A stretch of 54,969 nt of DNA, filler included, from Sphacelaria rigidula (lineage: Eukaryota), in the NCBI GenBank assembly GCA_964200075.2. It is 6 parts of 6 records of this genome, joined end to end, with 100 filler letters (N's around TTAATTAATTAA, not from the genome) between each part and the next. Parts side by side here need not be neighbours in the genome. Positions count along the whole stretch, not along the records: positions 45,892 to 54,969 come from CAXNAA020009358.1; 5 more parts are not named here. One strand, written 5' to 3'. The notes under the pieces were generated by a model that was not told where the DNA came from, searched no databases, and saw only the letters and a list, made by a program, of their open reading frames with translations. Positions 1 through 54,969 of the stretch are shown here, in pieces. Position 1 is the stretch's first letter. Each line of letters opens with the position of its first letter. Made by a program: the position numbers and the translations under genes.

Positions 1-57
1 AAAAGAAGAAAGAAGGAAAGGGAGAGAATAGTGGAGAAGAAAGGAGAAAAAAGAAAG

Positions 58-95
<38 letters not shown>

Positions 96-1456
96 GGATC
101 ACGAACAATGAATGCGACAGTCAGAAAGCTCTCGTGACAAAATATTTTCCACACATCGACACTCCAAAGAGACAAGAGCACGACAAGAGCCCATCACGGC
201 GGAAATTCCACGCATGCCAGTTGGATGAAACACGTCCAGAAGTCAGCACCGCATCAGACCGTGGCCGTCCCGGGGGTGGCGAGATGGCTGATGTGTTTGG
301 TACAGTGAACTTCGGGCCAGGATTCTACATTGCACTAAACTAGCACATTTGGGCGATTTCGGTCCGCTGACTTTCAAGCTGGAAAGGGCCATGTTTGCTG
401 TTCAATCCGGTATGATATCACCAACTGCCAGCTCGTGTTGCATGTACGTGTTATGTGTGAAAATATGCTGTCCCAACACGTGGATGACGCTCGCCCTCGA
501 GGGTGCGGCAGTCGGGAAACAACCATGTACGCTGAACCTGCCCTCAAAACTTCAGCAGGGTTAACAACGAGAATCGGATCTGTGGTAGGACTGACAGTCC
601 CATGTGCTCCTCGCGTGCGCAGAACGCGTTTTCATACAAATCGCTGCCATTTTTGAGACCCAACAACGCCACAACTTGCCCGGGGGACGCTATGCACCTC
701 TCTCGCCCGAGGGCTTTGGGTAGTATGCCTTGGGTTGGGGTTGGGTTAGGGGTAGCGATAGTTGTAAAATGTATCAAACATGAACGTATTGTAGCCCAAC
801 GCCGGTTAACCCACCTCCAGAATTTGGTGCCGAGAAGAGAGGACTGGACACGAAACGAACAAGCATTACAAGCAACTTTTCCTCTTGTCTTTTCTTACGT
901 TACTCTGTTGGTCCTCTTCGACCCCCTTTTCCTTCCCCCCTTCTCCCTTCCTCCAGCGAGTGTTTCAGTTTCGCAGTGTCTCGAGCACGTTCACCTCATG
1001 GATCATGACCACGACAAGTGCGACAACCAATCAATCAGTCGATCAGGTCCAGCCGCCACCGCACCCAGGTGGTTTAGTACATCATACGCCGAGTTGGGCG
1101 GAAAGCTGAGGGCCTGAAGCCTGGAGGACGCAGGTTTTCTTATTAACAGCAACTCATTTCCGTCGCCGGAGAAGTGAGGACGTGAGCAGCGGAGAAACTC
1201 TGGCACGAGTCGACGCAGTGCGCGAGTGCTGATCCAACCCCTGTACCAAAACATCCCGCATATACCAGGGAAAAGACGGGATAATCGCTCGAGACTCTGG
1301 ACCCGGCCGGGAATTAGAGCGGTTGGAAGTACGACGGACAGAAATGCATATATACATATATATATATATACATCCCGTTGCGAATATACTGCGGTCTCGT
1401 GCTTCCCCGAAATACCCGGCTCGAAAGTAAATGAAGAAAAACAATCCACATATCAC

Positions 1457-1735
1457 CTACGCAATCTCCAGTTCACGAGGGTACTACGCAAGCTCCCGAT
1501 TTGCCGCAGCTTCTCGCTACTCCTGCTCCCCGACGTCGCCGGTTTCCCTCCCACAACCTCTTCCGCGTTGGTCCGCGCCACGGCATCCACCGCAACGTCC
1601 GGTAGTTCAAATCGGACGTCGAATGTGGCCGCGACCGGGGGTGTCGATTCGTACGGGTACAAGGTAAGCTGTCGTCGTCGCCGCCGCCGCCCCGATCGTG
1701 GCGCCTGATGTGGTAGTGTCCCCGAAGCGTTGCTG
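1457..1735 (-). CDS. VPS13: VPS13-like exon (...YPYESTPPVAATFDVRFELPDVAVDAV...LVNWRLR)
   Basis: Tandem cagcag acceptor (start 1735 or 1732, both phase 2) and CGTAG|gtgata donor; beta-strand pattern FDVRFELPDVAV. Confidence 0.6.
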
Positions 1736-2028
1736 CTGGATGGTGAGGACAAAAGTGACAGTCGTACAGGAATTGTTGGGATAGCGATGAGGTTTGGTGG
1801 ACTTGGGAGTGAGGATGGCAACAGCAACGAAACTGACAATAATGTACTTTGCGGTGTGTTCAGGCGGAGTTAGGTAAAACAACATGAAAAAAAAAAACGT
1901 TGTTTTGTGGACATCATGATGGGTTTTGAATGGACATATAATACACGCAGGTACGTGTCGACGCTGCACAGTTCCATTTTACTCCACTCGCGCATGAGCA
2001 AGACGTCTACACAACCCGGAGAGCAAAC

Positions 2029-2096
2029 CTTTTTCGCGGAGGAGACGATGTGCCTGAGCGCTGCGGTGCCGCCCCGGCGAGGTTCTGAGAAACGAC
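2029..2096 (-). CDS. VPS13: VPS13-like short exon (VVSQNLAGAAPQRSGTSSPPRK)
   Basis: cgactag| acceptor and AAAG|gtttgc donor; joins the previous exon to give DYAVLWK-VVSQNL, the expected VPS13 helix ending in NL. Confidence 0.6.
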
Positions 2097-2936
2097 CTAG
2101 TCGAACACCAACCATCGACAGCGCGAGTGTAAAGGGAAGAGCGCAGACAAAACAGTTGTTTTGAATATAAATTTCTAGTGACATCCACATGAAAGGAGCA
2201 AGAGCAGAATGAACGCGCCAAGACTGTCCAGGACCCCCAAAATATCTCGGTCGCCGCAGGAGAGTCAGTATTTTCGCCCGGTAGAGTTCATTCCTGCGGG
2301 TTGGGTACCGTATCCGTAGGATCTACAGTACTTGTTCCATTGCCATATCAGCCCCTTTCGTATCGATGCTCGTTGGTTTTGACTGAAGCCAGAGTTGCCA
2401 AAGCCAGACCGACTTCCGGCCGCCACACCAGACCCAACGCCCCTCGGCCACGACATCTACTTGCTACATTTTTTGCCATGGGTCGCCCGTCAGTGTCAGG
2501 GGATACTTTCGAGCCTTCGTTGCTATTTTTTATGAAGTGTTCTACCCCCAAGGATCATATAGGGAGGCGAGGTCAAGAGGTCAATGGTCATCTGACTGAT
2601 TGATTGATTGGTTGTCGCACTTTAACTGACCCCCCAGGGGTCCAGCCGTGGTCTCATGACAGACGTACCCAACAAAAACGAAACTAAAACACGCTCTGAG
2701 AAAAAAAAAAGGAACAGGAAAAAAAACGGAAGAGGGATCGAACAGAACGACATAGAAGACTAAGTCGTGACAAAAAAAAAAGTAATAGAAAAGTCAACAC
2801 AAGCAAAGCATGACTACGGCACACACGATCACTAGTACACCCCCGAGGCCATATCCTGGTTCCAGAAACAAAAATCAAAAACTTGATATCAGCCTGAAAG
2901 GTTTCAACGGGATTTTCAACTCCAACATCCTCACAC

Positions 2937-3077
2937 CTTCCAGAGGACCGCGTAGTCCTCGCCATGAAGGGTAAGCTTCAAATCTGGGGCCGAGCCTGCG
3001 ACGATGTAGTTGCTGCGGTAGTCGTCCTGCGGTGACGCTTGCCGTCGCGGTGTACGGGGTGTCATCGACCATCTCGC
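2937..3077 (-). CDS. VPS13: VPS13-like exon (ARWSMTP...IVAGSAPDLKLTLHGEDYAVLWK)
   Basis: ccaacag| acceptor and AAG|gtgtga donor; 141 nt, phase 0/0; LKLTLxxEDYxxL motif. This reading frame is not in the supplied ORF track. Confidence 0.72.
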
Positions 3078-3636
3078 CTGTTGGTTTCGGCCCGAACAAG
3101 GTCACCAGGACATGAATACCATCACATACGATACCATACCATGGCGCTCCTGCGCACGGCGGTTCGACGGGCTGGCGGAGTGTCGACGAAGATACGTTAG
3201 CTTCGAACAGCAAACGCACACAGAGGACAGTTTCAAACGCAGTTTGGTCACGGCACCTGCATCTTGACACAGTGTACCGGGAGGCACCAACGACCAGTCG
3301 CTCAGCTTTTACGCAAGTTAGCAAACGGATAATCAATCTCGCCGCCTACGACAGCACTGCTCGACCAACTGACATAGGCCCGGTAGATGGACGCGTACTG
3401 CGGGTCAGATGAATCTGACTGTTTCCCACACATCACAGCGTCTCCTTTCGTTCAGCAGTGCCGCGCGAAGCGACATGTCGTGTACTTGAGCGCGATATAT
3501 CATGTGCTTGTGCTGAAACGTCTCAACGATCGCTCACGCTCTTTCTGCCCCCACCTGCCCCCCCTTGTTCACGGAAAAGACTTGTTTTGCGCATGCCCAA
3601 ACCAGTCTATTCGGCACGTCAACAAGCCACACTTGC

Positions 3637-3904
3637 CTCGATAGTAATAGCGCCAATATCCGCCCCATCCGTAGATAAATTTGAGCCTCCGGCGATTTCG
3701 GTTCCAGAAGCAAAATAGGTATCAAGACAACGCCCTAGTTTTTTGTCCGGGTCGGTTGCCTGATCTGCTCCCGAAGGTGCTTGGGCAGACCGTTCCGTGG
3801 GGCGCGACGAGCGCAGCTCAACACCATCAATCTTGACTGACCACACTTGGCATAACTCTCCTGATTCGCCGTTGTCGTCTGCCATCATGCTTCTTTGGTC
3901 GTAA
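3637..3904 (-). CDS. VPS13: VPS13-like exon (YDQRSMMADD...GAITIE), probably followed by a GC-AG intron
   Basis: ctacag| acceptor completes the phase-2 codon (AG+T); GAG|gcaagt donor keeps phase 0. Confidence 0.65.
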
Positions 3905-4065
3905 CTGTAGCGGAGTGTGGAAACAAAAACGGAATGGCGCAGATAAAAACAGCAACGCGGAGGGACGGCGTATTTGTTATGATTTTATAAAACCATTCAA
4001 CCACAACGACAACAACAACGACGACGACGACGACAAACGGCGAATCCCGTGGCCAATACACGCAC

Positions 4066-4235
4066 CTGTTCGCAGCGACCAAATGCTTCACTCGTAAGGC
4101 CACCCATCCCTCGCCATTGTGGCCAGCGGGAACGACAACTTCCGGGTCAAATGCCTCAACGCTCAGGCGCCTTTTGCTAAAGTGGGTGGCTGGGCAAGGC
4201 TCGGCGGCGGCGCTCGATCTTGTTCCGGTGACGTC
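4066..4235 (-). CDS. VPS13: VPS13-like exon (...AFDPEVVVPAGHNGEGWVALRVKHLVAAN)
   Basis: ttttgcag| acceptor and AACAG|gtgcgt donor; phase 0/2; P-x-V-V-V-P ... L-x-x-x-N motif typical of VPS13 repeats. Confidence 0.75.
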
Positions 4236-5264
4236 CTGCAAAAGCACGAAAATGAAAAAAGGTGTGACAGAGGTGTCTGGTTGAGCGAGTAGATCCTCAC
4301 GGTCTTTGTTTGTCGACAGTAACGTGTTCATTGTAGCTTGACAATTTTGTGGGAAACGAGAGCGTCCCTGTGATGGCCAGGCCAATCGAGCCTGGCCAAG
4401 ATGTTGACAGCTATTACCTTTGGGGTGTACTTTTCGAATAGTCTCGCCGGTCGCCCACCAAAGTTACGTGCAGGGGGGGGGGGGGGGGGGGGGGGGGCGT
4501 ACTCATTTGTTGCTCCTTGGTCGTTTGACCATTGACTACGCATCCCTTCCGAGACGGAGCATGTGGGGGGGGGGGACTTTGCCGGCTTCGATTCCAGGTG
4601 ATCCATACCAGGTAGGAAACACCTTGGACTGAAAACAAACAAATAACCTTACAAAGAAAGTGTCTGAACCATTTTCATTAACTAGACCTTGCGCCAAATC
4701 CCGTGGCTTTAGCTGACGAATAGCTCGAATTTGGTTCTTCGCCTTCCCATCATATACCCCAGTAACAGGAAGAAAAAAAAAACATGTGATACGATACGTT
4801 GTTGAATCTGGACTGAAATATTCAGACCCGCCTCTCTCGCACAAATATCGTGCGATCAATAACCTCGGAGTGGTGCTGGATCTAAACCACGCAAGGCATG
4901 GCATGAACGGCATCATACCACAGGCCAACGGAACGATAACACGGGTAAGCACAACACCTGACGCATTTGAATGACCTGTCGAAGGAAAAATACTCCCGAA
5001 ACCACCGTCTTGCGAGGACAGAGAGACTCCTAAACGTCAAGTATATTTACCCCTTTCAAACTCAAGCACCCCTTATGCCGCAGAACACTCACTGGAGTAT
5101 TATTTGTTACTTCCGCACATCAGTCCAATTTCTCGAACCCGTGGTCACAGAGATAGGCTCGTGTTTCCAATACCTTTCCTGCTATTCCTTACAAGACATA
5201 GAGCCCTCCATCATTTTTTTCGAGACTGCAACACTAACTATGTCATTGACGTTTTTGTGCTTAC

Positions 5265-5429
5265 CTCAAGCTGTTCGAGCGGGAGCAGCCACGGACGCCA
5301 CGGACCATCGCCCAGCACTCCATGCAAAAAGTAGTCAAAAGCCTCCAGCCAGGTCTGGTTAAGATACGCCACGGCACAAGACTGCAAAACAATCTGTACC
5401 CCAAGCGGAAATTCGGTATCGCGCGTATC
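5265..5429 (-). CDS. VPS13: VPS13-like exon (DTRDTEFPLGVQIVLQSCAVAYLNQTWLEAFDYFLHGVLG...)
   Basis: gagcag| acceptor and GAG|gtaagc donor; 165 nt, phase 0/0; the YLNQTWLEAFDYF helix resembles VPS13 repeats. Confidence 0.75.
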
Positions 5430-6220
5430 CTGCTCGCCGTTTTTTTTTCGGAAGGGGGGGGGGGGGGGGCATATGATCCGAACAAAATTATAAAGACACA
5501 GCATATTCTTGAAAGCAGTCGACGTTAAACACGATGGCCAAGCATCACTTTGATTCATGAAAACAGGGTGGGATTCAGAGCTACAGAAGCTCGAAAACAG
5601 CACCTGATTGAAGAAGATGGGGGTGCTACAGGAAACAAAACAAGACGATCACCCCCGCCAAGATGAAAACTCGGTCCCCTTTGTCCTTCTCGCTAATTTG
5701 ACGGAATTGGATCCAAGAAACCAAGCCGTTACGAAGAACGCTTTGAGTTAATTACCTCGAGATGAACGGTACTATGCGAAACGCGCTAACGACGAAACTC
5801 TGTGCGGACATGAAAGTAATTCTGTGCTTGTGCTTGTCAAGGCCATAATTGCTAAGCTGGCCACACTGAGCTATTACGTTCCCTCTTTTGTTTCTGTATG
5901 GCAGATCAGACGGCACCCCGCCGCCTCAGGGATTCGCCGCCTTAAATTCTACCCAAGATATCCTGGTGAGCATCGTATCAATTGCTGTACTCGAATGAGC
6001 TTTGCTGGAAACGCAGGTGATATTTTTTGCCAGCAGTACTCTTCGCGATCAGCACACTGGTGCAGTCGGAATTCCAAAAACGCCAGAGATGGTCACAGCA
6101 TCATCAGGCTTGACCGCCGGTGCAATCGTAAGAGACATATTCGTAGCAGTGAAATGAAAATTATGATTTCCGCACGTGGTTGTTCAAAAATGTGGTAACC
6201 ATTCTTCTCGACACACATAC

Positions 6221-6397
6221 CTTGACGAGACTCAATCGCACTTCCGGGATAGGCAAGTCGGGTTTCAGACTAGGGGAGACCAGCAACCGCCACTTGGACT
6301 CCCGCGTCGACAGGTCCATGAGGGATGCAGACCTCAGGGCGATGTTATAGCGAGCGATGGACTCCCCGTCTGGGAGGCGAGTCCTCGCAATCTCCAC
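6221..6397 (-). CDS. VPS13: VPS13-like exon (VEIARTRLPDG...EVRLSLVK)
   Basis: aaacag| acceptor and AAG|gtatgt donor; 177 nt, phase 0/0, in phase with the upstream exon. Confidence 0.75.
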
Positions 6398-6724
6398 CTG
6401 TTTCGTTTTTCGTTTCGCGCAAGACACGACGCGGATAGGAACGGAACAGGAAAAACTGGGCAATGACCGACAAACCCTCTTCGTGAATAAATAGCCGCTA
6501 GTCTCAATCGAATTCAGTCACCCGACATTTTTCTAACAGTCGGGTACGAAAAACAGTGAATTGCACACCGGGGCTCCGGCAACATTGGGCAACGGGTTGG
6601 CCATGGGCAATGAAGATGAGACGCGACAGCCGTAGGGACTGCAGCACGAGCGGCGAGTATCGCGGGAGCTGCAATACCCGCTTCTCACGCACAAAGAATC
6701 AAAAACATCGAGCTCGTTACCCAC

Positions 6725-8388
6725 CGTGGAGTCCGCCGCTTTCAGTAGCAGCAGCCGCCTGTCGTCAATCTCTTTGTTCAGCCACAGTGACACACGCCGA
6801 ATCTCCACAACGATCACGCTATCGCGCTTACTGTTAACCCTGGCACCCGCACGACCATCCGCCATCGCTGCCGCGCTGTGCCTTCGCTGCTCCGTAACAG
6901 GCAGTTCGGGGCTGGCGAGCAAAGCGGCAGCAGGCACCGATGCCAGAAAACCTCCATCGTGTTGGTCCGCTGCGCTTTCAGCGTTAGCAGTACTTGAGCC
7001 CGCACCCGGCACCTGGGCGGGCGTAGATGTAGCAACAAACGGTGACGTCGCTGTTGCACCCGCAACGGTACTCGCGCGGGCTCCCTCGCTTGTCACGTCC
7101 TCCCTGCCGCCGCCGCCGCCGCCGCTGTCGAGACGTTGTTCCCCCCGCATTCCATATAACCCGTGGGCGAAAATCGAGAGAGCAGCTATCGTTTCGGGGT
7201 TCCAGTTTGCCCATACTCCCGATAGTGATACGATAGTCTTAACGGGGCCGACTGTCCCTGGGTCCGGTATCACATGGGTGACTCTGACTGCTTCCGGCCC
7301 ATCCGGTCCCGTCGCCGCCGCTGCCGGCACCGGTTCGGTGCCCGCGACAGAACCGGCTTGCTTATCCGTATCCCCAACGGACTCCGGTTGTGGGACTGCC
7401 GATAAGCCGGACGGAGGAGGTTTGGACGACAGCATCCACGAGAACTCGTCTCCCGCCTGTTGGTACATGTCTTCCACGTGAAAAGACACCACCTTTAGAA
7501 CGAACTGCGGCGTCTGGTTCTGTGGTTGCCCGGGTGCACTCTGCAACAAGGTGTCTTTCTCTTCCTTCAGATCTTCCCCCCCTGAACACCTCTGATATTC
7601 AACACCTAGCCCATGGATCTCGACCAGCGCAAGGGCCCCCTCGGCAGCACCCCTATGCCCTCCTTCCTCGGTCTGTGTTTTCACGTCTATGTCATCCCGC
7701 CGGCTGCCGCCAACATCAGCAAGACCATCAGCTTCAGCTTTGGCGTCGCGGACCCCGTGCTCCTCGAGTCCACTCTGCTCCCCCTTCGCGGAGATGGAAC
7801 CGCCAGACCCAGAAGAATGCATCGACCCAACATCGTGCACCAAAAGCACCGAAATCGCTGGAGCGCAGATGCGCACTTCGACGGTCAACCCTACTGCCGC
7901 CGCCGTCTGTCGATCGAACTCGCTATAGCTCTCATCATCTTGCTCCGCATCGCGGCCAGCGCCACCGGCATGCGTTCCTTTCCCTTCCACACCCTCGTCG
8001 AAACGCTCCTGTGAAATAATACCGTAAGGGTTGCAAGAATCTGGGGTCGATGGCCGCCTGCGATGTCGCTGGCTGCCGCCGGCGCTATTGCGGCGGCGAG
8101 GAGTTGTACAACCACCTCTCACACCAGCGTTGCCGCTGACGACACTATCCAAGTCTGCCGAATCGAAGCCGAGATCGGTTTCACCTGGGATTTCGGTTAC
8201 TGGCTCCAGCTCGGTGGACAGAACCGTTGCGAGGCGTCTGTCGCGTGCGTCCGTGGCAGCGGAAGGTGAGATAGATGATGCAGTCGTTCCTGTTGCAGCG
8301 AGGAGATGTCGTCGCTGCGTTGGTGAAGTGGTGGAGGTGGAAGTTGAGGCTGTTGATGCCACCACGCCCGATGCTGATCGCTTCAGCT
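6725..8388 (-). CDS. VPS13: Large internal exon of a VPS13-like / bridge-like lipid transfer protein
   Basis: Core of the 622-aa ORF, bounded by acceptor cggcgcag| and donor ACG|gtgggt. Beta-groove-like segments ALALVEIHGLGVEY, FVLKVVSFHVEDMYQQAG, SLSGVWANWNPETIAAL and VEIRRVSLWLNKE are separated by low-complexity loops. Confidence 0.75.
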
Positions 8389-9079
8389 CTGCGCCGGGCA
8401 CAACGCAAAACAGCGCGGGTAGGTAAAAGAACGCGGAACAGAGAAACAGAGAGAGGGGGTACGGGTGCAGCGCTATGCAAAAGTACTGAGCTTTTTCTCA
8501 AGAGAGAAGAAGCCACAATCGCGGTCGTTGCCGCAAAAATCGATCGGAGCAGCATACCACACTCATATGTTTGAGAGGGTTTGCTGTTCTCCCCGTGAGG
8601 AGAAGCCGGCAGATGAGGATGTAGGATGTATTGTCCACTATGGGGGTTCCAGAGCTTCACAAGGACTACGATCCTCGACGAGACGAACGCAGCAAAAAAA
8701 CGCGCTGTTCGAGGCACGATAGTTAGTTAACACAGTTCCTGACGGAGCACACAGTTAAAACTACAGTAGTGAGCGGTCTAACTATTCATTTTGTGGCATT
8801 TTATCATTTTTCGTAATAAGCAATTTTTTGGGGGCTTTTTTCGCTTGCCAACGCTCATCACATTGGGGATCTGAATATATTTTTATCCGCTCCACATCCC
8901 AAGAAAAAAAAAACACGTGTACTCAAGGGCGCCCAAGAAAAAATTTCCTGGACCCACACTCACATTTTTGAATTTGGGGCTGATTGAGGGGGGCGGGGGG
9001 GGGGGGGGGGGGGGGGGGGGGGTTTTTTTTTTTTTTTGGGGTTTTGAAGGGGCCACAAAAAAATTAATATTTTTTTTAA

Positions 9080-9179
9080 NNNNNNNNNNNNNNNNNNNNN
9101 NNNNNNNNNNNNNNNNNNNNNNNTTAATTAATTAANNNNNNNNNNNNNNNNNNNNNNNNNNNNNNNNNNNNNNNNNNNN
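9080..9179. other. Artificial 100-nt spacer 1 (N44-TTAATTAATTAA-N44)
   Basis: Six-frame-stop linker embedded in Ns. Confidence 0.98.
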
Positions 9180-9619
9180 GTGAAGAGTCAACCTGTATAC
9201 AACTTGTCAGTCCCGCATCAGCCCGAAGGTGGAAAAAATGTGCGGGCGCTCATCCCCAACAAGTTTGCCAAGCAAGTTGTACATGACGGTCCCGACTCAT
9301 GATAATAAGAAATGCGTGACATGTACAATCGATGCATCCAATTTTTCAGCGCAGAGTTGGCTTATGTGCCCATTATTTACCCCGGAAGGCATGGAATGTA
9401 TGAAGCGAGAACCTTCGGGTTATACTGAGCCACGCACAAGCTAAGAAGCTGTATGAATTACACATGATGTACGACTAGTATGATCTATTCATTGAAATGA
9501 TGGCTCTGACTTGACTAAGAGTCATCATGTCACATCGCCAAAAATTCTGAAAGCATCGTGTGCGCAGTCGGTACCGTTACCGTTCACAGTACGGTAGGGT
9601 ATCACAGTAATGGTCTGTG

Positions 9620-9860
9620 TTATACTGCGCTGCTCTGCGTTGGGCTACTTGTTCTGTTGTGGTAAATGTAGTGAGCCCGTGAGTGTAGTGTAGTGTAGTG
9701 CAGCGACAGTGTTGTATTGTGGCAGCACACAGTACGCTGCCGTGCTGGTTTGTGCGGAACTGTGCCGTGATGTGCTGTAGTGTGTATTGTAGTCTAGTCT
9801 AGTGTAGCGTAGCGTAGCGTAGCCCAGCGTAGTGTATCCGTGTTGCTGTGCTGTGCTTTG
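9620..9860. repeat. Degenerate pentamer microsatellite (GTAGT/GTAGC/GCTGT)n
   Basis: Runs such as gtgtagtgtagtgtagtg and tagcgtagcgtagcgtagc. Confidence 0.8.
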
Positions 9861-11734
9861 TTGGGCCCGGACAAGGAAACCCCGAGTGGGTTCTGTCAAG
9901 GTCCGTTTTTACACAGCCATTGCCAACTGCGGTGAACCACCGTACACTCACTGCGCAACTTTGTTCACGATGTGCAATCTACAATATCCTCCATGTTTTC
10001 CCCCCGTACTATGGTACCGGCCACATTCCCTTCGCTGTCGGTTAGTCTGAAGCACATAAAAGTGAATAGTGCTTCGTGTACCGGCACGGCGGAGCAATTC
10101 GTACAGGTGCTTTAAGGACAATATTGCGTGTTGCCTTCCAGTGAGATCCCAACACAACAGCATACGACCACGCCGTCGATGGTTCTTGATTGGAAGAACG
10201 CATATTTCCATCATTACGCAGAGGTACCGCTCGTGCACGGTACTACACAGCCACGGCGAACTGCCGCGCCTCCTTGTACCTGCCGGGTCTAGTGTCATGT
10301 TGACCCGCCATGATACGCAAGCAGTCACGCTGTATAAACCATTGGTCCGCTGAGTCGAGGGTGAACTACACATATGCAGCGCATTACCCAATGGAAAAAA
10401 ATACGCGTGATACAGGCCCTATGAACATGAAATGGCCGAATTCAACTCTTTGCCGAGTGTTGGTCCCACATTCACTCGACGGTGGATAACATAAAACATA
10501 TCGTGCAGTGCAGGCATCTTGCGCGCATTACAGGTTTGAGAAAAGTGTGTGGTTCAGGCCCCATGACTGCAGATTAATTAACCTTGTTGACTTAAATAGG
10601 TCCCGCATTCATCCGAAGGTGGGAAACATATACCAGCGCTCACGTCGAACTTGTCGCACATGGCGCGCATGTACATGCCATTCACGCCTTGAGTCACGAA
10701 GAAGGGTTGACTGCGTGAATTACATCACGCCTTGAGTCATGAAGAAGGGTTGACTGCATGAATTACAACTGATGCACGAACCGCATGATTTATTCATTGA
10801 GATGATGACTTTGAGTTGACTCACGAGTTGATTTCTCCTAACCGTGCATTTTTGGTCAACCACGCGGCCTGTCGCCACGAGAAACTAACTGCGTCATGAC
10901 GCTGTACTCTATTTTCTCTACGCGGACAGCTAAGTTATGGTGTGTTGTTAATCTCTCAGGGTTTCTCGCCCTCTTGAATTATTTTCTGCCGCCGGGGTCA
11001 TCAGCGGCGATAAATCGTTGTTGAACACAACAAGAGGCACTCGAAAGCTCAGCGAAAAATTTGCAGCATGCCTGCCTTGTGTCAGTTTTTGTGTTCAGAT
11101 ACACCCACCACACCACGAGCGGTGGCCATCACCTATCGCACAGACGGTGGGAAGGAGTACCCTCGTAGCAGTACAACAGGTGCAAATAGGTCGCTACTGG
11201 ATTTTTTCTGCTCTGTACTCCGAGAGCAACTCATTTTCTCCTGCGTCTGTCGGCAAACGGTGACTGCACGTGACCCCAACTGTATAACCACCGCTGTCGA
11301 TACACACACCGTCTAAGAAGACTCCACCTAAGGGTAAAGGGAGGCTCTGCATACAGTAGCTACCTCTATCGTTCGTTGTGGTGCCGATACGTTGCGTGCG
11401 GTGGATGCACTAGAAATGCAAATCTCTGAACAGACAACAAGAGCGCTATCAAACCGCCCTACAGCTCACACGGCTGCGGTACCATTGTGCCGTATTTGCC
11501 TCCTCTGCGCGACCTGATTGACAATATTGCACATCAATGCATTTCAACGAAATTTTGAATTTCGAGGCATTATATAATGCCATGACACTACAAAATCAGG
11601 GTTCTATACTTCAATCGAGTTGTGCATTTCAATACAAAAGCTACCCCATGGGCGCGGAGCCAGGCGCGGCTCCATTCGTATGGGTAGTCACCCAATTTTT
11701 CTTCGAGCTGGGCCAGCCTAGAAGCGGATTTGGA

Positions 11735-11995
11735 GTTTGCAGGCGAATTTGCAATTTTCTACTCAGAATTGGTGATCAACGGAGCAATATAAAAAAAAAA
11801 TGTGCGAGGTCTCAAAGATTATTTTTCTTCCATGAGTTGAGGGCGTTTTACTAAAACCTGAAAACTGTTTGTTGCTCCCTTCTCATGAAAAAAAATATCT
11901 CTGGGACCCTGCGCAATGATTTTTTATGCCCTGTTGATTGTCTATATCAAATTTCAGGGTCCAACTCCAAGTAGAAAATTGCGAATTTGCCTGGA
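11735..11995. repeat. Long imperfect inverted repeat (foldback), centre near 11860
   Basis: gcaggcgaatttgcaattttctact pairs with agtagaaaattgcgaatttgcctg; aggtctcaaagattatttttcttccatgag pairs with ctcatgaaaaaaaaatatctctgggaccct. Confidence 0.7.
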
Positions 11996-14900
11996 AAATC
12001 GGAACTGTATTTTTTGCAGGCCGTTTACCGGCCCACGTTGGTGTTTGTGTATTGAAAGTTTGTTCGGGACCTCGCTAGGTCATGAGGAACCAAGACAAAT
12101 GGATCAGGTTGGTTTTGATTTTTTTTTTCTGGTTCAGGGCGTTCTAGTATGGTAACGGCCATTTTTTTTATTCAGCACACCTCTGTGGTTTTCCATGCTA
12201 CGTTTCAGATTACAATTCCAGAAGTTGAGTCAATAAATTGAAATAAGGTCTAAGAACAGTGTTCATGTCTCCTCAAAACTCCCCTAAAAACACGAAAAAA
12301 ATGAACAAGAAATGGAAAAGGGTAAAAAGCTGTTTTTTAGTTTATATGTGCCCTAACGGTTCTCCATGCGAAATTTGATAGCACACCTCCCGAAAACTGA
12401 GACGCGATATCCAGACTTGGGGCATCTAGTGCCTCTGCTCGTAATATATTGATTTTAGTATGGAACACTATATTAGGTGCGCCATATCTCGAGATGGGTG
12501 ACGAGTTAGATGAAGGTGAAGGTATCTATCGTCTCCCCGTGCTCCATGGAAGGTCCACAGCGAAAATCGTCATCATCTGCTGAATGTATCGTTCTGAGTT
12601 TCATATAGATTTTAGTGTGGACATTATCTCCGCTAGGTATAGGAATTACTAGGCATGGAATTAATTCAACCAGAAATTAGTGGGCCAGATTTGGGAGCAG
12701 ATGGGCACCTTCCTCTTGATTAGACGATCAATACGATATGCGGATCACGGCCCAACTTGTCTGCGCTGATGAGATATCGCTTCTAGAGATCAAATCCGTT
12801 TCGAGGCTGGCCCAGGTCGTTCCAACATTTGAGAGGAATGCCACCCCCCTGGCTAACTAACGACACTTGCCACCGACTCGACTGCCCGCACTTGCCGCAT
12901 GCTGTACTCGAGTCATCAATGATGGCTTCAACGCACCCCGTAGTTTCTAGTCTAGACTGAGGTCAAGCACTTAACTTAGCTGGGTTCACTGAAGTCAAGT
13001 GGTCAGCTGTCTCTCAAGAATAATTATACGCATAGCCGGGTGTAACATCGGGCAATTGCTGTCGTTTTGCACATTCAAAATCGTTCGCATCTCAGCGCAG
13101 TACCTTTTAACATTCGTACTGGGCATCTGATGCGGATGCCTTCCGATGTCACAGGTTGAACGGTCTTCATTATTTTGGGACCCGTACTCCGTTAAAGTAG
13201 CTAGTCTAATTAGTGTCAGGCAACAGATGCAAAGGACGCACGATACGTTGCAAAGAGACACAACAAAAGTATATGTATCGGTTTGACACACGGACTGTTC
13301 ACAGTTGCAGTCCCAAACTTCTTCTCGTCATCTCTCGGGCACTCAACCCAAAGCAAAAAGCGATGATGTCCAGAGCGGCACGCGAACCAACGTGGGAGGG
13401 TTCCCGACAAAGTGGACCCGGGTGTTTCGAAGACGACGCTTACTTTCCTTGCAAGGGATGCCCGATGATTTTGGATAGTAGCCGAGAATACGAATAGGAA
13501 AAAAAAATCAACCTACCTGGGGGCTCTTCCGTTGGCTCAAGATCACTTGGACCTCCCTGTTCCTCATTTTGACTGGCATTTTCACAGGGAGTATCCTGGG
13601 TACGCCAATACACGGATGGGTGATTGAGGGGGGCGGGGGGGGGAGGGCTATTGCACAGTGGGTATGCGTAACGAGAAAAACACTGTCATCGGGACATTCT
13701 CGGATTTTTTACCACAAAAGTCTTCGAAAAACGACTTGGATCCCGTCGGACCCCGAAAAACGATGAAAAACTACCCGAAATTCATGTTTCACCAACGAAC
13801 AAGCCCATCGGGTGACGCGTGAATGGGGCTAAGCGGGGTCATGAGCAAGGGAGGTACCGTACAGACGCTCCCGCGGCGGATAGTTAAGGTGTGAGGCAGG
13901 CCACTACATGAGGACGCCGAGGAAGGACGCACTCGATTACTCCCGCGGAGGTTGTGTTCCCTGCGTGCAATATTTGTACGCGGGCGTATGCTGGTACCCG
14001 CTCAGCGACAGTGCACGGGCGTCAGTCATGACACAAACGCGGAAGCTCACGGTCGTTTCATTTTCATTGAAAAAAAAACTCATTGATACACTTGCCCATT
14101 TTTCAAGTCGTCCCTCAGAGCCATATACACAACGTTGTGGTCAACTCCTGATTTTCGTTCCGGGCCCCGACAAAATACAAAGCAAACGGGCGCGTCGGCC
14201 TCGAACCAGACAAACCGATACAATACCATCAATCCGTGCGAGAGAAGCTCACCGTGACGGCAGCTGTCACTGGCGGATGCGGCCGTATGGACGAGGTTCC
14301 TGCGCCTGCAGTGTTACGATCACCACCTGATACCGATGGCATATAGTATGAGAGTCAAGTTTGCAGTTGGGGTTCTCAGAGTCCGAGTCTGTAACGAGTG
14401 AACAAGTGTTATGCTGCAGTGACACCCCCCTTGCCTGTGTGACTGCCTATGCTTCTCTCTCTTTCCATGTTTTTCATGTATTAAAATCTGCGTGTATCCT
14501 GATTTTGGCATCGACAAATACTTTCGCCTCGAAGTACCATTAAAACTCATACATAAGGCAGGCCTACTGATTGTTCCATGAGTCATGCTTGGCGAGATGT
14601 CGGTTGAACGCACAGAACCTCAGGAACTCAACATAGATCGTATCGCTGTTTTGAGATAATAACAACGGCTTGATTATTGGCGGGTCTGACTCGTCAACTA
14701 CGGTATAAGAGGACAGATGTCCAGCGGCTACTCTCAACGCATGAGCGATTAGCCATGCCGAAAATAGTGAGCATGCGTATGACCGGACTAGACAGCAGAT
14801 GCGATCCACTCCACCTGACGTACAGGATCGAACACTATCAACGTTATGGACTTTTTGGTAGTTCTACGCAAAAAGAGGGATGATGATTTCCAGTGTCAGT

Positions 14901-17548
14901 CGCTGGACGCTGCGAGCAAACCAATATAGCGAAACTCTGCACACCTGTCGCATCTTGTGACCGAGGGTTGTCTGACTCGTCATCATGCACGGTGATTACT
15001 TCTACTTTCACTCCAGCAGCGACATCAAAACCCACCTGGTGGGTAAAATCAAGAGACATGAGGCACGCGGGGGGAGGGAGGGTGGTGAAGAGTGCAGTTT
15101 GAACCCTGTTTCATTTCACTACTCCTAAATACCCTCCTTTATCCTGAAAGGGAGGGTCGTACTCCGTTTTGCATGACGTGGCCAATGTATCACACACCCT
15201 GTCCTCACCAATACGTAACACGTGACTTCCGCGTGTGTAATTGACCGTCGTAGACCGATAGACTATTTTTCTACTTCACCGAAGATGACCCATAATACAA
15301 GCCGTTGAATTACCGATTTAATCACAGAACCCATGCGACGCCTGCCAAACGACTGAAAAAAAGACGCTGTTTGCTGTTTCAGGCTTTTGAGAGGCTGTGC
15401 AAACCGCGCCATAGACAGCACTCGAGCGAGAACGATATTGCAGCGTGTGCCTGAGTCACAGCATGTGATAAATTGTGAAGACCGTCGCCGACAACACGCC
15501 GGGAAGCGGATGCGAGTACTCACGGTGCTGGCGGGTGATTGAGTCGACGGAGAGGGGGCTCGGGTTGGCGCCGGAGATGTAGCACTGTCACCCGCGCGAA
15601 TGTCCCCTGCTCGACGCATAGTTGGGAGGAGGGATGGATGGGGTGTACTTGAGATGTTGCATACCTTCATGAGACCATTGACCACGCATCCCTACAAAGC
15701 CGGGACGGAGCAAGCCGGGGTTATGCTGGACCGGGCTTGCCCGTCACCAAGCGCGAAGCGCCGTGATGTGTCAGCCGAGTCGCATGAGGATGTATGTACC
15801 CGCCCACGGGCTGCACGTGTGGATTATGTTTGGCCGCCCTTTTTCAGGCCCTTTGTTGCAGTGGAGTTTGTTTGCAGTTTTTTATTTATTCCATTCATGG
15901 TTGATATTACTTGATTTGCGCGGACCCCCGAGATTCGGATCTGCGGGGGGGATGAGAGTCGCAAGTTCTTCCTAACGCAGAACACGGTTCTTTCTAAATC
16001 GGCGATGGGGTGCTGATTTGAGGTCTGCCAACGCATACTGTGCCTCGGGCACCCTCTGCACCCTCCTTGCCCAAGAGTTCTAGGTATGCCTTTGGGTTTA
16101 GATTGGGGTTAGCGTTAGCATTATTTCAAAAATGTGTCAACCACAGGTGAAACGGCACTCCGCAGAGACAAACTCGCGCGGGTGGCCGCTGGCACACGTT
16201 ATCCGCGCTCCCGAGTTCACAATTTATCGGCAAGTTGATCAGCATGCCTGCAGCGTAAACCGGGTTGCAAACACACATGTCCCAGGATATAAACGGGTTC
16301 ACAGACGCAACACGCGTGCGATTCCAACTCGGTCATTTTGTACGGCACGTTTTCAAATTCTCTCACAACATACTGTGATTCAGACGCTAAAAAATGCGGA
16401 TAACGTGTGCCGGCGGCCACCGGTGCACCTCTTTTCTTGACCGGTGTGAATAAGTTGCGGTTGATGGAAAGCCAGAGGAGGCGGGTCGTTGCTGCCAAGC
16501 ATCGTTCGGAAGGGGCACCGAAATAATTCCAGTGCGCTGTGGGATGTGGTGCATGACGATTTCGTTGTGCAGGCGTGTGCGGGCAAAACTGTTGACACCT
16601 CTTCGAGATCTGCCCGCGGCATACCCGCTCACACCTTGCACACATCATCGAATATTTTGGGTTTGCGGAGAATCAGCTTCGGTGTAGATTGACAAAACGG
16701 GGATATGTTCAGGCTTGTTGGGGGGGTGTCCACTGCGCAGTTTGCAGAACGGCCACCATTGCAAACACGGTGTGCATACGTTAACACAATGGGGAGTGCT
16801 TCAACAAGCTCACCTTTTCCATGTCCTCCTTAAGCCTGTTCTCACATGTTGAAAGCAAAAAATTTGGCATGCTGCCCAAGCACCCTTGGCGTGGGGCTGA
16901 GGCGCTGGAATGTGTTCAAGAGGTGTCAAGCCGACGTTAAGCACTGCGCGCCACACCAAAACGTGCGCTATCCCCATTTTGTCCCTAAAACTACCGGGTA
17001 TACCCCCACGTTGTACATCCCCCGAAACACAAGCCCTCAAATGTTTCACGATTAAAGGTTGAGGCCGCTTTCTGGAAGAATGGAGATACTTTCCCTCAGA
17101 CTTTTCCAGCCCTTGTATTTTTTTTTGTCAATATTCTTGTGCCGCTCTGCAAAACTTTTAGCCGGCATCCTTACAGCCCACATCTTCCCACAAGTGTGGT
17201 AGTTTGCAGCTGAAATAAGGGATTTTCGAAAAAAAATCGTAGTCGACGATTTTCAACAGTTTTTTGAGTCCCACCGCTCATCCGAGGGAACGTTCCATGT
17301 CGAAGTTTCGGGATCGGGAGATACTAGGCATCCGCTCCACATTCTCAAACAAGGATCGTCTCGGCCCTCGATATTGGGCGACTAGCGGGGCTGGGTTTAC
17401 GGGGTGTTTGTGACCGTTTCCAGTCCAAAACACATTGTGAAACTAAAATATAAGGGTTTGTAAAATTATTCACGAGAGCGATCGGGATCCACCTCCCCGC
17501 CCCCACCCCCCCCCTCAGCCCTGCTGTACTTTTCTTCCGTACAGCCCT

Positions 17549-18257
17549 AGTTGATAGGGCTGTATGGAAGAAAATGACGAAGGCGCAGGCTGGAATAAGG
17601 TGGGATACAGAAGTCGAGAAAGTATGGAAGGAGATGGGAGAAAACCAAGACGAAATACTGTCCATAGATGAAGACGCGAGGTACAAGGTAAAAGTAAGAG
17701 ATATGATAAAAATAAGGGGGAAAGGAGCGCTCAGACGCAAAGTAGACGAGAAAGAACACCTGGAGGTATACGAGTGATTGGGAAAGGGGATAGGGATGAA
17801 AGCATATTTGCAAGGCCCAATGGACGCTGCGAAAAATATGAAATTGCATTTACAGGTAAGGGACCTGGACCTGCCAGAAAGAAGAAAGATATATTCCAGT
17901 CGTCGAAAGGAGGAGGAAGTAGATGGACAGAATTACCTCTGTGGCAAGGGGATAGAGAGCAGCAGTCATACAGTGGCAGCATGTGAACTATACAAGGAGG
18001 AACGGGACGCGCTAGAGGGAGAAATGCGGCACGTGAACGAAGGCGGCATGAAATCGTTTGATGCACTAGACAGTAGCGAAAAAACGATGGCTATACCAGG
18101 AGATAGATGGTGGCCAGAGACGGTGAAACAGGATGGGGATAAGATATATGAATATGTGAAGATGTTGTGTACTGTATGGAATAAACGTAATGGGCGCCGG
18201 AATGTTGAAGGTGTCTCTATCAGGAGTAGGAACGGTGCTACGTCTCGAAAGGGGTGC
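17549..18257 (+). mobile_element. 5'-truncated LINE, C-terminal part of ORF2 with zinc-knuckle region; cut by spacer
   Basis: YLQGPMDAAKNMKL...LCGKGIESSSHTVAACELY; homologous to 32985-33460. Confidence 0.75.
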
Positions 18258-18357
18258 NNNNNNNNNNNNNNNNNNNNNNNNNNNNNNNNNNNNNNNNNNN
18301 NTTAATTAATTAANNNNNNNNNNNNNNNNNNNNNNNNNNNNNNNNNNNNNNNNNNNN
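18258..18357. other. Artificial spacer 2
   Basis: Identical to spacer 1, 9178 nt downstream. Confidence 0.98.
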
Positions 18358-18435
18358 CGCCCACATATCCCGAAAGGGGTAGACTGGCGTCCAGAATAAA
18401 TGGGACGACAACACACAACACACACACACACACTA
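18358..18435 (+). mobile_element. 3' tail of the tRNA-headed SINE family with (CA)n end
   Basis: cgcccacatat...ggcgtccagaataaatgggacgacaacacac matches 41785-41845 and 54124-54190. Confidence 0.8.
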
Positions 18436-19559
18436 CGAATATGTTCTGAATCAAGATCACGTTTTGTAGGGGCGTGGGTTTTTTCCCCTGTTCGAGTTTT
18501 GTCAAGAGCCTCGTGGGCACAGGTATCGTAGTCACTTTTGTCTTCCCTGTTGCTACTGCACCAGAGCCTATACCCTCACAATCCACAACCCCTCACACAT
18601 AGCGACGGGCGGAGCCAGCTCTTTTTTTTTGCGTACCGACACATTTGCTGGGGCAGCATGTAGAGTGTTGGGACATGGAGTGCACCTTGACCTTCATGCT
18701 GCTGTCGTTGGTGACGGAGGCCCCAAACTTCCCCATCAGGGCACGAACAACGGGGAGACTTGACCCCCATCATGAACGGCAGCATGATGGCCAGGGTCCA
18801 GGCGCTCTTCGGAGATTTGACGTGCGTCTCCAGCAAGCTGTGGACTGTTAGGACGTCGGGTATGTGGTCGCAGCGGCATGAAAGCACAAAACATTCACCA
18901 CATGCATCGGTGGGATGGATGCTTGAAAGGAAGGCCACCGACGGGACAGGTCCACATGGCTCATGATGCTGGCCTACAGACACGCTTTCGTCATCATCCT
19001 TGAAGAAGGGACGACAGGCACGATTTTTGAAACATTGAGGTCTACCCTACTCGGGATAGCGATTGTGATGATATACCTATACCTTACGCAGTACACCATT
19101 TTTTTCTTTGCAGCTAATGACCGCGTATTGTCCGGGATGTACAATGTTGCAGATTTTGTTTGAGTGTACACAAATTCATGGATTTTCTTCAATTTTCTAT
19201 CAGATTGAACAACTACGACACGAGCCGTGGTCGAATGTACCCAACGTGAAAAACCTACAACACACGCTACTCTGACAAAAACAAAAAACTCGACCGAATA
19301 GTAAAAAATGGAAATAAAATAACACAACAACAAATATCACGCTCGCTGCTGATAGTGATGATGAAAGAAAATAACAACAACAAAGCAAAAGAAACGAAGA
19401 GAATCCTCCGCCACAGAAAACAACGTAACATATAATACAAAGTACAAACTCTTATACAAGCATTCACAATACCCCCAGCCCCTCTCCTCGACCACTACAG
19501 TACATACACGAGATCCTCGTCCTGTGCAAGATTTCGGATCTCCCCTTCGCCTTCGGCCT

Positions 19560-20740
19560 CCCACCTGTGCAGCAATGGCATGTCGCCGCGCCTCCCCCTG
19601 GCTTGCGTTGATCTTGCCCGTTCCCATGGTGATGAATTTCAACTCCTTGATGCGGCCAGCGTTGAGACGCAGGGAGGTCATCTTGGACACGCCGTCGGGG
19701 TACATTGAGCATCTCAGTGTTGGTGGAGGTAGGCGACAAGACGGACAAGTCCCGCTCCGATTGGCAACTGGTGCTGTTCACGCAGAGGTAGACCCATGCC
19801 AGTGCACACAACTATGGGAACTTCGGCCCCTCGATGTCCGAGGCACGGGGCGCCCAGCAGAGCGCCAGGAGGCGATGGCATCCAGGTAGGCGTCGGTAGA
19901 CGGCGCAGTATGGTCGTTGGTCACTATCTCCTTCTACAGGTGGGCGAACAGGATCGTGAAGAAACCCGCCGCCTGGACGTTGGCGGCCTTTCTGATGGCG
20001 GCGAGGCGGCTAGCCTCACGCTCCTCAAACAGGCTCCGTGGGCGTTTCGGTGCAGGCTTTTCATCGCTGCCCGCCGCCCCAGGAAGAGAAGTGGGCGTCT
20101 CCCTGCGACCCAGCTCACCGTCCATTGCCTTGCCTAGCGCGACCAGCGCCTCCTTCGCCTTGTCGCGCAAAGTGTGGTCGTACACCTCCGTTGAATCCCG
20201 TTACCGCACAGCGAGTCGTCCATTGTTTTGTAGCGCGGGTCGAGGAAAACAGCGAGGATCTCCATGGTGGTGGAAGCCACATGGACCTTGCGACCCTTGA
20301 GCTGCTCGATGCAGACAGATGCCGCCTTTTGCAGTGGGGCCTGGGGGTCATCGACGCACTTCAGCTCGTGGACCGGTTACTTCCCCCCCGTCTTGGCCTC
20401 CCTCACCGTGAAGTCGACCATGCCCACCTCTCCGGAGGCGAGGATGTCAACCACCTGTGGAATGGGTAGATGGTCCGGCTGAGGATGCTGTCAATGCCGC
20501 CCTGGATACCTATCGTCACTCGCTCCGCGTACTCCACCACGCAGCAGATTTCCTTCACGACCACTCCGTTGGTCGGCGAGAGCTCGCGATGCGCATTCTG
20601 TTTTTTTTGCGGAGGTAGTGGGCGATGGACTTCTCGAGGATGATCAAACGTACCAAAAACGCAACCTTCGAAGCCCACCTGGCATCCTTTGTGAGGTACA
20701 CTCGCGGGTGTGGACGACGAGACAGCCATGAGCAACTGAT
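19560..20740 (-). pseudogene. Degenerate hAT-superfamily transposase (C-terminal half)
   Basis: Collinear motifs across frameshifts: ARWASKVAFLVRL (RW motif), PTEWS/VVKEICCVVEYAERVT, ILAVFLDPRYK, and LAWVYLCVNSTSCQSERDLS (hATC dimerisation motif). Confidence 0.85.
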
Positions 20741-20984
20741 TATTCTTTTATTTTGACAACACATTGACTGAATTGATGTTCTCACTCTTCCTGATTCCCG
20801 ACGAATAGCTGTGGTCTCAAGACGGACATTCAACGTAAAGAAAACAAGAAAAAATAACAGAAACCCGACCAGAGAAAATGTACACAAACGCTATAATATC
20901 AGAAGGACAGAGATTAACACGACGAACCAAAAAACGGAAACACCCGACAAAAAACGAAAAAGCGCACAACACAACGACAATTAA

Positions 20985-22012
20985 CCCTTTTGGGACCGAC
21001 CCCTCACTAACTCAAGGTTGACCCTGTGTTTGTGAAATAATAAAGAAAACGTCTTCGAGCGACCTGTCCACTCACCGTGAGGCGAAATTCATCGACCAGA
21101 CCCGAATGACCAGCGCAGTGATCGTTGGCGAGTGTGATGCCACTGCAAAGATCGTGTGGGGGCCATATCCCTGACCCAGATAAGCCTTCCCAGGTTTCCA
21201 AGGGCAGGGCGGTCGGAACTTGGTTTTTTGGTACTACTCGCACTCAGTGTAGCGCTTCCGAGTTTTTCCGGAGGGTTTGTTGGGTCACAATTATATACTA
21301 AAATGTAGTAATTACACTAACACAGGGTGAAGAGGGAGAAAACGGGAAGGAGTGTACATGCTACCATGTGGTCATTTTCACGAGGCACTTAACCCAGGTG
21401 GGCTGTGGAAAGACAAGGGAAGCTACCGTCATGAATTCTGCGTATCCCTCTGCCGATGACTTGCAGTGTGCAGTTGACGTGTATGTAGTTGGCGGGGATG
21501 AAAAAACGGTGTATAGGGAGTTCATCGCGGCAGCTGGGAATCGCCGAACGTGCAAGGGAGTATGAGCTGCTGCTTCAGTCGGAGAGGCGTACTACACTAT
21601 ACTTTTGTACTATACGGTTGTATGCTTGCGCGCCGCAACGCTGATGCCCTTCGAAGAGATTTTGCCGCATGCAACAAAGGGGAAAATAGCGGCCCACCCC
21701 GACCACAAGGGGCTGTGTGGCAAGGTGATGGGGACGATAGTATAATCCTAAGCCACAAGTGGCGGGCGGCCTGCCGGTCGCCTCATCCTTTTGGAAGCTC
21801 TCTACCGCGACCCATACTGCTTGCTACATCAGATGTACACCTAATTCGCACCGTGCACCTGAAAATACATTGGATGAAACTGTCGGTCTTCGTCATAACC
21901 CTGCGGTTACATACGCGGATTTTCAGCAACATGCCACTGTTTCGTGCAGACGACAGACACGTCATTCCTAACCAGCCTCATTGGTCATTCTGGAGGCCCG
22001 GTCCCAAAAGGG
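20985..22012. mobile_element. Non-autonomous piggyBac-like element
   Basis: Perfect 14-bp TIR CCCTTTTGGGACCG (20985) / CGGTCCCAAAAGGG (21999-22012), flanked by TTAA on the left and TAAA on the right. Confidence 0.8.
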
Positions 22013-22286
22013 TAAAGACTAAAAGATATCACAGTACAACTCCAAAAGTCACACTTTCCTTCCTGCGGGGAAGCTTGCCTGGTGGCATGCGCCTCACTAC
22101 AGATATGCGGGCGTTGACCGCGTTTTCCCCCGGGTCGACTGTCGCTGCAACGAACACATGTTTCGATGTGATGTTGTCGACATAAATGTATCTGCGGTCA
22201 TCTGCGGGAATGAAACACAAGAGCAGGGGACAAACGGAAGCAATTTGATGTTTTTGATGGATCCTTGTATCCGAGCTCGTGTTCTC

Positions 22287-22556
22287 TAGGGTACGGTTCT
22301 CTGTATGCCCGGGTATTCTCCCGGGTATTTACCGTACTCGACAGTTCTGTGACTTCTGTAAAACTCCCATACCAGTACTCGACAGTTCTGTAAACTCTGT
22401 AAGACTTTCATACCCTTACTCGATAATTCTGTGAATTCTTCAAGCCTCCCGTACCGTTACCGGGGGGCACAGGTACGTTTTCGATAACACACCCGTTGCG
22501 GGTACGGTTTTCTTCGCAACCGCTATACCCTACCCGTCAATATCTGTGAGTTTTGT
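22287..22556. repeat. DNA-transposon end or MITE with ~41-bp subterminal repeats (tactcgacagttctgt...)
   Basis: Three to four copies of gtactcgacagttctgt-like units following TAGGGTACGG. Confidence 0.55.
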
Positions 22557-22935
22557 ACACCCTGGACAATACAGAATGTTTCCAATATATATTGGTCGAT
22601 CATATTGGAATACTGCGATATATTGCCGGCGTAATATATATTAGATCCCGTGGACTGCACACGTATTGCGCACCCAATATATATTTGTGTCGTGGGACTG
22701 CAAACGCCATACATATTGGTAACGTGGGATCGTACACATATTATCCCATCAATATATATATATATATATATTGGGGCGGTGTGGGCGAAGACATATTTCA
22801 CGACCAATATATATATTACGGTCGCATGGGTGAGACCATATTGACCGTTCAATATATATTGGGTCCGCGTGGGTGCAAGTATATTGGTCGGTCAAAATAT
22901 ATTAGGCCCGTAAGGGTGCGGATATATTGCCCGAT
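22557..22935 (+). repeat. Phased ~43-bp CAATATATATTG / CATATTG array (cluster 1)
   Basis: Motif starts at 22632, 22675, 22707, 22750, 22805, 22850 and 22893; begins with acaccctggacaataca. Confidence 0.8.
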
Positions 22936-23019
22936 CAGGGCGTCAGTACAAATATATACTGTACATCGGGGTAGGTTGTGCTTGACCACCTTTTATAGCA
23001 GTCACAAATCTCGAATTTT

Positions 23020-23172
23020 CCATACATCGGGGAAACAACATCGGGGAACGGATTTTTCGTGGGCCCCGATTTGGACCGAATCGGGGGAGAATAAATCGGG
23101 GAGTAACGATTTCTCCCCATTTTTTGCGAAAAATCGGGGGAAAGCTGAGGTCCCCCCGATTTCGAGGAGGTA
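23020..23172 (-). repeat. Transposon end with repeated ATCGGGG/CCCCGAT motifs
   Basis: At least 6 atcgggg or ccccgat motifs, ending in ...ttcgaggaggta. Confidence 0.55.
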
Positions 23173-24443
23173 ACGTACGTACACTGACGTACAATGGCAG
23201 GGTTTCGAGGCGTGTGATATTTTTGTAATAGCAGCAGAAGACAGTCTCGTGATAGCACGGGGTTTGACTACGAGTAGCAGATAAGTGTTGACACCGTACC
23301 CGACGGCGATGGTGATATTTTATGCTGCAATGCCCCGCGATGTGTATCACCATAACAAACGGTACTGTACTATCATAGTTTGAGCTTGGCTCTGTCTTCT
23401 TGTCTATTGTATTCCTTTTTTTACGTCTTATTATTTTCTTTTTCTATTCTTTTAATTTTTTCTTTCATTTTTTTCATGTTTCTCCTTTCTGTTTCTGATC
23501 ACGAGCTGGAGTGTTGCAATCAGCTACGTAATGCGCGATCATCATCTTTTTTTGTTGTTGTTCGTGCTTGTGTTTGTGTTTGTGTTCGTGTTTGTCGTTA
23601 TTTTGTTGTCATTGCTGTTGTTGTCTGTTGTTTGTAGTAGTAGTAGTTGTTATCGCTGCCCCCTTTCTTTCCTTTCTGAGGCCGTTGCTTCTGTCGTTTT
23701 CTAGTTCCTTTCTTTATTTATATTTTTGATTATTCTGTTCTATTTTTTGCTGCTCCTGACGGGGCTGGATTGTTGCAATCAGCTAATATGAGAAAATCAA
23801 TCAATCAATCAGTCAATGGTCTGTTGTCGCTGTTCTTGCAAGGTAATGCATAGCACTGCACTACTGAACAACTCTTCTCGCGCACTGTTTGTTCACTGTT
23901 CTCGCAATACCGACTATACCATCATGTATCACCACACGGCATTGTCATGTACTGTAATGATGGAGTGTCCTGGACCGTAGTACCCAAGGGTACCACGGGA
24001 CGACACTGTACTCGAGGTATTATTCACCACCTACCTACTCTTCGGCTTCAAGAGTACGCGAGAAAGACAGTACCACTCTCATGCAGAAAGAGACCGTACA
24101 GAACTATTTCACAAGTCTGTGATATCGTGAAACGGTGGCCCCGATTTTGAGTTCGCGAATTTGACATTCGTTGCCATAAAAGATTACTACAACATATCAC
24201 CTACCCGGTATACATTGGGTGGGCGCTTGATGTCGGGTATATCTTCCACCGAACCAAATTATTCAAGTAATATACTCTACCCCGTCCTGAAAGTCATGCC
24301 GTCCAACGAATCTCTCATCCACTGTACTTCAAAAAGCGAATCATTCAATATTGTTTTGGCAGGATATTTATAAGAGAGCCATTTGGAATCAGTCCGAGAA
24401 GAAACACGCAGGCGAGAGTGTCGCGTCGTCCCGTCGTCCCTTC

Positions 24444-24682
24444 GGGATACCTCGGAGTAATGTTTTGAGGGAAAGTGATCCGATTCATTAGTCACCTGAC
24501 CCTTTGGCTGTGAGGCTACGTTGGTGGATGAATCGGCATCACTTTTACTTGAAACGATGCCGGGATAATTCGGAGTAATGTTTTGAGAAAAATTGATCCG
24601 ATTCATTAGTCGCCTGATCCTTTCGCTGTGAGGTTTTTACGCTGGCTCATGGATGGGCATCACTCTTACTTGAAACAATGCC
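24444..24682. repeat. Tandem duplication, 2 x ~118 nt
   Basis: cgggata..tcggagtaatgttttgag...gatccgattcattagtc...ggcatcact.ttacttgaaac.atgccg occurs twice. Confidence 0.85.
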
Positions 24683-25658
24683 GTGCCCCAGAGACAGCAA
24701 ACAAACCACGAACGTCGGGGGTATTTCATACTCAAAGTTTCGGTATTCTTTCCTGTTAATTACTTTCTGAATTTACCGGGGGTTTCAAGTCTGATATGCC
24801 TCTGTTGTGTACGAGCTAGTCACCTCTCAGGATATGTACTATTTTGTGGCAGTCAGCTGCAAAAAGGGTGAATGGCTGGCAGCTGCCCACGGGATTTTTT
24901 TTATTTTGTGGCTCTTAGCTGTCCACGGGAAAACATGTGTTTGTGGCTCGTTGTCCTTCTGCATACCACTCGCCCACCACCCCCCTCTCTCCACCACATA
25001 GCGAAGGAGCAAGGCGACCGTTTGCATAAATGAGAGGCAGTCATAAAAAGTAGGAAATGGACGCATTTTTCCCGTAAAGCTAGTCGACCGACCGCCAGTG
25101 GCGAGTACTGAATGGTGGTGACAAGGTCAGACGATGGGTGTAGTTGTGGGATCTCGCAGGGGTCGAGAAACAATGACTGTACCGTCTTGCCGCGTCGATG
25201 GGATGCGGCAACAAACCGTGTACCGGAGGGCGTCGAGACGGCAATCACCAACATCACTGTTCTGCAGGGAAGTCGGCTCTGCAACGTCCCGCCAACCCCA
25301 AAGGCCATGCGATGTTTCAAGTATGGTGTACGCTTTCAAAAAGGTCCAGACGCCATGGATGTCGGAGCCCGTGCGGATAGGGAAAAGCTTGCATGAAAGG
25401 AAGCCGCAGAAGTTGTCGTCCGTGGCTACGGAGAGTTGTCGAAATATTTTGATATACCTATTGGCCGGAAAATATGGTGACAGAAGAGGCGACCCAGTAT
25501 GAATGCTTTCGGATACTGTACCTGTCTGGTCAGCGGTGCGGTGCCTCCAATACTCTTCACAGTACGTAACATATCTTGGCTGAACTGTTCGATGGCAGAA
25601 AACGCGGGTCGATATGCGCCTTTTTGGTACCCCTCTGGTCACTGGTGCTGTGTTGCTT

Positions 25659-26590
25659 ATACCCGGGACAATACAATATCTTCCAATATGATATCAATAC
25701 TTTATATTGAAGGTAGTGCGAAAATTGGCCTTTCAATATATGTTATGTTCAGATGCCCTCGGGGACATTGTAGCGGCAATATATGTTTCTCGTCTCATGA
25801 TCGCAAAGTAATGCATGGCGATATATATTTGACACGTTTTTGCTCCGGAAATTGAACGTTCAATAAATATATTGTGCATGCCGGCCGTGTATATATTGAT
25901 GTGTCAATATATATATATATTGAGTCGAGGCGATGCATAGCATATTGTTGTCACAATATATATATTGAGCAAAAAACATGCAAGAGTATTGTTTTTCCGA
26001 TATGTATTGCACCCGCTCATCGTATAGCTGTTGTGCAGCCAATGTATATTTTACACGTTCTCGGAGGACTATATTGAGTGTTTTCGGCATCTGGTGATAT
26101 TTCTTTCAAAAGCGCCCGCGAACATGAAACTGCCCACTATACTAATTCCTATACACTTTCCAATGTACGTAATGAATCACCAATATGTACTGTGACGGTC
26201 GGCTCCCTCGTGTATTGTTCGCGCAATATATATTGGACGCATCAACGCACGACATATTGGGGCGGCAATATATATTGGCACTTCGGGTGTTGAGTATCTT
26301 GAATCGTCAATATATATTGACCTCGTGTGGCAGCCAATATATTACTCGACATATATATATATATATATACTATATTGGTGCCTTGCCGCACCAACATACT
26401 ACTCGGCAAATATATATTGAGGTGGCGCGTGTCGTGATATGTTGTGCGGTCGATATACATTGCACATCGCCAGCCTTGACATATTGATGACACAATATAC
26501 ATTGACTTGTCTCTCTTGCCATCATATTGCTCGCCCAGTATATATTGACCACGCGACGCGTCGACATATTGAGCGAGCAATATGTATGTA
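25659..26590 (+). repeat. Phased 42-43-bp CAATATATATTG / CATATTG array with non-repetitive spacers (cluster 2, ~17 units)
   Basis: Motif starts at 25734, 25777, 25819, 25861, 25905, 25954, 25998, 26040, then 26181, 26224, 26266, 26308, 26350, 26407, 26451, 26493, 26536 and 26578. Confidence 0.85.
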
Positions 26591-27057
26591 CATGTATCAT
26601 TTCACTTTTTCCACCACTTTTGCCGAGTTTCCTCAGGCGGCAAGGCATCATATCACTCGCTTTCTTTTGCAGTGCACGAAGCAGGTGCAGCGGTACATTA
26701 CCTTTCTGGTTTGGGTGTAATCTAATACCTGTGGCGCGTGTTCTGACCATCGAAAGTCGCCCACGCTGGCTCTTTTTCCTGGGGTGTCGATCCCGAACCA
26801 CGAAAGCCTTCCTCAAGATCGTGGAAAACTTCAAACAAGAACCACAAAAACCCGCTCATGGCGGGTATTTTTTCACCGTGATTTTCTTCGCGTTTTCGAT
26901 GATTTGGGAACACGAAGACGGCGGCTATGCAGCGAATGTCACGAGAATATGGGAGCAAAGTAGTAAAAAACAGCTAGACATTGCCTTGACTTGGTCAGCA
27001 GCAAACAGGAGTCGAATGATCTGAGACCCCTCATCATTTAGTTTTGATGTGAAGCCT

Positions 27058-27361
27058 CCAAGGGTAGGTCGAGTAGAGTATACTCAATACTCGGTATTTT
27101 TGAAGAGTCATACTTTTTACTACTCAAAATTCGAGTAGAGTATTGGAAGCCGTACTCAACGTACTCAAAATTCGAGTAGAGTATTTGAGACCATACTCGA
27201 CCTACTCGAAATTTGAGTCGAGTATTGAGGTCATATTCAAGTGATACTCTATACTCAAGTATCAGTGAGAGTGCTTACTCAATTTTTGAGTAGAGTATTT
27301 GAGGTCGTACTCGACTCACTCGAAATTTGAGTAGAGTATTTGAGACCATACTCGACCACTG
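27058..27361. mobile_element. MITE-like element built of ~41-bp TACTC...GAGTA palindromic units
   Basis: Ends ggtcgagta / tactcgacc are inverted; units start at 27121, 27162, 27203, ~27277 and ~27318. Confidence 0.7.
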
Positions 27362-27435
27362 TCGCCCCGGTGGCTCAGTTGGTAACCTCGTAACCTTCTG
27401 ATGGTTGAGTTGTGGGGTTCGATTCCCGGAGCGAT
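27361..27435 (+). mobile_element. tRNA-derived SINE head, cut by spacer
   Basis: A box TGGCTCAGTTGG, B box GGTTCGATTCC, stem-loop aacc-ttctgat-ggtt; second copy at 41479. Confidence 0.75.
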
Positions 27436-27535
27436 NNNNNNNNNNNNNNNNNNNNNNNNNNNNNNNNNNNNNNNNNNNNTTAATTAATTAANNNNNNNNN
27501 NNNNNNNNNNNNNNNNNNNNNNNNNNNNNNNNNNN
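27436..27535. other. Artificial spacer 3
   Basis: Identical, a further 9178 nt downstream. Confidence 0.98.
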
Positions 27536-27989
27536 AGGTCATCCCCGTTTGCAAATTCATTCGGGATATCCCCAGCGCATTGGAGTAGTAATCCTGGCGT
27601 AATTTCACATATTTTCATAGGCCGTGTTTTGGATTAGATGTAGGGCTCCTAACAATTCTAACCTCAGAAAATAATTGTGCACCCCTACCGTAGCATTACT
27701 CCTTGCATTTGGGGGGTGTATAGCGCGGTTTGAGGTAGTACTTATGCCTCTCACGGTGGTAAATGGCCGTCGGCTGGGAGGTTCTCTCTCATGATAGAGC
27801 TGTTGACAACCTTGATGCCATCTTGCAGCACTACTCGTACCAGTGTGCTTTTGCCTGCTCATGTCGAGTCAACGCGTGCCTGTGCGGCGCAATCGCCTAA
27901 CGTAATTCCACCGCATTTCGTGAAACGAAACGTCATCAAACATGCTATCGCACAACGACACGAGACGTTCGCGGTACTCAATGCAGTAC

Positions 27990-30900
27990 AATAGCATCAT
28001 CGCCAAAACTTCGCCAATCGACCAGCGGAGGTGCCGTGCATTGCCAGGTTGGTCTGCAGTTCACAGCGATATGCTCGAGTCGAGCTGATTTGGTAAACTT
28101 GACGAGTTATGGTTGGAGATGCAAGTGCGGGATGTACTGCTGGCCCAGCTCGTACTTCATTTGGAGACAACCTGGTACCCCTACTGACAGTATGATGGTG
28201 TGCTGAGATCAAAGGCATGAGGGACTCGTCCCAGTTACTTTGATCGTCCACCACCAAAATTGACAGCATTTGACATAAATAGTGATTAACCCGCTCCACC
28301 ATCCCATTCCTCTTAGAATGATGGGAGCTGGTGAACCGTTTTACAGCGCCTATCATTTCGTACACCAACCTACACACTGCGGAAGTGAACTCCGACCCCC
28401 AAACCGGCAAGAAAGCGTGCGGATAAATCCATCGTGGCACACAATCCCCCCCTATGATTGCAGCACACTCGGTTGCCGAGCGCTCTTCAGGGATGACAGC
28501 GCAGTAAGCTTCCGCGTGCGTACTGAACAGATCCACCATGAGGAAAATATGACTGTCACCTCTCTACGCTTTAGGCAGAGGGCCTTAAACAGCAAAAGCT
28601 AACATCTGCCCTGGTCGACTGGGTAGTGGCAGCTGAACCAATGGCCACCGCACCGCAAACCGATCAGGTATCTTGGCCTGACATGGGTAGCAGCGCCGAA
28701 TCCAGGATTTCACACTTTCCTTCATGCCTATCCACCAATAATATTGTTGCAGTACAGAGAGGGTCACCTTCCCCTACAGGTGCACTGCTTCTTCGTGCGT
28801 TTGGTCCATCACCCAGGGCCTCAGCGTCAAAGAAACACAGGTTATCACTGGTTCTTCCCCGAGGTATCGCTAAACAAAAAAAACGGATTTCGATACTTCG
28901 ACTCCACTGGCGCGGTGGTCAGCATTTTTACTGGAAGTTCGCTACAGCCCGCCAGTTCTATCGATTCTTCTTGTCTTAACAGAGCCCTCAAATTATTTAC
29001 ATCGATCCCGCCATTCGCTGATTTTTCCTCTCCTTTCGAGGTTACTGTCTTCCCCTGTGAGAGGCACTTGGTAGCCGTTCGAGCGGTCAAGTCAGTTAGT
29101 TGGATTTGCGCCCAGTCACTTGCTGACCTGGCACACAATCGCTCCCCGAAATTTCATGCTTCCGCCGCCTCTAAAGTGGGCGCGGGAGTATTCGAACCGT
29201 CCTCTTCACCCGATCCAGGATCACCATCCGTGATTACAAACCTTTCTGGGCCCGGCGTCTCGTGTAATGAATATTTTCCCACTTGGGTCACGGTGCAGGC
29301 ATGTAAGCACAAACCCGGCTCCCATTGTTGACACACCATATCGGACACACTCGGGGAGAGAAGCCGCGAGTCATCCTTCACCACTTGCAGATCCCTTCCA
29401 GTCTACGCTAGATATCTTTGACTTCAGCTTCTCTTGAATACGTTCCCATCCAACGTCCGTTACCTCTGAAGTTGTCAGCGGTGCAACCGAGTCCGCCCTC
29501 AGCCCACTGTGAAAATTACTCCGGAGAGAAAGTCCATCCAGGCTGGAAGCACGGGGACGAGAGAAAACCGAAGGGAAGCCCATGCAAGCTGGAATGGTGG
29601 CGGGTTCAAAAATCTCGCGGCACCACACCACTGGCGCCGATTAAGTAAACATCCACATCAGCAGGGTCGGAGATTTGGAACCGTACACTTCATCTTCCTC
29701 GCTATCGAATTAAGTGAGCCACGATAACATGTCGGCGTTCGAATCGGACACCCCAGGTTTGTAAACATCTGATAGGTGTAGGCACTGACAAAATCTTGCC
29801 AGCGCTGGACCCTCAGCACTTCCTCGGCAAGACTGAACAAACTTCGCAGAGGTTGATGATCGCTGTAAATTTGGAAAGTAATTCCAAAAGAGCAGTGGAC
29901 GGTTTCTCTGAACAGTCCACACAATAGCACCCGCTTCCACCTCGGTGGCAATCCAGTTGTGCTCGTCAGGCGGTGTGCTGCGGCTCAAAACACGCAGCGG
30001 TCGCCCATCACCGTCGGAATGGCGTTGCTCGACCACCGCAACCCAACCATATTCGCTAGCACCCGTGACCAACATGCAAGGACGACTACCCGACATCGCA
30101 CCAGCGAAATCAGGAACATACCAAACGTTCGAGCCAGATAACTCCCCCAGAGTTTCGCGTACCGTGTTCTCATCTTCCGGCGTGATATGAAGCTCGACAC
30201 CCTTTTCCAACAACCCGTTGGTGGCCTTGGTGCGGGCCGATATTTCGGAAGTGAAATTGCGATAATAACTCACCCCCCCCCATGCCCGGACGCAATTCAC
30301 TGACATTGGTAGGTATCGGCATGAGGCGCAGAGCGTCTACCTTCTTTGAGTCAGGCGAAAATGCGTCATCCAAGATACGGTGGCCAAGAAAACTGACTTC
30401 CCCAGCGCCTAAGTGAGTCTTGTTCGGCGCCAATTCCAGGTTGAATTTGGTGAGGCGCTTCGAAAACGGCGGATAGATCGTTCATATGTTCGGCCCCATT
30501 GTTTTTGAACTTAAAACAATCGTCAGTGTACAACCGGTAACGCACCAGACCTTCACACACCCTAGCCATGACGGATGCAAACCACCCTGGGCTCCCACTA
30601 CATCCCATCGGCATCACCAACCACTCGTACAGCCTAGATTGCGTACACAACGTGGTAAGATGTTGAAATAACCTGACGGAATATCCAGGTAGGTCAATAC
30701 CTTGGCACCCTCGCGGTCGTCCGACAGCTCATCGATGGTAGGAATGGGCAGAACAGGAATGATGATGGCCTCGTTGAGAGTACGATAGTTACCCGTCAAA
30801 CGAGTGCCCCCATATTTATTGTTAACAACCAACAACGGGGAGCTCCAATTGGAATAGGAACGACGCAGGAGCCCAGCCACTAACAAATGTTCAATTTCAA

Positions 30901-32925
30901 CCCGTGCCTTCTGTTCCGTAGCTATGTTGTGACGGCACGGCTGTTGTTTGATGGGGGTAGCCCCCGGCTTCAGCTCGATTTTGAACGGATTAACCTTACA
31001 GTACCGACAATTTGTTCGTGACATCGAGAGTAGAGGGTACCATTGAGAGTGAAAAGCGGTCAATTAGTAAATGTTTTAGTTCCGAAATGCCCCTCCACGA
31101 GGCCCGATATACGTCCTTGAGTAGCTCGCCACTGAGGCCCTTGACATCCCTGAGTAGGATATCGACGTGAAACTGCAAGCGCACGCTAGTAATGGAGGCA
31201 AAGAAAAGCACATCCGGGATAAAACATTGGCTGACTTGAAGCGTGTGATCAAAGCCAATCCCAATCAGCACTCTACTCATCCTCACGTCAACCTTGTTTA
31301 CCCCAAATCCATTATATCGATCGAAAACCGGTGAGAGAATTTGCACAGCACCTCAGGCAATTAATCAGTATCCTTCACCTGCCAATACTTGTCTTGTAAA
31401 GCGAAAATAATGTTTTGTCAGTGTAGCGGAGTACGACCCCGAAACCGACACAAAACGGCACATTTTCTGAACATAATCACCAAACATGGCCTCCGGCGGC
31501 TCCGGTTGCTCCGGCTCAACTGCAAAAACGGCAGTCGATGCCGGGTCCGACAACCTGGGAATCCTTGCATCGTTGAGCAAACAAGGCACCAACGGTAGCC
31601 CAGCTGACCCCAATTTTATCCCCGGCAAAGCCAGCACACACTCCACATCTGTGAAACGCAAAGGAATAATTGGATCCCCCGCTTCCACAACCATTTTCAA
31701 GGAAGGCCAGCCCGCGACGAAATACACCTAATACTGACCCTGCGGGGCAGGAGCCCCCCAGGCGTACGCAGTGTGACGGAAATCCACGTCAACTCGTGCG
31801 TCACAGTCTGCTCAGTTTTCCCCGGAAAAACCATGACCACCTCCCCATCAGACATCGTCAACTGTTCAATCGTGCTCCCACGGCGTTTTGAACCCAACGA
31901 TCAAACGAGGTGGGTCCAATAACCGGAGCGGGCCCCGCGAGCGACATGATCGTTTTGACAGCACTAACATCGCGATAAGAGAGCACCGGAAACTGAGCTA
32001 ATCCATCGCGACCCAACAGCACATCAAGAGACATAGTACCCTCCGGGACAACATGTGCGTAGGTCGCGAAGCAGGCACTCGTGCCTGAATTCCGACCTTT
32101 GCGTGAACCGTCCACAAAACGGATATCAAGGCGTACCTGCGAGCATGTTTTCAGAGTCACGCCATTGAACCCGCCCCACGACACAGGATCAATATACCGC
32201 ATCGCGTCCCCCGATCCAGCCCCATACTCGACCATAGACATCCATACCTTATTCAGGATAACCGTCGCAGGGCTCCTACTCTCCAGCAAAGCCGAGCAAT
32301 CCCACATGCGAGTCGCCTTAGGCCTGCCAAACATCCTAACCCCTGCCGTGTTTCTTGCACGATCTACCTACACATACCCGCCCGAAACCTCGGTTATTTC
32401 TTGGTGAAACGAGCCTTGCCGTCCGCACGGAACCTGACAGGGAATGGGATTGGGGGTACGAAGGGGTGGACATTCAATTGTTAAACGATTTCCCGACGGG
32501 TCCAAAGCCTAATTATGCTCCTCCACACAAGTCGGACTACTTTCGTCAAGATTACCTGCCACACATCGTGCAGGGCGGACAGTTTCGCATGTCCCCGTGC
32601 CTCGGGAGGTACTGTACGGTTTCGCGTGGTCGGGTACATCAAGCGCACTGTGTGGCACAGAGCCCGCAGTGGTCTCCGAAGTGACTTCCTCCGAACGTGT
32701 ATCTAGCTGGCCTGTCCGCCGAGATCCTCCGCAAGGAAAGTCAATCAAAGTCTGGCCCACTCAAGTCTGGCCCGGAGCTAGAGAGAGCAGACCCAACCGT
32801 GGTAGTGCATGAAGCCGCCCCCTTTTCTGGGCGACGACGCCGAGTACAACGAAGGCCCGTGCGCCGTGGCGCGACAGGCCTCCCTCATCCTGGACGGATT
32901 CAACTGCTGGGCTCTCTATACCATG
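27990..32925 (-). mobile_element. Decayed Ty3/Gypsy LTR retrotransposon (PR-RT-RH-IN order)
   Basis: RT: YSNWSSPLLVV, YRTLNEA, YEWLVMPMG, LYTDD. RNase H: GASEYGW, ATEVEAGAIVW, IYSDHQPL. Integrase: YYWWIGM..CYPCQ, NGMVERVNHYL. PBS-like CA|TGGTATAGAGAGCC at 32910-32925. Many frameshifts. Confidence 0.92.
31008..31296 (+). mobile_element. ~285-bp MITE (family A, copy 1) inserted in the Gypsy pol region
   Basis: Homologous to 36181-36478, 39618-39912 and 45723-45791; inverted ends cgtgacatcgagagtagag / ctctactcatcctcacg. Confidence 0.8.
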
Positions 32926-32984
32926 TGATGATATCATCACATCAGGATCGTCCTTATCCCCAGCGTCTGTCGGACATGAGAAGC

Positions 32985-33460
32985 GCCGCCTATGAAACAT
33001 ATTTGCATGGCCTAATGAACGCTGCGAAAAAATTGAAACTTCGATCTCGGATGGGGGACCTGGACCTGCCGGAAAGAAGGAAGAGATTCAGCAGTAGTCG
33101 AGAGAAGAAGGAAGTAGATGCACAGAATTGCCCCTGTGGCAAAGCGATAGAGAGCAGAAGTCATATAGTGGCAGAATGTGAACTACACAAGGAGGAATGG
33201 AACGTGCTAGAGGGGGAAGTATGGAATGTGAACAAAGGTGTCATGAAGTCGTTTGATGCATTAGACAGTAGCGAAAAAACGATGGCTATATGCTAGGAGA
33301 TGAATGGTGGCCACAGGCGGCGAATCAGGACGGGGATAAAATATGTAAAACGGTTTTGTGTTATGTATTGGAAAAACGTAATCAGCGCCTAAATGTTGGG
33401 GGTGTCTCGACAGGGATGCGTGGTCGATGGTCAAATGACTAAGGCAAGTAACAAATGAGT
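32985..33460 (+). mobile_element. 5'-truncated LINE 3' fragment, same family as 17549-18257
   Basis: YLHGLMNAAKKLKL...CPCGKAIESRSHIVAECELH zinc knuckle. Confidence 0.8.
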
Positions 33461-33833
33461 ACGCCACGCGCAACGCACACATTGTAGGGGGTCGCCACAG
33501 GGTCCCCACAAGGTCTCCCCTTTCAGAAGTTGGTCGCAGGGTGTAGCAAAGTGATCCACGCATGATAATGACTTGTCCCAGCTGTTGTGTGCATGCGGGG
33601 GGCTGTGAAGTGCCGTGAGTCGGCCTGCTCCCTGCGTTGAGAAACTCGAGATGAAAAGTGCTGTAGCTGTTGGATACTGGAGCAAGTTAATCGGGGATTG
33701 TAGCCAAATGATACCAAGCCGTAGGTTTTAGTATAATCGCATGCATGATTGGAGCAGTGGCAGGGGGCAGGGGATCCTGGATTGATGACCCTTTTCTGTG
33801 TGGCCTCTTGCTGTCTGGCTCGTGATCTGTCAA

Positions 33834-33951
33834 GGATCACTCCGAGATAATAACAAGTTAGAATGAAGGACTTATCGAGCGCGAGGCCAGTGATACTGGA
33901 GGAGTTCCTCGTTGAAAGTCCTCTTGTCCAGATCGTCTGGCAGAGGCTACA
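33834..33951 (+). repeat. ~118-bp dispersed repeat; second copy at 35802-35919
   Basis: ggatcactcc.agata.taacaagt...ccagtgatactgga...aaagtcctcttgtccagatcgtctggcagaggctaca is present in both copies. Confidence 0.85.
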
Positions 33952-34199
33952 ATATCTAGATATTATTCTCGGCACTCTGTTGGCGGAGTTTGACTGAGGA
34001 GAAGGGGGCACAGCTGGAAGCCAGTTTGGCCCGCAGACGGGAGGAGACCAACTTGAAGCGCACAGCTGTGGAGGACGCTCCAAGGGCTGGAGGACGCAGA
34101 AGTATAGAAATAGTCTTCCCGTGAAGTGTTTGAATCCTAGGTGACATGGCTCAAGCGTCGGCAGCGCCGCTGGTGTTAGGTAAGCCGCTAGACCCGCCA

Positions 34200-35800
34200 A
34201 AGTATGGCGAGGTCTGGATCGAGGAAGTATCAAGAGTTTTTTACACCGCATATCTCGACTACATATAGCGATTGTACCTTGAAAATGCGCAAGGAGTTGT
34301 GAGGCATGCTAAAGTGAGCACAGGACAACCCATCCCTACATACATACATCGATGCTTTGAAGGCATGATCGTCGTGCCATAACTCCCGAAGAATGTCTAG
34401 CAGCATGCCGGGTACACCACAACCGGTGGGAAACATAATACTGCGCGGACTGCAGCAGATCTTCGTAGAGTGCTTACAATGTAGCAAAGTGGTGAAACAT
34501 CCGTCAAGGATAGAGCGATGATGGTCAACCAACCGATAGGGACGTTTTACGCTGAAAACCTGACGGTGCAAGCCATGTACCGTGCAGAGGACAGGAGCTG
34601 GTTGCCAGACCCGGCCGAGTCGATATCCACAGCTTTCGTGGACGGGATTTCGCCTCCGGACTCCAAGGCGTATGTCAAAAGCGCAGTCACATATGTAGAC
34701 GGTTGGAAAAATAATTGGACGGTGGTGTTCAACAAGATACTTGATGCCGCCGATCACTCGAAGTTCACTGAGGCGCATGGCCTGCGCGATTCTGCGGTAG
34801 GTGCAGGTGGTGCGCGCCGCAAACAACAACAGCAACAGAAACAGCAGCCGGCTTCGCGAGCGTCGTCTACTCGCGCATGTTACAACTGCGGCGACAACGG
34901 ACACTTGATCAAGGATTGCCCCAAGCCTCGCGCTCAAGGCGCTGCTCAAGGAAATGCGCGAGATTCAACAGGATCTCGCGGCGGTCGTCACAGTGTACAG
35001 GGCCGTGCCCACCGTGGACGTGGCCGCGGCGGCCGCGGTAGCAAGCAATCGGCGGCGGATGATGGCTCCTCCGCAGCTGTTTGTTCCACTACGTCATCAG
35101 GTGGTGACTCTACATCTTCTGGTTTGTCCGTGTCGGGCGGACAGTGTACGTGGAAGATACAAATACTTCGGTGGGGAGTGCTGGAGCGAATAGTTCGCAA
35201 CCCCTCGACCAGGCAGGATCCGTGTCTGGTGCATCTCCTTCTTCTGCGACGGCTGTAGCGGCGCCGTCTGCATATTTGGTGACGTGGTCTGAGTGGACCG
35301 CCGATTCTCAGTTATCGATGCCAAGTACTGGAGCGCAGCCCTGGCGTCGGGCGACTCTTGGTGCCGACCAGGCTTCTTCGACAGGTGTGGTACCTGTTGA
35401 TCGCAACGCAGAATGTTTACGCGTAGATCTTTCCTTGCCTGGTTCCGTAGGGCTGTTCATGGCCCGCGTTATTCTGGATTATGGATCCGCGCTCACGTCA
35501 ATCAGTGTGAGGTTACCAGAACAAATGTCTCGGGAGTTTGGCGGCACCCAGCTGCAGATTCCGATCGAAAATGAAGTGCAAACGGCACTGATCGCCACGG
35601 GTGCTTCCGTGACGGTTTCTCATAAAATGGTGCCGATTGCTGTTAGCGTTCGTACGCCGTGGGGGCTGTGGAATTGCAGTCCATCACGTTCGCTGTCATG
35701 CCCGGCAGGGACAACATGGCTGTGTTTAGGATGGCGACGATGAAGGAGCCCGAGATTGGTTTGTATCCTCTGGCGTTGGATACGTTACGCCTGCGTGCTC
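34200..35800 (+). mobile_element. Second LTR retrotransposon remnant: gag with CCHC knuckle plus aspartic protease
   Basis: CYNCGDNGHLIKDC and an RG-rich segment in ORF 34518-35258; ARVILDYGSALTSI (protease D-x-G) in ORF 35144-35743. Confidence 0.8.
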
Positions 35801-36180
35801 TGGATCACTCCCAGATAGTAACAAGTGAGAAGAAACGACTTGTCGCGCACGAGACCAGTGATACTGGATGAGTCCCTCGTCAAAAGTCCTCTTGTCCAGA
35901 TCGTCTGGCAGAGGCTACAGGATGCAGCTTGTGTTCTGTTCGCCCTCTGCTCGGCAGAGGCGCGACCACCTGACGACGTGTTCATTATTCCTCCGATCCT
36001 TTCGTTTTCAGAGAGAACGTTTTGTTGGTCGTTGTAAGATCCCTTCATTCCCACCCACAACAGTGTAACAAGCGATGGCCCAGGATAGGTATTTTCTCGG
36101 TCGACTGGTGACCCAGAAGGTACGATTAAATGATTCCCGGACCAAGTATAACTGGTCGATATTCTGCCTAGGAAGAATAA

Positions 36181-36478
36181 CGACGTTCCCGTCAGATTGA
36201 GAGTAGAGGATACGGTTGCGGGTGAAAATCGGTCAATTAGCGAATGAATCGTGAAAGTTCCGAATTGCCCCTCCACGATGCCCGATATGCTTTCTGTAGT
36301 ACGTTGCCGCTGAGGCCCTGAATATCCCTGAGTAGAATGTCGAGGTGAAGCTGGAAGCACAGGCCAGTGATGGAGGCAAAGGAAAGCACACATGGAATGA
36401 AAAAGTGGCTAAGTTAAAGCGAATGATCAAAGCCGCTCTCAATCAGCGTTCTAATCTCAATTTCACGAAAAAACAGCA
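36181..36478 (+). mobile_element. MITE family A, copy 2
   Basis: Alignable along its length with the other copies; inverted ends. Confidence 0.8.
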
Positions 36479-36613
36479 AATTGCGCGAATTTTGGTTTAA
36501 CTCTGAAATGAGCTTCAAGCCTAAAACAATGCTTTCCCCACACTTTCAGCGATGGTGCTCAATGACGTTTTTGTTGCCCTAATGCCCCTCGATCGCGTAG
36601 ATACTTTTTCAGC

Positions 36614-36713
36614 NNNNNNNNNNNNNNNNNNNNNNNNNNNNNNNNNNNNNNNNNNNNTTAATTAATTAANNNNNNNNNNNNNNNNNNNNNNNNNNNNNNN
36701 NNNNNNNNNNNNN
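36614..36713. other. Artificial spacer 4
   Basis: Identical, a further 9178 nt downstream. Confidence 0.98.
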
Positions 36714-37099
36714 GTCCTCGGTGATCTGGTCCTTCCGGAACGTTCCTACCTCGTCCCTGCTTGCACTGGGTCTGTATACATGTGTGATGTCACTGCAAAG
36801 GGATATCTCCCACATTTCCCCCCCCTTAATGCGCCGGAAGCCTGTCGAGGCTATGGCTGGTGGGACGAGGCGATCATCAGCTTCGCTGATGATATAACCA
36901 TGGGAGTATCCTTGAGTGACTATCATTGATTACGTCACGCCACCACTACTTCACAAAGGCAGCCCTTCTCTATACTGTGGTATTGAGCAAACACCTCCTT
37001 TTAGCCACCTGAGGTCTGTAACAGTGCATGTATTGCAAACCCTTTTTATTTCGGTTTTCTGTCATGAAGTTGTCATATGTGACATGTTTCCATCAGATA

Positions 37100-37757
37100 T
37101 ATTTGCACTTGGGTGCTAGTTGCATCTGCTGGTATGCATGACTGGGCACTGGGACACTGATCGGTCCACGGGCGCCTGGGTTATTCCTGCCCGGGTTCTG
37201 GGATACCTCGGTTCCGCGGACACTCGAGTAGGCTTAAGTCTCGGCTTAGTAACACGGCGGTGTTGCAGATACATATATATTTTTTTCTTCGCCTGTGAGC
37301 ACTGTGCTCTTTTGTCTAAACCCGGTCTAAATGACCTTTGCTTCTTGTATTGTGTCAAATAGATGCATCATGAGTGACACATCATTGATGGGATGCTTTT
37401 TGCACTTTGGTGCAGGCTGCACCAGTTAGATATACCTTACTAGGCACTGGGACACCGACTGGTCCACGGGCGCTTGAGGTATTTCTGCCCGGATTCTGGA
37501 ACACCTCTGGTTTCACTGACACCGGAGTATCGGAATAAGACCTCGCGTTAGTACCAAAGCGGTGGGTCTGGTGTTTATCTTGCGAGCATTGTGCTCTTTG
37601 GTAAAATATCGGCATGTTATTTGCTTCGTATCATTGGGTGGCATATACGTGTGTCCCATGTGATAATCCACAAGATGCGTTGCACTTTGGAGCTGGATGC
37701 ATCTGCTGTTCCTACATGCCTGGGCACTGGGACACTGATCGGTCCACGGGCGCCTGT
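37100..37757. repeat. Diverged tandem repeat, ~280-300-bp period, about 2.3 units
   Basis: ggcactgggacac.ga..ggtccacgggcgc.tg at ~37146, ~37443 and ~37724. Confidence 0.8.
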
Positions 37758-39617
37758 CCGTACTATGGTTTGATCTAGACCCTGCTTGCCCCTCGCTGAT
37801 TTTTTTTCCTTCCCTAGCATCGTTTCCACTCTGTCATTCAGAATCTTACAGAATGTTGTCCCTACGGTGCTCAGTAGTATTCTCCTTCTATAATTCCGCG
37901 CGTCAACCTTGTTGACTACTACTCCTTCTCTTCACCTCTTGGGCGTGTACTCATTTCCCCATATTCAAGGACACAGCATAATAACCATCATGATATTATC
38001 CATTTCCTTTAGGAACTCGATCACTATTAGCAGTTCTTCTGCCCCTGTTGGCTTTCTGCTCTTTAGCTTAGGTACGCACTCCTTGACTTCATCTCTGGTA
38101 AACTCTTTCTGCATCTCTTTCGAGCCAGTATCTTCCCATTTTTGATGCCTCTACATTTGCCTCTGTCCACGCGTTGGTTTCTCTCTCGATTCCCGCGTCG
38201 AGCATCTCGTTGTTTGTCGGCGGTGTCCCCACCTTTCTACTGTACTCTGCCAGTACTTCTCTCTTCCCCTTCGAATTGCGAATCATCTTACCGTCCTGTG
38301 CCCTTAGGGTAGTTATCTCCTTGTCTGTATCTCCTGCCTGTTTTTAATAAGTGTTTTTTTTCCCTACCCACATTTGCTTCATTCCGTCACCGAAATATAT
38401 ATACTTTTATAAATGCATATTTCCATATCCCCTTCTTGTGCTTCTCTAGCACCCATTTTGCCTTCTTTCGAGCTTGAGCACAGGCCTCACATCCTACCGT
38501 GGTTTCACCCAATAAACATGTTGCGTAGGCCTCTCTCCTTACTCTTGTAGCGTATTTTACTTCCTCGTCCCACCATTCTACTGTTCGGTTGCATTCTATT
38601 GGTTTCTTCCAAGTGGCGGCACTTGCTGTGGTCTTGACCAATTAATTGCTCCTACTTTTCTCTAATATTCGCTCCTGCTCGATCCCTTTCCGTCTCGGTA
38701 TCACCTGTACCCACGCTTTCCAACAGCTCGGAAAATTTCAGTGCATTCCTTATCATCTCTTCTTGGAATTCTTGCTGATTTTCTTTTATTACTAGCTTAT
38801 ATTTTCTCCGTATGTACAATTTCCTATCACGCCTATTTGTTTTAGCTCTCGTCAGTTGGCTGTCTGTCCATGTCAGGCAATGGCATGTAGTTTCCACGTC
38901 CTGCAGGCATACATGTACCTCCATCCCCTTACTGTTTCCATACTGTACATCCGTATAGTCCAGAACGGATATTTCTGCTCCTTCTTTGAATTTCCTAGTC
39001 CATGTCTATTGCGCCTCTGGCTTTTGTGCTCTATCATTTAGCGTCTTAATCTCGTTATTCTCAGGAAACTCCAGCATCTCTACCCCATTCGTGTTCTTGT
39101 TATCCTTCCCGTATTTTTCAATGATATCACCCGGTCGACCTCCTTTTCCAACCCTTGTATCAAAACCTATCTCTGACGTTACTTCTCCTTGCTTTTATAA
39201 TTCTGTACGTCTGCTGCTATCTCTCCAATCGTCCTCTGTATATTGTTTACCCTACTCTTCGGTTCTGGGCGCATGTTGATGTTTCCTGCGAAGAAGTCCT
39301 TCGTTCCCTGCTCTTCCGGTACCCGTATCAATATGCGTTCGTCGAAGTTTGCGTCTTTGATCACTTCCATGATGTCCAACAGGTATTTCTTGACTAAGAA
39401 TCTCATTCCCCCGCTCCCCTGTTCTTGAGGTTCTGTCCCTTCCGCATTTCCCCTACCCATGCGTACTCTCCAACTTTGCATCCTATTTCCGCCTTCTCTT
39501 TCTCCCATGACTCTTGGATTCCCACTATATCTAGGTCGCGTTTACTTACCTGTCCAGCTATCTATCTCCCTTCTTTTGCGCTCGTCCGCGACGAATCCAC
39601 GCACGTTCCATGATCAA

Positions 39618-39912
39618 CAATGTTTTCGTGAGATTGAGAGTGGAGGATACGATTGAGAGTGAAAAGCGGTCAATTAGTGACTGAATCGTTTCAGTTCTGA
39701 AACGCCTCTCCACGAGGCCCGATATTCTTTCTGTAATAGCTTGCCACTGAGGCGCTCGATATTCCTGAGTAGAATATAGACATGTAGCTGTAAGCACATG
39801 GCAGTGATAGAGGCAAAGAAGGGCACACACGGAATGAAAAAATTGCTAAGTCAAAGCGCATGATCAAAGCCACTCTCAATCCGCGCTCGACTCTCAATCA
39901 CACAGAAACGTG
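39618..39912 (+). mobile_element. MITE family A, copy 3
   Basis: caatgttttcgtgagattgagagt ... actctcaatcacacagaaacgtg inverted ends. Confidence 0.8.
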
Positions 39913-39924
39913 GTTGATCCTATT

Positions 39925-40127
39925 AGAGAGTTTCGGCAAGAGCCTTTTTGTCATTTCAGAGTGCAAATATCTCAGGATTAGAGTGCAACGATAAATTATT
40001 TCCCCCTCCATCAAATGTGGTTTCCCCTCAACGTTCTTTCGATGACATGTTTTTTTCATTCTGCACTCTGATCCTGAGATATTTGCACGCTCTGAAATGA
40101 CAAAAAAAGAGTATTCCGAAACTCTCT
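39925..40127. mobile_element. 203-bp MITE with ~60-bp TIRs and a 3-bp ATT target duplication (PIF/Harbinger-like)
   Basis: ATT|AGAGAGTTTCGG...tttgtcatttcagagtgcaaatatctcaggat and its reverse complement ending CCGAAACTCTCT|ATT. Confidence 0.85.
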
Positions 40128-41089
40128 ATTCTCAACTTCCTTTTCGCACCATTTTCCACTCTTCTTCTTATCTACTGTTCTCTCTCCGTCGCTGTTACTT
40201 ATGTTCTCCCTTGTTTGAGTGTTATTTCCGTTTTCAGTTTGGCCCTTGTCTGTTTACTTCGGACCGCGAATTGTCTTCCCCTTCCCCTTGCGGATATTTA
40301 CATGTTCCTACTTCTCCTTTCCTCCGTTTACCCGCGGACTACGTCTTAGATAAATTGTCCCCCTGGCTATGCCTATTCTCCATCCTACCCTTCTAACCCA
40401 TGCCGACGCTTTATGTGTCTCTATCCTCTCCCACTCCTTGCTCACGATCTTTCCGAGCGTGACTCGGAAGTGTTCTCCCTCCACTTTTACCTTTCCCGTT
40501 GTCAAACAGTATAGTCCCACTTCATTGCATTTCTTTTTAAGGTCTGTTCTCGTCGTATCGCTACGAACTTATTCAAACATCATCACTGCTAGTACTTTAC
40601 CCGTCCACTCCTTACTTCTTCATTCACCCTTCCTCACCTTCTCTCTCTCTCGATTTCTGTCAAGAGAGTCTCCAACTTGTTCGTTTTGGATATTGCGGTG
40701 GGATGTCGTCAGTGTGCTGGAATATCCCGATCCCAGCTCTTGTTAGGGGTTCGGTGTATTTGAGTTATTTCTCTGGCTCACCCACTCTAAACAAACCTCC
40801 AACACGGGCTCGTATAGCCTGAAGCCAACTTCAATACCTTTGACACAAGTACCCCACGTTTGTGCCAGGCGATTTGCTTGGTTTGCCATCCTGGCGTCTC
40901 ATGATCGTATCTTCTATTTTCTTCCCCCACTGCAGTACTGGTTACTTTTCCTCCAGGGAAATCATTTTCACCGTGTAAAGCTCAAGGACGGCCTGCATAA
41001 CACGAAGTCTTACTCACACATTGGGATGCTCTGCACGCCATCGCTTCCTCGTACTCCGTGTATGGTGTACCATGGGTCGCTAGCCCACT

Positions 41090-41450
41090 AATACTCCCGA
41101 GTAGACCTTCTCTGGCGAAAGCGTGGCCAACAATTCCCCCACACTTTGTACTAGCTTCTATCCTTAATTTCTCAAGATGTTTACGTACCGCTTGATACTT
41201 CTTCTTGTTGAGCATGTGGCCGGCCATTGGTGAGGTGTTTCCATGAGTGTACCAGGTCTTGACGTTCATGTCATGCAGTATTCAGCATCGCTCCCGAGTA
41301 GGCCTTCGCTCGGGAAGGCGTTGCCACTGATCTCCCCACACTTTGTGCTAGCTTCTATCCTTCAGGATCGCAAAATATCTACATACCGCTTGGTGCTCCT
41401 TCTCGTTGATCATGTGGCTGGTCACTGGTGAGGTGTTTGTTCTATGAGGG
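41090..41450. repeat. Diverged tandem duplication, 2 x ~197 nt, upstream of the LINE 5' end
   Basis: ctcccgagtag.ccttc...ccccacactttgt.ctagcttctatcctt...catgtggc.gg.ca.tggtgaggtgttt occurs twice. Confidence 0.8.
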
Positions 41451-41478
41451 TAGAAGTGCATGTTGTGTACGCAAGTCC

Positions 41479-41845
41479 GTCGCCCCGATGGCTCAGTTGG
41501 TAACCTTGTAACCTTCTGACGGTTGGGTCGTGGGTTCGGATCTCGGAGCGATCTTGGATTTTTATCTCACACAATGCCGAACAGTAGAGAACGACCATGT
41601 CATTGGGTACACAAAATTCGACTCAATGGTCGACGGGGGAGAGAGAGTGCTGCATCCCTCTCGCCATGAAAAAGAAGGCAAATACCGCAGAAGGCAGCAG
41701 GTGGAGAACTAAAAACAAGAACAAAAAACACAAGAAAAAAACACTCCTGTGTTGGCCGCGCTCCTGTGTGACCCCGGCTGGTGCGCCCACATATATCGAA
41801 GGTGCAGACCGGCGTCCAGAATAGATGGGACGACAACACACTACT
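41479..41845 (+). mobile_element. Full-length tRNA-headed SINE (~365 nt)
   Basis: Head matches 27361; tail matches 18358 and 54105; flanks ttgtgtacgca / ttgagtacgca resemble a TSD. Confidence 0.8.
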
Positions 41846-42344
41846 ACGGATTGAGTACGCACCATGGTGTTCCTGCCCAGAAGCAGGTATGAAGCGGGGA
41901 ATAATCCGTATGCGTACGTGATGTGTAACCCGGAGGAAATACTTGTGTAACTGGTTAACTACACCCGCGCTGTGCTTCCAAATGGTAGCTCATAGTGACC
42001 AACGATCACGCGTGAACCATTTTAGTGAGAAAAATGTTGTATATACATCAAAAACTAGCTTCACACGATATACGGGCACAAGGGGTGATGATGTGCAAAG
42101 CGGAACACGTGTGAATCACTGGGAGAACCGCGTCATGGGGAAACTGAATAAATACGGTATTCCGAAGAACTGGGAAAGGCTTTTTTCCCAAGGGCTGGAG
42201 AAACAAGGTACTGCCGAAAAATCGTTGCGGAGGATCCATCTACAAGCCGCGGGAGAGTAAATTCAGTGGTGAATGTTCAAAAGTTGACACGGTCTTCCCG
42301 AACAAATACTCGTGGTGTACAACAGGCACACGCGGCCATTTGGC

Positions 42345-42649
42345 TACACCCCAAACAAAACAAACGCCTCCGGAGGGATGCGCGGTCCTCTACGGGGAAA
42401 ACAAGCCTCCGGAGGCCTTCAATCCCTCTGCAGGAAACCAAACTCTACCGACCCGGAGGGCCGCGCACCCGTCCGGAGGAATATGGGGGCATGCGCGGCT
42501 CTCCGGAGGCAAAAATAAGCCTCCGGTCGCTTTTAATCTCTCTGGAGGAAGCCAAAAAATCTCCTCTGGAGGGCCGCGCACCCCTCCGGAGGCGTTTAGT
42601 TCCTCTGGAGGCTCGAAAAGTTTCCCCACCCGGAGGAATTTTGGAGGTA
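42345..42649. repeat. MITE-like element with about 9 CCTC[CT]GGAGG palindromes
   Basis: Repeated cctccggagg / ctctggagg; TA-bounded imperfect inverted ends tacacccca / tggaggta. Confidence 0.65.
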
Positions 42650-42759
42650 GCCAGATGGCCGCGTGTGCAGTGTTCTCGATGAAAAGCCATCAAGACAATC
42701 AACTGGCAATTCTCGACAAAACACAGTCGCGGTGTCGGCGAGAGACACGGTTTCCGCTT

Positions 42760-44425
42760 GAGTGCTGATCCAAGACACCACGTATCTCGTGTTCGGCCTT
42801 CAGCGAAAATATTGCGCACGTTACGAACCATACGTAGCAGCCTTACGGGAAGACTGCGTCTATATCACGTCAAATGATGATTCATTTCCGCCAGGGGCCA
42901 AGTTTATACGGGCGTTCCAAAACAAGTATCGCCCACGATGCAGAACAGGCCATGCACCAGACGCAGGGCCAAAAACATGTCATCCGCCATCACTGAAGCA
43001 ACCCCGTCGTGTCTGTATGATTGCTGATGCTGGACGCCAATTCTCGTTCATTCAAGCATCGGCAAAGCATTTCATCTACCAAGGGCTGACTACACGCCGT
43101 TTCCCCGATGCACCGGTGATGTCGCGCAGCGTGCGCCATGTGTCCATTGGTCGAGAATAATCAATTGCCGTCAGGAGCTGGTAGGCTCGGTGTTCCCGAA
43201 CCACTGTTCATCATCCGACTACAATTAATTCAAACTTGGAAGCAGTGCATAGAGGTTCCATCCATCGGAGCTGAACCAAGCACCATGTAGTTCCAGCACG
43301 CGTGCTGGTGCAGGACATCGGGTATCGTATATGTGGGTTATTGGCAACTCATTCCATCTGTAAAGGGCTGGCTGAACGAGACACTTTCCAAAGAACCGCC
43401 GATGGTGGACATATCTTCATGAGTGCACACCGGTGGACGGCATTTTCCTCCGCCATAGACAAGCTCAGCACGGCCTTCCGAGACAAGTGCTCATGGTGAA
43501 CAACGACCGCAACATGTGTGCACTGATCATGTTGCGGTCGTTCGACCATATTTGTTTTGCCGAACTGGGGCTGAACGCAGTCCCCCCGAACGACTTGTTA
43601 TTATAGTGGAACAAAAGTACTTTTCTTTTCCAAGGCTAGCTAAAAACGGTCCTCCCATATGGCTGCTTACGGTTCACAGCGAGATTCAACTCACCATACC
43701 AAAATGTAAAGCATTTACCGGGAAAGACATGAATTGATCCCTCAAGATTACGGACTCATTCTCCCGAGGGAAGGATGGGCACAACGGATACTACTACAAT
43801 ACGTGGTATTTGCGACATACCTTTACACTCGCATACATCCATGCATCGGTAAGACAACCCAAACCTCACCGCCCACACCCATCATCAGTAGAAGAAACAC
43901 ACCACACCACCAGTAACTAACACAAAACGCACGCGCCGGTCGAATCCCTCTATTGCGTTTGATACTCGGCACGATTGCAAACAGAATACAGTATCCCCTG
44001 GGCTCAGTCAAAATGACCGACGTGATTGACTGAATCAAAATACTCATTGATCGTGTACGTACAACATCACCGTGTATCCTTCACTGAGGATGGTGCAGCT
44101 CACATCTCAACCCGTTCGAATTCGGAAAAAACACAAGTTCACCCTACAAAACACGGTGGTCCGTTCGATCAAAGGTTTCAGTCGCTGGTGGAGGTAAACC
44201 AGACGTGAAAAATAATGAAGCGTCTCCGTCAATAAAGTCCGCGCTGAAACTAATTCGAAACACTACGAAACATCGGAGCGACAGTCCTCTCTACCACTAA
44301 AGAACAGTGTCAATTTTTGTCTCCATAGTGTGCATGTCGAGAGGCCACCATAGGCACTTCTTCAGCATATGCTTGCGGTTTTCTGTAACAAAAGGCGTAG
44401 GTCATCAACTGAATTTTCGCACCAT
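42760..44425 (-). pseudogene. Heavily degraded NCLDV major-capsid-like gene (tentative endogenous viral element)
   Basis: Manual translation across frameshifts gives collinear weak matches to MCP motifs: M/GAKIQLMTY, SRHAHYG, RISFSADFI..LP, HVFPGKCFTFWYGELNLAVNRKQPYGR, TFVPL, SFSQP, PAPDGN*LFS, HHRCIGETACS. No search was run. Confidence 0.4.
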
Positions 44426-45722
44426 GATGAACTTTTTATACTCACATATATAGATAACATTAACGCGGTACATATTAACATATAAATATATGTAAATTGT
44501 GTACTCGCAAGGATGCGCTGCTCCTCGAGTCCTAAACCGCACCAATATCAACGGCGTCACGCCGTCACGCCACCTCCTTCACATTTAACTACATGTACCT
44601 GGAGTACAGGGCATTTCACATGCACTCCATTCAAGTTAACATCGGATGGCGACGCGCGACTCAGCTTGGGTTAATTCTGCACACGCAAAGGAACACCGGG
44701 CACACGCGGACCGATCCTCTCCTATTAGAGACCCCGCTTTCGGGTCATGATGTTCCTCGCTCCGATTACGACTCGTACACGTTCATGGCGAAGGATCCAC
44801 CACATATCTCTCCGGAGGCTCCTGCACACGCCATTGTGCAGCCGTCGGATTCACCGTGGAGAGTGAAGTCGTCGTCGTCGTCACCGCACCAGCACTGCAG
44901 ATGTACATGCAGAACAATCGGCGAACGTGAACGGATTTGACACAATATTTGGCCGGCTCAAAACCAAGAAATATGTTTCAATCATGATGCTTGGCGTGAA
45001 GGCCAAGCCCTCACGCGATGGTGTTTAATTCGATCTCGCCGCTACTACTTCGAAGTATGCAGTTCCGGTGTAGCCACATCGATAGGTGCAGAATGATGTA
45101 TGGATGTGTCGACGGACAACTTTAAGGCTTGTGAAAAATGTGGGACTCGCATGAAAGAGGAATCCTTGCGATCGTCCCACGTAGTTCTAGAACCGCGTCG
45201 GGTTGACCGTACGGTGTGTATGCGTCAGTAGTTTTTTGAACGAATCGACGCTAACGTATACAATGCTTGTGTCGAAAAGAACGATGTCAGGGAGAAAGGG
45301 CAATCTTCGTCCTGGTCTTTCAGACAGACCCCACCCTCTCGCCGCTATTCTACCGTATGTTATACCTTCTGTGTCGAACGACTGGTCGACTTCGTTTGCA
45401 AAACGTTCAGGACGTGGCACTCATGCGGAAGTCGTTCAGTGTTCGGATATGGGTCATAGCCTTCAACCTCGCCCCATGTTTAGGACAGGACCATACTTTT
45501 GACAAATCAGCACATGACCCCGCGACCCTCCGTCTCGGAAGGCGTCGTCGAGCAACTGTATCTGCACCCTCCAGGAAGATGCTTAGCCAACCTACAGAAG
45601 TGCTGGGTGTACTATTCGAAAAATTTCACCACGGGGGTGCATGGACACACAAGGCACATCAGTACGGGCACTTCAACAGGTACAGCTGGCCAAGTCGCCA
45701 CTTTAATCTTGAGCAGTAACAA

Positions 45723-45791
45723 CAGTGTTTTCGTGAGATCGAGAGTAGATGATACGATTGAGAGTGAAAAGCGGTCAATCAGTGAATGAAT
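45723..45791 (+). mobile_element. MITE family A, copy 4 (left end, cut by spacer)
   Basis: cagtgttttcgtgagatcgagagtagatgatacgattgagagtgaaaagcggtcaat. Confidence 0.8.
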
Positions 45792-45891
45792 NNNNNNNNN
45801 NNNNNNNNNNNNNNNNNNNNNNNNNNNNNNNNNNNTTAATTAATTAANNNNNNNNNNNNNNNNNNNNNNNNNNNNNNNNNNNNNNNNNNNN
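45792..45891. other. Artificial spacer 5
   Basis: Identical, a further 9178 nt downstream. Confidence 0.98.
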
Positions 45892-48806
45892 CTAACTCCA
45901 AATATTGGCCGGCGCATCCGCCTGCAAACGTTCATGCAGCCTCTAGGCTGGTCCAGCTCGTAGGGACACAACATGCCTGTGGTGGTTGCTTTACTGATCT
46001 TGTTTTCTATCGGGTAGCCCGTGGCATCTACGCCCGAGCACAGCCACGGGAGGAGTCGTGTCTAGTTTGCTGCATCGGTGTGTTTGTTTTCGAGGTCTTT
46101 TGTTTATCTCTCTCCTTGTCTCGGTAGCCGGTAGGAAGTGAAAAGGGGTGTGGTTCATTCTTTCTCGCGCACTCCTTTTGGTGGGCGGTGTACTCTTTCG
46201 TGAGTTTTTTTCCACACCAGATGCCGCACATTCATAGTTGCGTTGGGTGCAGATGTGTCCTTGTTTTTCTTGTCGGGAAGGTCTTTCGGCATGAGCAACT
46301 TTTGTGGCCGTAATGCTGCTGTTGTGCTAGTAGGGAAGGACAATGATGAACCTGTGAACAGGATCAATCAAGTCGAATGTGAAAAACGAAAAACATTGGG
46401 TTTAGTTCTGTTGCCCCGAAACCTTACGTGACGTATCCTATCGAAAACCCTCGAAACAAAGGTCCTCGTCCGTTTTGTGCTTCCATTGGTTCCTCGAACG
46501 GCAAGCGTAGCACCTTACGAACGGACGGTCGTCAGTAGTGCCAGAATCGGTACTACTGAGGTATTCAGAGCCCTCAATTGCACCTGTTTCGGCACTTTTC
46601 GGAGTAGTGCCGGGCTCTCTGAGAAGTGCCGGTGTCCGTGGTGGGCACATACCGGCACTACTCAGAGCCTCCCACTGTATTTCATTTTGGTTGAGAAGAG
46701 GGTGAGTCGATCCACTTTCGTCCATCGCTCTTTTTTGTTGGCGTAAGAAGTAGTGGAGTCAACCGCTGTCCAGCCGACACGGTGCCCTTTTTCTATCCCT
46801 AGTGGCCGAATATAACACACAGGAGAGATGGGAAAATAGTAAGATACTCACCAGTCCAGAACAACTTGCCCAAGTATTTGATGCGGGAAGGTATTGTTCT
46901 GCTCTGTCGTATATGTTGGTAAATCATTCAGCATGGATGAGCATGTTCTTTGTGCTCGCTTGCTCGTTGAAATAAACGGAGCGCACGCTTCACCAGTGAG
47001 CGTGACCGACGCAGTGTGTCCGTCCGACTATCAATGCTGTAGTGCGTCCAGTAATTGTTTGATCCTCTTCTGTCTTGCGCTTGCTGCGCATATAGCGTGT
47101 ATGCCCTGTGATTACCGTACGGCGTAGTAGTATGTTGTGTACTCACCACTATATAGTCAGTTTGTTCATTTCCATTATATTTCAGTTCATGGGCAGCACA
47201 GGATACACGCGCCGACGTCACATAGTACCCAGTCAAGCATGATGTATGTGGCAATGATGTATAGTCTTATCAATGCAGCTTATGAACATCACCGATAGCC
47301 ACAACATAGCACAGCTCAGTGGCAGATTCGTATTATCCCGACAAAAAACATTGTGTGCCTTTGTGTACGCAACCTCTTGTAAAATATCTTGTACAATCAG
47401 GAGTTCTGCTTAGTACAAACGGGTTGTTGCACGGACCAAATAGTTCCTGTCCACGCCACAGCGCAGCTGACTTTAATGGACATCACACACCCGACGCACA
47501 GACCGTGTTCCGATAGTGAATCTCGGAGTGGCTTGTCCATGCACCCGCAGATGCCTTGGCACGCCGGCGCGCACCTGCTGAACCTTTTCCTGCCGATAGC
47601 GATAAAGAACCGTGTTCCTGCAGTGCGTCTCGGCGTTGTCGTAGCATATGGTGCCATGTAGGCGGAGTGTGCATCTGAACGATGATAACAGATGTTGTCG
47701 CTGTAATACTCTGAAATTCAACGTCACTGTATAGTTTCTGTTTCAGTTCTGGTCTCCACCACAGCGGCAAGTCTTCCAACATTCTAGGAGGAACCATAAG
47801 TTCTACAAAGAGCGGACGTATCCGTGGCACAAGTCAAACACTGCTGAAACGTTCACAGAAGCAGCAGAGTGATGCTGATAGCACTGAATCACCTGGGTAA
47901 GCTTTCGCTGAGCGATTTTAGGTCTTGCCACAGCTGACTTGATCGAACAAGTCTCAGCACATCCTTGCCAGTGTGACTTGGATGTGGAGTTTTATACGAA
48001 CCTCGTTCTGTATCGTCACTGTTTTCATGGAGTTCGCAACACAGATCAGCAGCTGATACCATGTAGCGGCTTATACAGCCACCGCAATAACACCTGCGAT
48101 ATATTAGATACACGTCCGCTTTCAAGTCATCCCGTCGAAGAGTTCAACATCGCCGTGACCCATCTTCTGAGCCATGTACAGCCCGTGCATTTTTGCAGGC
48201 GATGTTTACACAAACTTGCCCACCCTCCCCGATACGTGACCGTTCTTTGCTCACCTACGTGTATTGCGTGTGATGCTGCATAGCGATTACTGAATCTTTC
48301 GGTGATGTTGTCTGTCTCTTCAGTTTGCACAACGGTTTTCAGGTGGCTCGTCTTGTCTAACGTACAAGCCCTGGGTTTGGTATTATTGAATACATTAATG
48401 TCAGATATCATTGATACGACCGAGCATGCTCTAGCACTGGCGTTGTGCCTCACCTGTTTTGTGCAATAACCATCCTGTATTTGTCCTACACTAAAACTTC
48501 ATTCGCTCCCGCTCCGTCCCGCATATTTGTGTAGAAGGGTCCCATCCCTTGGAATCATTTTGCGAGTATCTTTGTAATTGTCGGGGTCAGCTTACATGGA
48601 GCGTCGTTTGCGTTGACTGCAGGCGGCTAATGTTTTCCCAGAGTATGTGCCGTAGAAGCAACGCCACTTGTTCTGCAAAGCGTTTCGACTCACTTTCACC
48701 TGTTGCTAACAAGGTATTTTCTGCCGTCTTGGTATTCGTGCTTCCGTGAGCAGTTACTTTCGGGAAAACATGACACGAAGGGCACGGCGGTCGACATAGC
48801 CAAAAA

Positions 48807-51800
48807 GTGTGCATCACGAGAAGCTGCTCCAAGCTGCCATCTCACGGTCTGCAGGGCTACGAATCGGAGTTCTGCTCCAAGCACGCCAGGGTGGAAATGG
48901 TGGAGATGGTGCAGGAGAAGTGCGGCTACGATGGCTGTTCCACGAAGCCGTCGTATGGTTTAGCGGGAGGTAGGATAGCGGAGTTCTGCTTCAAGCATGC
49001 TAGGTCGGGAATGATGAATGTGATGCGCAAGACGTGCGACTACGAGGGCTGCTCAACGCATCCGTCGTACGGTGTGGCGGGAAGTAAAAAGGCGGAGTTC
49101 TGCTCTAAGCATGCCAGGTCGGGAATGGTGGATGTGGTGCGCAAGACGTGCGACTACGAGGGCTGCTCCACGCAGCCGTCGTACGGTGTGGCGGGAATTA
49201 AAAAGGCGGAGTTCTGCTCTAAGCATGCCAGGTCGGGAATGGTGGATGTGGTGCACAAGACGTGCAGCTACGAGGGCTGCTCCACGCATCCGTCGTATGG
49301 TGTGGCGGGAAGTAAGAAGGCAGAGTTCTGCTCCAAGCATGCCGGGTCGGGAATGGTGAATGTGGTCGACAAGAAGTGCGGCCACGAGGGCTGCTCCACG
49401 AGGCCGTCGTATGGTGTGGCAGGAAGTAAAAAGGCGGAGTTCTGCTCCAAGCATGCCGGGTCGGGAATGATGAATGTGGTCGACAAGAAGTGCGGCTACG
49501 AGGGCTGCTCAACGCAGCCGTCTTATGGTGTGGCGGGCAGTAAGAAGGCGGAGTTCTGCTCCAAGCATGCCAGGTCGGGAATGGTAAATGTGATGCGCAA
49601 GAAGTGCGGCCACGAGGGCTGCTCCACGAGGCCGTCGTATGGTGTGGCGGGCAGTAAGAAGGCAGAGTTCTGCTCCAAGCATGCGAGGTCTGGAATGGTG
49701 AATGTGGTGAACAGGAAGTGCGGCTACGAGGGCTGCTCCACGCATCCGTCTTATGGTGTGGTGGGAAGCAAGAAGGCGGAGTTCTGCTCCAAGCATGCTA
49801 GGTCGGAAATGGTGAATGTGGTCGACAAGAAGTGCGGCCACGAGGGCTGCTCAACGCAGCCGTCGTATGGTGTGGCGGGAAGTAAGAAGGCGGAGTTCTG
49901 CTCCAAGCATGCCGGGTCGGGAATGGTGAATGTGGTCGACAAGAAGTGCGGCCACGAGGGCTGCTCCACGAAGCCGTCTCATGGTGTGGCGGGAAGCAAG
50001 AAGGCGGAGTTCTGCTCCAAGCATGCGAGGTCGGGAATGGTGAATGTGGTGCACAGGAAGTGCGGCCACGAGCGCTGCTCCACGCAGTCGTCTTATGGTG
50101 TGGCAGGAAGCACGAAGGCGGAGTTCTGCCCCAAGCATGCGAGGTCGGGAATGGTAGATGTGGTGCGCAAGAAGTGCGACCACGAGGGCTGCTCAACGCA
50201 TCCGTCGTATGGTGTGGCGGGCAGTAAGAAGGCGGAGTTCTGCTCCAAGCATGCCGGGTCGGGAATGGTGGATGTGGTGAACAAGAAGTGCGGCTACGAG
50301 GGGTGCTCCACGAAGCCGTCGTATGGTGTGGCAGGGAGTAAGAAGGCGGAGTTCTGCTCCAAGCATGCCGGGTCGGGAATGGTGGATGTGGTGCACAGGA
50401 AGTGCGGCTACGAGGGCTGCTCCACGCATCCGTCGTATGGTGTGGCGGGAAGTGAGAAGGCGGAGTTCTGCTCCAAGCATGCCGGGTCGGGAATGGTGGA
50501 TGTGGTGAACAGGAAGTGCGGCTACGAGGGCTGCTCCACGCAGCCGTCGTATGGTGTGGCGGGAAGCAAGAAGGCGGAGTTATGCTCCAAGCATGCCAGG
50601 TCGGGAATGATAAACGTGGTGCACAAGACGTGCAGCTACGAGGGCTGCTCCACGACGCCGTCGTATGGTGTGGCGGGCAGTAAGAAGGCGGAGTTCTGCT
50701 CCAAGCATGCCAGGTCGGGAATGGTGAATGTGGTCGACAAGAAGTGCGGCCACGAGGGCTGCTCCACGAGGCCGTCGTATGGTGTGGCGGGAAGTAAGAA
50801 GGCGGAGTTCTGCTCCAAGCATGCCGGGTCGGGAATGGTGAATGTGGTGCGCAAGAAGTGCGGCCACGAGGGCTGCTCAACGAAGCCGTTGTATGGTGTG
50901 GCGGGAAGTAAAAAGGCGAAGTTCTGCTCCAAGCATGCGAGGTCGGGAATGGTGAATGTGGTGCGCAAGAAGTGCGGCCACGAGGGCTGCTCCACGAAGC
51001 CGTCTTATGGTGTGGCGGGAAGTAAGAAGGCGGAGTTCTGCTCCAAGCATGCCAGGTCGGAAATGGTGAATGTGGTTCTAAAGAAGTGCAACCACGAGGG
51101 CTGCTCAACAAAGCCGTCTCATGGTGTGGCGGGCAGTAAGAAGGCGGAGTTCTGCTCCAAGCATGCCGGGTCGGGAATGATGAGTGTGGTCCACAGGAAG
51201 TGCGGCTACGAGGGCTGCTCAACGCATCCGTCGTATGGTGTGGCAGGAAGTAAGAAGGCGGAGTTCTGCTCCAAGCATGCCAGGGCAGGAACGATGAATG
51301 TTGTAAGCGAGACGTGCGGCTACGAGGGCTGCTCAACGAAGCCGTTGTATGGCGTGGCGGGAAGTAAGAAGGCTGAGTTCTGCTCCGAGCATGCGAGGTC
51401 GGCAATGGTGAATGTGGTGGACTGGGCGTGCGGCCACGAAGATTGTTTCGCTAATCCATCGTATGGTGTAGCAGGAAGCGTGAAGGCGGAGTTCTGCCCC
51501 GAGCAAGCGAGGTCGGGAATGGGGAATGTGGTGCACAAAATGTGTGGCTACGAGGGCTGCTCCACGCATCCGTCGCATGGTGTGACGGGGAGTAACTGGG
51601 CGGGGTTCTCCTTCAAGCATTCCAGGGCGGGAATGGTGAACGTGGTTGGCAAGAAGTGCGGTGAAGATGAGTGGTTCAAATTGACTGTCGAGAAAAGGCA
51701 CACCGTTGATGAGGCAGAGATCTGCCGACAACATACCTCTCCACAAAAAATAGCTGCGGCACCCGACACCGCGAAGCTTGAAACTGAGGAGGGTGCCCCC

Positions 51801-52289
51801 GTCCGTAGCCCAACAAAGGATGGTGGACGAAGCGTTGCTGATGTACGAGGAACAAAACGTAAGCGCGCAAGATTCTGGGGTTCTGTTTCAAACGACGGTG
51901 TTGGTGCTCGCCGGAGTGCGTCCGCCGGTGCCAGGCAGTTTGTAACAACAAGAAACCCAGCTTCAAGGGCTGGTGAAATGTCTTCAGAGGCGCGTGCAGG
52001 AGATTGGATGAAGGTAGAGCTGGCAGTCCGTCCTGCTACAGACGATGGCGATAGGGGTAGGGAGGATCGCGAGCAGGCTCGCTGTTCGAGTGGTGACACC
52101 AACGCAGGTCGTCGTAGTAGCGTCAGTTGCACTGGTATGAGTTCGGGGCGGCTTTGTGCCTCGCCCGCTATGGCACGTGAACGCCTAGGCATGTTTCATG
52201 TGGACCTTGAACAGGCGGAGGAGTATTCAAACGTGAAGATTGATCTTGGAGTGTCTGGTCCTTCTCCTCGAGCATACGATACATTGTAG
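48807..52289 (+). CDS. EsV-1-7-family cysteine-rich tandem-repeat protein: 24 x 38-aa CCCH repeats, degenerate cap repeats and a ~190-aa low-complexity tail with NLS-like KRKR
   Basis: Uninterrupted 1160-codon ORF. Repeat consensus CG[YH]EGCSTxPSYGVAGSKKAEFCSKHA[RG]SGMV[ND]VVxKK resembles the EsV-1-7 cysteine-rich motif known from Ectocarpus siliculosus virus-1 and brown algal genes such as IMMEDIATE UPRIGHT (recognised by eye, no search run). The ORF opens on GTG; first in-frame ATG is at 48897; the true 5' end or upstream exon is uncertain. Confidence 0.9.
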   Translation: MCITRSCSKLPSHGLQGYESEFCSKHARVEMVEMVQEKCGYDGCSTKPSYGLAGGRIAEFCFKHARSGMMNVMRKTCDYEGCSTHPSYGVAGSKKAEFCSKHARSGMVDVVRKTCDYEGCSTQPSYGVAGIKKAEFCSKHARSGMVDVVHKTCSYEGCSTHPSYGVAGSKKAEFCSKHAGSGMVNVVDKKCGHEGCSTRPSYGVAGSKKAEFCSKHAGSGMMNVVDKKCGYEGCSTQPSYGVAGSKKAEFCSKHARSGMVNVMRKKCGHEGCSTRPSYGVAGSKKAEFCSKHARSGMVNVVNRKCGYEGCSTHPSYGVVGSKKAEFCSKHARSEMVNVVDKKCGHEGCSTQPSYGVAGSKKAEFCSKHAGSGMVNVVDKKCGHEGCSTKPSHGVAGSKKAEFCSKHARSGMVNVVHRKCGHERCSTQSSYGVAGSTKAEFCPKHARSGMVDVVRKKCDHEGCSTHPSYGVAGSKKAEFCSKHAGSGMVDVVNKKCGYEGCSTKPSYGVAGSKKAEFCSKHAGSGMVDVVHRKCGYEGCSTHPSYGVAGSEKAEFCSKHAGSGMVDVVNRKCGYEGCSTQPSYGVAGSKKAELCSKHARSGMINVVHKTCSYEGCSTTPSYGVAGSKKAEFCSKHARSGMVNVVDKKCGHEGCSTRPSYGVAGSKKAEFCSKHAGSGMVNVVRKKCGHEGCSTKPLYGVAGSKKAKFCSKHARSGMVNVVRKKCGHEGCSTKPSYGVAGSKKAEFCSKHARSEMVNVVLKKCNHEGCSTKPSHGVAGSKKAEFCSKHAGSGMMSVVHRKCGYEGCSTHPSYGVAGSKKAEFCSKHARAGTMNVVSETCGYEGCSTKPLYGVAGSKKAEFCSEHARSAMVNVVDWACGHEDCFANPSYGVAGSVKAEFCPEQARSGMGNVVHKMCGYEGCSTHPSHGVTGSNWAGFSFKHSRAGMVNVVGKKCGEDEWFKLTVEKRHTVDEAEICRQHTSPQKIAAAPDTAKLETEEGAPVRSPTKDGGRSVADVRGTKRKRARFWGSVSNDGVGARRSASAGARQFVTTRNPASRAGEMSSEARAGDWMKVELAVRPATDDGDRGREDREQARCSSGDTNAGRRSSVSCTGMSSGRLCASPAMARERLGMFHVDLEQAEEYSNVKIDLGVSGPSPRAYDTL
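48921..51656 (+). repeat. Coding tandem array, 24 x 114 nt
   Basis: First Cys codon at 48921 and the Cys codon after unit 24 at 51657 are exactly 24 x 114 nt apart, with no net indel in the array. Confidence 0.97.
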
Positions 52290-53192
52290 GTGACGCTCTA
52301 TTCCCTGTACCGGTTCGTTGCTCAAATTGCCCGGCGAGTGTGTTGGCGTGTGCTCGCCTTGTTGATCAGCGGTCCCAGACGACGATTGATGGGCAGGGTT
52401 TGTTTTATTTTATTCATGCGAAGCACTTCGTGGGACTGTGGGGTCCAGGCATCTCAGCGCCACGTTGCACCTGTTTCGTCGAGGTGCAGTTGTCAAACTT
52501 GCGTTCGCCGTGTGCTCTGGTGGAATTCTGCCAAGGGCTGGCCACTAGTGCACACAATGTAGTAGCCGACATCGGATGAACCGTGACATCACTGTTCGAC
52601 CTCCGACTCCAGTTTTTTCAACACTTTTCGACTGGCGCGGTACTTACAACAGCCTCCAACAACTTGTAGCCAGACGGAGTGCCCGGCATTTTCTTGGTGT
52701 AAGTTTAATCGGCTCTCACTTGACCAATGTTTCAAATGTGTTGTTTCTGCCTGTAACAGTGGCGTGTGCTTCCAGCTTAACTTTGGACAATTCTTGAAGA
52801 TGACGCTGTACACTAAAATGAGGTTCAAGCTGAAAACGTTTCTTTTCCACACGTTCAGCGATTGTGCTCAGCTACGTTTTTGTAGGCTTAAAGGCCCCCG
52901 ATCGCGTAGATTTTGTTTTAGAGCGTTTTGCCGACTCTGAGCGTCCAGCGCCGACTGAAATCGTCAATCCCATTTCACAAAGTGAAGTTGCTTTCTGCTG
53001 CGGGTAAAAATTTGACGAAGATTTTTTTTGCGACTTCGTTTTTGTGTCGTGATTCTTGCGATATTTTTTTTGCGTCGTGATTTTTGCGATTGGATGCTTG
53101 CGATGTTTTTTTTGCTAGCTTTCTCTAGTCTAAAACCCATATCGATTTCGGTTTTTTGGGTATAACTTCGTCAAATGGACAACAAACGCATC

Positions 53193-53570
53193 CTGCTCCA
53201 AGGGGCACCTGGACACACAGCAGTTGCCGCTGTCCACCTAGTATGGGTGAGGACCCCCAGCGTTTGGTGCTCATGTACAAGGAAGGGTGATCTTCATCTA
53301 TCTAGTATCATGCTCCGAAACATGCCTGACAAGGGGGCAACACCCCCGTAAAGACAATGGCAACGCTAGCGGATCCTACATCCTGAGAGTCTGCGACAGT
53401 CTGGCAGCCGGCGAGGTGGTTACGGTAGTGTCCTTCTGGCGATGTCAACTTGCAGAGCACTGGAGCAGAGTTTGCAGATGAATATTTCGGCGATTTCGTG
53501 CTCCAAGGGGCACCTGCACACACAGTAGTTGCCGCTGCCATCTGTCACTTCCACACCAAGCGGGGTGAGG
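53193..53570. repeat. Two ~45-bp direct repeats about 307 nt apart
   Basis: tgctccaaggggcacctg.acacacag.agttgccgctg at 53193 and 53500, each followed by gggtgagga. Confidence 0.75.
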
Positions 53571-54104
53571 ATGTACAGTCTATTTTTGAACATATATTAC
53601 AGTGAGTGAAGTGAAGAGTTCAGGAGCCAGCGTTCCAGTATCGGGGTGAAGGGTTGTGAATCGTATTTCTATGGTGGCAACGGCAAAGAATGAGGTACTG
53701 GAGTAAACACGCTAAGATTCCTCTCTCTCTCTCTCTCTCTCTCTCACCACTAATTATTCTAAGGAGTGAGCCTGCGGATTGCTGGGAGGGAATGAGAACA
53801 CCTCACGAGCGCCCGTTCCTTATTCCAATTTTCAAATCGCTTGTTGTCTCAGGTTATTCCAGATTCGACATTAGATTTCTGTGACAGAAGACACTCTCGT
53901 TTTTTTCGGAATACTTTGATAAAACGAGAACTTCTCGAAAAACTGCTCAAACCATGACCCATTATCTGGAGTATAGAGCAGTACACGCAAGACAAGACAG
54001 TTTTGCACTGGTGTATGGATTATATAACACTACCCTAAACGCAAGACAACACGGCAGTTCCGCTGTGTTTTATAGTTTCAGAACCTGAACACGGACCTTC
54101 TGTG

Positions 54105-54190
54105 TGTGTGACCCCGGCTGGTGCGCCCACATATACCAGAGGGTCTACACCGGCATCCAGAAAAGATGGGACGACAACACACACACGCAC
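54105..54190 (+). mobile_element. 5'-truncated SINE tail copy
   Basis: tgtgaccccggctggtgcgcccacatata...ccagaa.agatgggacgacaacacac. Confidence 0.8.
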
Positions 54191-54969
54191 AGTCTACATC
54201 CAAATGCCGCACAGCAGACAGCAGACGACTTGAAGCCTGCCGATGCGGGGGTGGGGGTGTTGCTCTATTGCAGCGGAAGCTTCGAGGCGAGGATACCACC
54301 ATCAAACCCCCAAGATCAAAGGAAAGAGGCGGATGCCCGCAACAGCAGCGGCCCAAAGTGGAGATGACTGACGATTACTGGAAACGGAGCGCACACTACT
54401 GACGGCCCGGAGCGGAAGGAGAAGGAGGAAGAGATCGTTGATCGAGGGTGGGGATGGGGTTATGGGAAGAGACGATCGGCTGCGTGCCACTAGTCGGGGT
54501 GAGCCGTACACTATGTCTGTGTACTGTGCAGGCTATCCAGGTGGCAGCACGAGTAGCGGGAGTGGTCCTGTATCGCATCACTTGTCAACTGTTCAGAGCT
54601 ATAGGGCCTGTGAAGTAGTACTTCTGTACTGCTATCGTCTGTTGCCCGCTGTACATAGTGTACAGTCCGCACAGCAGACAGCAGACGACGGTACTTGTAG
54701 TACGATGATGGTGTGATTTCACAAGTGTCCCTACTTGAGGGTATACGGCCGTGTAGAGTGCTCAGAGCATCCAAATGTCGTTATCTGCCCGGATGCACTG
54801 TGTTCCTGCGCATGGGCTGCGGCGGGTGTGAATGGTTGTCATTACGTAATGCACACTCTCATGACAGGATTGCACTTGAACACCCAGATAATATCCACCA
54901 TCTATCCCCTAGTATAGCCATCGTTTTCTCCCTACTGTCTAGCGCATCAAACGATTCATGCCACCTTTG

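Follow-up and report, generated by a model that had tools for sequence, protein, structure and literature searches.

EsV-1-7 repeats belong to a known protein family (PF19114 / IPR043822; EsV-1 gene 7, IMM) for which we know of no established ligand. Within this family, IMM (IMMEDIATE UPRIGHT) of Ectocarpus is a developmental regulator. The accessible text of 10.1101/2024.02.19.579948 gives IMM five repeats, counts 2018 EsV-1-7 members in 31 genomes, with hundreds of members per brown-alga genome, and places the family among the most amplified in brown algae. According to the available portion of 10.64898/2026.04.27.720984, all Ectocarpus EsV-1-7 members are without a second Pfam domain, and a transposase bearing an N-terminal EsV-1-7 domain is reported in the part of PMC12477816 that is available. 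The accessible text of the EsV-1-7 literature that was found mentions neither specificity positions nor a nuclease fusion.

The window analysed here is a stretch of 54,969 nucleotides from Sphacelaria rigidula (assembly GCA_964200075.2), made of six 9,078-base pieces with spacers N44-TTAATTAATTAA-N44 between them, of which 45892-54969 alone is physically linked to the array described below. This array consists of the same tandem 38-aa C-x4-C-x16-C-x2-H repeat as the EsV-1-7 family, an assignment first made from the sequence and borne out by Pfam (PF19114, E = 0, 1239 bits against a cut-off of 25, 25 stretches). PF19114 is the sole real Pfam domain of the protein, and the same search gave no KRAB or other repressor domain; Phe_ZIP (42 bits, no stretch passing alone) and one match below its cut-off both fall inside the repeats. 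The protein resembles the Ectocarpus members in having no additional Pfam domain and differs from IMM in having 24-25 units instead of five. Its nearest named relative is from Sphacelaria rigidula, a brown alga.

Anatomy of the locus and of the array

Table 1. Features of the array locus, in positions of the window.
Feature	Positions	Strand	Remarks
Open frame, stop to stop, 1171 codons + stop	48774..52289	+	Upstream closure by TGA 48771-48773
Probable 3′ splice site (pyrimidine-rich tract then cag)	48751..48753	+	Array exon begins at about 48751-48754
First in-frame ATG, context gaaATGg	48897..48899	+	Presumed start codon
Degenerate repeat 0, 37 aa	48810..48920	+	HMM match 48822-48920, E 1.2e-9; 25th Pfam stretch
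24 tandem 114-nt (38-aa) EsV-1-7 repeats, C-x4-C-x16-C-x2-H	48921..51656	+	
Codon 9, unit 1	48945..48947	+	Recurs every 114 nt to 51567-51569; hypervariable
Codon 36, unit 1	49026..49028	+	Recurs every 114 nt to 51648-51650; hypervariable
Units 23 and 24, most diverged	51429..51656	+	One zinc ligand missing in each
C-terminal tail, 210 aa, no Pfam domain	51657..52286	+	
KRKRAR, nuclear-localisation-signal-like pattern	51855..51872	+	Pattern only
Stop codon TAG	52287..52289	+	

The features of the locus are collected in Table 1. Over 48751-48851 the window shows 0 differences to contigs of runs X4 (280 nt) and X6 (265 nt), and upstream of 48751 these contigs continue into 179 and 164 nt, respectively, that are unlike the sequence of the window. 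The DNA-like run X1 continues straight across the 48751 boundary. That X4 and X6 are RNA is a guess; no run is labelled as RNA on record, and four are guessed to be so. The exon is covered from 48751 onwards by contigs of these putative RNA runs, and depth over 46708-48727 is 0-3.5. When the upstream exon was sought with a 30-letter consensus of the loose ends, 0 matches were obtained in the window at up to 3 mismatches.

Translation from the first in-frame ATG would give a protein of 1130 aa that starts with MVEMVQEK and continues into the 24 units. Repeat 0, which has one residue fewer between C6 and C23, probably lies 5′ of the start codon. About half of the 210-aa tail is conserved in one Sphacelaria rigidula protein. 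Its KRKRAR motif resembles a nuclear-localisation signal in its pattern, and KRKRA is present at the same place in the Sphacelaria relative.

The first-pass annotation had described 24 exact 114-nt units encoding near-identical 38-aa repeats. Cutting 48921-51656 at that length yields 24 in-frame 38-aa units, and Tandem Repeats Finder returned a period of 114 with 24.5 copies, 87% matches and 0% indels over 48865-51661. The count and the length of the units are thus as described, but "near-identical" was an overstatement: mean pairwise identity is 78% for amino acids and about 87% for nucleotides, and it reaches 86% at the amino acid level for units 2-22 without positions 9 and 36. Similarly, the C1-x4-C6-x16-C23-x2-H26 pattern ascribed to every unit is intact in 22 of the 24; the four ligand positions read CCCQ in unit 23 and CCSH in unit 24. 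The units show no higher-order periodicity (mean difference 13.9-15.5 at lags 1-12). The array is basic, with a pI of 9.27 and 137 K+R versus 68 D+E in 912 aa.

An AlphaFold2 model of three repeats (82-row alignment) was obtained with a pLDDT of 87.4; a five-repeat model (15-row alignment, pLDDT 57.1) was set aside. DSSP assigns strands to residues 12-14 and 31-33 of the modelled repeat unit and no helix of four or more residues. The three-repeat model superimposes on the predicted EsV-1-7 protein of Ectocarpus siliculosus virus 1 (BFVD Q8QNQ2) with a TM score of 0.89 and an rmsd of 1.2 (E 3.6e-12, 51% identity), both structures being predictions. A Foldseek search of the PDB gave 12 rows at E<=10, the best being nidovirus helicases, and none at E<=0.001.

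Variation at codons 9 and 36

Two hypervariable positions per unit had been singled out from the sequence. Recounting reproduced exactly the residues first read at position 9 (K7 H7 Q5 R3 T1 N1) and at position 36 (R6 H6 D6 N3 plus L, S and G), and all 23 pairs formed across the junctions by residue 36 and residue 9 of the next unit agreed on rechecking. Per-column entropy, proposed as a check, amounts to 2.27 bits for position 9 and 2.45 bits for position 36, with no other column above 1.22. Together the two positions contribute 19.6% of the pairwise amino acid differences, and 24% in units 2-22, where 5.3% (2/38) would be expected. Units 2 and 3, for instance, have just two backbone-base differences, yet they are unlike at both positions. 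The concentration of variation at two positions follows from the unusual homogenisation of the units. In a tree of the remaining 108 nt, 15 amino acid steps were counted at each of the two codons, against a mean of 1.94 and a maximum of 6 for the other 36 codons (Poisson P about 3e-9), a comparison that favours the backbone sites because the tree was built from those same sites.

The ratio of pN to mean pS across repeats, also put forward as a check, is 2.05 at codon 9 and 2.11 at codon 36 versus 0.38 for the other 36 codons; the scaffold of the array is under purifying selection. The pN of codons 9 and 36 is 0.47-0.48, and single-codon pS reaches 0.92, so that pN alone is no proof of positive selection. 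Codon 36 varies in its first two bases and ends in C in 23 of the 24 units, which argues against a plain mutational hotspot. It is also associated with synonymous changes in codon 35 (permutation P<0.0002; GTC-GAC, for example, occurs 5 times), with codon 37 (P 0.03) and with codon 2 of the next unit (P 0.008). Because its alleles are linked to neighbouring variants, the 15 steps are an overcount and the independent mutations are fewer; the variation at codon 36 consists partly of shuffled cassettes, few in number. No association was detected in this array between residue 36 and residue 9 of the next unit, between 9 and 36 within a unit, or between either site and the same site in the next unit (P 0.49-0.75).

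Such cassettes, moving with adjacent synonymous variants, would be expected if positions 9 and 36 were simply the surface positions under the weakest constraint in an array that is young and expanding fast, a handful of alleles being shuffled by unequal crossing-over and conversion with no code involved, in a gene that is perhaps redundant or decaying. The minimum number of mutations is small, 5-6 per site (distinct codons minus one), and codon 18 equals it; single-codon pS can top the pN of the two codons. The zinc ligands lost in the terminal units 23 and 24, the lack of an in-frame ATG ahead of repeat 0 and the hundreds of family members per brown-alga genome also fit this reading. On the other hand, a free site should sample acidic, proline and hydrophobic residues, whereas position 9 is 1% acidic and 48% R/Q in 1376 repeats, and the same positions are prominent in independent arrays of distant viruses and algae. 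The constant third base of codon 36, the purifying selection on the scaffold and the RNA-like runs covering the exon are likewise at odds with weak constraint. With its scaffold pN/pS of 0.38, open frame, RNA-like coverage and shared KRKRAR, the array gene looks live. We hold weak constraint without a code to be improbable, and return below to what orthologous repeats say about it.

The same positions in algal relatives and in giant-virus fusions

The pattern was then compared with that of other family members. Among 97 proteins with at least six repeats, position 9 has the highest mean within-protein entropy (1.91 bits) and is the top position in 16. For neighbouring repeats, 669 distinct pairs from 252 proteins were used, a sample restricted by length and rank, and 19 positions exceeded 2.5 bits. 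Of these variable positions, neighbours share least at 9 and 36, as anticipated from the array, and also at 11 and 35: excess neighbour identity is 0.07 at position 11, 0.08 at 9 and at 35, and 0.14 at 36, compared with 0.17-0.38 at the other 15. The largest repeat count in the 252 other proteins is 15, versus 24-25 in this array. C1, C6, C23 and H26 are invariant in 1413 repeats, from which we infer that these CCCH ligands coordinate zinc.

Position 36 scores highest of all positions in a set of 95 orthologous repeat pairs (19 protein pairs), with an identity of 0.75 between orthologous repeats versus 0.25 within proteins, and this argues against weak constraint at that site. Position 9 behaves differently: its identity is 0.57, against a mean of 0.776, and it ranks ninth by score. 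Conservation of position 9 between orthologues had appeared with 5 protein pairs (0.84; 35, 36 and 9 on top) and failed with 19. Position 9 thus turns over fast between orthologues; weak constraint would look alike, and the fast change counts in its favour. Covariation of residue 36 with residue 9 of the next repeat ranks 167 of 2628 pairs in relatives. In composition, D+E amount to at most 1% at positions 8, 9, 11 and 35 over 1413 repeats and to 17-44% at the other variable positions 7, 25, 28 and 29. Position 9 in relatives is R 26%, Q 22%, I 9%, S 6%, H 6% and K 5%.

The giant-virus EsV-1-7 fusions, some of which are deposited as "Endonuclease" (for example in cedratvirus, pithovirus and faunusvirus records), carry the same repeat as the algal array, and on their conserved scaffolds it is again positions 9, 11 and 35/36 that vary. 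In these proteins 3-15 repeats are followed by a double CxxC zinc ribbon and an RPD..ExDExQH..FIRxNPD domain, a putative nuclease. Most long viral relatives have this organization, an array and a conserved C-terminal domain for which there is no Pfam model; the domain is present in 132 of 189 sampled relatives and displays two CxxC pairs followed by RPD..ExDExQH..CExxRM..FIRxNPD..YLFYD. In IMG/VR contigs it has 513 relatives. Many of the 80 loci listed out of these 513 are on contigs named GVMAG, and among the loci listed 59 of 75 readable ORFs have at least three EsV-1-7 repeats ahead of the domain.

Pfam Hjc matched 2 of 10 viral proteins weakly (E 0.011 and 0.09). With 30 C-terminal fragments, weak matches at E<=1 were found to DUF559 (3), NERD (3), DUF2726 (2), Hjc (1) and HSDR_N_2 (1); the Pfam matches lie at E 0.002-0.09, and the two with scores shown are under the curated cut-off. 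The matched families (Hjc, DUF559 and others) are, we take it, members of the PD-(D/E)xK clan. The PHROG "homing endonuclease" matched 1 of 8 proteins weakly (E 8e-4), an Atlas cluster with DUF559 scored 0.83 for the viral domain, and the significant BFVD matches include 4 of 26 named "Endonuclease" and 1 of 26 named "DNA primase" by their depositors. NCBIfam gave nothing relevant on 10 viral relatives. Profile searches of PDB sequences returned one row with profile A1 (E 2), three Cas10 rows with A3 (E 0.39, within a CxxC stretch) and 14 rows with A4 (E 0.2-4), none of these 14 a nuclease and all but one falling in the CxxC zinc-ribbon part of A4. By its motifs and these weak matches, the viral C-terminal domain resembles PD-(D/E)xK nucleases. 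The Sphacelaria array protein has neither the double zinc ribbon nor the RPD..ExDExQH..FIRxNPD motif; in place of the nuclease-like domain it has the 210-aa tail with KRKRAR and no Pfam domain. Since the domain is lacking in the algal protein, the nuclease inference extends to it through homology of the array only.

The viral proteins help to weigh what the array may bind. It could be a scaffold for proteins or other non-nucleic-acid partners in the style of ankyrin, LRR or TPR repeats, with residues 9 and 36 recognising, for example, viral or developmental proteins. Conserved repeats diversified at a few positions are also typical of such protein-binding families, and residues 9 and 36 vary independently. 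Position 9 turns over between orthologous repeats as arms-race surfaces do, no known DNA-binding fold matches the three-repeat model, and, of the Atlas clusters near the viral C-terminal domain, the first to bear a Pfam family carries Zf_WRKY19 (63%), a lead only. However, the acid-poor positions 8, 9, 11 and 35 and the strongly basic array would better suit a polyanionic ligand, the association of array and nuclease-like domain is the dominant viral architecture, and a transposase fusion is reported (PMC12477816). A protein ligand therefore seems to us unlikely.

The basic array and the acid-free variable positions would suit RNA equally, and the array might read single-stranded RNA module by module, PUF/PPR style, acting after transcription. 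CCCH-type zinc modules often bind RNA, and 24 units, many for a DNA site, are a number known in PPR proteins. The C-x4-C-x16-C-x2-H spacing, however, is unlike the C-x8-C-x5-C-x3-H of RNA-binding CCCH fingers, and the fused viral domain resembles PD-(D/E)xK nucleases, which we take to be mainly DNA enzymes. The depositor names "Endonuclease" and "DNA primase" and the reported transposase fusion (PMC12477816) point to DNA as well, and we rate the chances of an RNA reader as low.

Proposed function and comparison with modular readers

The acid-free positions, the pI, the viral nuclease-like domain and the transposase report suggest a nucleic-acid ligand, most likely DNA. We propose that the array reads a long nucleic acid in modular fashion, with double-stranded DNA as the likeliest target and residues 9 and 36 setting the specificity, a proposal to which we give an even chance. 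In this model, each of the 24 tandem 38-aa modules is probably folded round one zinc ion held by C1, C6, C23 and H26, and the scaffold would owe its uniformity to purifying selection and to exchange between repeats. Residue 9 lies just past the C-x4-C knuckle and residue 36 in the linker just ahead of the next knuckle. Both are kept different from unit to unit, as residues 11 and 35 are in other members, and would make up the ligand-contacting, specificity-setting face. The anatomy, the outlier variability, the pattern in relatives and the fusion architecture are observed; zinc binding, a DNA ligand, ligand contacts made by residues 9 and 36 themselves and a code of any kind are inferred. The two-residue code suggested in the first-pass annotation finds no support in the tests of association between residue 36 and the next residue 9, and a reading of one base per repeat, a TALE-like superhelix and a KRAB-ZFP-like role against transposons or viruses are speculative.

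Giant viruses appear to use an array of this kind for aiming a C-terminal PD-(D/E)xK-like nuclease, and brown algae appear to retain nuclease-free arrays as chromatin or transcription factors. A broader version of the proposal is possible, although we find it doubtful: EsV-1-7 repeats would be a new zinc-based class of modular DNA recognition, in which a small and decipherable group of residues (9 and 36 in this array, also 11 and 35 elsewhere) sets the specificity, viral arrays would direct the nuclease as homing or host-targeting endonucleases, brown algae would have domesticated hundreds of nuclease-free arrays as transcription or chromatin factors, and the present protein would read a very long or repeated DNA target. 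The array is homogenised enough to reveal the residues that are kept different, and so leads from a possible new zinc finger to the testable proposal that 9/36 (11/35 elsewhere) set specificity and that the ligand is DNA. Were this to hold, it would account for the rise of a virus-derived repeat to a large regulatory family in a multicellular lineage of independent origin, and it would imply a widespread class of array-guided nucleases in giant viruses and a new protein scaffold for programmable DNA recognition. If not, the locus is simply a large member of a known family.

Among known systems, PUF and PPR proteins are likewise modular, the base recognised by each repeat being determined by two or three of its residues. 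Their repeats are helical, metal-free readers of single-stranded RNA, and the array shows no likeness to them in sequence (Pfam) or in the model (fold search). The first-pass annotation had called the architecture TALE-like. The likeness to the TALE repeats of Xanthomonas and Ralstonia lies in a long array of similar 34-38-aa units, with variation focused on two positions whose states follow in non-periodic order. A TALE repeat is a metal-free hairpin of two helices, 33-35 aa long, whose variable residues, 12 and 13, are next to each other. In contrast, the array unit has 38 aa, short strands and four zinc ligands, and its variable residues 9 and 36, separated by 27 positions in one unit and by 11 when counted over the junction, show no covariation; unit identity, at 78%, is lower than in TALEs. 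That the array is a TALE is ruled out: the model has no helical hairpins, and there is neither a TALE Pfam match nor a fold match.

A C2H2 or KRAB-ZFP identity was rejected too, the spacing not being C-x2-4-C-x12-H-x3-5-H and the array having no beta-beta-alpha unit, no zf-C2H2 match and no KRAB. The array nevertheless resembles C2H2 arrays, KRAB-ZFPs included, in its tandem zinc modules, in the choice of specificity residues from R, Q, H, K, N, D, S and T, in the rapid diversification of contact residues on a fixed scaffold and in the occurrence of fusions to nucleases, which for C2H2 arrays are natural and engineered. Should the broader version of the proposal hold, the viral proteins would be natural counterparts of zinc-finger nucleases or TALENs.

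Anatomy of the array and its gene

The product encoded at 48921-51656 belongs to the known EsV-1-7 family, as a very large and unusually homogenised member. Pfam assigns it to EsV_1_7_cys (PF19114) in 25 stretches (1239 bits where the cut-off is 25; E = 0), and Tandem Repeats Finder returns a single array at 48865-51661 with a period of 114, 24.5 copies, 87% matches and no indels. A six-frame scan of the whole window found no EsV-1-7 repeats outside it. The first-pass annotation had described this array, an observation borne out beyond chance, and recutting it gave identical residue series at positions 9 and 36 (numbered within the 38-residue unit). The CCCH ligands announced for all 24 units (C1, C6, C23 and H26) are complete in 22 of them, but unit 23 reads CCCQ and unit 24 CCSH. 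Antisense and off-frame ORFs of up to 535 aa inside the array are by-products and not genes, because the repeat unit contains no stops in those frames.

Coordinates of the array, its gene and other features of the window
Feature	Position	Strand	Remark
Open frame	48774 to TAG 52287-52289	+	TGA at 48771-48773 closes upstream side
First in-frame ATG (gaaATGg)	48897	+	Inferred start, eight residues before unit 1; 1130-aa product
24 EsV-1-7 units, 38 aa each	48921-51656	+	In-frame 114-nt cuts
Degenerate 25th unit, 37 aa	48810-48920		25th Pfam stretch
TAG followed directly by GTGACG	52287-52295		GTGACG resembles a splice donor
ORFs inside array (examples)	49798-51405, 49053-49508	-	Antisense or off-frame
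High-copy segment	45900-46707		Lies upstream of gene; probable repeat or transposon fragment
Short tandem repeat	53021-53115		Periods 14, 28, 42; T-rich, GCGA-containing; ~730 nt 3′ of stop codon
RT_RNaseH fragment	29710-30336	-	E 9e-12; other window piece
Gag-type zf-CCHC fragment	34485-35258	+	E 5e-7; other window piece
654-codon open frame	6533-8497	-	No Pfam match; first window piece
Spacers between pieces	9080-9179, 18258-18357, 27436-27535, 36614-36713, 45792-45891		Stops in all frames

The gene model, with its start at the first in-frame ATG, is inferred. P0072, a database protein of 484 aa called on the 9,078-base piece, corresponds to the C-terminal part of this frame. The 3′ flank is present in nine public runs from three studies, four of which are guessed, and not recorded, to be RNA. 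Four runs were compared over 45900-48925. In two guessed-RNA runs, one contig each is identical to 48751-48851 (0 differences) and diverges upstream of 48751, with 179 and 164 nt unlike the genomic sequence. Depth in the guessed-RNA runs is 0-3.5 over 46708-48727 and 32-46 at 48728-48828; the DNA-like run spans the entire interval. At the point of divergence the genomic sequence is a pyrimidine-rich tract ending in cag. Because of this divergence and this tract, we read a putative splice acceptor near 48751, with an upstream exon that would lie beyond the window; its sequence was not found within the window. A 3′ intron right after the stop codon is possible.

The window consists of six pieces of 9,078-9,079 bases separated by N44-TTAATTAATTAA-N44 spacers, and two features from separate pieces need not be adjacent in the genome. 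The true context of the array is 45892-54969 only, and the retrotransposon fragments in other pieces are uninformative on the neighbourhood of the gene. The high-copy segment has a summed depth of 2,000-167,000 in X1, a DNA-like public sequencing run, compared to about 1-110 over most of 46708-48828, with several joints and loose ends.

Variation at positions 9 and 36

Among the 24 units, entropy reaches 2.27 bits at position 9 and 2.45 bits at position 36, the next highest value being 1.22. Of all pairwise amino-acid differences, 19.6% fall at these two positions (24% in units 2-22), where 5.3% would be expected. The pN values of 0.465 (codon 9) and 0.480 (codon 36) are 2.05 and 2.11 times the mean pS, compared to a pN/pS of 0.38 for the other 36 codons. 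Mapped onto a tree of the remaining 108 nt, the two codons take 15 amino-acid steps apiece where the mean is 1.94, a comparison that favours backbone sites because the tree was built from them; the states of codons 9 and 36 fit this tree no better than shuffled labels. Entropy, pN/pS and tree steps thus agree with the initial view of these positions as variability outliers. Since single-codon pS rises up to 0.92, a pN/pS near 2 at both codons hints at positive selection but falls short of proof.

Codon 36 varies in its first two bases (CGC, CAC, GAC, AAC, AGC, GGC) but ends in C in 23 of 24 units, which disfavours a simple mutational hotspot. Its state goes together with synonymous variants at codon 35 (P<0.0002) and is also linked to codon 37 and to the second codon of the following unit; the cassette GTC-GAC-AAG-AAG, for example, is present five times. 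Part of the 15 steps therefore reflects a small set of alleles that duplication or conversion has spread. No linkage of codon 9 to neighbouring codons was found. Finally, positions 9 and 36 are associated neither within a unit (P 0.75) nor across the junction (P 0.49), so that the paired two-residue reading put forward earlier finds no statistical support.

Relatives of the repeat and their C-terminal domain

Searched against 1.84 billion representatives, a profile of five units retrieved 8830 proteins at E<=0.001; a word-indexed search retrieved 48, of which the top one shares 51% identity across 37% of the query. Among named relatives, a partial Sphacelaria rigidula protein comes closest (51% identity over the last 471 residues), and its similarity extends through the tail, including a KRKRA motif. 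P0081, a partial database protein of the same species, varies at position 9 (K, Q, others) and 35-36 (KY, KD); a number of units are disrupted or have lost ligands, which gives it the look of a paralogue in decay or of one poorly modelled.

Across the 97 relatives that have at least six repeats, mean within-protein entropy peaks at position 9 (1.91 bits), with 11, 7, 29, 35, 24 and 36 next in order; position 9 ranks first for variability in 16 of these proteins and position 36 does so in 3. Independent homogenised arrays, for example those of the proteins P0008, P0058, P0115, P0126 and P0160, have an otherwise constant scaffold and vary at 9, 11 and 35/36. Neighbouring repeats were compared in 669 distinct pairs drawn from 252 proteins, an effective number of 566. 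Nineteen positions exceed 2.5 bits, and among them the least excess identity between neighbours is found at 11 (0.07), 9 (0.08), 35 (0.08) and 36 (0.14), the remainder ranging over 0.17-0.38. Homogenisation along arrays covers the scaffold and spares positions 9, 11, 35 and 36. Moreover, across 1413 repeats acidic residues make up at most 1% at positions 8, 9, 11 and 35 compared to 17-44% at 7, 25, 28 and 29; R (26%) and Q (22%) predominate at position 9, and S, N, H and D at position 36. This composition sets 8, 9, 11 and 35 apart from ordinary surface sites. That the array presents a protein-binding surface is an explanation we regard as rather unlikely.

With five orthologous protein pairs, positions 35, 36 and 9 ranked top for being different between repeats yet conserved between orthologues, and with 19 pairs (95 repeat pairs) position 36 still came first (0.75 vs 0.25). 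Position 9 is among the fastest-changing between orthologues (0.57 vs a mean of 0.776, 19 pairs), and is therefore either often retargeted or only weakly constrained in identity. An account in which 9 and 36 are weakly constrained sites shuffled by repeat turnover seems improbable to us. Position 9 is clearly restricted in residue type.

A C-terminal domain of ~200 aa, absent from this algal protein, is common to 132 of 189 sampled relatives. It comprises two CxxC pairs (a double zinc ribbon), then RPD, ExDExQH, CExxRM, FIRxNPD and YLFYD. All 30 aligned fragments keep R, D, E, D, E, H, E, R, R, N and P unchanged, and no Pfam model scores above cut-off on the domain. Hjc matched 2 of 10 proteins weakly, below cut-off (E 0.011, 0.09), and at E up to 1 the 30 fragments gave DUF559 (3), NERD (3), DUF2726 (2), Hjc (1) and HSDR_N_2 (1), families which we take to belong all to the PD-(D/E)xK clan. 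A PHROG 'homing endonuclease' matched one of eight proteins (E 8e-4), and Atlas places neighbours from Nucleocytoviricota at 0.90-0.92 and, at 0.83, a DUF559 cluster. These weak matches are mutually consistent, and the domain resembles PD-(D/E)xK nucleases; no nuclease appeared among PDB profile-search results. BFVD depositor names include 'Endonuclease' (4 of 26 significant matches) and 'DNA primase' (1 of 26).

The domain has relatives in 513 IMG/VR stretches. Many of the 80 listed loci (L001-L080) are on contigs named GVMAG, with the match at about 4001-4630 in most, and 59 of 75 readable ORFs carry 3-15 EsV-1-7 repeats upstream of it. A variable zinc-module array before a nuclease is the layout of a DNA-targeting enzyme, and is the best available pointer to a DNA ligand of the repeat. 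We consider an RNA reader improbable. P0019 and P0020, two database proteins, combine helicase-associated (HA, PF03457) repeats, seven EsV-1-7 repeats and the nuclease-like domain; HA was found by Pfam scan in P0019 (6 stretches, E 9e-23) and by precomputed annotation in P0020. The domain merits its own family description.

The array and known systems

In a three-unit model (82-row alignment; pLDDT 87.4, pTM 0.51) every unit shows short strands (12-14 and 31-33) and lacks helices. It matches the predicted EsV-1-7 of EsV-1 at TM 0.89, both being predictions, as well as a further 25 proteins of giant viruses (E<=0.001); no solved structure matched it.

Published work describes EsV-1-7 as a possible novel zinc-finger class missing from animals and land plants, with 2018 members across 31 genomes of brown algae and sister groups, often in tandem gene clusters, IMM being the sole studied member (10.1101/2024.02.19.579948). 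Other papers report a developmental co-expression module enriched in EsV-1-7 members and no other Pfam domain in the Ectocarpus members (10.64898/2026.04.27.720984), discuss a viral origin (PMC12993054), and record an Ectocarpus Tc1/mariner transposase with an acquired N-terminal EsV-1-7 domain (PMC12477816). In the EsV-1-7/PF19114 papers searched, neither specificity positions nor a nuclease fusion is described.

Our best reading, to which we give an even chance, is a nuclear, zinc-based modular array that would read nucleic acid, likeliest DNA, with residues 9 and 36 as specificity positions. A two-residue code per base and an anti-transposon role are speculation. When membership was tested, the protein fell outside both the C2H2/KRAB and the TALE families; what stands of the TALE analogy drawn in the first-pass annotation is a likeness of layout only.
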